A stretch of 64,000 bases of DNA, from assembly GCA_013416795.1 (NCBI GenBank), contig RQSC01000027.1, positions 395,911-459,910 on the forward strand. The letters are read 5' to 3'. Position 1 is the first letter of the stretch. Each line of letters opens with the position of its first letter. Below, in pieces: positions 1 to 64,000 of the stretch. Position numbers and translations under genes: made by a program. Origin of the DNA: Prasinococcaceae sp. CCMP 1430 (Eukaryota; Plantae; Prasinodermophyta). The notes beneath the pieces were generated by a model. It ran no database searches. It saw nothing but the letters and a program-made list of their open reading frames with translations, and was not told the origin of the DNA.

Positions 1-2924
1 ACCGTGGTGCCAATTCGGTTGGGCGCGATGTCGACGAATGCCCGGACCCTCCCGCGTGCCTCCGGGGAGAGTGCACCGAAGAGCTGGCGCCCGTCACGTC
101 CGTTGCCCCAGATGACGAAACCACCATCCTCACGCCATGCCGGGCGCGAAAGCACTCGCCGCTCAAGCGCCGCCGCGCGCACAGCGAAGAGGCGTTGGCG
201 CGACGTGCGGCTACTCGTCTGTGAGGGCGTCCAGCGGTACAGAAGGAGTGGTGAGCTCGTATCACCCACGCGCACCAGCGCCACGTCGTCCGCATGGCTC
301 GCATCCGCAGGGACAGCAACATCGCCCGAATGCCCGCCGTCGCGGGGTACTAAAGCCACCGCTCTTGCCCTGCTCGGAGCACCGTTCTCTCCGTCGAAGC
401 TCCCCAGGTGCCTGAGGAACCACTCGAGGTCCTCCGCCAGCGATTCCTGCAGACCGTCCTCTATGAAAGGCCCCGTCGCATCGAAGGTGGTGCGCGACAT
501 GAACCACGTGGGCATCTGCACGGTGGTCTCCCGAAACTGCTGTAGCAGCATCTGCTCGCCGCTCAGGGTGTTGGCCCAGCGGGAGTAGTGCTCGGTGGCG
601 TCCAGTGGCATGCGCTGCCAAGCGCAGCCGAGCAGCGCGCGGGGATGTGCTCGCGCCGCTTGCTCCTGCGCCGCAATGCGGCCCGGCATCATCACGTCGT
701 CTGCATCGAGGAAGCACAGCAGCGTGCCGCTAGCATTTTCCACACAGCGATTCTTCGCGAAGCCGCAGCCCCGATTGGCTCCGGCGGAAGTGGTCTCGCT
801 GCCGCTAACGACAGTGCCGATGCCACGCGCGCGCAGGTGCTCCGCCCATCGCTCGAGGATCGCGCGTGAGTCATCCGTCGAGGCGTCGTCGTACGCCGAG
901 AGCTCAATGGGGCCCTCATAAGTCTGCGTGAGCAGACTCATGAGGCACTCATCGAGCCACTGGCTCGCGTTGTGCACAGGCAGGATCACTGACACGAGCG
1001 GCAGAGTCGCATCGGCTGGAGGTCGCGCCGGCAGCTCGTCGGGCAGAGCACTGATGGCTCGCGCGAGCGCGCCGATCACCCGACGTTCCGCCTCAGCTCG
1101 GGCGCATAGTGGCGCCACATCTGTGCTCCGTGGCTGCACAGCCTGCATCACCATGCCGTCCGATGCGTGCGTGGCGCCCCCAGTACCCGTGACTGCCCCA
1201 CCTTCGTCAGCCACTGCGCCGGCGACTCCGGCGGATTCAAACAAAGGATGGCCATGCCGGTCGAACGCCTCTTCTGTGATGCGCACCATGCCATTGGCCA
1301 TCAGTCTGGGCATCTCGCCGAGATTCTTTGTACCGCTATGCACCGCCAGTGGATGCAAGATCGCGACGTCGCCTGCACACCCAACTATCTGCTCGATCCG
1401 CTGCTCACCAGCGCACCTCGAGCTACCATCGGCTGCGCGCGCGTATCGCAGCGAGCCATCGACGATGCCTCGCAGCGTACGCTCCTGCGCCCATACGGAG
1501 AGCTGGTCGTGTGCCACACCAGCAGGACCTTCCTCGCAGAGGCGTGCTGCCACCCACTCATGCGAACGGGCCACCACCGCGGTGCCTCCTTCACCGGGCG
1601 CCCAGTCGCTCAGCAGCAGCAGCAGCACCGCGCCCTGATAGCGATGCCCCGCGGACGTGCGCCGCGCCGAAGTATCAAAACCTGGTCCGATGTCAACGTG
1701 CCAGCCGCGATGCTCCACACGGCGACGATTCACCGCAGTCCAGCACGCCTCGGCGCTCGACTCTGGCGCACTCTTCCCGACTCCCCTCGCGTCCGCGCCG
1801 CCGCTGTCAGTGCGTGTGGCCACGGCGCCCGCGCTGGTTATCCCCCTCGCTCCGGCCGTCTGATGGTCGGCCGTTGCTGCTTCGGCCTCAGCCGCGTCCA
1901 GGGCAGTGAGATGGGCGGCCCTGAGCAGTATCTGTCTAGTGGTGCGCGTCGAGTGTCGCTGGAATGCAGAGGCGAGTTTGTTGGGAGCGTGCTGGCCGCC
2001 GAGCGCGGCAACGCACTCGCGGAGCCTCGCATCCTCAGCATCCGTCCACGGCGGGCACCAGCGCTCGCGGCACATGCGCTTGGTGCGGCCATTTCCCACG
2101 GCAACCGCGACGGCCGACCAGCCCTCGCCGCGTGATACCGCCTCCGCCAGCCGCTCGTCCTCGTCCTTTCCCCACGCGGGCCCACAGCCGTCGTGGCCAG
2201 GCGCGGCGAGCGCCTGCCCTGCCGCCCGCCCGCCTGCCTTGCTGCCGTGGCTCTCCTTCTCCTCGCCCTCTGGAAAGACAACCGGGCTGTACCAATGCCG
2301 GACATAGGCGGCACCCTCCGCGGGGGGGGGACCATTGAGCGGAATAGTCCACCTGCCCTCGCCTAGGAGGGCATCGAGCGCACGCCGCAGCGGCTGCGAC
2401 TCACACACGCTCGCCCAGCAGCAGCCCGCGGCGGTTGCGGCTGTAGCATCCCTGGATATGGTAGGCGGCGCCACCTCAACGACGCGCCGGCCGCGTCCAC
2501 GCGGCCAGGTCGAGGCGTCCTCAAGCCTGACGCGCGGAGTGCCACTCTCCTGCGGCACGCGCGGGCTCGCGAGCTCCGCGGCGACCGAGCGCGCGAGCGC
2601 CGCCACCGTGGCCGGGCCGAGAGCGCCTCGCACGATGCCGTAGCCGCGCTCGCGGACCTCGCGCGCGACCGCTACCTCTGCCTGCCGGCAAATCTCGACC
2701 GCGCGTTCCAGCGCTGGGCCGCCGGCAGCGACATCGGCGCGGATGCCGAGCAAGCGCTGGTCGAGGCAGGCATACTCGAGCCGGGCGACGGCGCGCGCGG
2801 TGTTTGCGCGTGGTACCAGCCCCCAAGGCATGACCATCCGGCGGAAGCCGCCAGGACCGGGCAATGGCGCTCCACCCTCTCGGCAGTCATCGGCCAGCTG
2901 CGCGCCCGGTTCTGGCTGCGGCAT
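1..2924 (-). CDS. Multidomain fusion: PhyH-type Fe(II)/2-oxoglutarate dioxygenase with inserted Myb/SANT-like repeats, plus C-terminal GT2 glycosyltransferase (B3GNTL1/QTGAL-like); 3' end off window
   Basis: Manual translation: one stop-free minus frame from 3215 to the window edge, first ATG at 2924 (true start uncertain). Motifs: ERGYGIVRGA, ALDALLGEGRW, GWHVDIGPG (HxD, 1692-1700), GGTAVVARSH, AGDVAILHPLAVHSG (distal His 1338-1340); WGKDEDERLAEAV..WSAVAVAVGNGRTKRMCRERW; VSVILPVHNASQWLDECL, CFLDADDVMMPGRI, QMPTWF, EDLEWF, LLLYR, FVIWGNGRDGRQL. Confidence 0.85.
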   Translation of the reverse strand, partial: MPQPEPGAQLADDCREGGAPLPGPGGFRRMVMPWGLVPRANTARAVARLEYACLDQRLLGIRADVAAGGPALERAVEICRQAEVAVAREVRERGYGIVRGALGPATVAALARSVAAELASPRVPQESGTPRVRLEDASTWPRGRGRRVVEVAPPTISRDATAATAAGCCWASVCESQPLRRALDALLGEGRWTIPLNGPPPAEGAAYVRHWYSPVVFPEGEEKESHGSKAGGRAAGQALAAPGHDGCGPAWGKDEDERLAEAVSRGEGWSAVAVAVGNGRTKRMCRERWCPPWTDAEDARLRECVAALGGQHAPNKLASAFQRHSTRTTRQILLRAAHLTALDAAEAEAATADHQTAGARGITSAGAVATRTDSGGADARGVGKSAPESSAEACWTAVNRRRVEHRGWHVDIGPGFDTSARRTSAGHRYQGAVLLLLLSDWAPGEGGTAVVARSHEWVAARLCEEGPAGVAHDQLSVWAQERTLRGIVDGSLRYARAADGSSRCAGEQRIEQIVGCAGDVAILHPLAVHSGTKNLGEMPRLMANGMVRITEEAFDRHGHPLFESAGVAGAVADEGGAVTGTGGATHASDGMVMQAVQPRSTDVAPLCARAEAERRVIGALARAISALPDELPARPPADATLPLVSVILPVHNASQWLDECLMSLLTQTYEGPIELSAYDDASTDDSRAILERWAEHLRARGIGTVVSGSETTSAGANRGCGFAKNRCVENASGTLLCFLDADDVMMPGRIAAQEQAARAHPRALLGCAWQRMPLDATEHYSRWANTLSGEQMLLQQFRETTVQMPTWFMSRTTFDATGPFIEDGLQESLAEDLEWFLRHLGSFDGENGAPSRARAVALVPRDGGHSGDVAVPADASHADDVALVRVGDTSSPLLLYRWTPSQTSSRTSRQRLFAVRAAALERRVLSRPAWREDGGFVIWGNGRDGRQLFGALSPEARGRVRAFVDIAPNRIGTT

Positions 2925-3341
2925 CGGACGATGGCGGACATCGTCGCACGGCTCGCCCGGGAACGCAGGTGGCCACGCCGCGCCCGCCACGGAGGTGCGC
3001 TCCCCCCCCGCCCCCTCCCCCCGCCCTTCCTTCAGCTCCGCCCACTTCCGCCCAAGCACCTCGCCTGCGTGCACTCTGGCATCGGACCTCGCCTGCGCCA
3101 ACGTGTGCAGAGCGCTCGGGACTGAGGTCGCTGTGGCGGCGGCGGCTGGATTTCTACTTTTAAGGAATGGGAGCGTTGCCCATGTGCGCGAAGCGCTGCC
3201 TACGTAGACGCGCACTCACGTTCGTGGCTCACGGCTCGTGCTCGCCCTCGCGGCGCGCGCTCGCGCTTGCGGCTTCCGCTCGTGCACTGCAAGGGTTTAC
3301 CACGGCCGCCTCGGCACGGTCTGCAGCGCGCGCCACCGCCC

Positions 3342-4334
3342 TCACAGGCGCGCACGTGGCCCTGGTGAGGATACGCCCATACCGCCGCTGCCCGCATCAC
3401 CCACGCCCGCGCTGCCAGCTCGCACCCTAGATGCGTGGAAGAGGGAGGAGCTCTTGGCCGCTTCGCGCGACATCTTCGCCCAGATTTTGCGCTCCCTGCG
3501 CTCCTGCCACTCGACGGCCTCGCCAACGAACTGTCTGAGCGCCTCCTCGTACTTCGTTGGGTCCTTGCGAAGCAGGCCGACGTGCGGGCACCCCGCGAAC
3601 TCAACGCGGCGCAGCGGGCGCCCGGCGTCGCTACCCGCCAGCATACGAGCGTGGAACTCAAGCAGCTCCTCCTTCGGGCAGATGCGGTCATCCTTCGAGT
3701 GGAGCAGGAGGACCGCCCAGTCAGTGCAACCCACCAACGCCGCCCAGAAAGCGTGTCGTTGCTTCTCGAATGTCCTCGCGAAGACGAGGTCGAGGCCGGG
3801 TGTCGCCGCGAGCGCCGCAAGCCGCACGGGGAAGGGAATGCCGCTCACCCCCCCCTCCTCTGAGATGAAGCGCACCCCGTGTCGCGAAGTGTAGTCAACA
3901 GGCCCACTGTCGAAGCAGACTCCCGCCACCCGCGCCCGCAGGCTCGCGTACTGGCGATTGTGTTTGAGAAGCAGCACGGCCTCGCTCAGGCACGCCTTCG
4001 CCGAGCCCGAAAAGCACGCGAACACGACTCGTCGCCCGTCGCCACCGCGGCGCAGGTCGTCCAGCAGCACACGCAGCACCTGATGCGCCAGCGCGCGCGC
4101 CATGCCCTCGAACCACATGTTTGCCATCGCCGGGTACACCGCCAGGCGCGGCGCTGCGCCCGCCGCGCGCCACGCGGCCGCGAACTTGCCCACGACGTCC
4201 GAGCGCGCCCCCATGTGCGCGAGCATCACCACTTTGCACCTGCACCCTTTGGCGACCTCGCCGTAGTCCTCGAACGGCACGACCCGCGAGCTGAAGAGCG
4301 CCCCTTGCGTGCGCTCCCGGCTGCGCCGCACCAT
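3342..4334 (-). CDS. DUF829/TMEM53-like alpha/beta-hydrolase-fold protein
   Basis: FACFSGSA, GVCFDSGP, LLHSKDDRIC, FAGCPHVGLLRKDPTKY motifs; ATG at 4334. Confidence 0.75.
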   Translation of the reverse strand: MVRRSRERTQGALFSSRVVPFEDYGEVAKGCRCKVVMLAHMGARSDVVGKFAAAWRAAGAAPRLAVYPAMANMWFEGMARALAHQVLRVLLDDLRRGGDGRRVVFACFSGSAKACLSEAVLLLKHNRQYASLRARVAGVCFDSGPVDYTSRHGVRFISEEGGVSGIPFPVRLAALAATPGLDLVFARTFEKQRHAFWAALVGCTDWAVLLLHSKDDRICPKEELLEFHARMLAGSDAGRPLRRVEFAGCPHVGLLRKDPTKYEEALRQFVGEAVEWQERRERKIWAKMSREAAKSSSLFHASRVRAGSAGVGDAGSGGMGVSSPGPRARL

Positions 4335-4704
4335 GGCGCGCGCGCGTAAGCTGCAGCGCGCGCCTAGCACCGCTTGGCGGGTGCCGGCCAGCCCTGGCTC
4401 CCTCGCCCGCGCGCGCGCGCCTGCGCGCGCGCGCGCGCGCACATGCGCGTGCAGTGCGTTGTTCCTTTAGAGCGCTAATCCGTTAATGATGGGTATATTC
4501 GCACGCACGTATTCTTCTGCAATGCAATTCGGAGGCTCGGCCCTCCGCGTTTTCCCTCCCGTCCAAAACAGATGNCGCGGGTTGGGCGCGCGCGGGGTTG
4601 GGTGCGGGGGTGGGGGGACTCGCGCCGCGGACACGGGCGCGGGCGCAGGCGCGAGTGCGGGCGCGTGTGCGGGGGAGCTGTGGTGAAGTGCGGGGGAGGG
4701 GAGG

Positions 4705-5460
4705 ATGGACACGGTCGCTGCGCGCGCCGACGGCCGCGCGGCTGCCGACGCGCGACCCCTGCGACTGAGGGTTGGCGGTGCAGTGGCGGCCGCGCGCGGG
4801 TCGGCGTACGCCGAGTGCTGCGGGGCGCGTGTGCTCGCGGCGGTGCGAGGGCCGGCGGCGCCCGTGGCATCGGCGGAGGCGCCTGCGTGGAGCGCCAGGG
4901 GAGCGCTGGAGGTGAGCGTGGAGGTCGCCGCGTTCGCAGCGGAGGGAGGTTACGTCGCAGATGCACGCGAGGACGCGGCAGTAGCTGCCGACGACGACGC
5001 GCGAGAGGCGGAGGAGCGACACCGCGGGCGCGAGAGCGCACTCTCGCACGCCCTGCGCGCCGCGCTACTGCCTGCCGTGCTTGCCGAGGAGTTTCCGAAG
5101 GCAGCAGTCCGCATCGACGTGCTAGTGCTCGAAAGCGACGGCGACGTTTTCGCCGCGTGCGCTGCGGCTTCGAGCGCCGCGCTCGTTGACGCAGGCGTGC
5201 CAATGCGTGACCTCGTGACGGGCGCGACGGTGGCGCGCGTCGGAGCAGGGCTGCTCGTGGACCCGAGCGCGGCAGAGGTGGCGCAGGCCCGCGGGGGTGC
5301 CACGATCGCATGCATGGGCAAGAGCGAGGCCATGACTTTGTGGGAGCTGGATGCTGTGTGGACAACCGAGGAGGCACAGGGCGCGATGGAGGCGGCGGCC
5401 AAGGGCGCGGCGCACGCCGACGAGGAGCTGCGAGTGGCGCTCAGGGAGGCGCTCGAGTGA
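4705..5460 (+). CDS. Exosome complex RNase PH-like subunit (MTR3/RRP41-like)
   Basis: R-x-DGR start, GSAYAE, FPKAAVRIDVLVLESDG, ALVDAGVPMRDLV. Confidence 0.85.
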   Translation: MDTVAARADGRAAADARPLRLRVGGAVAAARGSAYAECCGARVLAAVRGPAAPVASAEAPAWSARGALEVSVEVAAFAAEGGYVADAREDAAVAADDDAREAEERHRGRESALSHALRAALLPAVLAEEFPKAAVRIDVLVLESDGDVFAACAAASSAALVDAGVPMRDLVTGATVARVGAGLLVDPSAAEVAQARGGATIACMGKSEAMTLWELDAVWTTEEAQGAMEAAAKGAAHADEELRVALREALE

Positions 5461-5601
5461 GCGCGCGCTCCCGCGCGCACAGCGGAATAATACACGGCAC
5501 GCTCAAGCAGCTGCGCGAAGCACATCTGGCCGCCGCTGCCGCGCAGGCGCGGACGCCGCTGATTGCTCTCAACATGGCGCCCTATGCGCCTCCAAAATTC
5601 A

Positions 5602-7263
5602 TTACGAAGAGGCGGCGCGAACCTTGGCAGACACCTTCCCGGTCTTCTTGAGGTGCCCGGCGACCTCAGCGGCCTTCTCCTGGCCGAACTCCACGCAGCG
5701 CCCGAGCGCCACGCCGCCGGTGTAGTTGCCACCGAGGAAGATGCCCTCGCAGCCGCCCACCTCCCAAAGCCCCGACTGCACCCGATCGAGCAGCTTCTGG
5801 TGGCCCACGTTGAACTGCGGGATGGCCTGCGGCCAGCAGCGCACGCCGAGCACCTTGGGCGGGGCGGCACCCGGCTTGAGCAGCGTCTTCAGGCAGTCGG
5901 TGTGCGTCTGGGCCGCGATCTCCTCGTCGCTGAGCTCGGCGATGGGCGGGTCATACAACATGGGGTCTTGCACGCCGCCGATGTAGTGCAGCAGCATGAC
6001 CTCATCGTCGGGGCACCTGTCGTCGCCAAAGAGGCTCGACGAGTAGATGGTGCCCAGCGTGCGAATGCCCTCTCGCCGCGGGTGGAGCTGGCCGAAGCCA
6101 TTCACGGGGCCCTTCCCATGCTCTGGCTCGCGGAAGGCCGACTTGGGGTACACCACGGTCACGGAGTACACGGTCGGGTAGGTGAACTTCTCCAGCGTCT
6201 CGCCTACGACGCCCGAAATGGGTGCCAGCAGGTCGGCGGTCACGTACGCAGGGGCGGTAATTAGCACGGTGCCCGCATGCACCTTGCGCTCACCCTCTGG
6301 GGTGTCGTAAGTCAGCAGGTAGCCGTCGTAGGACGTGTTGCCCGCCTTCGCCACGGCCTTGAGCGTCCAGTTGCAACGCACGTCGTCCTCCCCGATGGCC
6401 TGCACCAGCGCCTCGGGCAGGCGCTTGAGGCCGCCGCGGAAGGAGCCCACGGTCTGGCCCTTGACCTCGGGAAGGCGCGGGTCGCGCGGCGGAATCTTCC
6501 CCGACTTCTTCTTGTCGGCCGTCTCTTTCTGCGCGATGATGGCGCCGGCCACCAGCGATCCGCCGAGCGGTTCGAGGCGCTGCACGCGTCCCGTCGCGGC
6601 GGTTGCGCTGAGCTGCGCCGGGTCGCCCGCGTACACGCCCGAGCAGAAGGGCTCGATCAGGCGCTGAAAAGCTTCGTCGCCCAGGTTGCGCGAGACGAAC
6701 TCCTTGACACTCTCCTCCTTGCCCATGGGCGCGGGTGGGCGGATGCCGACGGCGCCCAGGCCGGCACGAATCTTGCCCGGGAAGGTGAGAAAATCGCCAA
6801 AGACAGCGTCGGCAGGCGTGGCGGGCAGCGCGCGGAGCTTGCCGTCCCACAGCGCGAAGCGGTAGCTGCCGGGATCCGCGAGGAGGATATCGTCCTGCAG
6901 GCCCACGTCGCACGCGGTCGACAGGATGGGGTCGCCCGGCTGGAAGCTGTTGGGCCCCTCCTCCCAGCGGTACGGGCCGTCCTCGACGGTCGTGATGTTG
7001 CCGCCGACGCGGTCGCGCGCCTCTGTCACCAGCAGCGACGGCGCGCCGTGCTTCTTCTTGAGATCATGCGCGGCGGTGAGGCCGCTCACGCCTGCTCCCA
7101 CGACCACCACGTCGTACTCCTCCGCCGCACCGTCCGCCGCGCGCGGCGCCGCGCGACCCTGCCGCCGCTGCCGCAGCACGCGCGCGCGCTGCAGCGGCGC
7201 GCGCGCGACACGCGCGCGCGAGCAACACGCGCGCGGACGCGCCCCGAACCCCAATCCTCCCAT
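5602..7263 (-). CDS. PPOX1: Protoporphyrinogen IX oxidase, chloroplastic (HemY type)
   Basis: Transit-peptide-like N-terminus, VVVGAGVSGL, EARDRVGGNI, WEEGPNSFQP, EPFCSGVYAGDP, LGTIYSSSLF, WPQAIPQF, GNYTGGVALGRCVE. Confidence 0.95.
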   Translation of the reverse strand: MGGLGFGARPRACCSRARVARAPLQRARVLRQRRQGRAAPRAADGAAEEYDVVVVGAGVSGLTAAHDLKKKHGAPSLLVTEARDRVGGNITTVEDGPYRWEEGPNSFQPGDPILSTACDVGLQDDILLADPGSYRFALWDGKLRALPATPADAVFGDFLTFPGKIRAGLGAVGIRPPAPMGKEESVKEFVSRNLGDEAFQRLIEPFCSGVYAGDPAQLSATAATGRVQRLEPLGGSLVAGAIIAQKETADKKKSGKIPPRDPRLPEVKGQTVGSFRGGLKRLPEALVQAIGEDDVRCNWTLKAVAKAGNTSYDGYLLTYDTPEGERKVHAGTVLITAPAYVTADLLAPISGVVGETLEKFTYPTVYSVTVVYPKSAFREPEHGKGPVNGFGQLHPRREGIRTLGTIYSSSLFGDDRCPDDEVMLLHYIGGVQDPMLYDPPIAELSDEEIAAQTHTDCLKTLLKPGAAPPKVLGVRCWPQAIPQFNVGHQKLLDRVQSGLWEVGGCEGIFLGGNYTGGVALGRCVEFGQEKAAEVAGHLKKTGKVSAKVRAASS

Positions 7264-7583
7264 CCGAACCCAAACCTCCACCCGCCTTTAGAATGACAAC
7301 GGGGCCCGCGGGCCGCAGAGGCCGAGCGAGAAACCCTCCCGCGTCCGATTCGCGGATAAACGCGAGATCTCCTCTCGGACATCTCGTCCCGGAGATCCGG
7401 CTGGCCGCAGGCACAAACGGGTCTGACCCTAATCCAAACAGGGGGACCGAGGTCACATTCCAACCCTAACCCGCGCGCGCGAATCGGCGGCGGGCGGCGC
7501 GCGCGGCTCGTCGGCGTGCAGGCCACTGCGCGAGCACCGACGCGCTGCTGTTCGCCGCGGAGGCGCACTCGGCGGTCGTCGTC

Positions 7584-9593
7584 GTGCCGGCGGCGTGCCT
7601 GTCGCTCGCGGAGAGCCTGCCCGCCCTGCTCGTCACCGCGGGGTGGGCCGGCGCGGGAAAGTGCGTCGCGGTGAGCGTGCCTGGCGAAGGGCTCGCTGGT
7701 GCGTGCGCCTCGCGCCTGGCGGCGGCGCAGCGGAGTCGGGTGGGCGACGCCGTCGGCCTGGTGGCAGCGTACGAGCGCATCCTGCGGCCCGGGACGACGA
7801 GCGTCGCGTACTTCTCCGATGAAGCGCTCGCGCGCGAGATGATGTCCGACCCACTGCTGCGCGCCTACAGCGCCGTCGTGGTCGCGGGTGCGGACGAGCG
7901 CACGGCCACCACGGACGCGCTGATGGCGCTGCTGCGCAAGGTGCAGCGAAGGAGGCACGACCTGCGCGTTTTTGTTGTCGCCGCGCCGCAGCACGCGGCG
8001 CGCCTGGCTGCGTTCTTCGACCTACGCCCAGCACGCGGTGCACCGGCGCTGCCAGCGCACGCGGGGACTGAGCCCCCGGCGGCGAGCATGTGCGCCGCGA
8101 CTGTTGCGCTGGAGGCCGACCCGCACCCTGTGCGCATCGCGTTCGCCGCCGAGCCCGTGGCGGACTATGCCACGGCCGCGGCGGAGGCGGTGCTGTCGAT
8201 CCATCTCAACGAGGGTCCGCAAGGCGACGTGCTGGTGTTCGTGCCCACTGCCTCTGCGGTCGGCGAGGTGGCAGAGGCCATCGAGGAGGAGCTCGCCCGC
8301 GGCGGCGGCATGCGCGCGAACGGCACGAAGCTGCAGGTGCACAGACTGCACGGTGCGATGGCCGCGTCCTCGCAGGCCGAGGCGCTGCGCCCGGCTTCGT
8401 ACGGCACGCGCAAGGTGATTGTCGCGACCGAGGCGGCCGAGTCTGTGGCGATCGATGGCGTGTGCTTTGTGGTCGACGCGGGCTTGCAGATGGAGACGCT
8501 GCATAACGTCGACGATGGCGTCACTCGTCACGCGGTCACTGCGATTAGCAAGGCCAGGGCGGAACGGAGGGCGGCGCTCGCTGGCGGCCAACGGCCGGGC
8601 CGGGCAGCGCGGCTGTACACGGAAGCGTACTACGCCGGCATGGCCGCTGACGGCGTGGTGGAGGCCCAGCGATGCGACCTCGGCGCGCTCGTGCTCCGGC
8701 TGAAGGGCCTGGGCGTGGAGAACGTCGCTCGCTTCGATTGGCCCGCCGCGCCGCCGGCGGCTCACCTAGCAGGCGCGCTCGAGCACCTTCATGCGCTCGG
8801 AGCGCTGGACGATGCCGCCCGCCTCACGCCGCTCGGTGAGCGCATGGCCACGATGCCGTGTGGCTCGGTGGCGCTCGCCAAGAGCATGGCAGTTGCGGGT
8901 GACATGCACTGCGAGGAGGAGATTGCAGCAGTCGCAGGGTGCCTGGCAGTGCACTCACTGTGGTATCACGGAGCGAAAGAGGAGGAGCTCGAGGAGTCTC
9001 TCAAGGCCTTCGCCGCTGCCGAGGGGGACTTCATCACGTACCTGAACGTCATGACAGCTTACATTAAGGGGGGAAGGCGGAGCGCCATCTGCAAGGAGTA
9101 CTTTCTGGACGCGCGCTCGCTCGCTCGTGCAGATGCGGCACGCGCGGTCGCGTTCCAGATCATGGTCCACAGCAGGGGGGCAAGCAGTGCCAGCGTCAGT
9201 GGCGCGAGCGCGGGCTCGGCGGACGCCGACACGGTGTGCCGCGCCATCGCTGCGGGCTTCTTCGCAAACGCCGCGACGCGCGATACGGATACGGACGGTT
9301 TCAGCCGCAGCTCCCGTGATGTATACATCACCGCGCGTGCGGGCACGCGCGCGGAGCTCCACAGGCGTTCTGCGCTGCGCCTCGCCGCGCCGCACCACAT
9401 GGTATGTGCCGACCTGAGCGAGGCGGAGGACGGTAGAGTGGTCATGCGCCATTGCTGCAAGGTCGAGGTCGCATGGCTCAAAGAGGCGTGCCCGGCGTAC
9501 TTCATTGACGACCGCCGGCCCGAGGAGGCGCCCGTGACCTACCTCGCGAAGAGGCAGAAGACAAAGGAGAGATTCAAACGGCGAGGCCTGTGA
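7584..9593 (+). CDS. DEAH-box RNA helicase-like protein (DHX35-like) with degenerate catalytic motifs; start not resolved
   Basis: DPLLRAYS, GDVLVFVP, RKVIVAT, FVVDAG, LRLKGLG, ALEHLHALGALDD..LTPLGERMA (HA2), AAAEGDFITYLNV, AIAAGFFANAA. No in-frame ATG between the stop at 7467 and the homology start (~7530). Confidence 0.8.
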   Translation: MPAACLSLAESLPALLVTAGWAGAGKCVAVSVPGEGLAGACASRLAAAQRSRVGDAVGLVAAYERILRPGTTSVAYFSDEALAREMMSDPLLRAYSAVVVAGADERTATTDALMALLRKVQRRRHDLRVFVVAAPQHAARLAAFFDLRPARGAPALPAHAGTEPPAASMCAATVALEADPHPVRIAFAAEPVADYATAAAEAVLSIHLNEGPQGDVLVFVPTASAVGEVAEAIEEELARGGGMRANGTKLQVHRLHGAMAASSQAEALRPASYGTRKVIVATEAAESVAIDGVCFVVDAGLQMETLHNVDDGVTRHAVTAISKARAERRAALAGGQRPGRAARLYTEAYYAGMAADGVVEAQRCDLGALVLRLKGLGVENVARFDWPAAPPAAHLAGALEHLHALGALDDAARLTPLGERMATMPCGSVALAKSMAVAGDMHCEEEIAAVAGCLAVHSLWYHGAKEEELEESLKAFAAAEGDFITYLNVMTAYIKGGRRSAICKEYFLDARSLARADAARAVAFQIMVHSRGASSASVSGASAGSADADTVCRAIAAGFFANAATRDTDTDGFSRSSRDVYITARAGTRAELHRRSALRLAAPHHMVCADLSEAEDGRVVMRHCCKVEVAWLKEACPAYFIDDRRPEEAPVTYLAKRQKTKERFKRRGL

Positions 9594-9913
9594 GGTTGCT
9601 GGAGGTAGAGTAGAGCATCTAGAGCTAGCATATAGGCAATGGGAGCGTCGCACTATCAGTCGCGACGAGGCACGATGTGGGGGAGGCGGAGCGGGGGTAA
9701 GGAGCGCGCAATCTACACGGCCCGGAGGTCACCCTGGCAGCCAGCCGAGCGCGTCTAGCCACGCGCGTGGCACGCCTCGCGGCGCGGTCATGCCGCGCGT
9801 AATCCCACGTCGATGCTGTCCCCGGCATCCACAGAGTGCGCGGTGTGGCCCGGCTGCGTGTGCGGCTTGGGCGCCACAGCGCGCGCGGACTGGCGCGCCC
9901 GCGCGGCGGCGGG

Positions 9914-10480
9914 ATGGCGCTGGGGGGGGGCGGGGGCAGCGCAGGCGACGGCGGTGGCGGTGGCGGCGGCGCGGGCCTCGACAGCATGTTCGACGCGCTC
10001 CAGGCCGGCATGGAAGGGGCGGCGGACGTGCTCACATACCCGGACGAGGCAGCGTACGACGGCGGCCGCGCCAGCGCTGCCGGCGCCAGGGGGGACGGCC
10101 TCGATGGCATCTTCGACGCCCTTCAAGCTGGAATGGAAGAAGCGGCGGACGTGCTCACGTATCCGGATGAGACAGCGCGCGACGACGACCGCACTGGCAC
10201 TGCCGGCGCTGGGGCGGGCGGCCAAGGCGCTGCGACGATTCCGGACGGCGGCGGTGGCGACGGCGAGCTCTTCGATCTGCTTCAGGCGCAGATGGCAGGC
10301 AGGACAGACCAAGCGAGCGGAGCGCCGCCGGCTGGTGGCGACGACTGCCTGATCCTGACCGCGGAGGACCTACAGGGATGCGCAGAGCGCAGCGCGGCCG
10401 CCGCGGCAGCGACGGCTGCGGCTGCGAGCACCATGGCGTCGGCGCTGGCGGACGCTCAAGCCCGATTAGCCTGGACCTGA
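9914..10480 (+). CDS. Hypothetical acidic Gly/Ala-rich protein with internal ~40-aa repeats
   Basis: ATG 9914; repeated GLDxxFDALQAGMExAADVLTYPDE units and a third degenerate ELFDLLQAQM. Confidence 0.45.
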   Translation: MALGGGGGSAGDGGGGGGGAGLDSMFDALQAGMEGAADVLTYPDEAAYDGGRASAAGARGDGLDGIFDALQAGMEEAADVLTYPDETARDDDRTGTAGAGAGGQGAATIPDGGGGDGELFDLLQAQMAGRTDQASGAPPAGGDDCLILTAEDLQGCAERSAAAAAATAAAASTMASALADAQARLAWT

Positions 10481-10802
10481 ACACGATGCCATAAAATGAA
10501 GTCTTTACGGTATAAACGTCTCTAAAACTTAGCGACTGGCGGCCCCTACCGCCAATCGTTTCTCCCGTAAACCCTGAATGCTTGGCTCCCCAGATCCAAA
10601 CACAGTAATGGGAGGGAGGGTGGGTGTGCTGTGCCGCGCGCGACGCGTAGCGAGCGCACGGTGCAGCAACAACGCAGAGTGGCACTCCTGGCTGATCGGC
10701 CCCCTAGGGTTAGGATTTCCCTCGGGGAACCGCCGCCAGAAACTAACAACACACAACCCAATATCCAAAAGGGGCATTAGCCTGGACCTGAACACGATGC
10801 CA
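10465..10802. mobile_element. 284-bp insertion (10492-10775) flanked by perfect 27-bp direct repeats; putative non-autonomous element
   Basis: ATTAGCCTGGACCTGAACACGATGCCA at 10465-10491 and 10776-10802; the insert contains a copy of a dispersed repeat. Confidence 0.6.
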
Positions 10803-11098
10803 ATGTCGCGTCGATCAGTCGGCTGCTGTGCTCTGAAGCAATCCTCCGCGCCAAGCACTCCCACTTCCAGATAAAGTGCCGCCGAGATCGCCGTGAGCAG
10901 GGCGCGCGCCTCTTCGGTCTTCTGAGTGGCGAGAGCCTGTTGATAGGCGGGTGAAGTGAGCGCGAGCTCGTGGGTTGCTAGCAACCCCGGCTCGTTACGT
11001 TGACCCGCCCCCCCGCGAGGGTGATGCCGGCCAAAATGAGGCGCCGCACTAACGTACGACGCTAGGTCACTCCCTACGCCCTACGTGGCGTGACGCGT

Positions 11099-11243
11099 TG
11101 TGCTGTGCCGCGCGCGACGCGTAGCGAGCGCACGGTGCAGCAACAACGCAGAGTGGCACTCCTGGCTGATCGGCCCCCTAGGGTTAGGATTTCCCTCGGG
11201 GAACCGCCGCCAGAAACTAACAACACACAACCCAATATCCAAA
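11099..11243. repeat. 145-bp copy of dispersed repeat, identical to 10625-10769, abutting an N gap
   Basis: Direct sequence identity TGTGCTGTGCCG...CCCAATATCCAAA. Confidence 0.9.
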
Positions 11244-11608
11244 NNNNNNNNNNNNNNNNNNNNNNNNNNNNNNNNNNNNNNNNNNNNNNNNNNNNNNNNN
11301 NNNNNNNNNNNNNNNNNNNNNNNNCGGTTTCGGCGGGCAATTTACCGGAGCGGGTGCCGCGACGCGGGGTGTATTTTGATGGCGTTTCGACGACGGAAAA
11401 AACGAGCGAATGCCGCGGGAAAGAACAAAATGCGCGGCGCATGCTTGCGCCCCCCCCCCGCCCCCCCCCCCCCCCTCGCCGCGTGCGCCAGACACCGCGC
11501 GGCGTCCCCGCCGCGCCGCGCCCCCGCGCGCACACCCGGGGGGAGGCAGCGAGCCGAGAAGCGAGGGAGAGCGCCGAGAGGCCGCCGCCACCGCCACCGC
11601 CGCTCGCC

Positions 11609-11702
11609 ATGATGAACATATTCAGGCTCATGGGCGACATGACGCACCTCATGTCGATCGTCATGCTGCTGCTCAAGATCCACGCGACGCGGTCGTGCGC
11701 AG
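11609..11702 (+). CDS. ERD2: ER lumen protein-retaining (KDEL/HDEL) receptor, first exon only
   Basis: MMNIFRLMGDMTHLMSIVMLLLKIHATRSCAG followed by donor GTGCGG; no downstream ERD2 exons found in the window. Confidence 0.8.
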
Positions 11703-12424
11703 GTGCGGTGGGCGGGGGCACGCGCGCGCCGCGCCGCGGCAAAGGGGCGGGACAGGATGGAGGCGTGACGGCATGTGATGGGAGGCCAGGGTGGGGGCCA
11801 TGGATGGGGGCGCGGTGGATTTGGGTCGCTCGCCTCGCTGGCGCGCTCGTGCGCGCGTGGGTCGCGTATGTGACTGGACACGCGCTTGCATGCACGTGCG
11901 AGCATGCGCCACGGCGCCGCCACGCTCGCCTGTGCCGCTGCGCGCGCGCACGCCATCGTTCCTTCCCTCCTTCCTCTCCCACCGTGTCCCGCGCGCGGCG
12001 CGCACTCTGCCACCCGGGCAGGAGAGCGAGCCAGCGTGCGGCTTCGGCGGGTGCGACGCGAGCCGGCCGGCGCCGCCAGCTGCACGCGCGCGATGCCTCA
12101 ACGGCACAAAAGGATAAGTTGCCGATATGACCCTAAACACATCATCTCGCCATACATGTCAATTACATGTCAAACCCGAACCAATCTAACTTTTTACGGA
12201 CCCTCTTTGGGGCGCCGCACGTGAGACCACGTCCGACTGCCACGGCTGGACGGCGTGCGGGCCCCCGCGCCGGGAAAATGCGAGGAAAAAAAAAGGGGTG
12301 GGTGAGTTGGTTCGTTTTGATAGGAGGGACCGGAAAAAAAAGGCGGCACGCGTTGCGCCCGTCGTTGCGCGCGCTGCGGGGAGGGGCGGCACAGCGCGCA
12401 CGCCCGGCGCCCCGCTCTGCAGTC

Positions 12425-12921
12425 ATGGCCGCCCGCACGGCCGTCCGCATGGCGGCGTTCCTCGACGGCGGCAAGAGCGGCAACAGGCCGCAGGGCGGCA
12501 ACCGCGGCCCGCCCCCGGCGCCGCCCGCGGTCTCGAACTACAACGGCGTGCACCAGGCGCTCGTCGTCGTCGGCGAGAAGGAGTCCGTCGAGGGCGCGCT
12601 GCGGAGGTTCAGGCGCGGCGTCATCGACTCGGACTGCATTATGGAGACGCGCCGCAGGCGCTACTTCGAGGACGCGCAGGACGTCATCAAGCGCAAGGAG
12701 GCCAAGGCGCGCCGCATCCGCTCCAAGAACCGTGCGTCGCGCGCGGGCGCCGCCGCCGCGCCGCGCCGCGCAATTTCCCTCGGGGAACCGCCGCCAGAAA
12801 CTAACAACACACAACCCAATATCCAAATGTCACCGCGGACGTGCCGTCAGATACAGGCGCGGCCCAATTGATGCCAGTGTCATCGCCCGCGCGCGTGTGC
12901 GACTTCAGGCTCGATGAGTGA
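12425..12921 (+). CDS. PRPS21: Plastid ribosomal protein bS21 (nuclear-encoded); exon 12425-12731, probable short second exon 12857-12921
   Basis: VVVGEKESVEGALRRFRRGV..METRRRRYFEDAQDVIKRK; donor GTGCGT at 12732. Second exon is inferred. Confidence 0.8.
12773..12827. repeat. 55-bp truncated third copy of the same repeat (equals 10715-10769)
   Basis: ATTTCCCTCGGGGAACCGCCGCCAGAAACTAACAACACACAACCCAATATCCAAA. Confidence 0.9.
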
Positions 12922-13071
12922 TGGGCAGCTGCCACGGGGCGCGCAGGGCGCCCGCAATGAAAATCAGTGCTAATCTATTGGGGGGGATGGGCTGCTAAGT
13001 CGCACTTAGTACAATGCGGCGGACAGCAGCGCCGCCGCTCGCGCGCGCTTGTCGACGCCCCGGCGCGCTCC

Positions 13072-14208
13072 CTAGTCTTCGAAGATGCCCTTGACGTACA
13101 CCATACCCTTCTCATTGAGGCTGAGCGCCCTGCGGAAGTCCTCCACAGCATCCACGGGCCCCTGCACGCGAATGTCTGTCTCCGAGTCGTTGTCGTTGGT
13201 CACGAGCTTCACCTTGACCTCCTCGACCTGCGCCGCGTTCTCCCAGTAGTACACGCCGGCGAGGGGGCTCACCAACGTCATCCAGTACCAGTTGTCGCCC
13301 AAGCCAAGCACGTCGATGGTCGACAGGACCAGCGCGAGCGAGCCGAGTCCTGAGACGAAAATGGTGTGCGAGCAGACAGGGCAGGTCAGCAGGCGGTGTG
13401 GGTGTCAGCGAGAGCGGAACGGCGTGATTGCACAGGGCCATCACTCGTGAAGCAGCAGCACGGCGCCGCGCGCCATTGCGCGGGAGCCGCGCGAGAGCGG
13501 AGCCGCGCGGCGCGCACGGCCCGCACCAATGAAGGTGCAGAACACCTGGAAGGCCGCCTGGCCGCGCGAGCGCTCAATGTTTCCGGTGAAGGTGACGATC
13601 TCCCCCGCGTCCGTGATGTTGTAGTTGTTGCGGATGAAGAATGTGCTCACCTCGCGCGCCAGCGCATCGAGCGGCTTGCCGCCTTCGGCTTCGGTGACTG
13701 CTGGGCCCGGCACTGCGTAGGTCTTCTGCACCACCTTGGCCTTGGTGGAGCGCTTGACCAGCGAGTACAGCCCGGGCAGCGAGAAGAGGTACAAGCCGAG
13801 AGTGGTGTAGTACGACGACTTTGCATAGCCAGGCTCGTCCGCGGCGGCCGCCGCCGCGAGCTCGTACACGCCGCGCACGTGCTCGACGTGCTGCGCTGCC
13901 TCGGCCGGCGTGAGCAGCGCAGCAGTCGCCGCGCGGCGTGCGCGCCGCACGCCGCGCCTGCGCTCTCGCGGGGGCAAGGGCGGCAGCAGCCGCTGCCGCG
14001 CGGCACGGGAGGCGCTCTGGGGCTGGCAGCGCCTCCGGCGCGAGCTCGGCTGTGCTCGCCGCCCGGGGCGCGCGAGGCAGGACACGACCAAGGCGCCCAC
14101 CTGAAGGCACACGCTGCGGCGATGATGATGACGCTTTACGACGAGCAGGCCGCGCGCGGGCGCGCGCGCCCGAGCGTGCGCTTCTTGGGAGCATTGGGGG
14201 GGGTGCAT
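13072..14208 (-). CDS. CCB1: Cofactor assembly of complex C subunit B, CCB1 (cytochrome b6f heme ci); intron 13350-13526; start uncertain
   Basis: SYYTTLGLYLFSLPGLYSLVKRSTK, FFIRNNY..GEIVTFTG..SRGQAAF, WYWMTLVSPLAGVYYW, EKGMVYVKGIFE. Confidence 0.9.
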
Positions 14209-14349
14209 CCCTCACATATGCAGAGTCTCCGGCCGTTCATCTCCTCGCGACTTGCGCACGCGCACGCCTGCAGCATCCGTCATCATCTCCACCGCCCCAC
14301 CTCCAAAAAAAAATCGCGAGCAACGCAATGTGCGCTGTCGCACACACCC

Positions 14350-14727
14350 TCATCTACCCCTCTGTTGCGCGAGGCGTTTGGAGTGGCTCGAGCACTCCGG
14401 CGGGCACACCATGTGCGGTAGCGACACACGGCCACAGTACTGGCATTGGCTGGCCGCTTTCACGGGCTCGAGCTGCCGCCACACGGCGCTCTTGACGCGT
14501 GTCTTCGAATGCGACGTGCGCTTCTTGGGTGTGGTGCGCTTGGCCCACCACATCGCGTCGCCAAACAGCTCGCGCGCCTCGTCCGCCCCAAACCCGTCCA
14601 GGACCGCGTCAATACCCCCAACTGGTGCGCCGCCAGCCTGCGTCTGCGCCTGTGCCGCCGCCGCCGCCGCCACAGCCGCTGGCCCCGCCCCGCCGCCCGC
14701 TGCGGCCGCCGCGCGCGCACCCACCAC
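14350..14727 (-). CDS. Organellar (probably mitochondrial) ribosomal protein bL32; start unresolved
   Basis: TPKKRTSHSKTRVK..CQYCGRVSLPHMVC zinc-ribbon pattern. Confidence 0.7.
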   Translation of the reverse strand: MVGARAAAAAGGGAGPAAVAAAAAAQAQTQAGGAPVGGIDAVLDGFGADEARELFGDAMWWAKRTTPKKRTSHSKTRVKSAVWRQLEPVKAASQCQYCGRVSLPHMVCPPECSSHSKRLAQQRGR

Positions 14728-15852
14728 CCGTGCGATCGCGCATTTTCGCCCTCCGCAAATTTTTGGGGCCCTCAGTGCGCGGTGTGCTTGGTTTCGCGCT
14801 CCTGCGCATTTCGCGCGGTGCGCCGGCGCGTGGGCTCAAAACCCTACGCTTTGCATGTAGGAGGGGCCGGGCAGCGGCGCCGCGCTAGGTCGCCGCCGCC
14901 GGGGGCCTTGGAGCGGCCTCGCTGCGTGAGAGCGATCGAGCGCCGGCAGGCCGGACGAGGGACAGGTGGCGAGCCTACCGGCAGTGCGTGGCCCCGCCCG
15001 TGACGCTTGTGGGCGCGCTCCGGCGCACGCAGCCCCAACCTCTCGCGGCGAGTGAGCTCCTCCTCAAACCCTCGAAGGGGGCATTGGAGTCGAGCTACAC
15101 GCGCACCGCATCGGTGCGCGGTGGCCTCGCGCGGTGCTCTGCGCCCCCTGAGGTCGAAAGCACCCCCCAGAGGCTCTCGCACGTGCGTGGGAGGCGCGGG
15201 ATGTCAGGAACACGCCGCGCCGGGTGATGGGTGTTTCGAGCACTCTGATGTTTACCGTGCCGTGCCGTTTTGCCTGTGGCGCAGTCCTGGGGCGTCAGGG
15301 GCACCACGTTCGTCGCGAGGCGTGCACCACGCGCGTGTAGGTGTAGCGCAGGGTGCTGACCCCGTCCCCCCTGCTCGCGCGACCTCGCACCCCACCTGGG
15401 CGTCTCACAGGCAAGATGAACGACTGGATCCGTATCCCCAAGAAGTAAGCCGCGCTCTGCCTGGGCTGGCGTGCTGAGAGCTTGAGCGGCTCGGTGTGCT
15501 GCGTGGTGCGGCGGTGAGTGGCTCGATTGTGAGCACACGACCTCGCACGCACAGCAGGCGGCTCGCTCGCTGGCACAGTAGGATACGGTTCAATAATGTC
15601 GTGCGTGGTTTGGTGAAACATTACGGCGAGTCGCACCCAAGGTGGCAGGAGGGCCATGGGGATCTGGCCGGCGCTTAGGAAAACACTGTCGCAAAATTGT
15701 TGCTCCCGTTACACCGTTGGCCGTGTCTGGGATGATCGCGCAGATCGCGTTGTTTGGGGTGGGAGCGCGGGGCTGAGCTAGCCCGCCACGCACATGGCCC
15801 TCATGGGTGCCTCTGGGTGTGCTGGAGAGAGGCATCAGCGCACGGGGCGTCG

Positions 15853-16842
15853 CTAGTCCTTCCACATATCCGACCACGATTCATCGTCCCAGTCCCCAGC
15901 CCTGGGCTCAGCGCCATTTGCGCCATCGTCGGCTCGTAGCCCCGCCCACTCCTCCCAATCGCGGACGACGTTGTTGAGGAACGCCGGCAGCATGCGGCCG
16001 ATGAGAGCGCGCACGAGCGCGTTTCCGGGCGACTCGACTGTCTTGGCCGGCAGCAGTGTGAAAGGGAGCGTGTAGATGTCCAGGTCGATGGCGAGGTCCG
16101 TCACGCCGTACATATACACCGTTCCTGCTTCCTCGTCGCCCTCAGTGCCACTTTCGTGCTGCGCTTCGAACTCCGCCTGGAGCCCCCTCGCCCCCTCTCC
16201 CCACAGCACCTCATTGGCCATCCTCGCCTTCAGGTGCTCGTTCTGCTTTTCGATGACGCCCGATCCCTCGAGCTGCGCGCTAAGCATCTCGACGCGGCAG
16301 CGGCTGTCGCCACGCACCACGCGAATGTCAATGACCGGCTCGGCGGTGATGTTGAGAAGCTGCAGTTTGCGCACGTGCGCGCGCCACACCGCGCCCCTGT
16401 CGGTGTAGCCGCCCAGCCCCGCGTCACCGTCGGCGTCCTCGTCGGTCCGTACCCCGTCCGGAAGCTTCTCCGCACTCTTCATGGCGCGTAGATTGAGCAC
16501 GCACTCGGCACCTTCGTCCGACGCAAGGAATGCGGGCAGCGAGCGCGACGCGTCCCCGCCGGGGCCGCCGAGCGCTTCGGCGGGCAGCTTCACGCGATCG
16601 ACACGCCGTGTCGCCAGGTGCGCCACCTTGAGTTTTTTGGGCGCCTCGTCGGCCATCGGGTCGAAGGCGAGCTTGGATCCGTCAGACCTGCCCTCACTTG
16701 TCTCCTTGTCGGTCTCGACGCTCTCGGTTGCGCAGCGCGGTGGCGCCATCCCTGCGCGGCGCTGCCGCCGCGGCGTGCGTTTGTGGGGCGCGGCGGCACC
16801 CGCAGCAACGCGCACCGGGGCGCGCCGCATGGTGGCCTCCAT
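15853..16842 (-). CDS. DUF1997 family plastid protein
   Basis: Transit-like N-terminus; LQLLNITAEPVIDIRV, LEGSGVIEKQN, YTLPFTLLPAKTVESPGNALV..LP.FL..VVRDW. Confidence 0.8.
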   Translation of the reverse strand: MEATMRRAPVRVAAGAAAPHKRTPRRQRRAGMAPPRCATESVETDKETSEGRSDGSKLAFDPMADEAPKKLKVAHLATRRVDRVKLPAEALGGPGGDASRSLPAFLASDEGAECVLNLRAMKSAEKLPDGVRTDEDADGDAGLGGYTDRGAVWRAHVRKLQLLNITAEPVIDIRVVRGDSRCRVEMLSAQLEGSGVIEKQNEHLKARMANEVLWGEGARGLQAEFEAQHESGTEGDEEAGTVYMYGVTDLAIDLDIYTLPFTLLPAKTVESPGNALVRALIGRMLPAFLNNVVRDWEEWAGLRADDGANGAEPRAGDWDDESWSDMWKD

Positions 16843-17015
16843 CGTCGCCCGCGGGTTCGCCTTGCTCCCAAACGCGCCGCGCGAGGAATACCTCCTTGGT
16901 GTGCCCCGCGCACCACCTCTGCCTTCCGTTGGCCGCCGCGTCGCCGCTGGCTCGCCCCTCCCTCTCCGCTGACCCCTCCGCCTCTGCGCTCGCCGCGCCG
17001 CGCCACGCCGCACAC

Positions 17016-17530
17016 GTCAGTGCCGTTCGCCACGCACTGCTCGACGAGCGCAGCGCCGTGTTCCGCGTACGGGCCAATGGTTGTCGCAACGACGGACGTC
17101 TGTGAGCACAGCGCGGCCAGCGAGTCGTCATCGTGCGAGTCCGCCACGAGCACGCCCACATCCTCGCCATCATCGCCGAGCGACGCTCGCACCGCCTCGA
17201 GCCGCTCGCGCGACCGCCCGGCGATTGCCCAGCGCAACGGCTCCCGCGGCGCCGCGCCGGAACCAACACGCGGCGCAGTCGCAGCGGCCGTCGGCGACTC
17301 GTACGTCCTCGCGAGGTACTCTGCGACGAGGCGACCCTGCGGGGATGCCCGTGCGCGCCCGCGCATCAGCCGCAGCCTGGGCCAGCGGCGGCTTCATCCC
17401 GCCCGCACGAGCAGTCGCATTGGCGGCAGCCGCGCACGGGCGCGCGCGAACCGCTGGCACGCACCGTGTAGCCGGTGGCGCCGAACACGACGACGTCGAA
17501 AGGCCGCGCAGCGGCGCCCGCCGCCGCCAT
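17016..17530 (-). CDS. Saccharopine dehydrogenase-like oxidoreductase, 5' two exons only (intron 17337-17464)
   Basis: FDVVVFGATGYT|GRLVAEYL, WAIAGRS, TTIGPYAEHGAALVEQCVANGTD then donor GTGTGC; the expected YxDLTGE exon is not found. Confidence 0.75.
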
Positions 17531-17676
17531 GGGACCCCCCGCAGCGCGCGCCGCGCCGCGTGTGGCGCCGCAGCGCCGCCGCCGCCGGAAGCCCCCGCTG
17601 CCCGCACGCAGCGCTTTTTTCCTCGGTCGATTTCGCGCCGTTTTCCCACAGGAAAAGGAAAAGTGCTTCCAAGAAN

Positions 17677-18257
17677 CGTTCGCGCTCGGTGCGGCCGCCG
17701 CGCTCGGCGTTGGCGCTCCCGCCGCGCTCCCCCCGCCCGCGCTCGCGCGCCTTGAGGGCGTCAACAAGCCAGAGCTGCTGCCGGACGGCCCCGTCGTTCC
17801 CGTGGTCGACGTCGCGGGTTACCTCACGCAGGGCGAGATCAAGCGCCTCACCGCGCAGGTCGAGGGAATCGAGGAGGACCTGGGCATCAAGGTGCGCGTC
17901 CTCGCGCAGAACTACCCCGAAACGCCAGGCCTGGCCGTGCGCGACTACTGGGGCGTCGACGATGACACCATCGTGTTTGTGGCCGATCCAACCCTGGGCA
18001 ACATTCTCAACTTCAACGTCGGGTCGAACGTCGACCTCGCGGTCCCGCAGTCGTTCTGGACGCGGCTCGCGGGCAAGTATGGCACGCCGTTCTACTTTGA
18101 GGAGGCGGGGCCAGAGGCGTCCATCGTGAACGCCGTGAGCGCGATCAATAGCTGTCTGCGCGAGGAGGAGGGACGCGGCAAGTGCTCCACAGTCCTGGGC
18201 GAGTTCGACGAGGAGAACGCTCCCAGGAAGAAGAAGGGACTGTTCGGCATGTTCTAG
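17677..18257 (+). CDS. Thylakoid lumen TPM-domain protein (15.0 kDa protein 2-like), 5' lost at gap
   Basis: ALA|RLEGVNKPELLP, RVLAQNYPETPGLAVRDYWGVDDDTIVFVADP, NILNFNVG, FWTRLAGKYG. Confidence 0.85.
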
Positions 18258-18762
18258 GTCCAGGTGCCGTCGTCCACTGCGGTCGCGGCGCCCGTCCATA
18301 GTAATATCGCCGTAGCAGCGAGCAGCGAGTGCGCACCTGGCTTCGCTGGCGAGCAACCCTTGGCCCACGGCACAGCGCAGGCACTCTGTCCGCTCAGCGC
18401 GTGGAGGCCAGAGCGGAAAGCCTTTGCTGAGCTGGTCCCCCTCCGCTCTGTTCATGGGCGGGAAACGCCCGCCCGCCCCCGAGCTCACCCATTGGGGGCC
18501 CTTGCATGTGCCACACGTGCTCCCAACCCCGCCCCCCCTCCTCTCCCTTACCCATCCCCGGGGGGCGACGCGACGCGCCAGCCGCACGGCGTCCTCAGTC
18601 TCGGCGCGTGGCCATGCCGCGTGTGTGTCGACCGCGTTCTACGCAGCATTGGTCGTGCCTATCATCAAGAGCAGGGCCCTGCTGAACGTTGCCGGCGACG
18701 CTGGCGAGGGCGCCACGCTGGCGGCCGCGAGCTCAGAGCCTCCCGCAAGCGCCGCAGCGAGC

Positions 18763-19743
18763 ATGGCGCTCGTGGGGCCTGCAGGGGCGGCGCACACGTC
18801 GGCGGGGCGGCGATGGGTGTCAAATGCTGCGGCTTTGCCGCCATCCACGGCGGCCGCTGCGAATGCGGCGCTCAGCGGCGGCGGTGCGGCGCCGCTCGTG
18901 TCGCCGGCGGTGCGCTCGTCCGCGGCGACGCCCGACGCCTTCCTGAGCGCGATGCCGCGAGGGGCGTACAGCAACGCGCGCACGGTGGGCGGCGCAGCCG
19001 ACGCGGCTGTCTTCGAGTTGGACAGGCACATTGAGCGGGTGGCGGCCTCAGGCGCTCTGATGGGCCTCGAGTGGGTCACGCCCGACGCGATGCAAGCGTT
19101 GGTGCCCCCCGCGTGCAAGGCGGCGCTTGACGAGGTAGTCCGAGCGAATGGCCACCTCGGCAACACTCGAGACGCCAAGCTCACTCTCCTGGCGGCGGAG
19201 GACGGTAAGCTCCACGTGCACGCGTCGTTGCTGCCGCCAGTTCGCAGCGGACACATCGTATGCTGCGTCGCGGGCTCGCCAAGGGAGAACGCCGCGGCGA
19301 AGGACTCGTCGTGGGCCGAAGAGCGCCAGGCACTGGAGCGCTCCATGCCGCCCTACGCCGAGGAGCTGCTGCTCACCAACGAGAGTGGGGAAGTTCTCGA
19401 GGGTGCGGGCTCTAACTTCTTTGCCGTCGCGATGGACGGTGAGGTGTGGACCGCCGACGAGGGAGTTCTGAAGGGGAGCATAAGGGACGCCGTTCTGGGC
19501 GTGTGCGCAGACGAAGGCATCGCCGTGAGGCTCTCCCCGCCGAAATTGCAGGATGCCGCGATGGGCTTGTGGGAGGGCGCACTCATCACCAGCACCAGTC
19601 GCCTGGCGATGCCCGTGGACTTCGTGGAACTAGGCGAGAGCTTCGGCTCAAAGCAGGTCGCGCTCGAGCATGGCGGGCTCGCTCACCACCTCGCCAGGGC
19701 AGTCGCTGCGCGAGTGCAGAATGAGGCCGTGGTGCTGAGGTAG
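18763..19743 (+). CDS. PLP-dependent aminotransferase class IV family protein
   Basis: PRGAYSNART, HIERV, AKDSSW, ELLL..GEVLEGAGSNFF, GVLKGSIR, ALITSTSR; start uncertain. Confidence 0.8.
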   Translation: MALVGPAGAAHTSAGRRWVSNAAALPPSTAAAANAALSGGGAAPLVSPAVRSSAATPDAFLSAMPRGAYSNARTVGGAADAAVFELDRHIERVAASGALMGLEWVTPDAMQALVPPACKAALDEVVRANGHLGNTRDAKLTLLAAEDGKLHVHASLLPPVRSGHIVCCVAGSPRENAAAKDSSWAEERQALERSMPPYAEELLLTNESGEVLEGAGSNFFAVAMDGEVWTADEGVLKGSIRDAVLGVCADEGIAVRLSPPKLQDAAMGLWEGALITSTSRLAMPVDFVELGESFGSKQVALEHGGLAHHLARAVAARVQNEAVVLR

Positions 19744-19809
19744 GAGTGTCCTGTGTGACTACTGTACAATGGTAATATTATTCACATGCGGCTGGCACAG
19801 CGCCGTTGC

Positions 19810-20583
19810 TCAGCTATCGCCATCGCCATCGCCATCGCCGCCATCGTCGTTCGCGGCGTCGTTGTCGTTCCCATCGTCGCTGCTTGCCTCTTCCTGGAGC
19901 TGCTCGAGCTTAGACTGGAGCGACGCGGCGCAGAACGCGCGCCACACCAGGAGAGGACACAGCGCGGCGAGCATGAATGCGGGCAGCAGCACAAGGCCAC
20001 CTTCGCGAGATGCAGCCGCGGAGCGCCACCACTCTGGCCCACTCGCTTCCTGTTTGTGGCGAGCACATGCCACCTGACAGAGCACCTTCTCACTCGCAAG
20101 GGCCACCCTGACGCCACTGCCACCCGCGAGCAGCGCGTCCGCAATGGCGGCATGCTCATCGACGGGCAGCGCCCCGTGGCACGCGCGCAGCACGGCGTGT
20201 TCCGGCGGGGGCTCCGTGCCAGCATACCATGGCACGATGTCCTCGCGGAAGGAGGTCTTCCCCCACCAATGCCGGACAGGCCTCTGCGCGAGTGTCAGCG
20301 GGTGCGAGCATGTTGCCCCAAGGACGTCCAGCGTGTACTGCCGGCTGGTCGTGTAGGGCACACTGAGGCCCCCCTCTTCGACCGTCAGCTCTAGGTAGTA
20401 CGGTGCGGGATCCGCATGGAAGCCCGCAACGACGGAGGCGACCGCGCGACAGGCAGCGCAACCCTCAGCACCGCCATCACCTGCCGGAGCAGCGGTGATC
20501 CACGAAAGAGCCGCCGCCGCCGCCCAGGCCGCCGCCGCGCCAAAGTACGTTCCCGCCCCTGCGTGCCATCCTCGGCTGCGCAT
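19810..20583 (-). CDS. Secretory-pathway protein with saposin-B/Canopy-like Cys pattern, C-terminal TM helix and acidic tail
   Basis: Signal-like N-terminus, CAACRAV, VPYTTSR..LDVLGATC, LRAC, LCQVAC, hydrophobic GLVLLPAFMLAALCPLLVW, D/G-rich tail. Confidence 0.55.
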   Translation of the reverse strand: MRSRGWHAGAGTYFGAAAAWAAAAALSWITAAPAGDGGAEGCAACRAVASVVAGFHADPAPYYLELTVEEGGLSVPYTTSRQYTLDVLGATCSHPLTLAQRPVRHWWGKTSFREDIVPWYAGTEPPPEHAVLRACHGALPVDEHAAIADALLAGGSGVRVALASEKVLCQVACARHKQEASGPEWWRSAAASREGGLVLLPAFMLAALCPLLVWRAFCAASLQSKLEQLQEEASSDDGNDNDAANDDGGDGDGDGDS

Positions 20584-20733
20584 CGCTACAGGCGTCGCGA
20601 GGCGACACCGTGGCCGCCGGCGGCGGCCACCGCCGCCGCCCGCGCTGCCGCCCGCGGTCGCTGTGGCTGGCGCACCCGCCCAGTCAGAGCACCCACTGCG
20701 CTCGAGACAGCCCCTCGGCAGCGCGCGCGCCCG

Positions 20734-20760
20734 GGGTTAGGGTTATGTTTAGGGTAGGGT
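20734..20760. promoter_or_regulatory. Telo-box-like degenerate TTAGGG/TTTAGGG cluster in a divergent intergenic region
   Basis: GGGTTAGGGTTATGTTTAGGGTAGGGT; related motifs at 7462, 14838, 36709 and 41971-42022. Confidence 0.45.
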
Positions 20761-20933
20761 CGGTCATATTTCGTGGCATAGCGTGCTTGGCGCGCGCGCG
20801 TGCTTGTTTTCCGACCTTCTGTGTGCCGCAGCCACAGGGCGCGCTCGCGGCGTGGGTGGTGCGCCTGGGGGGAGGAGGGGGTAGACAGGCATCAGTGTTT
20901 GCGTGACGCGGCCGCACAGTGAGGGCGCCGAAT

Positions 20934-21752
20934 ATGGCGCCCTTGGCGCTGCAACCGAGGGCGGGGGCGTCGGCGACCCAGTGGCTCCTGCTCGGGGCCG
21001 GGGTAGCGGTGTCGACAGCTGCGGCAGCAGGCGCGCTCTTCTCCTGGCTGACGGCGCCCAGGCAGCCGCGTTCGCTCGAGCTCGAGTACTTCGACGTTGA
21101 GGCCAAGGGCGAGCCGATAAGGCTGCTAGCGGCACACCTCGGCTTGGAGCTCAAGGACACGCGCATGCGTCGCGCGGAGTTCATGGCGAACAAGGAGGCC
21201 GGCAAGTACCCGTTTGGGCAGGTGCCGCTGCTTATCGCGTCCCTCCCCGGCGGCGAGGAGCGCATTGCTCAAACCAACGCAATCGCGCGGTACCTTTGTA
21301 GGTTACGCGGCGCGCACCCGCACGCGGCAGAGGCTGCGGCCGAGGTCGACGCTCTCTTGGACTATGAGCACGACGCGACCAAGGGTCTGATGATCGTGAA
21401 GTACGGCGATCGATTCGGGATTAAGCTCACTGACAGTCAGAAAGAGATCGCGCTCAAGACGTGGTACGACTCGGTCCTTCCGCTCCATCTCCAGCACCTC
21501 GAAGCGTACGTAGCCAAGTCAAGGACGGGATGGTTGGCCAACACGCCCTACCCCACCGCTGCAGACTTCGTCTGGGCCTGCCAGCTCCGCGACTTGCTCA
21601 GCCGAGCAGCCGCTCAGCGGTACGGGCAAGATTGCGGGTCGCTGAGAGCAGCGGCGCCGATGGTGTGCTCCTTTATCGAGAAGTTCTACTCGCTGCCGTC
21701 CGTTGTCGCCTACTACGGCGCCAAGAGGACCCTCGATGATGACGCCCCCTAG
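20934..21752 (+). CDS. Glutathione S-transferase (sigma/alpha-like) with hydrophobic N-terminal extension
   Basis: LEYFDVEAKGEPIRLL, YPFGQVPLL, IAQTNAIARYL, PTAADF. Confidence 0.85.
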   Translation: MAPLALQPRAGASATQWLLLGAGVAVSTAAAAGALFSWLTAPRQPRSLELEYFDVEAKGEPIRLLAAHLGLELKDTRMRRAEFMANKEAGKYPFGQVPLLIASLPGGEERIAQTNAIARYLCRLRGAHPHAAEAAAEVDALLDYEHDATKGLMIVKYGDRFGIKLTDSQKEIALKTWYDSVLPLHLQHLEAYVAKSRTGWLANTPYPTAADFVWACQLRDLLSRAAAQRYGQDCGSLRAAAPMVCSFIEKFYSLPSVVAYYGAKRTLDDDAP

Positions 21753-22198
21753 CCGCTAACAAGCCCTGACGGACAGCCGAGTGCCGCTCGATGCCAACGA
21801 GCCGTGTGAGTGCCCACGGAGCGAGGACTGGGCGGCCGACGCGCATGTCTGGTGCGCGTGGTATTTGCAAGCTACAAGTGACGCATTGTTCACTGCAAGC
21901 TTCATATGCACGTAAGCGCTCGCCCTTCGTCCTTGCGCCGCGCTGCCTGCGCGCGCTCGCCGCACCTGCGCTGCTGGAGCGGCTCTAAAAAAATTGCTTC
22001 CTTCTCAACACCTGTCAATTTGCTGACATGGCTCTGATGAGGCACCACCTGGCCAGCCATCGGTCCGCCATGGCGGTTCACGCGAGGCCCGGGCGCCAGA
22101 GGCACGCGCGCCGCGGGGCGCGGGCGGGGCGTCGTGTGCCCCCCACCCGTCCTGCTCGCTCGATCTCTCTTGCGCGCCACCGGTGCGTGGTGTCACCG

Positions 22199-22474
22199 AT
22201 GCCGCGCGTGCGCGGTGCGCCGCCGGCCGCGCGCTCGCGGCTGGTCGAGTGCGCCGTGTGTGGGCGCAGCGTGCATGCCGCGCTCGCGCAGGCGCATGTT
22301 AACGAATGTCTCGACGCTGCCGAGGCGGCAGGGCGGCGCGGAGGAGCACGCGTGCGTGATATACCGTCGTCAAGTCCGCAGCAGCCTGGCAGGGGGCGAC
22401 TACAAGTGCATCACAAGCAGCAGCTGCTGCTGCCGTCGCTGTCACCGCCGCCGTCGCAGCAGCAGCAGCAGCAG

Positions 22475-22508
<34 letters not shown>

Positions 22509-23360
22509 TACAGGTGCAGCAGCCGAAGCAGCTGCACAAGGGGTGGGAAGAGAAGCATTGGCGAGGGCAGGATAGCTATGGCGCAATAGCACCAAGCGCG
22601 AAGGCTGAGGGAGTTCAGAGGGCGCTCGCGCTGCGCGCGTCCACCGACGGTGGTGGTGGTGCGGCGGTTGCCGCTAAGTGGAGCAGTGCGGGGCTGCGCC
22701 GCGCGTCCGTGCGTGTCTGGCGTCACATGTTTTCTCGCGCCGAGACAGCGCGTGTCTATGCGGCGCTCTGGACATTGTCCGAGTGGGAGATCAAAACCAT
22801 AACCATCCTGGGCAAGCAGTGCTCAATGCACCGCGAGCTTTGCACCTTTGGGTCGCCAGGGACGCGCTATTCGTACGGCAACGACACGCACGTGGTGCAC
22901 CCTTTCACTGAAGAAATGGAGATGGTGCGAGCGCGCGTGGAGGAGTCTCTCGGAAATCGCTTCAGCTTCAACCTCTGCCTCCTCAACAAGTACAGGTCAG
23001 GCAACGACTACGGTACGCACATATGCACGCGCGCACGTCTCAATCTGCCATTCAGGCGCCCTGACACATGCATGCGCACGAGCAGTCGGCCCACACCGTG
23101 ACCACGAGCGCGAGCACGTACGGGGCACACCTATCGTGAGCGTGTCGCTTGGCGCCACGCGCGACTTTGTGCTACAGACGAGGGCGCAGCCAGGGGCCCC
23201 AGCTGCCCCAAAGGAGAGGCGCGTGCTCGCGCTCGGCGATGGAGATGCGTGCGTGATGGACGCGGGCACGCAGGAGCATTACAAGCACTCGATACCTCAG
23301 CGAAAAGGGGTACCCGGCTGCCGTATCAGCCTGACCTTCAGAGTCATCAAGGCGCTGTGA
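22199..23360 (+). CDS. AlkB-family (ALKBH2/3-like) dioxygenase with N-terminal UBZ-type zinc finger and polyQ; intron 23013-23085
   Basis: YSYG, FNLCLLNKYRSGNDY|VGPHRDHE (HxD), IVSVSLGATRDF, QEHYKHSIP, RISLTFR; CAVC..HVNECLD. Confidence 0.85.
22457..22507 (+). repeat. (CAG)n microsatellite encoding polyglutamine
   Basis: Run of CAG codons interrupted by CAAGAG. Confidence 0.9.
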
Positions 23361-23529
23361 GTAACTTATATACAGTATCGTTATTGTACATGGCCGGCGG
23401 CGAAGGCAGCGCGCGTGTCGGCCGGCAGCGCGTGCACGAGCCGTGCGAGCTCGCTCGCGCGAGCTCGTGGAGCGGCCGTCATCCGCTAGCCTGTCATGCC
23501 ATATTACAGCATTGGGGGGACCGATATGG

Positions 23530-24689
23530 TCAACTGAACCCAGCTGCGGACCGTCTGAGCAGTGCTGATCGCGCGGTGCTGCGAGTGCGCCCGCAGGTGC
23601 CCAGCCTCTGGCCCACGCGCACGCGTGTGCCCGGCGGCAGGGCGCCGCCGTCGAACGTCCAGCCGCTTGGCGCCTCGAACAACAGCACGACCGTCGAGCC
23701 CAACTCGAACGCACACACCTGCTCGCCGGCGAGCGAGCGCCGCGCCGGGCTGTACTTGCATTCGTGGCCGGGCTCGCCTGGCGCTTCAGACGCTCGGCTT
23801 GAGCACCCCCTTTCGTGGTCTGCCAGGAGCTTGATGGAGCCCACACCGAGGGCCCCAACTGCAGTCATGCTCATCCAGCCGCCCTCCCAGCTCCCTTCGA
23901 AGACCACCCTCTCGTTGGCGGCGTGCAATCCAGGCAGCCGCGCGCTGACAATCGGGTTCACCGGCAGCAGCGCGCCGCTCACGTGCCGCCGGCGCTCGAA
24001 TCGGAGCGCAGCAGGCGAGTGCACGCGGTGGTAGTCGCCGGGAGCCAAATACAGCACGGCGTAGTGCAAGGGTCTGTCGGGCAAGGCTATGGCGGGCGAG
24101 CCAGCGAGCGTACGCATGCGGTGAGCCAGGGGACGGGCGAGGAGTCAGACCGCGTGTGTTGGCGATGGTCGCGCGCTGCACACCGTTGCGCTCCTTCGAG
24201 TGCGCGCCCACCTTCTTTTGGGACGGCGAGGAGCGCATGCGGGGAGTAGTTCACACCCTTGATGCGTCCGATGGCGGCGGAGGTGTCGCCGCCGTGCACC
24301 TGCCCTGACGCGAGCACCGTGCCGTCGCATGGGCTCACGACAAGCGCTCGCTCACCCCGCGCGGCGTCCGCCTCAGCGATCGGTCTTGCGTCGGAGCGCA
24401 GCTCACGACAGAAGAAGCTCGCCAGTGACTCATACGACGCAAGCGGGAGCGCCGCCTCGGATGCGTCTGCGCCAAAGGCGGTGCAATAAGCGCCGAGCAC
24501 TGGCTCGCGCGCCACCGCCGGCAGCTGAGCGCGCGCGCACTGCCCCCACGCCGCCGATGCCGCTGCGAGCGGCACTCTGCGCGCCGCAGCGAAGTAGGCG
24601 TCCTCCCGCGATGGGTCGGCAAGGCAGCACGCCGCCGCGCTCGCGGCAGCTGCTGCCGTGGCCGTGGCAGCCGCCGCGCGCCGGTGCAT
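23530..24689 (-). CDS. PSD1: Phosphatidylserine decarboxylase proenzyme (mitochondrial PSD1 type), spliced
   Basis: YESLASFFCREL, VSPCDG, IKGVNYS, YLAPGDYHRVHSP, NERVV, VGALGVGSI, FELGSTVVL (LGST cleavage motif). Confidence 0.9.
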
Positions 24690-24810
24690 GCGCACGGCCG
24701 CAGCGCAGCGCACGCGCGCGCGCGCGCACTGTGGCGCGACCGTGGTATCGTTTTGGCACCCTACGCTGCGCGAGGGGAAATGCAGCGTTCAATTCGGAGA
24801 CACAACACAA

Positions 24811-27800
24811 TCAAAGAATTTCAGTCGGCGCGGGCCGCGCCTCGGGCCTCGCCCGGCTTTCGAGCTCGTGCCCGTTCGTCGGCACAAGTTGGTGCTCGTG
24901 TACGTGTCCGCGGCGAATGGTGGCCTCGCGCGCGAGCTGTGCATCGCTCGGGGCGAGCTCGGAGCGCAGAGCCTTGGCCGCGAAGCGAGGGCCAAGTGCA
25001 GCAACGCACGCCGCGAGCACAGCCAACCACCACCGCGCGGATGCCGCCGAGTGCGCCCAGCCATCCCACCAGGGCGCAGGCACATAGCTCGCTCTAGCGA
25101 TCTGCCACAATATGGCGAACAGAACGCTCCCGGCGAAGGTTGCGGCCGCAGGCCACGTCAGGTAGCGCACATCCATGAGTAGCGTGGCGTTGCCAATCAA
25201 CACGAGAGCCGCGAGCTGCGCGTCGCCGAGCTCACCCATGCTAACGCCCGTTGGGGCGTCGCCATCGAGGCCTCCGACACTGCCGCCGCCGCCGCGAAGC
25301 GCGTACACTGTCACGAAAAAGACGGCCGCGGCCTGCCAAAACGAGTCGATCAACATGAGCACGAAGAGCTCGTGTGAATAGATCTCGCGATTGCGGCCCA
25401 ACGTGTACAGTGCCGGCTCAGCCAACAGCGCGTCCCGAGGCACATCCTGGTCCGTAAAGGCGACCACGACGGTCGGCCAAGCGGTGTAGAAGAGCGTATA
25501 AAATATGAGGTTCCACTGGTCGATGCAGGACATGGTCGAGTAGTTTGTGTAAAAAGAATAGAAGAAAAGCACGAAGACGATGACCGCACTGCGATAGAAG
25601 ACGTAAAGCGCCAGGTGGGCCATACGCGCGTACGACCAATGGCCGTGCACCAACAACAGAGGCCCCAATGCCGAGAAAGCTCCCAAAGCGATGTCCGCGG
25701 ACATGGCGGCGCGACGTCCCTCGGCACCAGCGATACCCACCCCCACGTGCGCGACGCGCAGCATCCCGACATCGTTAGCGCCGTCGCCGATGGCGAGGCA
25801 AGTGCAGCTAACTGCAGCGGCTGCCCCGCGCGCGATGCTCGCAACCGCGGCCTTCTGCAACGGCGAGGCGCGGCACACCACCGCCGTCGGGCATCTCTCG
25901 ACCGCCGCTGCAAGCGCGTCTGCGCCGTGCTCGTCGCCAATGATCTGCGCAAGCACGTGGCCGGCGATGACGACGGCCTCTCCAGCCCGCGCAGCTGCGC
26001 GCAGCGCCGTCACAGCGCCCTCAGAAGTCGAGAAAGACTCGAGACGCGTAGGCTCGGCCGCTGAGCATTCGTCATCAGCATCGAGCAGGGCAGCCGTCTT
26101 GGCGACAGCGACGGCCGTCTCGACCTTGTCGCCCGTGAGCATCCACACGCGCACGCCCGCGGCCTTGAGGCTACGTACGGTCTCCGGCGTTCCGCGTTGT
26201 AGCTCATCCTTGATACCCACCACACCCACTATCTCCACGCCTGCCCCGATCGCGGCCCGCTCGGCGAGGTCTTCCAGACCCGATGCCTCCTTCTCGTCGG
26301 CAGCGTTTGAAGCTCGTGCGTGCAGCTCCGCCCACTCCTGCGTTTGCTCAATGGAAAGCTGTCGCCTGGCAAGGACCAGAGTTCGCAGACCCATGCGTGC
26401 GAAGCGCAGGACGGCATCAGAGGCTGCTTGGCGGCTCATAGAGCTCCTACCCGACTCGCCCGCGTCGACCGCAAGCGGCAGGACGGCCTCGTCTGCGCCC
26501 TTCATCAAGAGCTCGGCATGCACATCCGCATCACTGCTCCCCTTCACGGTGCGCTCTCGCCCAGCCCTTCGCACGATAACTGACATGCGTCTTCGCTCGC
26601 TGTCGAACGCGTGCTCGCCCAGCACCGCGTACCGCGAGTCCTCCTGCTCGACACGCGACACGGTGGCCACCCCAATGCCCGGGCGTCTCAGCACCACTCC
26701 ACGTCCATCGAGCCATTCAACCATGGCGACCTCATCCGGTGACTCGCCCTGGAAGGCGCCTTCCGCACCGGTAGCGGACCCTGAGGTGACCGCAGGAGGT
26801 ACTACGCTGTTGCACAAAATCATCACATTCTCGGCGGCACCACCGAGCACGTGCTCGGGCGCTGGCTGTGCGTCTTCGCTGCCATCGCAAGGACCGCCCT
26901 CGGCAGTCGATTCCGCCTGCCACTCGCCGTCGGTCGTGCAGAGAGCGTGCAACGACATGTTGTTCGCGGTGAGCGTCCCAGTTTTGTCGGCGAGGAGCAC
27001 CCCAACACAGCCCAGATCCTGGTTGCCACGCGCGACGGGAAGGGGGCAACGCATCAGTGGGATTGGCACAGAATTCGCGGCGACGCCGCGCGAGCGCTCC
27101 AGTCACGCGCGAGCGAGCGACACACTGACTCGCACGCACCTCGTTCACCGTGAGGGTCCGCACGACGCAAGGCTGATCACGCGACTCCTCGTAGAGCTGC
27201 ACGTCCGTAGCCATCAGATATGCCTGCACCAGGCGCACGATCTCCATTCCAATGAACAGGGCTATCGGCACGAGGACTTGATAGAGAATCAGCAGACCGA
27301 ACCACGTCACGACCGCAAAGTTTATCTTGCCATCGTACTGGTACTCCGCACCGAACCACGGCATGCGCTCTGCCGGCACCATCTCGAGGCTCTGATACGC
27401 GCCAACGGCGCCGATCGTACATATCGTCGCCAGCAGGGCGCCGAGAAGCATCATATGCACGTTCACGCGGCGTTCCAAGAGGGTGCGCTTCGACGGCGGC
27501 GGGGTCGACGCCATCATCACCTTGGCCTCGTGGCCAACGTACACTGCGACACCGATCACCCACGGCGTCATGCGAAGGACACTGCCGCGCAGCATTGTGT
27601 TGACGGGCGTGACCTTCACCTGCCCTTCTCCTTCGATGTGCAGCTCGCCACGAAATGTATCCAAGTCGCCATTCGGGGCATCGCACTCCACACGACCTCG
27701 CAGAGCCCCTGCGCAGTCCTCGGGTCCGGACGTTTGCGCTCTCGCAGCAGCGGCAGCGCCGATCGATGCTGGACGCGCCGCAACGCGCCGCTTGAGCGCA

Positions 27801-28522
27801 TTCTCGCCGTCGAGAGCGGCCGTGTCGACATGCGCAACGTGCGCGTCGGCTCCTCCGCAGCCCAACAGGACGAGGTCGGCCGGCGCCTCGTGACCCTCGC
27901 GCACCACCACCAGCGTGCCTGCGGCGATGCTCTTCCACTCGACGCTGGTGGCGCGCGCTTGCGCCCCCTCGCCCCATCGCTCTGCCCCGCCAGTGCCACA
28001 TGCAATCACTTCCACTTTCCTGGCGTTCGCCGAACGGTCGGCCGCCCGGCGGCGCGCATCCTCGAAGATGTCTTTGGCTGCCGTGGCGACCACCACAGTG
28101 AGCAGCGGGACCATGCTCACCAACCGGCCGAACACCGCCAGCACCGGCAGTTGGTTGATCAGGATGAGGGCAAGGAAGTAGAAGTAGCTGAGGCGCGCTG
28201 AAAACTGTTCGTAGAGGTTGCGAAACACGAAGGTGAGCGCCGTGTAACGCGTCGTGCGGACAGCGTTCGGCTCTGCCGCCGTCCGGCCACTCGGTGCACT
28301 CGTGTTGCCGCCGAAGTGCACGACCACGCGACGTTCCACATTATTAGCTGGTGCGGCCTGCGTCGCCGTTGTCGCTCCACCCGCGCGCACGGCTCGCGTC
28401 GGCGACGGCTCGCCACTCCCTGCAGCCCCCGCCCTCACGCGCGTCGGCAGCAGCGCCGCGAAATCGTCCTCCCCGCCGCCGCCCTCGCCTTGCATGCCCC
28501 ATCCGCGCGCTTCGCTGCCCAT
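24811..28522 (-). CDS. P4-type phospholipid-transporting ATPase (ALA flippase); intron 27019-27139
   Basis: NAVRTTRYT, PADLVLL, LDGE, LRGSVLR, VPIALFIGME, NE|DLG..DKTGTLT, SPDE, KGAD, GLRTL, WMLTGDK, CRASPLQKA, IGDGANDVGM. Confidence 0.92.
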
Positions 28523-29164
28523 GCCAGCACGCCGCACGCCGCCCTCACGCCGCACGCCGCCCTCACGCCGAGGGCGGCTTCACGCCCCGTCGCCTCCCCG
28601 CCCTGACCCAGCAGGCGCGACGCTCGGTGCGCGCCGCCCTGGCGTCGGCCCAGCCCCCACCGCGCCGCGTGTGGCACCGCGGCGCCGCGCCGCGCGCCGA
28701 GCACCCGTCTCCGTCTCCGTCTGCGCACCAAAACGTTTTCGTCCGATCCGTTTCGGTTTCCGGGTTTCGCCCGCTGGAACAGAACCGAACGAAGCCGTTT
28801 CGCTGAGGCCCGTTTTTGTGAGCAGACGTCTGGCACCCACGGGATAGCGAAATACTCGATGGTTGCTTTTTGATCGCTGTCGGGGAGGAGCCCGCGGGCG
28901 GGAGCAGTGCGGGGGTGTTCGCGCGCGCGCCGCCCGGCGGGCGGCGGCGCACCGCGGGTGGGGCCACACTGCGAGCCGGGAGGCACAGGGGGTGCGGCGG
29001 GCGCCGGGAGGAGCCCGCGCCCGGCAGGTCATCGCCCCGCTCGAATTCCAACCGCGGACACGCGCGCGCGACCTCAGGCGCTGATGGACTCGGCGGCGAG
29101 GCCTGCGGGAGCGTGTACGCCGCGTACGGCGGATTCTTCATAGTGTTGTCCCGCGCGGTCGGCG

Positions 29165-30481
29165 GTGCTCGCGTGCGGCGTCGCTGCGGCGGTTCTCGCA
29201 GCGGCCAGCTGCGGGGCGTGGGCAGGGGCGCTCTGGGCTGGCAGGGCCTTTTTGGCCAGGGGGGGCAGCCAAAACCTGCTGATCGCGGAGGAGGGAGCGG
29301 CGCGCTCGGACGCCGTCGCCGCGCTGTCATCGCTGCCATCCCCGTGCGGCAAGGAGCTGGACGAGGCGATCAACAAGTCGTTGCGACCACAGTCGCCGCG
29401 GCTGCTGTGCCTGGTGCTCACAAAGTTCCCTGGGGGCGTGCGGCGCAAGACTGCCTCGCTGGAGACGTGGATGTATGCGTGCGATGAGCGCGCCTTCATG
29501 GTCTCCGATCAACCGGATCAGGCGGAGCGCCCGCCTACGAAGTTCGTCACGGGCGGTAACCACTCGATCCCTGAAGATCCCAAGGGGATGGGCTTCTCAC
29601 TGTACCCAGGCATCGAGGCGGATGTGGTCTCCCTAAACATCACGGGAAATGGCAGGGACTGCAGCGGCAACAACGAGGTGTGCTGGCGGGAAGGCTTTCT
29701 TTGGCGCAAAATATGGCAGCTCTACCTCGAGGTGTATGACCGGTACATCAGCGACAGAGTCGCGAAAGACGGCAGTTGGGATAACGTGCCCGAGTGGTTC
29801 ATCAAGGCGGACGACGACAGCATGGTCTTCGTTTCGCACCTGAAGCAGCTGCTCCTAGAGCGCGAGTACGACCCTGACGGCGAATACTACCTCGGCCATG
29901 CCATGGCTCACAACAAGAAGCGCTTTGGCATCGACGCTGCGAACGGGTTTATAAGCGGGACGTGCATCATCATGTCACGTGGCGCCTTCCGCAAGCTCGC
30001 CGAGCAGGCGCTGGCGAAGATTCCCGAGCGCACCGCGGCCTTCGAGGGGCAGACAGGCGAGCGCATGTTTGCGTGCGTGGACAGGCTCGGGCCGCAGGAA
30101 GATTGGAGCACGGCCTTCTGCATGGAGGACGCTGGCATCCTCGCAACGGACTTGCGCGACGAGCAAGACAGGCCCCTCTGCTTGCCATGGATGTACGCCG
30201 AGCACCTCCAGGGACGTTGGGGCGCTGACGCGATCGCCAACCGGATCAACGTAGACAAGGGCTTCAGCATTGGGTCGATGCTGTGGTACTGGCACGACAA
30301 ACGTCAGGACACGGTCGGCCGCAACTGCTGCCCGCCCCTCGACCGCGTGATCTCTTTCCATGGCTTCAAAGGAGACGAGCGCCTGGGGATCATGTACGAG
30401 ATGCGCAAGGTGGAGGAGGCATTCTGGGAGGCCAAGCAGTCTGCTATCGCGCCCCTCGTGGAGGCCTGCGGCAGGCGGTAG
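29165..30481 (+). CDS. GT31/Fringe-like glycosyltransferase (C1GALT1-like), type II membrane; start uncertain
   Basis: ETWMYACD, LWRKI, EWFIKADDDSMVF..LKQLL..YDPD..YLG, SRGAFRKL, ED..FC, ISFHG. Confidence 0.8.
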   Translation: MLACGVAAAVLAAASCGAWAGALWAGRAFLARGGSQNLLIAEEGAARSDAVAALSSLPSPCGKELDEAINKSLRPQSPRLLCLVLTKFPGGVRRKTASLETWMYACDERAFMVSDQPDQAERPPTKFVTGGNHSIPEDPKGMGFSLYPGIEADVVSLNITGNGRDCSGNNEVCWREGFLWRKIWQLYLEVYDRYISDRVAKDGSWDNVPEWFIKADDDSMVFVSHLKQLLLEREYDPDGEYYLGHAMAHNKKRFGIDAANGFISGTCIIMSRGAFRKLAEQALAKIPERTAAFEGQTGERMFACVDRLGPQEDWSTAFCMEDAGILATDLRDEQDRPLCLPWMYAEHLQGRWGADAIANRINVDKGFSIGSMLWYWHDKRQDTVGRNCCPPLDRVISFHGFKGDERLGIMYEMRKVEEAFWEAKQSAIAPLVEACGRR

Positions 30482-30543
30482 CCCCCTTTGATCCCCTGCC
30501 GCCATCAATGCTAAGTAATTATTAGGGGGTTGTTTACAGTGCG

Positions 30544-32403
30544 TCATTGCGCGTCGATGCCGCTATACCACTCGGCGGGGTGCTCTGTGAAGCGATCCCT
30601 GTCCTGCTGCGTAAAACGCGCCTCGCCTCCAAGGCCTAGGCTCGCGCCGTCCAGTGAAGCTGTCACCAGGTCCTCGTCGAACTCGGGGATGAACGCATCT
30701 GGCGGCATCGCTGACATCTGTACCCCTGGCGCGTGCTCAATTTGCCGAAGGTTCTCCAGCACCTGATTCTTGACCGAGTCGAGGTAGTGGCGCGTGTTTG
30801 CGTTCTCGATGATGACCGGGAAGTTGGGCTTGAGCTTGTACCCGGGACCGAAGAACTCGTGGTAGTCTGTGCGCGGCAGCTCGTTGGGCACGTTCGTCTC
30901 TGTGAGCACAGCGGTCTCGTGCGCCCAGCAGCGCGCCACGTTCTCCTTGGTGTAGCCGCCGCCGCCAGTGACCAGCATCGGCACCTTGAAGCCCTTCATG
31001 AATCGCACAGCCTCAGAGTGACCGTCGATGGACAAGTTGAAGCACCCCAGGCGGTCACCTCCAAGACTGTCTGCACCGCACTGGAGCACGATCGCGCCGG
31101 GCTGGTACGTGTCCATTATCTTCTGCATGACCGGCTTGAATATGTGCAGGAAGCCGGCGTCGTCGATGCCGTCGCGCAGGGGCACATTTACGGAGTAGTA
31201 CTTGCCTGTTTTCTCTCCCACATCCTTGAGATCGCCTGTGCCCGGAAAGAACATGTCGCCGTACTTGTGGAAACTCACCGTCATGCATCGGTCCGTGAGG
31301 AAGAAGGCCTCCTCAACGCCGTCGCCGTGGTGGATGTCGATGTCGATGTACACCACACGCGCGTGGTGCTTGAGCAGCTCCAGGATCGCCAGCACCAGGT
31401 CATTCGCGTAACAGAAGCCGCTCGCCTCAGACTTCTTCGCGTGGTGCAATCCGCCCGCCCAGTTGATCGCGATGTCGCACAGGCCGTGGTTGAGCCTCAC
31501 CGCGCCGTCGATGGACGCACCGCTGTACAGCCTGCGGAGAGCGCGGGCGGGGGAAGCGCGGCGTCAGCGTGGCCAAAGCAGCGCGAGGACGTGCCCATTC
31601 GACTTTGCGCGCATGCGCATGTGCTTGTCGACACGCGCATTCTGCGCGGGCACGCCGGCAACGCGCGCCCCCAGGCGTGTGGCACGCCACGCCGACGGCA
31701 AGGCGTTCGCAACATACTTGCAGAATTCGAACAGCCCATCGAAGATGGGGCAATCCTCGCCCAGGTTGAACTGTTGCATCTGTTTGAGGTACTCGGCCTG
31801 GTTGTCTGGTGTGACGCGCGCGAGGAAGTCCACGTAGTCCTCCGAGTGAAACTGCGCGAGCTCAACCGGGTATGCCTTGCGTGGTCGGTATACCTCCATC
31901 TTCGGGGTGCGCAGGAGGAGGGAGCGGCGGGCGTGGGCGAGCGCGTTGGCGCGCGTTAGAGGATCGCGCAGTGGCAAGAAGCCAGGGAGAGTTGGCACAC
32001 GCGAGCTCCGCGGTGAGCGTGCGACGGCGCCCACGTGTGCGCACGTCACGGAGGCCGCCCGCACGCGCGCGTGTTCGCATGCGCACCCACCTTGTTGTGT
32101 AAGCCATACCCGAGCACGAGCGAGTGCGCCATGACCATGCGGTGGGGTTTCATAGGGTGGTTGGCACCATAGTAGTTTTGCCCTACCTCGGCTGCGCTCG
32201 CATGCGCGCGTGGGGGTCAGCAGCGTCCCCGCCAACGGCGCCAGCGCGCCGAGTCAGCCAGCTCGTCGAACCCTAGCTGGAGGGGCGACTCTCCGCTCGC
32301 CGCCGCCGCCGCTCTAGGTGCGCGCATGCGCGCGCACGCGCGCCGCGCGCCGGCCGCTGGCTGCCGCACCGTCGAAGAAGTACGAGATCCTGTCCTTGGG
32401 CAT
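30544..32403 (-). CDS. HDA9: Class I histone deacetylase, HDA9/HDAC3 type; multi-exon
   Basis: [86 protein letters not shown]. Confidence 0.93.
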
Positions 32404-32793
32404 GGCGCCGCGCGCGCCACGCGCCGCGCCGCGCGCGCTGTGGCGCAGCCGCCGCAGCCGCAGCTGACGTCGACCCCGCACACGTTCATGCGAAGCTTTT
32501 TCATCTGCGGCATACACCTGGTCTACTTCGAAGGACATGTCGGACATTAGCGGTCATCGGTATTCATCACTCGGACTAATCGGAGTATGAAACGGGGTAT
32601 GCGAAATAGACCGGGTGTCGTTGCAGGGTGCTTCCATGCGAGCGCCGCGGAGCGAGCTGCCGCCGCTGCTGCCGCCACACCGCGAGCGCGCCGAGCCTGA
32701 GGAAGTGGCGGCGGAGGGGCCGCGGGCGGGCGCACGGTCAATCGATCGATCCGTCCGAAAGACGAGCGGTGTCGTCGGGTTTGGGGCTTGGTG

Positions 32794-33741
32794 ATGGCCG
32801 CAGTGGTGCCGGATCGCGCCGCGGCGCGGCTCGCGCGCCAGCTCAAGGTGCAGCTGGCCGCCGGGGAGAGCTACGAGGCGCGGGAGACAGCCGAGGCGCT
32901 GTGGCGCCGTGGTGCGCCTCGAGGCGCTCCTGCGGCGCAGTCAGCGGCAAAGACGGTGCGAGCGGCAGCCGAGGCGCTGATGGACGCTGGCGAGCACAAG
33001 TTTGCGGGCTCGCTCTGCGCTGTCCTTGCTACAGAGGGTCCACAGGAGGCTCGCGATGCTGTGGAGGAAGAGCTCGTCGAGCTATGTGAGGCCTTGTGGG
33101 TGCAGGCGCGCAAGGTCGGACCGGCCAACGCGGTTTTTGAAGACCTTGCGAATGCGGTGCTGCGGGCTGCGGAGGCGCGGTTATCGTGCGAACGGCTACG
33201 CGAGATGACGACGGTCCTGCAGCTCGAGAAGGACAGGGGAGCGTACGCCCGATCGATGCGCAAGTGTGCGCACCTCGGCATGTGGCGAGTTGTAGTCCAG
33301 GCCACAGCGTTCGAGGTAGGCCGCAACGGCGATGCTGACGACGACCGACACTGTTGTGTTGACTTGTTTGCGTGCCGCGCGGCGCTGCTGTACCTCGGCG
33401 GCGGTGGACCACCTGCCCACGTGGACCGACTCCTGACCTCTCTCAGCGAGATGTTGCAGCTGGATGGTATTCCCGGGGCGGATGAGGCGGAGTCGTCCCC
33501 TCTCGCGCACTTCGCAAAGCTGTTTGCGCTCGCGGTTGAGCGCACCGACGGAAAATCGGCCTGTGCGCTCGTCGAGACGTACTCGCCAGCGCTGCAGCGT
33601 GACCCGGCTCTGCTTGCGTGCGCCAAGCGGATACTTCACCTGGTCGCACCTCCGACTCGGCAAGAAGGCGCAGGCGGGCAAATGAATCCGCTCGCGGCGA
33701 TGATGCAAAGCATGATGGGTGCCCTTGGCAACATGGAGTGA
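32794..33741 (+). CDS. GET4: Golgi-to-ER traffic protein 4 homologue
   Basis: GESYEA, DLFACRAALLYL, PLAHF..L, YSPALQRDP, C-terminal NPLAAMMQSMMG. Confidence 0.7.
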   Translation: MAAVVPDRAAARLARQLKVQLAAGESYEARETAEALWRRGAPRGAPAAQSAAKTVRAAAEALMDAGEHKFAGSLCAVLATEGPQEARDAVEEELVELCEALWVQARKVGPANAVFEDLANAVLRAAEARLSCERLREMTTVLQLEKDRGAYARSMRKCAHLGMWRVVVQATAFEVGRNGDADDDRHCCVDLFACRAALLYLGGGGPPAHVDRLLTSLSEMLQLDGIPGADEAESSPLAHFAKLFALAVERTDGKSACALVETYSPALQRDPALLACAKRILHLVAPPTRQEGAGGQMNPLAAMMQSMMGALGNME

Positions 33742-34040
33742 CGGTGCGCAAGAATTGCCAAGGAGGCGCGCGATGCGGGGTCGCGGAGCAGCGCACTTGT
33801 AATCAAACCCGAGCCCTTGGCGGGCAGCGGACGCAGCCGCAACCTGCGTGGGCGTGGCGCGGCGACAGACAACGGACTAGTGACTAAACAAAACGTCGGC
33901 CGGTCTGCGCCGTGCGCGCTAGAGTCTCAAGGGGCGGTCCTAGGGTCCTCGCAAGTCTGTGATTACTTCTTTGAATAGTTACATTGATTAGTGCGCTCTG
34001 CGAGTTCGTGTGCGCGGGCGGGCCTATGGACGCCTCGGGC

Positions 34041-35888
34041 CTATAAAGGCACGTCGTCCAAGGGCGGAGTGACGCCGTTGGAGGCCCCTTCGGCAGGAGG
34101 CGATGCGTCCGAGCCCACGCTGGACTCCCTCTCGAGCGCTGGCGAGGCGGGTATCACCTCGAGGCTGATGCTGCCACCACGATTCCGGCTCGGTCCCCGC
34201 CTCTGAGCCATCTCTGGCAGCTCGACCTCGGTCACGCTGCCCGCCGACGTAAACATGGGGGTGAGGATGGCCTCGTCAAAGCGTTTGAATGACAGTGCCT
34301 GCGCGCCGCTCAGTGTTCGTCGCAGCTTCGAACCCGAACCAGCGGAGCCGTCGTCGTCTCGTCCTGGCGACGAGGCCCTGCTGGTGCGGACGGACCCAGC
34401 GGGGCCGCTGCCATTGGAAAGGGCAGCAGCGCCCCCTTCGCCGGAATCGATGTGATCACCGTCCATGGGCAGCTCCTCGTCCTCCTCATATGGCAAGTAC
34501 GTCTTCGCTCCCAGGTCCATCCTCTCGACAATGGTGCTTGTGGCTCCGCCGATGAAGATGACGGTGAAGAGCACCACGAACAGAGTGGTGGTCAGAAAGA
34601 TCCTTCCTTGCTCCTCGCCAACGTCGCGAATAGCCTCGAGCGACAGCGCGAACGCAATGGCGCCCCTCAGCCCACTGAACCACAGCATGAAGCGGTGCGT
34701 CTGGGGGATGCGCCGATTGTGCTTGCGAACAGCGTTCACGGCGGCCGTGAGTGGGTACACATTCAGAGCACGCGCGCCGAGGATGCCCACCAGCACCATG
34801 ATCGTGTTCGCGATGTGCTTCCATGACTGCCTCTCGAGGAACATGGTGGCACCCATGTACACGAACACGAACGTCTCGCACAGGGAGGCCAGGGTCTTGA
34901 AGAAGTACGGCAGGGCCTCCAGCCCGCGCGGGCTCAGGCTGCGCTTAGTGTAGTGCGCCATCACAATACCACAGAACAGGATGCTCACAATGCCACTTAG
35001 TTTGAGGTACTCGGAGAGGCAGTACGCCAGGAAAGGAAACAGGACCACCACGCATCCCTCGGTGACCTCTGTCTCGTGCATGTTCGAGTGCTTCATGAGC
35101 AGCGCGCTCGCGAACCCACAGGTCGTCCCGATGATGAAGGATCCTACGAATATGACCACGAAGAACCACAGCGCGTTGAAGACTACGCCTGTCGAAAGCT
35201 CGCTGTCGCGAATGCTGAGCATGGTGCGATAGAGCACGATGGCGACCGCGTCGTTGAGCACGCTCTCACCAAACACCAGCGCATAGAGGTCTTGGTGCAC
35301 GTTCATGGTCTGGAAGATGGCCAGCACGGTCACGGGGTCCGTGGCGCTGATTAGCGAACCGTAGATCATGCACTCTGTGAACGTGAATGCGTGTGCGATC
35401 CCGATAGCCCCCGCGGCGAAGAGGAAGAGGGCCACCGCCAGCGTGCTGATGAGCGTCCCAACGAAGGCCAGTGTGCAGATCGCGCCAAAGTTGTGGAAAA
35501 ACGGCTTAGGCTGCATCGAGAAGCCCGACTCGAAAATGATGGGCGGCAGCAGCACGAGGAAGAAGAACTCCTCTTTGAAGTTGATGAAGTCTTTGAATCC
35601 CTTGTTCTTCGTGCCGAGCATGCAGGCGAAGCCGACGATGATGCCGATGAGCAGCGCGACGCCCGCCTCGTGGAATACTTTCACGCGGCGTGTGTGCATG
35701 ACGTACCCGGCCAGGAAGCACAGCAGCAGCACCAGCAGCTGGATGAACACGCCGAGCGAGTCCATGGCTTCTTCATCTGTCACGTCCACCAGATCACTGC
35801 CAGCCGGCGGGGGCGACCCAAGTCCCTCGCGTGGCGGCGACAGTGCCCCGGCAGGAGCCGAGGGCGGCGGCATGAGCGTGTCACCCAT
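34041..35888 (-). CDS. Endosomal Na+(K+)/H+ exchanger, NHX5/6 class
   Basis: FFLVLLPPIIFESGF, ISATDPVTVLAIF, LVFGESVLNDAVAIVL, LSGIVSILFCGI, WFSGLRGAIAFAL. Confidence 0.93.
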   Translation of the reverse strand: MGDTLMPPPSAPAGALSPPREGLGSPPPAGSDLVDVTDEEAMDSLGVFIQLLVLLLCFLAGYVMHTRRVKVFHEAGVALLIGIIVGFACMLGTKNKGFKDFINFKEEFFFLVLLPPIIFESGFSMQPKPFFHNFGAICTLAFVGTLISTLAVALFLFAAGAIGIAHAFTFTECMIYGSLISATDPVTVLAIFQTMNVHQDLYALVFGESVLNDAVAIVLYRTMLSIRDSELSTGVVFNALWFFVVIFVGSFIIGTTCGFASALLMKHSNMHETEVTEGCVVVLFPFLAYCLSEYLKLSGIVSILFCGIVMAHYTKRSLSPRGLEALPYFFKTLASLCETFVFVYMGATMFLERQSWKHIANTIMVLVGILGARALNVYPLTAAVNAVRKHNRRIPQTHRFMLWFSGLRGAIAFALSLEAIRDVGEEQGRIFLTTTLFVVLFTVIFIGGATSTIVERMDLGAKTYLPYEEDEELPMDGDHIDSGEGGAAALSNGSGPAGSVRTSRASSPGRDDDGSAGSGSKLRRTLSGAQALSFKRFDEAILTPMFTSAGSVTEVELPEMAQRRGPSRNRGGSISLEVIPASPALERESSVGSDASPPAEGASNGVTPPLDDVPL

Positions 35889-36984
35889 CGCCCCGCTACG
35901 ACTCAGCTGGGCCTAGTCGCAGGGCCCGCTGACGTCTCTAGCCCAACTTCCCCTGCCAACCCTGCTCCCCTTTAACCCCACCTCCCTACCACTACCCACC
36001 GCCCGCCGCCCGAAGACGTCCGACGCCCACCCCGCCAGCGGGCCCCCTCCCCGCCTCCCCCTTGCCCAGAGATCGTGCGCGCTCACGCCAGTCGCGGCGG
36101 CAAGCTCGTGACGGTGAGCAGACCTGGCCTGCCCCGCGGCCGCCCGGCGGGCCCTGTGCCGCGCCCGTTTCGCGCAGAGCGATGAGCCAACTGCAGCGCG
36201 CGCGCGGTATGAGCCAACTGCAGCGCGCGCGCGGCGGTTGCCCAATGGCAGCGCGCGCGTGCGCGGCGAGGGGCGCTCCCGACTCTCAATCTCCTGCTCC
36301 GCTGCACCCTCACCGTCTCCCCCCCACACACACACCCTCCTCGCTGCACGCACGCGGCGCGGCGTGTGCCGCGCCCGCCCGCCCGGGGCTCTCCGGGCAG
36401 CGGCGCCGCGCGCCGCGCCCGAGCGCGCGTCCAAACGCGACGCAACGGCATCTCTCCGCTTTCAATCAATTCGCACTTACTGATTCCCGCCCTGATCAAG
36501 TGATGAAGAAGACGCGCATCCGTGCCTCCGTCCAAACGTTTGCCAAGCTTCGATCGATATCGAGCTCACACCATGGTATCGCGCGCGCGAGGCGCCGGCC
36601 GCGCGCTCCCCAGCGCCCCGCGGGCGCGCGAAAGGGCAAACGGCCAAAGAAGCACTCGTTTCCACGTCAGAAATCGCAGGCGTCGCTCGGGAAAGGAAGG
36701 AAGGGAAAAGGGTTAGACCCTAATGGTCGTACGCGACGCGTTTTCGTGTTGTTCGACAGCGCTGGGTGAGGTTTGGGTTCGGATGGCGTGCGGCGCGCAC
36801 CACATCCCGCTCGGTCGGGGGCCACAGCGGGGGCGCGCGCGCGGCACTTCCCTCCCTCGCCTCGTGCGGCCGGAGGGCGCCGGCGCTGCGCTGCGGGTGG
36901 TGGTGGTGCGGGGTGCGGGGTGTGTGGTGCTGCGGGGTGTGTCAGCGCGCAAGCGCGTAAGGCCGTGCGCGATGTGTATCGGAT

Positions 36985-38373
36985 GTGCGCTCGCGCTCGC
37001 GTACGGCGCTCGCGGCGGTGCTCGGCGCGACGGGCGCCGACGCAGGCGACGCCCTGGATGCGCTCGACGCGGCGGGTGGCAGCGTCGACGGGGCCGTGGC
37101 CGCGCTACTCGGAACCATGCACGGCGGGTCAGGGGTGAGCGGAGAGGCGGGGCACGGGGTGGAAGGTGGCGCAGGGGACGCGGCGGGCGCGGGCGATCGC
37201 CAGGCGCTTTCGCCTCCCCTGCTCGACGATGCGCCGATCTACATCCGCGCGCCGGCGCTCGTGGCGGTCGGCGCGTGGAGGCTCGCGTGGACAGTCGTGG
37301 GCGTCAGCTTCTCCCTCCTGGGCTCCATAGTCTGGCCATTCCTTAGTGCGGCGGGGCTCGCCGAGTGGGCCGACCCCGCGGCGGCCGCAGCGGAGGCGGC
37401 GCCGCGCTTCATCGCCGAGTACGCCGATGCGTACCCGGACGTGGCGCGCCCCGAGTGGTTGGAGATGACGTTCGAGCGCGCCACGGCCACGGCGGCAAGA
37501 CAGATGAAGTTCCTGTTCGTCTACCTCCACACGCCCTCACATGAGGACACTGATTCGTTCGTCACCGAAGTGCTCGCCGACCCGGGCGTCCTCGCTGAGC
37601 TTTCCGGCGACAACTTCGTCCCGTGGGGGTGCGACACCAGCAGTGTGGACGGATCGCGGCTGGTGCGCGCCCTCAGGAGGCAAAAGAAGCCCACCGTGGC
37701 CATCATGCTCACGCTGGACTCCCGTGCGGTCCTCGTTGGCATGAGTGACGCCCGCGGCGGCGTGGAGGGCCTCCGTGCTGTCATGGCGTCGGCAGTGGCG
37801 GACCATTCTGCCGAGCTCGTCGCCGCGCGCCACGACGCCTCCGAGCGAGACTTCGCTCGCACGCTGCGAGAGGAGCAGGACGCGGCCCTCGCAGCCAGCT
37901 TACGCGACGACCAGGAGAAGGCGGAGCGACGACAGCGCGAGGAGGCCGAGAGACGCGCGGAAGAGGAGCGCGTCGCGCGCGAGGAGGCGGAGGCGCAGGC
38001 CGCCCTGGAGGCCGAAAAGGCCGCCATCGCTGCCGAGGAGGCCGCCGTCGCCGCGCGCGAGGCGGAGGTCGCGAGACGACAGGAGGAAAAGCAGGGGAAG
38101 CTGGGAGACGAGCCTGCGCCGGGCACTCCGGGCGTCGCGATGGTCGCCGTCCGCTTCCCTGACGGTGGTCGCAGGCAGCGCAGATTCATGGCCAAGGATA
38201 CGGTCCAGCGCGTGTACGACTTCTGCGACGCAGAGGGCATGCCGTTTGGGAAGTACACGCTCGTGTGCTCGTATCCGAAGAAAGAGCTCGGCGAGGACAG
38301 CCTGATGCTGACGCTGGAGGACGCGGGGCTCTCGCCAAAGGCCATGCTCATGGTCCGCCAAGACGACGAGTAA
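36985..38373 (+). CDS. UBA-UAS-UBX domain Cdc48 adaptor (PUX10/FAF2-like); start uncertain
   Basis: UBA-like N-terminus, hydrophobic hairpin, KFLFVYLH, LREEQDAALAASLRDD, VRFPDGGRRQRRF..YPKK..TLEDAGL. Confidence 0.88.
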   Translation: MRSRSRTALAAVLGATGADAGDALDALDAAGGSVDGAVAALLGTMHGGSGVSGEAGHGVEGGAGDAAGAGDRQALSPPLLDDAPIYIRAPALVAVGAWRLAWTVVGVSFSLLGSIVWPFLSAAGLAEWADPAAAAAEAAPRFIAEYADAYPDVARPEWLEMTFERATATAARQMKFLFVYLHTPSHEDTDSFVTEVLADPGVLAELSGDNFVPWGCDTSSVDGSRLVRALRRQKKPTVAIMLTLDSRAVLVGMSDARGGVEGLRAVMASAVADHSAELVAARHDASERDFARTLREEQDAALAASLRDDQEKAERRQREEAERRAEEERVAREEAEAQAALEAEKAAIAAEEAAVAAREAEVARRQEEKQGKLGDEPAPGTPGVAMVAVRFPDGGRRQRRFMAKDTVQRVYDFCDAEGMPFGKYTLVCSYPKKELGEDSLMLTLEDAGLSPKAMLMVRQDDE

Positions 38374-38476
38374 ATGTAGCGGCTTACACACGCACAGCAC
38401 CGCCCGTCAGACCCTCCAGGCGCCGCGGACGTTGCACCCGCCCACCACGCGGCAGCGCGACGCCACGCGGCGATCG

Positions 38477-41400
38477 TCATGCCACGTCCATGGGCTCTCC
38501 GTCCGCGCCCTTGGCACGCTTGGCCTTGGCCTTGGCCTGCGCAATGTACGCCTCGATGTCCTTTCTGAGTTCGTCCATGGGCTCGAGCATCTTTGCGGTC
38601 AGCAGCTTGCGGTTGAAGGGGTCAGTCTCATCGGATAGCAGGTGGCGCATGATGTGCTTGCGGTCCATCACATTGCCCGAGGTGGGCAGCTTCACCGGAT
38701 CGCGCATGATCTCGGCCATCATTGGGTCGAGGTACTCGTCAGGGATGTCGTCGCCGAGGATGTCGTCGAGCTCCTCGTCCTCAGCGACAGCCTCCAACGC
38801 ACGCTCCCTCAGGCCCTCAAGGGAGTCCGCGGCAGCTGGTGGCGCCGTTCCGAGCCTCCGCGTGAGCGAAGCGGCCTCGAGCAACAGCGGGGCGCGGAAG
38901 GAGCGCTCGTCTGTGCCGACGGCACGGGCGAAGCGGCCCTCGCTATCGTCCTTGGTGATGTTTGAATAAATCTGCACGATGTCGCCGAGCAGCTGCTGCG
39001 GATTGAAGTCGTACTTCGAGGGGTCCTTCACGCGGTACTTTCTTCGCTCGGTGGGATCCACGAGCATGAGCAGGAAGTAGTTCAGCGTGGAACCCACGCG
39101 CGCGACCATCGACTCCGACAGCAGGGCGTCGGTGATTTCGGCGCTGGTGTAGCGCAGTAAGTTGACGTACTCCGACGCAAGGCCAAAGTCGCCGCGCGCG
39201 TATTGCTCGTTGTCGCGGTGGGTCTTCTCGCGCTCCTCGCGCTCTGCCTGCGGCAGCCTGTGGAAGTCGCTGTTTGGATTCGCCAGCTCATTCTCGAACT
39301 CGCGAATCAGCGGGATCTTCTTCATGCCCTCATCCAGCAGGTAGATGAGGTCGTTGAGCAGCATGTTGATGAAGCCGATGTATTGCCCATCCTCGCCGCT
39401 CTCAGCAGCTGCAAAAGCCTTCCACGTCGCGCGGTGGGCGGGCACGGTCCACAGGTACTCGAAGAGCTGCGCCATGTTGTTGCGGATGGTGAACTTCTCG
39501 AAGAAAGCGGTATGGCTCCCGGTGAACTCGATCTGCACGTACAGCTTGACTAGGTTTGGCACAAGCAGTTTGATGGCCGTCGGGTGGGCCTCAAAGAGGC
39601 TCGAGGCGAAGCTGGCCACAGGCGCGTTGCCACGCCGGCGTCGGCGTCCGGTGGCACCTGAGTCGTCCCCGGAGTCGGGCATCCACGCCGCGAGAACCTC
39701 GATCAGCTTCGCACGCAGATAGGGGTTCTTGATGTGGAGCGGACTGCCGGAGAACACCACCAGGAAGTCCATGAATTCGTCGAGTCGCTCCGAGCCGAGC
39801 TCGCGCAGGTACCCGTACGACATTAGCCGGCCAACGAAGAGCAGTGTTTCGGCCATGTCCTCGACGAAGTGCTCGGGCATGGCACGGAACACTTCAGGCG
39901 GCGGGAGCGGGAGCTGATCGCCTTCGACGTCCGAGCCGCCGCACAGGTCGCGCAACCAGACAACCATGAGGCGATAAAACGCCAGCGCGCGGGACAACAC
40001 ATCGGGCGTCTGCAGGGCGGCATCGAAACACAGTCGTCGCTGGAGATCACGCCCGCACTGGGCCCGCAGCGCCTCCAGGTTGGGATCCGCTGCGGCCATG
40101 GCCCCCAAACGCTCCTCTGCCGCGTCCAGCTCGTCGCGCCGCCGATGCGCCTCCTTGGCCTCTTCGGTGTAGGTGCCAATGACGCGGATCAAGCCCAGAT
40201 GTAGCGCCTCCGCGGTGAGGAAGAAGCACTCGCAGATGAAGGAGAACTCCGCCGAGGCTGTCTGTGCCGCGACGGCGCCGCCGCTCGAGGGGCCCGCCCC
40301 CTGTCCGCCGGCCTCGCGCGCGGCCATTGCCGCCTCAATCTGCTCGGCACTCATTCCCTGCTTCTCAAGCTCGCGGCGCTCGAGCTCGGCTTGCTGCGCC
40401 TTGAATTTCTCCTGGTGGTCCAAATTGCGCACGTCGACCCACTTGGCCACCTCCTCGCTGGTGGCGGCGAGCTTGGTCTCGGACGAGAAGGGGATGCCTC
40501 GGGCGTCGTTGAGCACATAGTTGGCATCCAAGCGATCGCGCTTCGAGTGCTGTGCGTCCAGGAATGGCTCGGCGAGCCGCAGCATGATTGCGGCGAGGTT
40601 GAAGGCGAAGCCGTGACTCGCCTCCTGCATCTCATTAAAGCGCATCTTGGAGCGCCCCTGGCACGCCTTGATGGCCTCGGCGAGCATGCCGACCACGCGA
40701 TCGCGGTTGCCCTTGCCCTTGAGCAGGCCACGCACCAACTCGAAGAGGCCGCTGTGAAGGAGGTCCGTCGTCGTGCGCAGCGAGCCGAACGCGGCATTGG
40801 CATCGCGCTGCGAGAGCTTGCTCGGGTTTGGAAACGACGCCTCCGCGACGTTGGGCTGGGCGGACATCGACCAGAAGTCCGGAAGTGGCGACAGACGCAG
40901 GAACGCTCCAAGCACGCTCTTCAGCTCAAACTCGCGCCCATTGCGGTACGTGGGCGAGAAGGCCGGGCTTTGGGTCAGCAGGGATGCCAGTGCGGGGTTG
41001 GACGCCAGCTGGCACAGCGTGCCCAGCGTCGACTGGTACGGCCCCAGGATGGAGCAGCTGTGGATCTGCTTGGGCAGCGCATCGAAGATCGGGCCCATCA
41101 TCTCTGCCACCCCCTCGTCGGCGAAGCGCGCGGTGAGCGCCTCCAGGAAACCGCCGGGCAGCGCCTCCTGCTGCGCCTGCTTGGTGAACGCACCCTCGCC
41201 CGTCATGGCGTCGAGCAGCTGCAGCGCGCCCGCGTTGGAGCACGCCTGCGGCTGCGGGAACATGTCCGGATACTGCATGAGCATTCCGGCGTACGACACG
41301 CACAACTCGCGCACGCTCGCGAGCGTGGCCTTGAGCGTCGCGACGTAGTCTTTGTCCTTGAGTCTGTCGGAGATCCTGTCCTCGTCGAACGAACGTCGGA

Positions 41401-41737
41401 AGCACCCGAGCAGGTACTGAAACGGGCTCACCGGTACGGACGCGCCGCCCGCAGCTGCGGTCGCGAGCGCCGCATCGTCGAAGCCCAGACGCTCCATGAG
41501 CGCTCGCTCCATATTGTCACCGGAGAGCAGGACGGGCTCAGTCGTCGCGGTGCCCTCCTCCTTGGCGATCTCCTCCGCCAGCCGCTGGAGCTCCACTGCT
41601 CCGGCCACGGGCCTCGCATTCGCCCCTCCGAACGTGACTCCGAGCGTGCGCGCGAGCACTGTGTTCGTATGCGCCGCGGGGTTGGGCGTGCCCGGCGTCA
41701 TCGGCGTGGCCGGCGACGGGGGCGCGGGGGACGCCAT
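38477..41737 (-). CDS. UFD2: U-box E4 ubiquitin conjugation factor
   Basis: FSFICECFFLT, MPEHFVED, IKNPYLRAKL, EFTGSHTAFFEKF, NDLIYLLDE, DERSF, IPDEYLDP..MRDPVKLPTSG..HLLSDETDPFNR. Confidence 0.95.
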   Translation of the reverse strand: MASPAPPSPATPMTPGTPNPAAHTNTVLARTLGVTFGGANARPVAGAVELQRLAEEIAKEEGTATTEPVLLSGDNMERALMERLGFDDAALATAAAGGASVPVSPFQYLLGCFRRSFDEDRISDRLKDKDYVATLKATLASVRELCVSYAGMLMQYPDMFPQPQACSNAGALQLLDAMTGEGAFTKQAQQEALPGGFLEALTARFADEGVAEMMGPIFDALPKQIHSCSILGPYQSTLGTLCQLASNPALASLLTQSPAFSPTYRNGREFELKSVLGAFLRLSPLPDFWSMSAQPNVAEASFPNPSKLSQRDANAAFGSLRTTTDLLHSGLFELVRGLLKGKGNRDRVVGMLAEAIKACQGRSKMRFNEMQEASHGFAFNLAAIMLRLAEPFLDAQHSKRDRLDANYVLNDARGIPFSSETKLAATSEEVAKWVDVRNLDHQEKFKAQQAELERRELEKQGMSAEQIEAAMAAREAGGQGAGPSSGGAVAAQTASAEFSFICECFFLTAEALHLGLIRVIGTYTEEAKEAHRRRDELDAAEERLGAMAAADPNLEALRAQCGRDLQRRLCFDAALQTPDVLSRALAFYRLMVVWLRDLCGGSDVEGDQLPLPPPEVFRAMPEHFVEDMAETLLFVGRLMSYGYLRELGSERLDEFMDFLVVFSGSPLHIKNPYLRAKLIEVLAAWMPDSGDDSGATGRRRRRGNAPVASFASSLFEAHPTAIKLLVPNLVKLYVQIEFTGSHTAFFEKFTIRNNMAQLFEYLWTVPAHRATWKAFAAAESGEDGQYIGFINMLLNDLIYLLDEGMKKIPLIREFENELANPNSDFHRLPQAEREEREKTHRDNEQYARGDFGLASEYVNLLRYTSAEITDALLSESMVARVGSTLNYFLLMLVDPTERRKYRVKDPSKYDFNPQQLLGDIVQIYSNITKDDSEGRFARAVGTDERSFRAPLLLEAASLTRRLGTAPPAAADSLEGLRERALEAVAEDEELDDILGDDIPDEYLDPMMAEIMRDPVKLPTSGNVMDRKHIMRHLLSDETDPFNRKLLTAKMLEPMDELRKDIEAYIAQAKAKAKRAKGADGEPMDVA

Positions 41738-42350
41738 GCCGACGCTCCCCCGCGCCTCCGCCCTCACCGCGCGCGCCGAGCGCGCCACCAGCCGCGCTGC
41801 CCACCGCCGCGCGCGCCAGCGGCCCGATCGCCGCCCGCGGGCCGCTCGTCACATCAAATGAACAGTCAGAGCGAAGAAGGCATCGAAATCGAAGGTGGCA
41901 AAACCACAACCAAAACAGCACGCGGCAGCAGGCACGGGCCAATCAACTTGAACGACTGTACCGTACGCGAGGTTTAGGTTAGGAATTTTGGAAATACTGT
42001 AAGGGTTAAAAGTAGGGTTAGAATGAGAGTCTTCGATCAGTCAGTCAGGAGGCATGCCCGCCCGGTCCGGTCCGCGCCGCTTGGCCCTATCCCTTCCTGG
42101 GCGCGCTCGTGCTCCTCCGCCCCTGCGGCGCGCGCGCGGCGCGCGGTGCGGAGGGGCGTTTCGATGGGGTCGCCCGTCGCGCGCACGCGCGGCCGCGAGA
42201 GAGCTGCGCCGTGGCGCCCCTCCGCGCCACAGTGGCGCGCGCGCAGCGCGCTGCGCTGCGGCGAAGCGCCGCGAGGTTCTCGCGGGGGAGGGAGGGTCGC
42301 TGAGCAGCGGGTTGTGGCGCTGAGCCTGACGCGGGAGAGGCATTGGAGAG

Positions 42351-43747
42351 ATGGCGATGGTGGGATGTGCCGCGGGGGTGGGGCGCGGTCGGCGACCGGC
42401 GACCGTGCCCGCGGCTGGCCGGCCATCCGCAAGCCGCGCGGCCACGCTCGCGGGCGCGCGGCCGCAGCGGCGGCAGAAGCAGCCCAAGTCACCACGGAGC
42501 AAGGCGCCGCCGAAGGCGCCCTCGCGCGTGCAGAGGCAGGGCGCCGGCAGAGCAGCGGCGGGGAAGGGGCAGGACCCCACCGGTGGCAGTCTAGCGCGAA
42601 CGTGGGGTGCGATTTCGGCGCCGCTCGAGCCGTGGGACGTGCCGTGGGGCGGCGCGACGGTCGCGGGCGGCATGCTGGGCTGGGCGGGTTCGTTCCTGCT
42701 GGTGGGGGGCCTGGCTGTGCCCGCAGCACTGCTCGCGGCCGGCGTCGACCTGCGATCTCTCCCCGTGGAGGACAAGGCGAGCTATATTCTGCTGCTGCAG
42801 GCGGCCGAGACGGCCGCGGGTCTGCTGACGGTGTACCTCTTCGTGCGACCCAGCCTTCCGTTCGATGAGGGCAGCGACCTCCTCAAGTTCGATACCAGCG
42901 GGCCGTTATGGTCGCTTCGTGACGGCTGGGCGGGCTGGGCGGTGGGGGGATATCTTAGCTCGTTCTTGGTGCGTATGTACGGCGGCAGCGGCGGCGCTGG
43001 GCAGCGCGCTCGCTCAGCCCTCGCGGCAGTGGTACGCGGCAGCCACTAACCCTCCAGCGCGGATGCGCGTGCGCCCGCGTGTGCGCGTGTGGTGGCATGA
43101 CCGCCCGTAGGTAATTGGTGCCGTGAGCGAGGCGCTGAGCGCCGCGGGCGAAGCTGCGGACTCAGCAGCACGCGGCACCGTCGATGGTGTCCTGCCGCTG
43201 GTGGGCTCGGGCGTCGAGCCAATGGTGTGCCTGTTCCTGGTGGCAGCCGTGCTGGCGCCCGTGCTCGAGGAGACCGTGTTCAGGGTGCGTGCGCCAGCAC
43301 ACGCTTGCTCTCCCCCCCCCTTGCCCTCCCTGTTGCCCCCTCCCCTCGAGAGCGCGGTCTGCGCCGCGCGCTCGCCCGTGATAGGTACCTCGTCACGCTG
43401 CAGCGCTACGCGTGCGGGCGCTGTGAGGCGCTGCGTGGCGCTGCTGACTCTCCGGGACGAGTGCCCGCGTGAAGGGTTTCCTGCTGGCGAGCTTGACCAA
43501 GTGGATGCCGCCCGGCGCTGCGATCGCATTGTCCTCGCTCGCCTTTGGTGCCGCTCATTTTGCCCCTCGCGACTTCCCGCAGCTGGTCGCCCTCGGCTGC
43601 GTGCTGGGCTTCACGTACACGAAGAGCCGCAATCTCGCAACGCCCATGCTGATACACGGCCTATGGAATGGTGGCGTCCTGGGCCTGCTGGTGGTGCTGC
43701 AAGCGCTCGGGTACGACGTGCAGGAGCTCGTCAAGCAAGGGCTGTGA
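42351..43747 (+). CDS. CPBP/Abi (CAAX protease-like) plastid membrane protein; exons 42351-42968, 43111-43284, 43475-43747
   Basis: PWDVPW, APVLEETVFR|GFLL, FGAAH, NLATPMLIHGLWN; frame-consistent GT..AG introns. Confidence 0.88.
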
Positions 43748-44202
43748 GCCCATGGTCTGTGTCACTGCCAGGCTGTGATGCGAGCGCACGATGCGTGTGT
43801 ACACTGATTTAATGATATATTGCCGTCTGCGAATGGTCACTCGCCGCCGCGCGCGCGCAACATGCCGCCGAGCCCGCCGCCCGCCTCGGCATCGCTGGTG
43901 GCCCCCGCTTGCGCGCTCATTGGTCGGACGAAAAGCAAGAAAACCAGAGAGCCCCCACCGCACACGGCGCACGGTCAAGAGGGCGCATCTAGCGGCCGCG
44001 CGGCGGCCCTCCGGCCGTGCGGCGCGGCACCCGGCGCGGGCGCCACGGGGCTACAGCCCAGCGGTGCGACAGCGCTCGACGTGCCGCATCATCAAACGAA
44101 GATGTACAGTGGTAGTTGCATGTTGTTACCATCGGCGGTGTTCTCTAGTACTAGTATTACGTAGTCTTCTTCATATACAGTCCGTGGGGGGTGTCAAAAA
44201 AA

Positions 44203-45903
44203 TCACGCGGTCGTGACCGTGTCCAGCTGCGGCATGTTGATCGTGTCGACCTGAGGCTGCTCTTGCACACCCTGCGCATCTCCACCATCCGTCTCTGACA
44301 GGTTGGTGAAGTACGCTGTGATCTCTGCTGCGAGCTGGCCGTACTGGGCATACTCTGCAGGCACGGTCGATCGGCACACGCCCGGCAAGACGGATGCCTG
44401 CCGCGGCCGCTGCGGCGTGACGATCGCTTCGACCTGAGGCTGTTGAGTCGCAGCCGGCGCGTCCCTGCCGAGCGTCTCTGTTCCCCCCAATATGCCGCCG
44501 GCAGCGAGCGATGCGTCGAGGCCAGCATTGCTCGCGACGCTACCGTCCGCCACCCGCGGCGCCGTCACCTCCAGGGGACCATCGAGGGCATGCACGGGTC
44601 GACAGAAGGCCTCTGCCTCGATAGACATCTCGTCGAGGTCAAAGGAGGGCCCGCTTCCCGGCGGCGGGTGTGCAAAGCTCTGCCATGTGCCGTTCGTGAC
44701 ACAGCCCCGAGGCAATTGAGTCGCAGCCGGAGCGCCCCTGCCGAGCGTCTCTGTTCCCCCCAATATGCCGCCGGCAGCGAGCGATGCGTCGAGGCCAGCA
44801 TTGCTCGCGACGCTACCGTCCGCCACCCGCGGCGCCGTCACCTCCAGGGGACCATCGAGGGCATGCACGGGTCGACAGAAGGCCTCTGCCTCGATAGACA
44901 TCTCGTCGAGGTCAAAGGAGGGCCCGCTTCCCGGCGGCGGGTGTGCAAAGCTCCTCCATGTGCCGTTCGTGATGCAGTCCAGCGCAACGTACGTCCACAA
45001 CGGCACGTCCTGCTCCCCTGCAAATGCCGCGTTGCTCGCCTCTGCACCCGACATGCCGCCCCTCGCGCCAACACGCGCCTGAGTCGGGCGCTCCTGTTGC
45101 CGCGCCGCCTCCTCTGTAGAGGGATGCGTCGATGACACGGTTTCCTGGCCGAGGATCGCGATGGTCGGGGGAGCGGGGACCGCTTCGGCAGCGGGGACGA
45201 CCTCGCCAGTGGTCTTCTGCTTCTTGCGCGCACCGCTCCGTCCGCCTGGCTTCTTGGCCCTCAGGCCAGCCGGTCCAGATGCTGTCAGGGGCATTGGGTC
45301 ACCACCGCGCCTCGCGTGCATGCGCTTGCGTGTCGCGCTTGTGTGGCACTTGATGGGCCCATTGAAGCACGCGCACGCTTGCGCGCAGCGCAAGCACAGG
45401 CCGGGCCCCTTGCCCCCAGGTCGTCCCCGGGTGGACCCCGCTGACGCAGGCGGCCTTGCTGTGCCTCCTTGCGCGCCCTCGATGGCCTCGCCGCGCGCGC
45501 TCTGCGCATCGCGAAAGCGGATCTCTTCGATGCGCGCAGCCATGGCGCGCTCCGCGGACCCCTCGGGAGTCTGTGCCGCGTCGCGCAGGAAGTTGGCCAC
45601 GCGGTTGCTGCAGTCATGCGTGTGGTAGCCGATCCCGCAGAGATCGCACGCAACGACCTTCCGGTGGCCCTTGGAGACCTGGCCGCACGCGTGGCACGTG
45701 AGCATCCGCCCCCCCGCCGCCCTTTGCGTGGCCCCTTTGCCGCGGCGGATTTTTATGCTCGCTGCGCCCCCGTCGGTCGGGGTCACCACGAAGTCACCAC
45801 TGGGCAGCGGCGCATCATCGCCGCCGTCGGCCGCGACGGTCGCCAAGCGGTCCTGCTGCGTGCCCTCAACCAGGGCTCGGCGGAGCGGCGCGCGCGCGGA
45901 CAT
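44203..45903 (-). CDS. Cys-rich zinc-finger protein (zf-4CXXC_R1/PHD-like) with tandem 91-aa duplication; 5' uncertain near gap
   Basis: CHACGQ, CDLC, YHTHDC, CLRCAQACAC..KC; basic NLS-like RKKQK. Confidence 0.6.
   Translation of the reverse strand: MSARAPLRRALVEGTQQDRLATVAADGGDDAPLPSGDFVVTPTDGGAASIKIRRGKGATQRAAGGRMLTCHACGQVSKGHRKVVACDLCGIGYHTHDCSNRVANFLRDAAQTPEGSAERAMAARIEEIRFRDAQSARGEAIEGAQGGTARPPASAGSTRGRPGGKGPGLCLRCAQACACFNGPIKCHTSATRKRMHARRGGDPMPLTASGPAGLRAKKPGGRSGARKKQKTTGEVVPAAEAVPAPPTIAILGQETVSSTHPSTEEAARQQERPTQARVGARGGMSGAEASNAAFAGEQDVPLWTYVALDCITNGTWRSFAHPPPGSGPSFDLDEMSIEAEAFCRPVHALDGPLEVTAPRVADGSVASNAGLDASLAAGGILGGTETLGRGAPAATQLPRGCVTNGTWQSFAHPPPGSGPSFDLDEMSIEAEAFCRPVHALDGPLEVTAPRVADGSVASNAGLDASLAAGGILGGTETLGRDAPAATQQPQVEAIVTPQRPRQASVLPGVCRSTVPAEYAQYGQLAAEITAYFTNLSETDGGDAQGVQEQPQVDTINMPQLDTVTTA
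44436..44981. repeat. Near-identical tandem duplication, period 273 bp, in frame within CDS
   Basis: TTGAGTCGCAGCCGG at 44443 and 44716; near-identity over most of the unit. Confidence 0.95.
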
Positions 45904-46929
45904 CTCGACGGCCGGGAAGTCACCGTGCGAGGGTGGCAACTCGCTCCGCTGCGCCCCGCCCCCCGCGTTGCACCGCGCGCCCCCCCGCGCCGCCGCTGGC
46001 GGGCCCCCGTGGCCGTTGCGCCAACTGCGGCGTCGCGCCACNGGGGGTGGAGGGCAGGTGAGGGGCGCGCGGGCGCGCGGTGTGGCGCCCGCGCGCGCGG
46101 CGAGTAGGGCCTGACGCCGCGTCGCCGTCGCCATCAAAACGCAATGCGCCGCCGGCGCCTCGCCGCCCTGACATGTGTGTGCGTGTTTCATTTTCTTGCG
46201 GCCGCGAGGGGCGGCGCGAGATATTTTGCGCAGCGCCCGCGCGCGCCGCGCTCGTTGCTCACTCGATTTGATATTATTTCACGGAACATTGGACGTGATC
46301 CCATCCGTTCCGGTAAAAGGCGCCACTCCGCTGAACGGGACGGCGAGTTGGTTGGAAGCGCTGGCAGGAAAAGTGGCACGGCACGGCCCTCCGTTTCGGT
46401 TCGGGACGATTTTCAACCAGGGTTGTCCCAAACGAGGGTTCTGGTTCTGGTCCTGCTTCCGCCCGGACCGGTGGACCAACCAGCAAGCGGCGGGAGTTCA
46501 CCCCGGAATCTATCGACCGATCGAGGTTGGCTTGCACGTGACCTCGCGCGTGATGTGCGCCGCTGATCTTTTCCTCGCTCGGGCATCTCTCGGCGCCCTC
46601 TTGCTTGCTGGTGGGTTGGGTGGGGCTCGCCCGACCGACCGAAGTGCGTCAGGCCGGCGGGTGGATCAACTTTGTGCGGGCCCTCGGTCGGCCGACCGGC
46701 CCTGACTGCTGACTTCTCTGATGACTGAGAACGGACCCGCGCGGATTGGATGGATACTCCCCCGTCGTCGCCGGATTTCCCGGCGGCGGCCCAGCCACAC
46801 ATTGGGCGGGGCCCGGCGCGCGGCGCGGGCTAGGAGCGGATGCGGCAGGCGCGGATGCGGACCCCACACCCGCAACAACACGGCAGCGACCAGCAGCAGC
46901 GGCAGCACCAGCAGCAGCAGCCATCGATC

Positions 46930-47670
46930 ATGAAACGTGCTCGTCCGGCGACGTGCATGTATTGCCACTCGCAAGCAGCGGTGCTTTTCTGCTGCAGCGA
47001 TGAAGCAGCACTGTGCCGGCTGTGCGATGGTATCGTCCACAGCGCCAACGACATCGTCGCCCGCCATGCGAGATGGCCTCTATGCGACAAGTGCGGCGCC
47101 AAGCCTGCAACGATGTGCGTCGCGAGCGAGTGAGCGCCGGCGCATCCTGCGAATGACCAGCGCATGTGGCGACGCACGTTTGTTGCGCCGCGGTGACCGG
47201 GCCGCCCGGTGACCCGTGCTCGCCGTGGGCGCAGGAGCGCGCGGCGGGATTCCGCAACACAGCAACGTCCGCGCACCGCTAGTAGCACGCTCCGTTTCCA
47301 TGCACGCGCACTCGCAGTGCGGCACCTCGCGCTGACGGCCATCGCCGGCGATGGATTGCGCGCTGCGAATCGCGCACGATCACGCAGGTACTGCGAAGGC
47401 GAGAGGGCAGCGCTGTGCAAGCAATGCGACCAAGAGTACCACAAGAGCAATCCGACGCTGGCAAGCCACGCGAGGCTCCCCATCGATCCTATCACTGGCG
47501 GTGACTCCTCCGGTGGTGGGCGCGATTCGCCACTATTCGCTGGCGATGCATACTACGCGGCGGTGCCGCCCCCTTCCTTGCCACAGGGGCATGGGCGCAG
47601 CGAGCATATGCAGCTGGCGCGGCAGGCATCTCTAACCGGCCTGGATGGTCTTTATCAGGTAGCAGCTCAG
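46930..47670 (+). CDS. Double B-box zinc-finger protein (CONSTANS-like/BBX); intron 47115-47387; 3' lost at gap
   Basis: CMYC..AVLFCCSDEAALCRLCD..VHSAN..ARHAR, CDKC..M|YCEGERAALCKQCD..H..N..ASHAR. Confidence 0.85.
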
Positions 47671-47742
47671 NCCCCGGGGCGCTCGGCGACGCGCTGACCC
47701 ACCCGCCGCCGCCGCCGCGCTCCGCCCGCGCTCCGATCGCAG

Positions 47743-50106
47743 GCCGAGGGCCGCGACAAGACGTACGTGGAGGACATCGAGGTCGTCCTCGAGAAGCACG
47801 TCGCCGCCTCGGTGGAACTGCTCGGCGAGGGCACCCCCGAGCAGGCGGCGTTCGAGGAGAACCTGAGGAAGGACATCACCAACCTGACGGCAATGCTCAA
47901 GGCGATGTACATCGCGGGCCAGTCCACCGAGACGTTCCTCGACTACGTGGTCGGGCACGGCGAGCTGTGGCTCGCGCAGATGTTCGCGGGGCGCGCCAAG
48001 CAGCAGGGCGCCAACGCCGAGTTCCTGGACGCGCGCGAGGTGCTCGTCGTCGAGGAGGACGACGAGATCAACTACGAAGCCTCCAACGCCAAGCTCGACC
48101 AGTGGTACGCCGAGCGCCCAGGCACCGACGTGGCGGTCATCACGGGCTTCATCGCGTCCACGCCCGAGGGCATCCCGACCACGCTCAAGCGGAACGGCTC
48201 CGACTTCTCGGCGACCATCTTCGGCGCGCTCCTGAGGGCCAAGACCGTGACCATCTGGACCGACGTGGACGGCGTGTACTCCGCCGACCCGCGCAAGGTG
48301 AACGAGGCGGTCGTGCTCGAGTCGCTGAGCTACGAGGAGGCGTGGGAGATGAGCTACTTCGGCGCCAACGTGCTGCACCCGCGCACCACACAGCCGGCGA
48401 TGCAGTACAACACCCCCGTGAAGATCCGCAACTTCTTCAACCTGGACGCTCCCGGCACCACCATCAGGACGCGCGGCGTCTGCGTGGGCCCGCACTGCAA
48501 GGACATCGAGGAGCAGTTCGTGAAGGGCTTCGCCACCATCGACGACGTGGCCATGATCAACGTGGAGGGCACCGGCATGATCGGCGTCCCCGGCGTCGCG
48601 AGCAGCGTCTTCAGCAGCGTGCGCGACGCCGGCGTGAACGTCATAATGATCAGCCAGGCCTCGTCGGAGCACTCGATCTGCTTCGCCGTCAAGAGCGAGG
48701 ACACGGAGGCCGCGAAGAACGCGGTTGAGGAGAAGATGAGCGACAAGATCAAGGCTGGCCTGGTGAAGAACGTCGAGGTGCTGCCGCGTCACGCCATCCT
48801 GGCGGCCGTGGGCGGTGGCCTGGGCAAGCACGAGGGCGTCGCGGCGACCATGTTCACCTCCCTCGCGAACGCAAACATCAACATCGTCGCCATCGCGCAG
48901 GGCGCTTCGGAGAACAACCTCACCGTGGTGGTGAACGGCGACGACTCCACGCGCGCGCTGCGCGCCGTGCACTCGCGCTTCTACCTGTCGGAGACGCCGC
49001 TCGCCGTGGGCATCGTGGGCGGCACGGGGCTCGTCGGCAGGACCCTGCTGCGCCAGCTGAAGGAGCAGAGCGCGGCGCTCCACGACGACTTCAACGTTGA
49101 CGTGCGCGTGCTGGGCATCTGCAACTCGCGCGAGATGCTCTGCAGCGACGTCGGCATCGACCTCGACTCGTGGGAGGAGGTCTTCGAGGGCAAGGACGCC
49201 GCGGACGGATCCGTCAAGAGCGACTTCAGCCCGGAGGCGTTCAACGCGAGCATCCTGAGCCCGTACATCCCCAACCGGGTCATCATCGACTGCACAGCGT
49301 CCGGGGCGGTCGCGGAGCAGTACGAGGGGTGGCTCAAGGCGGGCATCCACGTGATCACCCCAAACAAGAAGGCGAACTCCAGCGAGCAGGAGTACTACCA
49401 AAAGCTGCGCAAGATCCAGCGCGAGGGCTACACGCACTACTTCTACGAGGCCACCGTGGGCGCCGGCCTGCCCATCCTGTCGACGCTCAAGACCCTCACG
49501 GACACGGGCGACAAGGTCAAGCAGATCGAGGGCATCTTCTCGGGCACGCTGTCGTACATTTTCAACGAGTACGACCCCTCCAAGAAGTTCTCCGACATTG
49601 TCAAGCAGGCCAAGGAGCTGGGCTACACCGAGCCGGACCCGAGGGATGACCTGGACGGCATGGACGTGGCGAGGAAGGTCACCATCCTCGCTCGCGAGGC
49701 GGGAATGACCAGCATCCCGGACGCCGCGGCCCTCGAGAAGCGCTCGCTGGTGCCCGACGAGCTGAAGGACGTCAATTCGATCGAGGAGTTCATGGAGAAA
49801 CTGCCCGAGTTCGACGACCGCATCGCGGCCGAGGCGGAGGCGGCCGACGCGGCGGGTAAGGTGCTGCGCTTCGTAGGCGTGGTGGACGTTGAGAACCAGA
49901 AGGGCAGCGTGGAGCTGCGTCAGTACGACAAAAACCACCCCTTCGGATCGCTCAAGGGCTCGGACAACATCATCTCCTTCCGCACGGAGCGCTATGACGA
50001 GCAGCCGCTCATCGTGCGCGGACCCGGCGCCGGCGCCGACGTGACCGCGGGCGGCGTATTCGGCGACCTCCTGCGCCTCGCGGCGTACCTGGGCGCGCCG
50101 TCCTAG
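47743..50106 (+). CDS. Bifunctional aspartate kinase/homoserine dehydrogenase; 5' exon(s) lost at gap
   Basis: TTLKRNGSDFSA, WTDVDGVYSADPR, SYFGANVLHP, two ACT domains, GTGLVG, YEATVGAGLP, GYTEPDPRDDL, GPGAGADVTAGG. Confidence 0.96.
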   Translation, partial: AEGRDKTYVEDIEVVLEKHVAASVELLGEGTPEQAAFEENLRKDITNLTAMLKAMYIAGQSTETFLDYVVGHGELWLAQMFAGRAKQQGANAEFLDAREVLVVEEDDEINYEASNAKLDQWYAERPGTDVAVITGFIASTPEGIPTTLKRNGSDFSATIFGALLRAKTVTIWTDVDGVYSADPRKVNEAVVLESLSYEEAWEMSYFGANVLHPRTTQPAMQYNTPVKIRNFFNLDAPGTTIRTRGVCVGPHCKDIEEQFVKGFATIDDVAMINVEGTGMIGVPGVASSVFSSVRDAGVNVIMISQASSEHSICFAVKSEDTEAAKNAVEEKMSDKIKAGLVKNVEVLPRHAILAAVGGGLGKHEGVAATMFTSLANANINIVAIAQGASENNLTVVVNGDDSTRALRAVHSRFYLSETPLAVGIVGGTGLVGRTLLRQLKEQSAALHDDFNVDVRVLGICNSREMLCSDVGIDLDSWEEVFEGKDAADGSVKSDFSPEAFNASILSPYIPNRVIIDCTASGAVAEQYEGWLKAGIHVITPNKKANSSEQEYYQKLRKIQREGYTHYFYEATVGAGLPILSTLKTLTDTGDKVKQIEGIFSGTLSYIFNEYDPSKKFSDIVKQAKELGYTEPDPRDDLDGMDVARKVTILAREAGMTSIPDAAALEKRSLVPDELKDVNSIEEFMEKLPEFDDRIAAEAEAADAAGKVLRFVGVVDVENQKGSVELRQYDKNHPFGSLKGSDNIISFRTERYDEQPLIVRGPGAGADVTAGGVFGDLLRLAAYLGAPS

Positions 50107-50528
50107 ATGCGCGTCACAAGGACCTGTTCAGGGTTTCGCGCCTTTCCCCTTCGGCCCTTCCCTCTCGCAAATTAAAACTCGGGCGTCGAACTATAGCCGC
50201 GTACAGCACCCCAAAACGACGCGACCCGGGCGCATGCGCAAGCGCCGCAGCCGCGCCGTGCCACGCCCTCGGCGCGCGCTGAGCGCGCGTGGCCCTGGTT
50301 TGGACGCTGCTTCCTGCATGCTCGAATGGATGGAAAGGGGTTGGAGGGGGCTGCTCGGAGAAGACTACATCGCTGCGCTGCGCAACGCCGCGCTGCGAGC
50401 GCGCCAGCGCTTCCAGGCGGGAGCGCGGGCGTCCGACCATCTCGTCGTTGGAGAAATGGAGTGCATCTGCATCCGTGCGCTCGCCTGCCTTCGCTGGCAC
50501 GAATCGGCTTCGCGTCCCGCGATGCGCT

Positions 50529-51848
50529 TCAGCCCAGTGTCTTCTGATGGCACTTCCAGCCGGTGGCGGGGTTTGCCGGCGCGCGCCTGGACGCGTTGAA
50601 TGTGGTAGTGTTGCAGCGCTCGTCGAGGCGCGCCACAGTCGCCAGCGTGCCCCACGGCTTCTTCTCCTGCTCGGGCCCGTCCGAACACTCCAGGAAATGG
50701 TAGAGCGCCTGGTAGCCCGCGTCAAGGCGCCGGCCCATCTCGGCCCACACTCCGCACGGCACGCTTCGACTCCCCTTTGGCGCACCCCGTAACCCGGGGA
50801 GCTTTCGTAACCTGGTTTCCACGTCGCCGCGCGCGCCGATGTCGTCGCGGCCCCCGACACCCCCACTGACGCCGCCAGCGGCCGGCGAAATGCTCGCGCG
50901 CCACTCGTCCCCGCGCAACCCAAGGAAGCCCGAAATTCTCGCCAGCGCACTGGTTGGGTCCTCCATGAGCTCCTCGAAGTTTAGCACCAGCACCTTCTCG
51001 CGGCCGAAGGCCTCCACCCAACGTCTGATGCCGTCGAGGTGCGACCAGATGTGATTGTCGCCGACGCCAGCCACGGGGTTGAAGACGTTGCGGCGCTTGA
51101 GCGAGGCGAACATCCGGCTCGCGTACCGCTTGTATGCCATGCGGCCAACGCCCTGGCGCATGAGCGTGACGTTGGTTTCCCTAGGAAAGATGGCCTTGCA
51201 CCTGCCGCGCGAGGGATCGCTTTTCATGTTGCAGGCGCTCACGAGGTCGTTGTAGTCGAGGAGGTCGCGCTCGGCGGACTCGCGGATAACGACGATCACC
51301 TTGGCGTCGCGCCGCACGTTGGGTGGCAGCATCCGCGCGGCGCGGTTGGCGGCGGGGGGGTTCGTCAGGTAGGTCGTGGAAGCATCGAATCGCGGCTGGC
51401 GCCTGTCGCAGCTGCTGAAGTGAGCGAGGTATGGCTCGGCTCCCTTGGCGAACGCCTTCCCGTTGTTGAAGAAGTCCGGCGCTATGTTCCTGCCCGTAAT
51501 GAACTTCTTGCCCGTCGCTGGGTCAATCCCCCCGGGCCTGCAGAAGCCCTGCTGCCAGAGCCAGTCTGCGATGGATGGGATGCCGCCTATCTGCACGCCG
51601 ATGAGGAACACGTGCGGCCAGCGCGCGTCTTCTCTATCGAGCCTGGCGCGATGCAAAGCGAGCGGGCTCCCCGGGGCCAGGCGCGTTTGTGCGCCCTTGC
51701 CCTGCTGTTGCGGCGCGCGCGGCACGAGCGAGTGCACCGCTGCCCCCACGAGCAGCATCGCGGCCGCGACGATCGCGATCATGCGGGAGCGCGAGCCGGG
51801 TGCAGCGCCTGCAGCACGCGGGCCGTCGTGCTTCGTCGGGCCGCGCAT
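50529..51848 (-). CDS. Golgi-type sulfotransferase-fold protein (HS-sulfotransferase-like) with degenerate PAPS motifs
   Basis: N-terminal TM, PHVFLIGVQIGG, DASTTYL, AKVIVVIRE, RWVEAFGREKVLVLNFEEL..DP..FLGL. Confidence 0.7.
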   Translation of the reverse strand: MRGPTKHDGPRAAGAAPGSRSRMIAIVAAAMLLVGAAVHSLVPRAPQQQGKGAQTRLAPGSPLALHRARLDREDARWPHVFLIGVQIGGIPSIADWLWQQGFCRPGGIDPATGKKFITGRNIAPDFFNNGKAFAKGAEPYLAHFSSCDRRQPRFDASTTYLTNPPAANRAARMLPPNVRRDAKVIVVIRESAERDLLDYNDLVSACNMKSDPSRGRCKAIFPRETNVTLMRQGVGRMAYKRYASRMFASLKRRNVFNPVAGVGDNHIWSHLDGIRRWVEAFGREKVLVLNFEELMEDPTSALARISGFLGLRGDEWRASISPAAGGVSGGVGGRDDIGARGDVETRLRKLPGLRGAPKGSRSVPCGVWAEMGRRLDAGYQALYHFLECSDGPEQEKKPWGTLATVARLDERCNTTTFNASRRAPANPATGWKCHQKTLG

Positions 51849-52759
51849 CGCACAACTCAAGGCGCGCCCGCCGAGCTGGCGGCCGGCGTCGGCGGGGCGC
51901 CCTCAGCGGCTGTGCGGACGCGCGCCCCCCAATCACCGCCCCGCCCACCCACCCACGCGCGCGCTCGCGGCTGCCGCNNNNNNNNNNNNNNNNNNNNNNN
52001 NNNNNNNNNNNNNNNNNNNNNNNNNNNNNNNNNNNNNNNNNNNNNNNNNNNNNNNNNNNNNNNNNNNNNNNNNNNNNNNNNNNNNNNNNNNNNNNNNNNN
52101 NNNNNNNNNNNNNNNNNNNNNNNNNNNNNNNNNNNNNNNNNNNNNNNNNNNNNNNNNNNNNNNNNNNNNNNNNNNNNNNNNNNNNNNNNNNNNNNNNNNN
52201 NNNNNNNNNNNNNNNNNNNNNNNNNNNNNNNNNNNNNNNNNNNNNNNNNNNNNNNNNNNNNNNNNNNNNNNNNNNNNNNNNNNNNNNNNNNNNNNNNNNN
52301 NNNNNNNNNNNNNNNNNNNNNNNNNNNNNNNNNNTCGCGCGCGCGCGCGCCCCTGATGGACGGGCTGGGCTCTCTGGCCGGCGCGCGATCCACTCCGCCG
52401 GCTGGGGCCCCTGCGGCTCCGCGGGCCCGCGCGCGCGCGCGCAAACGGACGGGCATCAAAGCATAAAAAAGAAAAAAAGAGGTGTGGGTTGCGGGGATGA
52501 GAATTCGGAGGCGGTGCGAAACCGGCGGGCGTCGCGCGCGGCGCAAGGCGACCCGATGGCCTCGGCCGGGGGGAAGCCGGGGCGAAAGCGGGGGCGTTTT
52601 TTTTTGCCGTTGTTGGCCGGCGCGCGCGCGCTGCGCCTCCCAAAGTCCCCCTCCCCCCACCGCGCGCGCGCGCGGGGCAGNGGCACTATGAAGCACGCGC
52701 GGGGTCGGGTGTGCAGGTGGGCACAGGCTAGTGCGGCACGCCAGCCCTCCCGCGCGCGC

Positions 52760-53049
52760 GCCCGTCGAGTACTCGCACAGCGCACCTTGGGCGCCCGCCC
52801 GCGGAACACGTCCCAACACTTGATGGAGCCCCCACCACAGCCATACACGGTGCGGCCGTCAGCGGAGAGCGCCAGCGAGCCGCTGGCCGAGGAATGCGCC
52901 TCCGCGCCCTCATAGTGGACGTGGGCGTGGCGGCCGCTCCACAGGTCCCACAGCCGGAGGGAGGCATCGCCTCCAGTGCTGCACGCGCGAGGTAGCGCGT
53001 TAGCGTGGATGCTCACACTACGCGGCGCGGTCCCTCCGGGAAGCGGCAT
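52760..53049 (-). CDS. WD40-repeat gene fragment
   Basis: STGGDASLRLWDL and LALSADGRTVYGCGGGSIKCWDV; lies next to a gap, boundaries uncertain. Confidence 0.55.
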
Positions 53050-53064
53050 CGCAAGGCCGCGCAC

Positions 53065-54300
53065 ATGCCCACCACCTCCGAGACGTTCTCGGCGGGCACG
53101 CCCGAGCAGCTCCTGAGCTCGCGCAGGCTGCCCGCTCGCCCCAGCGGCATCGAGCTGCGCAAGGGCATGCCGAGCATCAACGTCAACGCCAGCACGGGCA
53201 ACGCCGTCGCCAGCCCCAAGCGCCACGTGCCGGGGGGGCGCGCGGGGGACGCGGCGGCGGCGGCGCCGAGGGCGAGCATGAACGGCAAAGCGGTCGTCGC
53301 GGCGACGGTGGAGGCCGGCGGCGCGGGCCCGCTGGCCGAGCTGGCCAAGTTCGTGCGCGAGCACGAGGAGAACCTGCGAGGGCGCATGCCATCGCGCTCG
53401 TACCTGAGCGACTACGGCCGCAAGGACCTGATGAGAATCGTGCGCCGGCACGGCGGCCCGCAGGCCGTTGCGGACGTGCTGGGGCTCGTGTGGGAGGGAG
53501 AGATCGACGAGCAGCCGGAGCACGCGCTCGGGTGCGACGGCGGGCAGGATGTGGAGCAGAGCTCGCCTGAGAGGGACGCTCTCTGCGCTGCCGTGTGGTC
53601 CACGTGGGACGAGGCGCACGTCAAAGCGTGGCGCGACGCGGGCTCGCCGGAGTGGGCAGGGCCGGGGATGGCATCCAAGGAGCGCGCGCCCGTAGCGCCC
53701 GTGGATGTGCCCGACTGGGTGCGTGGCGCCCCCGGCCAGCCCGCCGGCGCCCCCGGGGCCGCCGGCGACGCGCCCGAGGGCGCGCACGCGCAGGCGCACA
53801 AGATGCCGCTGCCAGAGGGGCTGCGCAAGCGCCTGCAGTCGTTCATGGATCGGAACGTGCTGTTCCTGGTCGAACACCACAGAACTGCCCGCGAGGATGA
53901 CAGGTACTGGGTGCTGTGGCGCCTGCCTCAGACGGGAGGCAACCTGGACGACGTGCTCAAAGAGGCGGACGCTTGCTCGCGCCAACACCCGCACCACTAC
54001 GTGCGCGTGACGGCCTTCGACAACGAGGCGCAGCTGGCGCAGTTCTCGGCGGTGCTCTACGCGCCCTCGGACAGCGACAAGAGCTCGACCTCTTCGGCAC
54101 GGGGCCGCCGCCGCGAAGCTTCGCAGCCGAGCATGGCCAAGATGAACCGAGATGCGGAGGAGGCGTACTCCCACAGACTAAAAAGCCACGCCACGAACGC
54201 CGAGCCTGGCGGTGTGCAGCGATGGCGCCTCAAGCAGCTGGAGGCCACCGTGCGTAGGGCAGCCCACGAAGGTGCCAATGACGCGGACCCGCGCTTCTGA
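53065..54300 (+). CDS. Uncharacterised protein with PTST-like helical motif and a Rubisco small subunit-like domain (53809-54066)
   Basis: MPSRSYLSDYGRKDLMRIVRRHGGPQAVADVLGL; VEH..RYWVLWRLP..DDVLKEADACSRQHPHHYVRVTAFDNEAQ..SAVLYAP. Confidence 0.75.
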   Translation: MPTTSETFSAGTPEQLLSSRRLPARPSGIELRKGMPSINVNASTGNAVASPKRHVPGGRAGDAAAAAPRASMNGKAVVAATVEAGGAGPLAELAKFVREHEENLRGRMPSRSYLSDYGRKDLMRIVRRHGGPQAVADVLGLVWEGEIDEQPEHALGCDGGQDVEQSSPERDALCAAVWSTWDEAHVKAWRDAGSPEWAGPGMASKERAPVAPVDVPDWVRGAPGQPAGAPGAAGDAPEGAHAQAHKMPLPEGLRKRLQSFMDRNVLFLVEHHRTAREDDRYWVLWRLPQTGGNLDDVLKEADACSRQHPHHYVRVTAFDNEAQLAQFSAVLYAPSDSDKSSTSSARGRRREASQPSMAKMNRDAEEAYSHRLKSHATNAEPGGVQRWRLKQLEATVRRAAHEGANDADPRF

Positions 54301-54614
54301 TGCCAGCCCCGGCCATCGCCAGGGCTGCGAAACGACACACCGTAGGCGCCACACGCGGTTTGCATTTCCTCGCATGCACGCTCAGCACGCGGAGCCAGAC
54401 GGGGAGGGCGGTGCAGTGGTGGTAGCCCTCCCGCGGCACTCCGTGGGACGCCTACAATGCCCCGTCACCGCACAAACACCGACAATAAATGGTGACACTT
54501 TTGATATCTTTTCTGTTCACATCTCGCGCGACGATCTCCCGAGACCGCGCAGCTCGTCGCCATTGTGAGGGTGCCGGTCACGCGGCGAAGCTTCCGCACG
54601 GCACTTCTCGCGCC

Positions 54615-55506
54615 TCAGATGTCATCTGCCAGCGGCAGCGAGACCTTCTCCCCCGGTGCGAACTTGGGCATTCCCCAGTATGGGCAAGTCTCACAGCGGA
54701 AGGCGTCGCCGAGCCCACAGTTGCCGCAAGCCGACTGAGGATTGTTCACCATCTCGTCAGTGAGCTCGACCTTGACGCCCTTCGCCTGCGCCTCCTCGCG
54801 CTCCTGCGTGCACGGGCACGCGCGTTAGCGGCACGGTCTCGTTCTACTGCGCATGACTCCCTCCACAGGCGTCTCGCGGGCGCGCACGCGATTGGCCGTG
54901 CGCGCGCGAGCGCAGACGCGAAGCACACGGCGCCCGTTCCTACCTTGCGGCCGCAACTGCAGTTTGCGCACGCAGTGCGTTTCGTAGCGCAACCCGACGC
55001 TGCCGCGTCTGCCACGGCCTCGTTACGAACGGCGTCATCCTCCCCCGCAACGACGCCGAGGAGGTCGGCATCGTTCAGCAGAACGGGCGTGCCGGGCGCG
55101 CCATTGAATGCGCTGGCGGCCGCGGCGAATGCCGCTGCGCCGCCAGCGGGCGCAGCAACGGGCTCGGCCGCCTCGACCACCTTGCGCGTCTTCAGCGAGA
55201 AGGCCGCCCCCGTGCTCCAGGAGGGCTTCTCTGCCACCACCACATTCACGGCCGCGCCGCCCTCGAGCGGATACGCCGCGCCGGCGCCACCGACGTGCGT
55301 GGCCTGCGAGAAGCCGCCGACGAGCGCGGCCTTCGTGAGCGCATCCACTGGCGTGCCCGCGGCAAGCAAGAGCTTCCCGCCGGGCTGCAGCGCGCGGGAG
55401 AACTCTGCGAGTTCAGCCGCCGCGAACGCACCGCGGGTGGCGACCGCCACGACGGCCGCCGCGCCGCCGTCGGCTACGCCCGCCGCCGCGGCCGTCGTCG
55501 CCAGCC
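54615..55506 (-). CDS. DRE2: Anamorsin/Dre2 Fe-S assembly protein; intron 54804-54943; 5' in gap
   Basis: [60 protein letters not shown]. Confidence 0.92.
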
Positions 55507-55719
55507 NNNNNNNNNNNNNNNNNNNNNNNNNNNNNNNNNNNNNNNNNNNNNNNNNNNNNNNNNNNNNNNNNNNNNNNNNNNNNNNNNNNNNNNNNNNNNN
55601 NNNNNNNNNNNNNNNNNNNNNNNNNNNNNNNNNNNNNNNNNNNNNNNNNNNNNNNNNNNNNNNNNNNNNNNNNNNNNNNNNNNNNNNNNNNNNNNNNNNN
55701 NNNNNNNNNNNNNNNNNNN

Positions 55720-56396
55720 CGGCGCGCCTCGCGGCCAGCCGGCCGTGGGCGGCGGCCTACGCAGCATGCGTGCCGCTCGGGGCGGCGGGAAACGCGCTGG
55801 CGGCGGCGGGTGCAGCGAGCTGGCTGGTGCGAGGGGACGTGGCGGCAAAGTATGCCGCGGCGCCGCTCCTCGTGCTCGCGCTCAATGCGAGCGACCCCGT
55901 GTGCCTGCTCGTCGCTGCCGTACTGCGCAAGAGTGCGGCAGAGGACGACGGCGGGGGCGACAGCGCAGGCAACCATGCTGGCGGCAGCCCCGGAGCTGCC
56001 GCACTGGCGGCCTTTCTGTGCGTGAGCCTTTGTCGGCGCCTCTTCGAAGAATGGGCCCTGTACCTGACGGCACGAGATGCGGCGCCGACGGCGCGCGCGT
56101 GGGCCGCCAGCCGCGTCGGCGAAGCGCGATGGTTGCCCAGCCTTGTGCGTGCCGTGGTGCGCGCCTCCTCACATGCCAGCGGCGAGCCATCGGCCTCCCA
56201 GATGGCATGGCTTCTCGCCCTTGGCGCTGTGTGGCCCTCGGCCCCCGTCGATACGCTCATTGCCCTCGTCGGCGTGCCCACTCGCCGCTTCATGGCCGTG
56301 CGCGCGCTGACCACCCTTGTGCGTCTCATCGTGCTCTGGTTAGCCGCGGGGGCAGCCGTCTCGCTTGGCCTGGACGACGACGCGGCGTCGGAGTAA
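55720..56396 (+). CDS. Multi-pass membrane protein, 3' part (possibly DedA/VTT-like)
   Basis: Open frame after gap with several hydrophobic segments; family assignment weak. Confidence 0.4.
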
Positions 56397-56437
56397 AATT
56401 TGTACAATTACAGGCTTGCTCGAGCGAGCTCTAGTAG

Positions 56438-57615
56438 CTAGATGTGAAGGAGCTGATTGAAGACTAGGTCGGCCCAGACGTCCGGCACGCCCGGCTGGCA
56501 ATAGTGCGTGCAATCAGGCTTGTTCTGGTCCCACATCGTGGCGTTGGCCATCAGCGTGGTGCTCTCCCACACGCGCAGCACTGCGAGCCCAGCGGCCTCG
56601 ACGGCGCCGCGCACGAGGTCGTTGCGAGCATCGATGTACTGGGCGGGCGGGCGGGCGCCGCACACGCGGTCAGTCGCCGGGATGCCCGGCGGAAAGAGCC
56701 CACCCGCGCCGTTCTTGAAGTGCTGCGCCGACGTCTCGCGCCAGATGATGACAGGCAGCGTCTCTGTGTGCGTGTCGATATACTCGAGCATTTCGCGCAT
56801 GTCCTCGATGTACCCCTCCGCTTGGTCCTGGCCGAAGGTCGGATTGTACCACAGGCCGGCATTGACGATGATGGCATCGGTGGGCATGAGATTGAACAAC
56901 TCGGCGGGCGTCTTCACCTGGGAGAGCGGGCTGCGGAGCGCCGCGTCCGCATGCGCGATGTGCGCATTGTGTTAGTCGGCGCGCCCCGGAGGCGCGGGAA
57001 TGCGCGCGATTGCACAGAGGACGCAGCTCGGGGCGCGATGTGCGCGCGCTCTGCGCCCGTACTTCAACTCCCTGTGGAAGCGAAAGGTCACGTTGTGTGG
57101 GAACACGAGCGTCGCGCCGTTGAGGGACGCGTGCTCGCCTTCCGTCTTTGCGCACGCGGCGGGCCCACACACCGGACCATCCGGGTGCCACGCTCTGGCT
57201 TCCCACTCGATGTCCTCACGCGTCGGCGCCACCGCCGCGCGCAGCAGGCACGCGAACGCAGAGAAGTGCTGCCCAGTCATTGAGTCGCCCGCGAAGACGA
57301 TTGTGCGGCCGGAGTTGCGGCGCAAGAAGCGCGCCGCGTCCTCCGGTAAACCCACGTCGCGGAGCGTGCAATCGCGCGGCACGTAGCGCGTGCGGGAGAG
57401 GCGCGCAGCGCGCTCCTCGTTGCCAAGGTACCCACACGAGAATTGCGACGTCAGCAGCGGGCACGTCTCCATGCCCGGGCCGTACGGCCTCGCCGCCGCC
57501 GTGCCCTCAGCCCACTCGCCCACCAGTGGCGCAAAGAAGTGCTCGTGCCGCGAGAAGCACTCGGGCGCGGCGGCGGCGGCCGCCGCCGCCGCCACCGCGG
57601 CGGCGGCGGCGGCCA
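56438..57615 (-). CDS. TBL/PC-esterase polysaccharide O-acetyltransferase-like protein; spliced; 5' lost at gap
   Basis: CP....FSC, P.DC.L, IVFAGDS (GDS), NAGLWY, WRETSAQHF, DCTHYCQPGVPDVW (DxxH). Confidence 0.88.
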
Positions 57616-57616
57616 N

Positions 57617-57842
57617 TCTTCTTCGACACGAGCGGCACCTCTGCCCAGTCCGTGGGCAGGATGCAGCTCGAGCAGTACTCGGCGTTCTCGGGGAGCTTCA
57701 TCATCGAGTTCTCGCGCGGCGGCGCCGCCACTGACGAGGCCGAGGACGCGCGCGCTGGCTGCACGCGGAGTGCGGCAGCGGCGGCGGCAGCTGTTGCCTG
57801 CGCGGCCCTCCTGCGCGCCGATGAGCAGATCGCCTGCAACAT
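57617..57842 (-). CDS. 5' fragment of an organelle-targeted protein, possibly NADH-cytochrome b5 reductase-like
   Basis: Arg/Ala/Ser-rich presequence then ILPTDWAEVPLVSKK, cut by the N at 57616. Confidence 0.4.
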
Positions 57843-58013
57843 GCAACGCTGGGCGGGCAGGCTGTGGCGAGCAGGCGCGCTCGCGCGGCGTCGCGCGCCC
57901 ACGCCCGCGCCCGCGCCCGGGCACCCCCCTCCGAAGCCCGGAAGCGCGCATGCGCGCGTGGAGAGTGCGCCACGCGGCGCGCAAAAGATTTCGCTGCCGC
58001 CAATTCCCATGAA

Positions 58014-61000
58014 ATGGGGGAAGCCCGCGCGGAGCGCAACGCGCCGACGGGTGCTGCGCCCGCACAGCAGGCGGCCGCGGCCGGGGCGGTGGTGGATGTG
58101 CGCGCAGGAATAAAGGCGGCGATCGCCGGGGCAGGCGTGAGGGTATCCTCGACTGGTGGCGTGGCATCGCGCAGGTTTGCGAGCGCCGGTGGCGGCGGCC
58201 GGAAGGCGGCACGCGCCGTGCTTGCCGCAAAGCAGCAGGCGCAGCAGAGGCGAGTGCATGCACGTGCCCACGTGACGCTGCCACCGCTCTGCGACGGCGA
58301 GGGCCAAGAGGAGGATGAGCACGGCGCGGGAGGTCCGCCCTCGCCCGCGCAGGGCCCGGGACCTTTCGTATACAAGGCCTGCTACGTGTGTGCGTGCGTG
58401 CGCTCAGGCAGCGCCGTCGACGGCGGCACGGGGGCGCGCTCTGCAGATCTCGCGGTCGAGGCAGCGGCGGCGGCTGGCGGGGCCGGAGATGGCGTTGCGG
58501 AATCCCCCTGGCGCGCCGATGGGCCCTACCACCTGAGTGGGCTATGGCACGCTGCCACCGGCGCACGGGCGCGCTTCGCCTTCGATGCGGTGTGCGATCG
58601 CGCCGGCGCCTCGCAGGAAGCGATGTTTCGTCGCACGGTGCGCCCTCTGATGGCGCCACTCGCGGGGACAAACGCCAGCCTCCTCGTGCTTGCGCTTGGA
58701 GCAAGGCGCACCGGCAAGACAGCGATGATGTTCGGCCGTCATCAGAGCGGCGGTGGTGTGGTGCACGTCGCGCTGCGGCACCTGCTGGCTGCCCTGCGTG
58801 CCCCCCCCCCATCGCCGGTCCCGGCCGCACGAGAGCGTGGAGGCTCGCCGAGCTCGACCCGGCACTCGCCGATGGCCACCAGTACGATTGGCGGTGCGCC
58901 CGTGCTCTGGCTGACGGTTGTTGAGGCGTCGCATGCGCGCTCGGTCACGTTGCTGCGCTTGGCAGCGTGGGCAGACGTTTCCGAGCGTGGCGAGTCAGCG
59001 CTGCTCGACCAACTCAACGACGCGCTTGCACAGCGCTGTGAGGACGCTTCGCCAAAGAGGCATCTCGTCGTTACCCTCACAGCTGAAGCGAACGGTGCGA
59101 AGTACGTGTACCAGTTTGCCGACGTCGCGTGGAACGCCGACGAGGGCGCCGGACACGCCACTTCGAGTGCGGCATCGCTGGCGCCGCTTCGTGCCGCGCT
59201 CAAGGCGCTCGCGACGAAAGGCGCAACGGGCGCTGCACCGAAGGTCAGCGCAGCCGCCGGGCAGCTCCGGGTCGCCCGCCTGCTCGGGCCCACACTGCAC
59301 GCCGCAGCCACTGCCAATGGGACCGTGTGTTGCCTGCTGACGGTCCCGGAGCGTGGAGGCGCGCATGCTGCCAACAAGGCGGCCGTCGAGGGCGCGAGCG
59401 CTCTGTGCAGCATCGACAGCGCTACCGAACGTCGGCTGCTTGATGCCGCACTGGCGTCCATGGCGGAGGAGCTGCGGCGTGCCGAGGAGAAGACCCCCAA
59501 AACTGAGGAGATGGAATCGGCGCTCGCTGGCGAGCTGCGCTCGCAATCCCACGACGGGGGCGAGATGGCCAAGGCGCTCTCTGAGGCGCAGCGCAAGCTC
59601 AAGGAGGCACAAGACGAAGCCCTGTCGCGACGTGCGCAAGCGCTCAAGAGCATGACCGAGATCGGGACTGCCCATGCAGAGGCTGCGTCAGCCGAGGAGC
59701 GCGCCCAGGTCGCAGAAGAGAGGGCTGCGCTCGCCGAGGAGCGAGTGAACGCCGCGGAGAAGGCGCTCAGTGCTAGCAAGGCGGAGGCAGCAGCCGCCGT
59801 GTCTGCCGCCACCGCTGATGTGAATATCGCTCGCGCGGAGGCGCACAGGCTCGTCAGTGAAGCTTACTCGTCCGCCGAGTTGGCTAAGGCCCAATTGCAA
59901 GGGCAGATCACGCGCACGACCGAGCTGGAGGCGCGCATTGCTGCAGTATCGACGGAGCTCGCGCAGACGCACGAGCGAAGCCGTGAGGCCATTTCTGAAT
60001 CGGCAGATCTCCATGCGTCAGCGGACATGGCAATGACGATTCTGGACAATCTGGTGAGGGACATCAACGGGGAGGATGAGGATGGCGCCGACCATGACTT
60101 GGACATCAATTTCGGGGCGGTCAGCGACCCCGCACACGCAGGAGCTGCGTCGGCGGCGCTCAGAGCCGTGGACGCCGTTCGGCACAAGCTGCAGGAGCTT
60201 CAGGAGGCTGGAGCAGTCGAAGAGGCGCCGTCTTCTCTGAATCAGCGAGTGCAAGTGCTCACCGACGAGCGCGACTCGCTCGCGGCTGAGCGCGACGCTC
60301 TGAGCACCGAGTGCGGCGCGCTGAAGCGCGAAGCTGAGACGATGCAAAATGAAATCTCCGCGAAGGTCGACGCTGCGCGCCTGGAAATGCAAGCACACAT
60401 TGAGGCGGAGAGAGTGCGGAATGATCGGCTAGTCGAGGAACTCGACGTGTACGCTCGGCAGGTCGAAGGCATGAAAGAAGTAGACCATCTTCGCGCCGAG
60501 CGCATAGCTGAGCTCGAAAATGCAGTGGCGGAAGGTCGGGCATCTTCCGAGGCCGCCAACGCGCAGGTGCGAGATTTGTCATTCGAGCTGGAGACGCTGC
60601 AGGGGCGCGCATCTGAAGCAGAGAATCGTGCACGCGTGGCAGAGGAACGCTCAACGAGCGCCAAGGACAGCTCGAGCAAGCAGATCGAATTGCTTACTAG
60701 CGAGGCTGAGGCGTTGCGTGAGGAGCGCGATGCGTTGGCATCAGAGAAAGACGCGCTTATGGCGGAGGTGGAAGCGGCGTGCGAAGCCGCAGAGGCAGCG
60801 AGGGCGCGCACAACGCCACAGTCAGACGCCAAAGAAGAGGGGAGCACCGCTGGCTTGGCCCTTGCCGAGGCAGAAGCTACTCGATTGCAGCTTTCCTGCG
60901 TTGAAACCCAGCGCGACGCGCTCAGTCGTCAGCTCGAGCTCGCACGTGAAGAGCGGGACAGTGCAGTGCGCGATCTGGACGAATGCAAGAGGGCGCTGGC

Positions 61001-64000
61001 GGGTGGCGCTCTCGATGATGAGGTCGAAGGTCTTCGCCTCGACGTTGTGCGCTTGCAAGAAGATCTCAATATGGCGACATCAAGGCAAGCCGAAGCAGAT
61101 GCCGCGATAAGCGTGTACGAAGCACGTGTCGTGGAGCTCCAGACCGCCCTCGAGGAGGCAAAAGCGATGGCGGAGTCAGCCGAGCGCGCACGAGCAAAAA
61201 TTGTGGCTAAGATGGGCGAGGAGACGGAACGCGCCGACAGTGTGGAAAGCGCCATCCTTGCGGCCGCTGCGCGCGCGGACGCTGCAGAGGAAAAGCTCGC
61301 GAACACTTCTTTGAGTGCACCGTCGAGTCCAAGAACGAGCTCACTGAGGGCCATCGGTGAGGTCCGCGTTGCGTCCCTCGAGAAGGAAATCACGCCACTG
61401 CGCGAAGCGTCAGCGCGCTACGAGGCAATGCGCGCGCGCCTCAACGCCGCGGAGGCTGCTGCTGGGGTGCTTGAGGGCGAGCTCACCGCCGTGCGCACCA
61501 GTGTCATCAAGGATCATGATAGGCAACAGGAGCAGGAAGTGGGCCTTGCGCAGCGCCACACGCGCGAAGTCAGGGACGAGGCAACGGATGATGCAGAGCG
61601 CGCTGCAGCTGCCATTTCTGAATTGGAGGCAGAGCTGGGCAGGGCCCGCGAGCAGGGAGCACAGGAGACTGAGAACCTTCAGAAGGAGATGGTTGCGCTG
61701 CACAGTAGGATGGAAAACGCAGCTGCCAAAGTGCTCGAGCTCACCAAGTGCGTGGACGAGTCCAGAGCGGAGACAAATGCAGCCGCAGCAAAGGCCACGG
61801 AGCTGGAGCAGTTGTTGCATGCGAGCAGAGAGCAGCTTACCACGACGACCAAGGCGCTCGATGACGCCCAGTCAGAGTTGGCCAGGGGCTCGGATGCTCT
61901 CGCAGCATCAGAGGCGAAGCTCGCGGCTGCTTGCGTGCGCGTGGAGGAGCTCGAAGTCGAGGTGAATGCGCGGGGTAGGGACGTCGATGAGGTCGCAACA
62001 TCACGTGACAGCCTCGCGCGAGAGCGCGACAATCTTACCCGCGAGCGCGACAGCCTTGTGAACGAGCGTGACATGCTGCAAGGAAAGCTGCAATGCGCGT
62101 CCGAGGAAAGCGACAGGCTCGCTACATCAGATGCGTCGTCGCGGGAGCGTCTCGAAGTAGTTGAAGCTGAGCGTTCGAGAGCCGAAGCGGCTGTTCGTCA
62201 ACTCGAGTGCAGCTTGGAGGAGATGCGCGCGAGGGAAGCCCGCAACGAAGCCGAGCGAGAGGAGGAGCTGACTGCCCTGCAATGTGCCCTTAGAACAGCT
62301 TCCGATATGGCCGGCGCTAGCGAGACCCGGCTAAAGGAAATGGAGGACGAGGTGGCCGCGCGAGAGCGGGAGCACATCGATCAAATCAACGCCTTCCAGA
62401 AGAGCTTGGCGGCCTCGACCGACGATGGTGCACAGTCGCTCGCTCGCATTGACTCCCTTGAAGCGCAGCTCGTCTCAGCTCAGAGAGACGCCCGCGAGGC
62501 TGGTACGCGGCTTGAGAGGGCCACTGAGGAGCGCGAGGAGAAGGACCTTGCCATCATCGACTTGAGGTCTGAGGTTGGTGCGCTCAACGACAAGCTGAAG
62601 GAGTTAGGCGCCGAGTTCAACGACGCTTACCAGCTGGCCTCCAAAGAGACTGAGCGCGTAGAGAAGCTGTCGGCCACGATGCAGCGTGCGAAGGAACGCG
62701 AAGACGAACTTGAAAAGCAATGCGCGGAGAGTGCCGAGCAACTGGCTGCTTGCGAGACGGAGAGGACTCGGCTGATGGCAGAGAAAGAGCAGCTGTCTAA
62801 GAGGATAGCGGAGCTCGAGGGCAAGCTTGTCTCTACCGAAGAGACGGCTCAAAAGAGCGCTCTGCGGATCGCCGAGCTTGTCGTGCGTGTGGAACGTGCT
62901 GATGAGGCGACTGACTTCGCCGCATTCAATGCGTCGGCACAGCTGAAGGAGGCCACAGACGCGGCAGAAGCAGCGGCAGCGGAAGTAAGCACGCTACGCA
63001 CGAGGCTCGAGACATCGACCAGCGAGAGCATATCCCTCAAAGAGCGCCTGTCTGAGATCGAAGACGAGCTCCACGACATGAGAAAGGCTCATGCGGGCGA
63101 GACACGCGACGCGGATGTTCGCGAGGCGGCGCTCGAGTCAGAGAAGGCTACGCTCGAGGCCGAGCTCGCTGACGAGCGCACGCGCGCTGCGATTGCCATG
63201 AATGAGAGCCTGCAAAACCGCGCAAAGGCCGCCGAGTACAGCGAACAGCTCAGGAAGAAGGTGAATGAGTGCAACTCGCTCGATCAGCAGCTGCAGGCGG
63301 CACTGTCGGAGGCTGCTGCTACGGCAGAGGCAAGCAGGGAGGCGTCCAGGCAGGCAGAGAGCAAGATTGTCGACCTCGGCGACGAGCTCGAGAAGGCGCA
63401 GAGCAGGCTCGCAGGTTTAAAGGAAAGAGGCGACGTATTTGCAGAGGAAGCGTTGCAAGCTACCGAAAAGGCCAAAGCGCGCATTGAGGCTCTGGAGAAC
63501 GAGGTTCGGGTGGTGAAGGACGAGCGCGCGGCGCTCGCTGAGGAGAATGCGAAGCGCGTTGCAGAGATAGAGGCTATGCGATCCGAGAACGAAAAGGCGA
63601 TGGAGGCCGCGCACGTCAAGCTGATGGCCGCGAGCGAAACTGCGGCGACGACGATCAAGACGCTCGAAGTCCGCGTTGTCGAGCTCACTGAGAAGAGTCA
63701 GAAATTCCATGCCCGTGGCATCGAGCTCGAGACTGCGCTCGATGATGCAGCCGAAAAGGCCGCTGGAACGAAGCTGGCGCTGGAGCGCAATATCGATGAT
63801 CTCAGCCGCTCGCTCAAAGCAACGGAAGAGCGCGCAGACATGTTGGAGTCCAGGCTCCAGACGGCCTCCCGTGAGTCGGCAGAGGCTGCCGAGCGCTCTG
63901 CCGCAGCTCAGAGTGCCGCCGGGGTACATTTGGAGGAGACGCGCGAGCAGCTGAAGATCGCTCGTGAGGAGAGCGAGCGCCTTGCTGATGCCAAGGAGAA
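58014..64000 (+). CDS. Giant kinesin-like protein with degenerate motor domain and >1400-aa coiled coil; runs off window
   Basis: ATG 58014; frame inferred open to 64000 (no terminated ORF in this frame in the track; ends checked manually). FAFDAV..SQEAMF..VRPL, GARRTGKT, RLLGPTL; E/A/R/L heptad-rich sequence from ~59450. Confidence 0.8.
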   Translation, partial: MGEARAERNAPTGAAPAQQAAAAGAVVDVRAGIKAAIAGAGVRVSSTGGVASRRFASAGGGGRKAARAVLAAKQQAQQRRVHARAHVTLPPLCDGEGQEEDEHGAGGPPSPAQGPGPFVYKACYVCACVRSGSAVDGGTGARSADLAVEAAAAAGGAGDGVAESPWRADGPYHLSGLWHAATGARARFAFDAVCDRAGASQEAMFRRTVRPLMAPLAGTNASLLVLALGARRTGKTAMMFGRHQSGGGVVHVALRHLLAALRAPPPSPVPAARERGGSPSSTRHSPMATSTIGGAPVLWLTVVEASHARSVTLLRLAAWADVSERGESALLDQLNDALAQRCEDASPKRHLVVTLTAEANGAKYVYQFADVAWNADEGAGHATSSAASLAPLRAALKALATKGATGAAPKVSAAAGQLRVARLLGPTLHAAATANGTVCCLLTVPERGGAHAANKAAVEGASALCSIDSATERRLLDAALASMAEELRRAEEKTPKTEEMESALAGELRSQSHDGGEMAKALSEAQRKLKEAQDEALSRRAQALKSMTEIGTAHAEAASAEERAQVAEERAALAEERVNAAEKALSASKAEAAAAVSAATADVNIARAEAHRLVSEAYSSAELAKAQLQGQITRTTELEARIAAVSTELAQTHERSREAISESADLHASADMAMTILDNLVRDINGEDEDGADHDLDINFGAVSDPAHAGAASAALRAVDAVRHKLQELQEAGAVEEAPSSLNQRVQVLTDERDSLAAERDALSTECGALKREAETMQNEISAKVDAARLEMQAHIEAERVRNDRLVEELDVYARQVEGMKEVDHLRAERIAELENAVAEGRASSEAANAQVRDLSFELETLQGRASEAENRARVAEERSTSAKDSSSKQIELLTSEAEALREERDALASEKDALMAEVEAACEAAEAARARTTPQSDAKEEGSTAGLALAEAEATRLQLSCVETQRDALSRQLELAREERDSAVRDLDECKRALAGGALDDEVEGLRLDVVRLQEDLNMATSRQAEADAAISVYEARVVELQTALEEAKAMAESAERARAKIVAKMGEETERADSVESAILAAAARADAAEEKLANTSLSAPSSPRTSSLRAIGEVRVASLEKEITPLREASARYEAMRARLNAAEAAAGVLEGELTAVRTSVIKDHDRQQEQEVGLAQRHTREVRDEATDDAERAAAAISELEAELGRAREQGAQETENLQKEMVALHSRMENAAAKVLELTKCVDESRAETNAAAAKATELEQLLHASREQLTTTTKALDDAQSELARGSDALAASEAKLAAACVRVEELEVEVNARGRDVDEVATSRDSLARERDNLTRERDSLVNERDMLQGKLQCASEESDRLATSDASSRERLEVVEAERSRAEAAVRQLECSLEEMRAREARNEAEREEELTALQCALRTASDMAGASETRLKEMEDEVAAREREHIDQINAFQKSLAASTDDGAQSLARIDSLEAQLVSAQRDAREAGTRLERATEEREEKDLAIIDLRSEVGALNDKLKELGAEFNDAYQLASKETERVEKLSATMQRAKEREDELEKQCAESAEQLAACETERTRLMAEKEQLSKRIAELEGKLVSTEETAQKSALRIAELVVRVERADEATDFAAFNASAQLKEATDAAEAAAAEVSTLRTRLETSTSESISLKERLSEIEDELHDMRKAHAGETRDADVREAALESEKATLEAELADERTRAAIAMNESLQNRAKAAEYSEQLRKKVNECNSLDQQLQAALSEAAATAEASREASRQAESKIVDLGDELEKAQSRLAGLKERGDVFAEEALQATEKAKARIEALENEVRVVKDERAALAEENAKRVAEIEAMRSENEKAMEAAHVKLMAASETAATTIKTLEVRVVELTEKSQKFHARGIELETALDDAAEKAAGTKLALERNIDDLSRSLKATEERADMLESRLQTASRESAEAAERSAAAQSAAGVHLEETREQLKIAREESERLADAKE

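What the first reader, a model, noticed from the sequence alone, without database searches (positions are those of the whole stretch)
53065..54300. Rubisco-small-subunit-like domain fused to a PTST-like motif: candidate Rubisco/pyrenoid-starch linker
Seen: a ~410-aa ORF whose residues at 53809-54066 carry the RbcS signature (YWxxWxLP, VLxExxAC, P..YVRxxAFDN..Q..S), preceded by ~250 aa of unrelated sequence including MPS..L..YGRKDL..VRRHGG..VA..LGL (~53386-53487) and followed by a helical tail. The betaA-betaB loop is short (VEHHRTAREDDRYW). Established: green-algal RbcS has a long loop, bacterial RbcS/CbbS has a short one, and RbcS-like modules in larger proteins (cyanobacterial CcmM, some Rubisco activases) bind or condense Rubisco. 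From memory, the MPS..GR.DL motif resembles the N-terminal region of PTST2/3 starch-granule proteins. Inference: a eukaryotic SSUL-type adaptor tying Rubisco to starch or organising the pyrenoid, unlike the EPYC1/SAGA solution. I know of no described example. Caveat: no clear transit peptide, and the 5' end may be incomplete.
Basis: partly seen in the sequence, partly recalled or inferred. Interest (0 to 1): 0.85.

Follow-up and report, generated by a model that had tools for sequence, protein, structure and literature searches.

The report
Rubisco-small-subunit domain fused to PTST-type unit
A marine green alga expresses an intronless gene that joins the small helical unit found at the start of the plant starch proteins PTST2/3 to a stripped-down copy of the Rubisco small subunit; the same two-part protein occurs in deep branches of the green lineage, has not been described in the papers searched, and most likely docks Rubisco to an unknown partner rather than to starch.

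Summary
Window 53065-54300 (+) is a 411-aa ORF that appears in marine metatranscriptomes without any splice. Residues 249-336 are a true RuBisCO_small domain (Pfam E 1e-14) with an RbcS fold and the short bacterial-type betaA-betaB loop. Residues 88-146 form a confident helical unit. The same unit stands at the N-terminus of Arabidopsis PTST2 and PTST3, though I judged that by eye from a published alignment. It also occurs 3-13 times in many metagenomic proteins and is distantly related to Pfam HNH_repeat, a helix-turn-helix-like module.

The unit-plus-SSU architecture is conserved in Prasinoderma, Chlorokybus, a pedinophyte and several marine metagenome lineages, so it is an old green-lineage family. 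The SSU domain keeps the YWxLWxLP and VRxxAFD regions of RbcS, which CcmM-type SSULs have lost, but it lacks the ETxSYLP N-terminal arm.

The starch reading is not supported. There is no carbohydrate-binding module, and only one SSU domain, so the protein cannot cross-link Rubisco by itself. My best reading, at about 0.4, is a monovalent plastid adaptor that docks Rubisco or RbcL8 through the SSU domain and reaches a partner through the PTST-type unit. Rubisco binding and plastid location remain untested; one complex prediction gave no verdict.

The parts
53024..54407 (+). Minimum transcribed span seen in marine metatranscriptome contigs. No splice joint falls inside the ORF. RNA contigs leave a gap at 53755-53844, in GC-rich low-complexity sequence.
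   Evidence: table 8. X15 pieces lie at 53024-53615 and 53875-54407; X16 pieces lie at 53078-53270, 53245-53404, 53397-53754, 53845-54022 and 54022-54373. Table 5 shows no joint within the ORF supported by a long side. The upstream intergenic region and the neighbouring gene's intron are not covered, so this is RNA and not carried-over DNA.
53065..54300 (+). Intronless ORF of 411 aa, stop codon included, from the first ATG after the in-frame stop at 52993-52995.
   Evidence: A full-length orthologue, P0002 (Prasinoderma, 438 aa, 44-49% identity), was found. A natural variant contig, L003, is 99.1% identical and colinear.
53065..53325 (+). N-terminal region, aa 1-87, rich in Ala/Ser/Arg/Gly/Pro and poor in acidic residues, predicted disordered. 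Its composition is like a transit peptide, but targeting was not tested.
   Evidence: pLDDT is below 50 for aa 1-72. Composition was counted for this and other family members.
53326..53502 (+). PTST-type helical unit, aa 88-146: five short helices, helix-turn-helix-like, a distant relative of Pfam HNH_repeat (PF18780).
   Evidence: pLDDT is above 90. The unit is repeated 3-13 times in more than 100 other proteins. hhalign against a genuine PF18780 unit gives probability 97.8%, E 8e-13. The same unit is seen at the N-terminus of PTST3 and PTST2 in a published alignment and in AMPK1_CBM and START proteins by shape.
53503..53808 (+). Acidic, Ala/Gly/Pro-rich linker, aa 147-248, mostly disordered. 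It carries Trp-containing short motifs (SPEWAGP, VPDWVRG) that are conserved only with the Prasinoderma orthologue.
   Evidence: The non-synonymous natural variants cluster here (aa 225, 227, 228, 247).
53809..54072 (+). RbcS-derived domain, aa 249-336. It has helix A, a short betaA-betaB loop, the YWVLWRLP motif, helix B and the VRVTAFDN motif, and it lacks the ETxSYLP part of the RbcS N-terminal arm.
   Evidence: Pfam PF00101 E 9.7e-15, matching profile positions 15-96 of 97; PDB sequence hits; Foldseek; alignment A3; tree.
54073..54297 (+). Basic C-terminal tail, aa 337-411, with two predicted helices (aa 356-376 and 383-405). A comparable tail is present in the Prasinoderma orthologue; the Chlorokybus and MMETSP (P0013) members carry longer tails of different sequence; the other members end just after the SSU domain.
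   Evidence: pLDDT 50-69; alignment A1.

Best explanation
This is an expressed, intronless nuclear gene of a prasinodermophyte green alga. It encodes a two-module adaptor that belongs to an old green-lineage family.

Module 1 (aa 88-146) is the helical unit that also opens PTST2 and PTST3. By shape it also occurs in chloroplast-type START proteins. It is a distant relative of the HNH_repeat helix-turn-helix-like unit.

Module 2 (aa 249-336) is derived from the Rubisco small subunit. It keeps two of the three conserved RbcS regions that contact RbcL but has lost the N-terminal arm.

The most likely working is as follows. After import into the plastid, the SSU-like domain docks on Rubisco, either at a vacant or exchangeable small-subunit site on the RbcL8 core or beside it. 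The PTST-type unit binds a second partner, which may be a protein as inferred for PTST2/3, or nucleic acid as the unit's prokaryotic relatives suggest. The protein would then place or hold Rubisco, or an assembly intermediate, at a defined site. With only one SSU domain it cannot cross-link Rubisco by itself.

Shown here: the ORF, its transcription without splicing, both folds, conservation of the family, and the sequence features. Inferred: plastid location, Rubisco binding, the binding site, and the identity of the unit's partner.
For: - The RbcS domain is real.
- It retains YWxLWxLP and VRxxAFD, with E, H, W, C, P, R and D invariant across ten family members. A CcmM-type SSUL (P0032) has lost the first motif.
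- The architecture of one unit plus one SSU domain recurs in Prasinoderma, Chlorokybus atmophyticus, Pedinophyceae sp. YPF-701, an MMETSP transcriptome and several marine metagenome clusters. Their SSU domains form one supported clade, 99/91.
- The gene is transcribed in the sea without splicing, in runs where the neighbouring gene is spliced.
- Natural variants are synonymous inside the two domains, apart from one Ala-to-Thr change, and non-synonymous in the linker.
- The unit is shared with plastid proteins that carry a different cargo-binding domain: CBM48 in PTST2/3 and START.
- N-termini across the family have transit-peptide-like composition.
Against: - There is no direct evidence of Rubisco binding. 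The one complex prediction, with cyanobacterial RbcL, gave no verdict (score 0.02).
- The ETxSYLP arm is missing. From memory of mutational work on Anabaena RbcS, this arm matters for assembly, which argues against tight binding at the canonical site.
- Plastid targeting was not tested. The basic C-terminal tails of three members could equally be nuclear signals.
- In multi-unit proteins the unit keeps company with DNA-acting enzymes such as SNF2, ResIII and Mrr, so a purely nucleic-acid role is possible.
- The match of the unit to PTST2/3 was judged by eye only.
Confidence: 0.4

Rival explanations
1. It is an alternative small subunit that is built into the L8S8 holoenzyme. Its appended parts (N-terminal unit, Trp motifs, C-terminal helices) would then sit eight-fold on the enzyme surface and make Rubisco particles stick together or to other structures, as the hornwort RbcS-STAR isoform does.
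For: The domain is much closer to true RbcS than to SSUL. The window protein, its Prasinoderma orthologue and the Chlorokybus member have predicted helices after the SSU domain. RbcS-STAR shows that an RbcS with a helical extension can condense Rubisco.
Against: The ETxSYLP arm is absent. A 250-aa extension precedes the domain. The tail is missing in most family members and is modelled at low confidence. There is no evidence of assembly (one search gave no verdict).
Confidence: 0.15
2. It is a nucleic-acid-binding factor coupled to Rubisco assembly state. The helix-turn-helix-like unit would bind plastid DNA or RNA. The SSU-like domain would read out free small-subunit sites on RbcL8, tethering Rubisco to nucleoids or feeding back on rbcL expression.
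For: The unit is related to HNH_repeat and gives weak hits to many HTH families. In multi-unit proteins it travels with SNF2, ResIII, Mrr, methyltransferase and transposase-type domains. The C-terminal tails are basic. Control of RbcL synthesis by assembly state is known in Chlamydomonas (paper listed, not read further).
Against: The fold matches to DNA-binding domains are weak (best Z 3.8, Foldseek E above 1). In PTST2/3 and START proteins the same unit sits in proteins with no known nucleic-acid role. No binding data exist.
Confidence: 0.2
3. One reading: a linker that ties Rubisco or the pyrenoid matrix to starch, or organises the pyrenoid.
For: It shares its N-terminal unit with the starch-initiation proteins PTST2/3. 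From memory, all named species with the family have pyrenoids.
Against: No carbohydrate-binding module is present, whereas PTST2/3 bind glucan through a C-terminal CBM48. There is only one SSU domain and no repeated sticker architecture. The shared unit has no known role in starch binding.
Confidence: 0.08
4. The SSU fold has been put to another use and the protein has nothing to do with Rubisco; for example, it could be a nuclear or cytosolic helix-turn-helix protein.
For: Targeting and binding are untested. Basic tails resembling nuclear signals occur in some members. The complex prediction gave no support (which is not evidence either way).
Against: The RbcS regions that contact RbcL are the most conserved parts of the domain across about ten divergent members. 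Every family member with a source name comes from a green alga, and the unnamed ones come from marine metagenomes. The unit is shared with plastid proteins.
Confidence: 0.15

Closest known systems
Rubisco small subunit (RbcS/CbbS, Pfam PF00101)
   Same: It has the same fold and clear sequence homology. The YWxMWKLP-type and VRxxGFD-type regions are kept. The loop length is that of bacterial form IA/IB small subunits.
   Different: It lacks the ETxSYLP N-terminal arm. It is embedded after about 250 residues that include another folded module. It forms its own clade. Whether that clade arose from the green RbcS or from a bacterial type is not resolved (AU test p 0.11).
SSUL modules of cyanobacterial CcmM and of the Rubisco-activase-like protein
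   Same: It is an RbcS-like module without the N-terminal arm and with a short loop, sitting inside a larger accessory protein. The idea that such a module grips Rubisco comes from these proteins.
   Different: There is one copy here, not 3-5. By sequence it is far from CcmM SSUL (E 0.44 against 1e-13 for RbcS; a branch of 2.8 changes per column separates CcmM-type repeats). It keeps the RbcS Trp motif that SSULs lost. It is eukaryotic and nuclear-encoded.
PTST2 and PTST3 (PROTEIN TARGETING TO STARCH 2/3; FLO6 in rice)
   Same: They share the N-terminal helical unit (pattern F..x..G.xPSxxxLxxxGRxDLxxIVxxxG) (by shape).
   Different: PTST2/3 continue with a coiled coil and a C-terminal CBM48 that binds glucan. 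This protein continues with an RbcS-like domain and has no CBM.
RbcS-STAR of the hornwort Anthoceros agrestis
   Same: It is a eukaryotic protein in which an RbcS fold carries extra parts, including helices after the fold.
   Different: [quoted passage not shown] Here the arm is missing, the main extension is N-terminal, and most family members have no tail.
Homing endonuclease associated repeat (Pfam PF18780, HNH_repeat)
   Same: The unit profile aligns with a genuine PF18780 unit at hhalign probability 97.8%. Seven of 57 multi-unit proteins reach PF18780. ESM Atlas matches by shape include PF18780 clusters.
   Different: The window's own unit does not reach PF18780 even at E 0.1. It occurs as a single copy next to an RbcS-like domain.

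Membership tests
RbcS (PF00101 RuBisCO_small) | Profile match above the curated cut-off | tested here: met
   54.8 bits against a cut-off of 27, E 9.7e-15.
RbcS (PF00101 RuBisCO_small) | Four-stranded sheet with two helices (the RbcS fold) | tested here: met
   The predicted elements are helix, strand, strand(s), helix, strand, strand. Foldseek puts RbcS chains first, TM by target up to 0.85.
RbcS (PF00101 RuBisCO_small) | N-terminal arm with the conserved ETxSYLP region that wraps onto RbcL | tested here: not met
   The profile match starts at position 15 of 97. In alignment A3 only an LP remnant aligns with the arm of four true RbcS sequences.
RbcS (PF00101 RuBisCO_small) | Assembles as eight copies on an RbcL8 core | tested here: inconclusive
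   The complex prediction with RBL_SYNP6 gave no verdict (score 0.02). An experiment is needed.
SSUL module (CcmM / activase-like protein) | RbcS-like fold without the arm and with a short loop, inside a larger protein | tested here: met
SSUL module (CcmM / activase-like protein) | Sequence kinship with known SSULs | tested here: not met
   CcmM chains score E 0.44 and 0.9, against 2.9e-13 for RbcS. CcmM-type repeats (P0032, P0070, P0097, P0134) lie across a 100/100 branch of length 2.8.
SSUL module (CcmM / activase-like protein) | Multivalency (tandem SSULs, or an oligomeric carrier) | tested here: not met
   There is one SSU domain in the ORF and in the whole window. Oligomerisation was not tested.
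PTST2/3 | C-terminal CBM48 (PF16561 AMPK1_CBM) | tested here: not met
   No Pfam family other than PF00101 is found at E<=1. The feature is defined.
PTST2/3 | N-terminal helical unit (PSxxxLxxxGRxDLxxIV) | tested here: inconclusive
   By eye it is present in AT5G03420 and AT1G27070 in the published alignment. PTST2 shows 5 of the 6 near-invariant columns of A2, and PTST3 shows 4. One match by shape to AMPK1_CBM proteins has TM 0.57.
HNH_repeat (PF18780) | Profile match above the curated cut-off | tested here: not met
   The window unit gives no hit at E<=0.1. The relationship shows only at profile-profile level.
Disordered repeat linkers (EPYC1, CsLinker type) | Several evenly spaced sticker motifs in a disordered chain | tested here: not met
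   There are two folded domains, each present once. The two Trp motifs in the linker are conserved only with the closest orthologue.

The most novel reading that the evidence does not exclude
The PTST-type unit is a shared address tag of the green plastid. Fused to CBM48 it brings glucan primers to one site or partner (PTST2/3). Fused to START it brings a lipid-binding domain. In this family it brings Rubisco, through a small-subunit-derived grip. That would make this the first eukaryotic protein that uses an RbcS-like module to hold Rubisco. It would date back to the common ancestor of green algae and plants, and it would link the placing of Rubisco to the machinery that places starch.
Probability: 0.2. 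Interest if true: 0.8.

Novelty: new variant of a known kind. Interest (0 to 1): 0.66.

Why it matters
RbcS-like modules that grip Rubisco are known only from cyanobacterial carboxysome proteins, and a 2024 paper states they are specific to cyanobacteria. A conserved nuclear-encoded version in Prasinodermophyta, Chlorophyta and an early streptophyte would widen that principle to eukaryotes. It would also offer a compact, folded Rubisco handle for pyrenoid and Rubisco engineering.

The finding also draws attention to the N-terminal unit of PTST2/3. The papers I searched do not describe it, yet it turns out to be a mobile module with many relatives. Knowing its partner would bear on how starch initiation is positioned. 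In lineages whose pyrenoid components are unknown, this gene is a concrete candidate to localise.

Tried and rejected
- **Word-index protein searches.** The search restricted to the motif and the search with the family profile returned only proteins already known, so they say nothing about wider distribution.
- **ESM Atlas feature searches on the unit**. These gave only scores below 0.9, which are leads and not evidence.
- **Foldseek and VIA-align on the unit alone**. They found no solved structure above background (best Z 3.8; helix-turn-helix, winged-helix, LOTUS and Slx4 CCD type folds), so no function can be read from the fold.
- **PDB profile search with the unit**. Nothing significant.
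- **Complex prediction of cyanobacterial RbcL with aa 205-340**. No verdict (score 0.02), which is evidence neither for nor against binding.
- **Origin of the SSU domain.** The free tree places the family beside short bacterial-type small subunits. The AU test does not reject a clade with Mamiellophyceae RbcS (p 0.11), so I make no claim on origin.
- **Splicing to a plain RbcS.** Rejected: RNA contigs show no joints in the ORF, and relatives have the same fused ORF.
- **Antisense 572-aa ORF at 52456-54174.** Rejected as coding over this stretch: the Pfam hit, the orthologue and the variant pattern all fit the + frame.
- **Ryan et al. 2019.** The paper could not be read because it is not held.

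Full report
**What is at the locus**

The window is GC-rich (0.60-0.71) and broken by runs of N, as in a draft eukaryotic assembly. At 53005-54300 on the + strand there is one open frame. An in-frame stop lies at 52993-52995 and the first ATG is at 53065, which gives 411 aa.

Pfam finds a single family, RuBisCO_small. It scores E 9.7e-15 and 54.8 bits against a cut-off of 27, covering profile positions 15-96 of 97. Solved RbcS chains match with E down to 2.9e-13, the best being bacterial and cyanobacterial, with no gap in the betaA-betaB loop. CcmM SSUL chains reach only E 0.44 and 0.9.

An AlphaFold model built on ten family members has two confident parts. One is a helical unit at aa 88-146. 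The other is an alpha/beta domain at aa 250-335. The rest of the chain is disordered, and two helices in the tail are modelled at low confidence. Foldseek puts RbcS chains first for this model.

**Is it one gene and is it expressed**

Contigs from three marine metatranscriptome runs tile 53024-53754 and 53845-54407. They are colinear with the genome and show no joint inside the ORF. In the same runs, the neighbouring minus-strand gene is spliced: 140 nt, 54803-54942, are skipped, with GT..AG ends on the minus strand. Its intron and the upstream spacer are not covered. These contigs therefore come from RNA of this organism.

No RNA contig bridges 53755-53844, a GC-rich low-complexity stretch where many stray contigs pile up. 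The frame stays open across that stretch, and relatives show the same fused ORF. The Prasinoderma orthologue lies whole on single contigs. One relative is an MMETSP transcript, and another is a Chlorokybus gene model.

A natural variant contig that is 99.1% identical, together with the RNA variants, shows a clear pattern. Changes inside the two domains are synonymous, apart from one Ala-to-Thr change. Changes in the linker and the N-terminal region are non-synonymous. The numbers are small, but they fit selection on the two domains.

**A family, not a one-off**

An exhaustive profile-free search found a full-length orthologue named Prasinoderma, with 44-49% identity. It also found about ten further clusters that carry both parts. 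Named members come from three sources:
- Chlorokybus atmophyticus, an early streptophyte;
- Pedinophyceae sp. YPF-701, a chlorophyte;
- Prasinoderma.

Other members come from an MMETSP transcriptome and from marine metagenome contigs up to 144 kb long.

Each member has one unit, a variable linker and one SSU domain. A C-terminal tail after the SSU domain is present only in some members. Ten residues are invariant in the unit and seven in the SSU domain. The SSU domains form one clade with 99/91 support.

Earlier notes of this scan call the genome Prasinoderma coloniale. I did not verify that beyond the name of the orthologue.

**The SSU-like domain**

I aligned the domain with true small subunits (Thiomargarita, two metagenomic sequences and Micromonas commoda) and with a CcmM-type repeat. 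Three things stand out:
- The family keeps the YWxLWxLP region and the C...P.HxVRxxAFD region.
- The family has the short bacterial loop; Micromonas RbcS has 17-18 more residues there.
- The family lacks the ETxSYLP part of the N-terminal arm, of which only an LP remnant aligns.

The CcmM-type repeat has lost the Trp motif as well. The domain therefore stands between RbcS and SSUL: it has no arm, like SSUL, but it keeps the core regions of RbcS.

From memory, mutational work on Anabaena RbcS named three conserved regions as needed for assembly. Two of the three are kept here. A published review notes that CcmM35 lacks key RbcS motifs and binds in a groove, not in the small-subunit site.

The origin of the domain is open. 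The free tree puts the family next to short bacterial-type subunits. A clade with Mamiellophyceae RbcS is not rejected (AU p 0.11).

**The N-terminal unit**

That unit is repeated 3-13 times in more than a hundred metagenomic proteins. Folded alone it gives pLDDT 87, as five short helices. No solved structure matches above background.

One multi-unit protein has a unit that is a genuine Pfam HNH_repeat (E 8e-22). That unit aligns with the unit profile at 97.8% probability. The window's own unit does not reach the Pfam model. In multi-unit proteins the unit occurs alongside HTH families and DNA-acting enzymes, including SNF2, ResIII, Mrr and methyltransferase domains.

A shape search of the ESM Atlas found the unit in three further kinds of protein:
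- green-lineage START (Polyketide_cyc) proteins;
- streptophyte AMPK1_CBM proteins (TM 0.57);
- HNH_repeat proteins.

The supplement of a potato PTST2 paper holds an alignment in which Arabidopsis PTST3 (AT5G03420, from about aa 56) and PTST2 (AT1G27070, from about aa 85) begin with this same pattern. They show the Phe, the Pro-Ser, the Leu, the Gly-Arg-x-Asp-Leu and the Ile-Val, and PTST2 also has the Gly-Gly. This was judged by eye. I did not type those sequences into a tool, so no score exists.

**What it probably does**

In PTST2/3 the defining parts are a coiled coil and a C-terminal CBM48. Neither a CBM nor any other family is found here, so nothing ties this protein to starch.

The pattern across proteins is one shared unit joined to different cargo-binding domains: CBM48, START and, here, an SSU-like domain. 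This suggests the unit is an anchor and the second domain is the grip. I therefore read the protein as a monovalent adaptor that docks Rubisco, or RbcL8 intermediates, and connects them to the unit's partner.

That partner is unknown. PTST2 depends on thylakoid-bound MFP1 for its placement, but which part of PTST2 is responsible is not stated there. The prokaryotic relatives of the unit point to nucleic acid instead.

The N-termini have transit-peptide-like composition, but targeting is untested. The single complex prediction, with cyanobacterial RbcL, gave no verdict.

**Known or new**

Searches of the held papers found no description of a eukaryotic RbcS-like domain protein. One paper states that such domains are specific to cyanobacteria. 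The nearest eukaryotic parallel is the hornwort RbcS-STAR, which is a complete small subunit with a self-associating tail.

Public databases hold the relatives only under automatic names. I file the finding as a new variant of a known kind: the known kind is an RbcS-like module in a Rubisco accessory protein. Function is unproven.

The scan has flagged other candidate Rubisco linkers in this genome. They are different genes and do not bear on this one.

Noticed in passing
window 54556-55135 (-), intron 54803-54942: The neighbouring minus-strand gene is spliced in two metatranscriptome runs, skipping 140 nt with GT..AG ends on the minus strand. Its first-exon ORF (54749-55450) has no Pfam hit. 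A CxxCxC stretch near the exon end resembles anamorsin-type motifs, from memory only.
   Followed up: partly
window 52741-53061 (-): A WD40-like reading frame lies on the minus strand, directly upstream of and head-to-head with the gene (Pfam WD40 26.5 bits, cut-off 27). The RNA runs do not cover it, and any upstream exons would have to lie inside or beyond the gene studied here. It is possibly a fragment or a silent gene.
   Followed up: partly
window 53503-53808 (+), aa 147-248: The otherwise disordered linker carries Trp-containing short motifs (SPEWAGP, VPDWVRG, and AWRDAG on a short predicted helix). They are conserved with the Prasinoderma orthologue at 44-49% overall identity and could be short binding motifs. 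They do not fit the Chlamydomonas Rubisco-binding motif exactly.
   Followed up: no
window 53733-53771: A GC-rich low-complexity stretch coding for Ala/Gly/Pro is shared with many other loci of this and other organisms. Stray contigs from all four runs pile up here, and both RNA and DNA assemblies break here.
   Followed up: no
P0210 (Micromonas commoda RbcS), C-terminus: After the SSU fold, the true small subunit of Micromonas commoda carries a Gly- and Pro-rich extension of about 40 residues ending in NYSW. This is worth a look in the light of RbcS-STAR-type extensions.
   Followed up: no
P0004, P0008, P0012, P0031 and about 100 other proteins: A large, unnamed class of metagenomic proteins consists of 3-13 tandem copies of the ~60-aa unit. 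Some also carry SNF2, ResIII, Mrr, methyltransferase or transposase-type domains. Only a minority of them reach Pfam HNH_repeat.
   Followed up: partly
P0032, P0070, P0097, P0134: Proteins with 4-5 tandem SSU-like domains of the CcmM type (Trp motif lost) turned up as distant hits. Two of them have no room for an N-terminal gamma-carbonic-anhydrase domain, because the first repeat starts at about aa 90.
   Followed up: no
window 51978-52334 and 55507-55719: Assembly gaps (runs of N) lie on both sides of the locus within 1.2 kb. Single N letters occur at 52681 and elsewhere.
   Followed up: no
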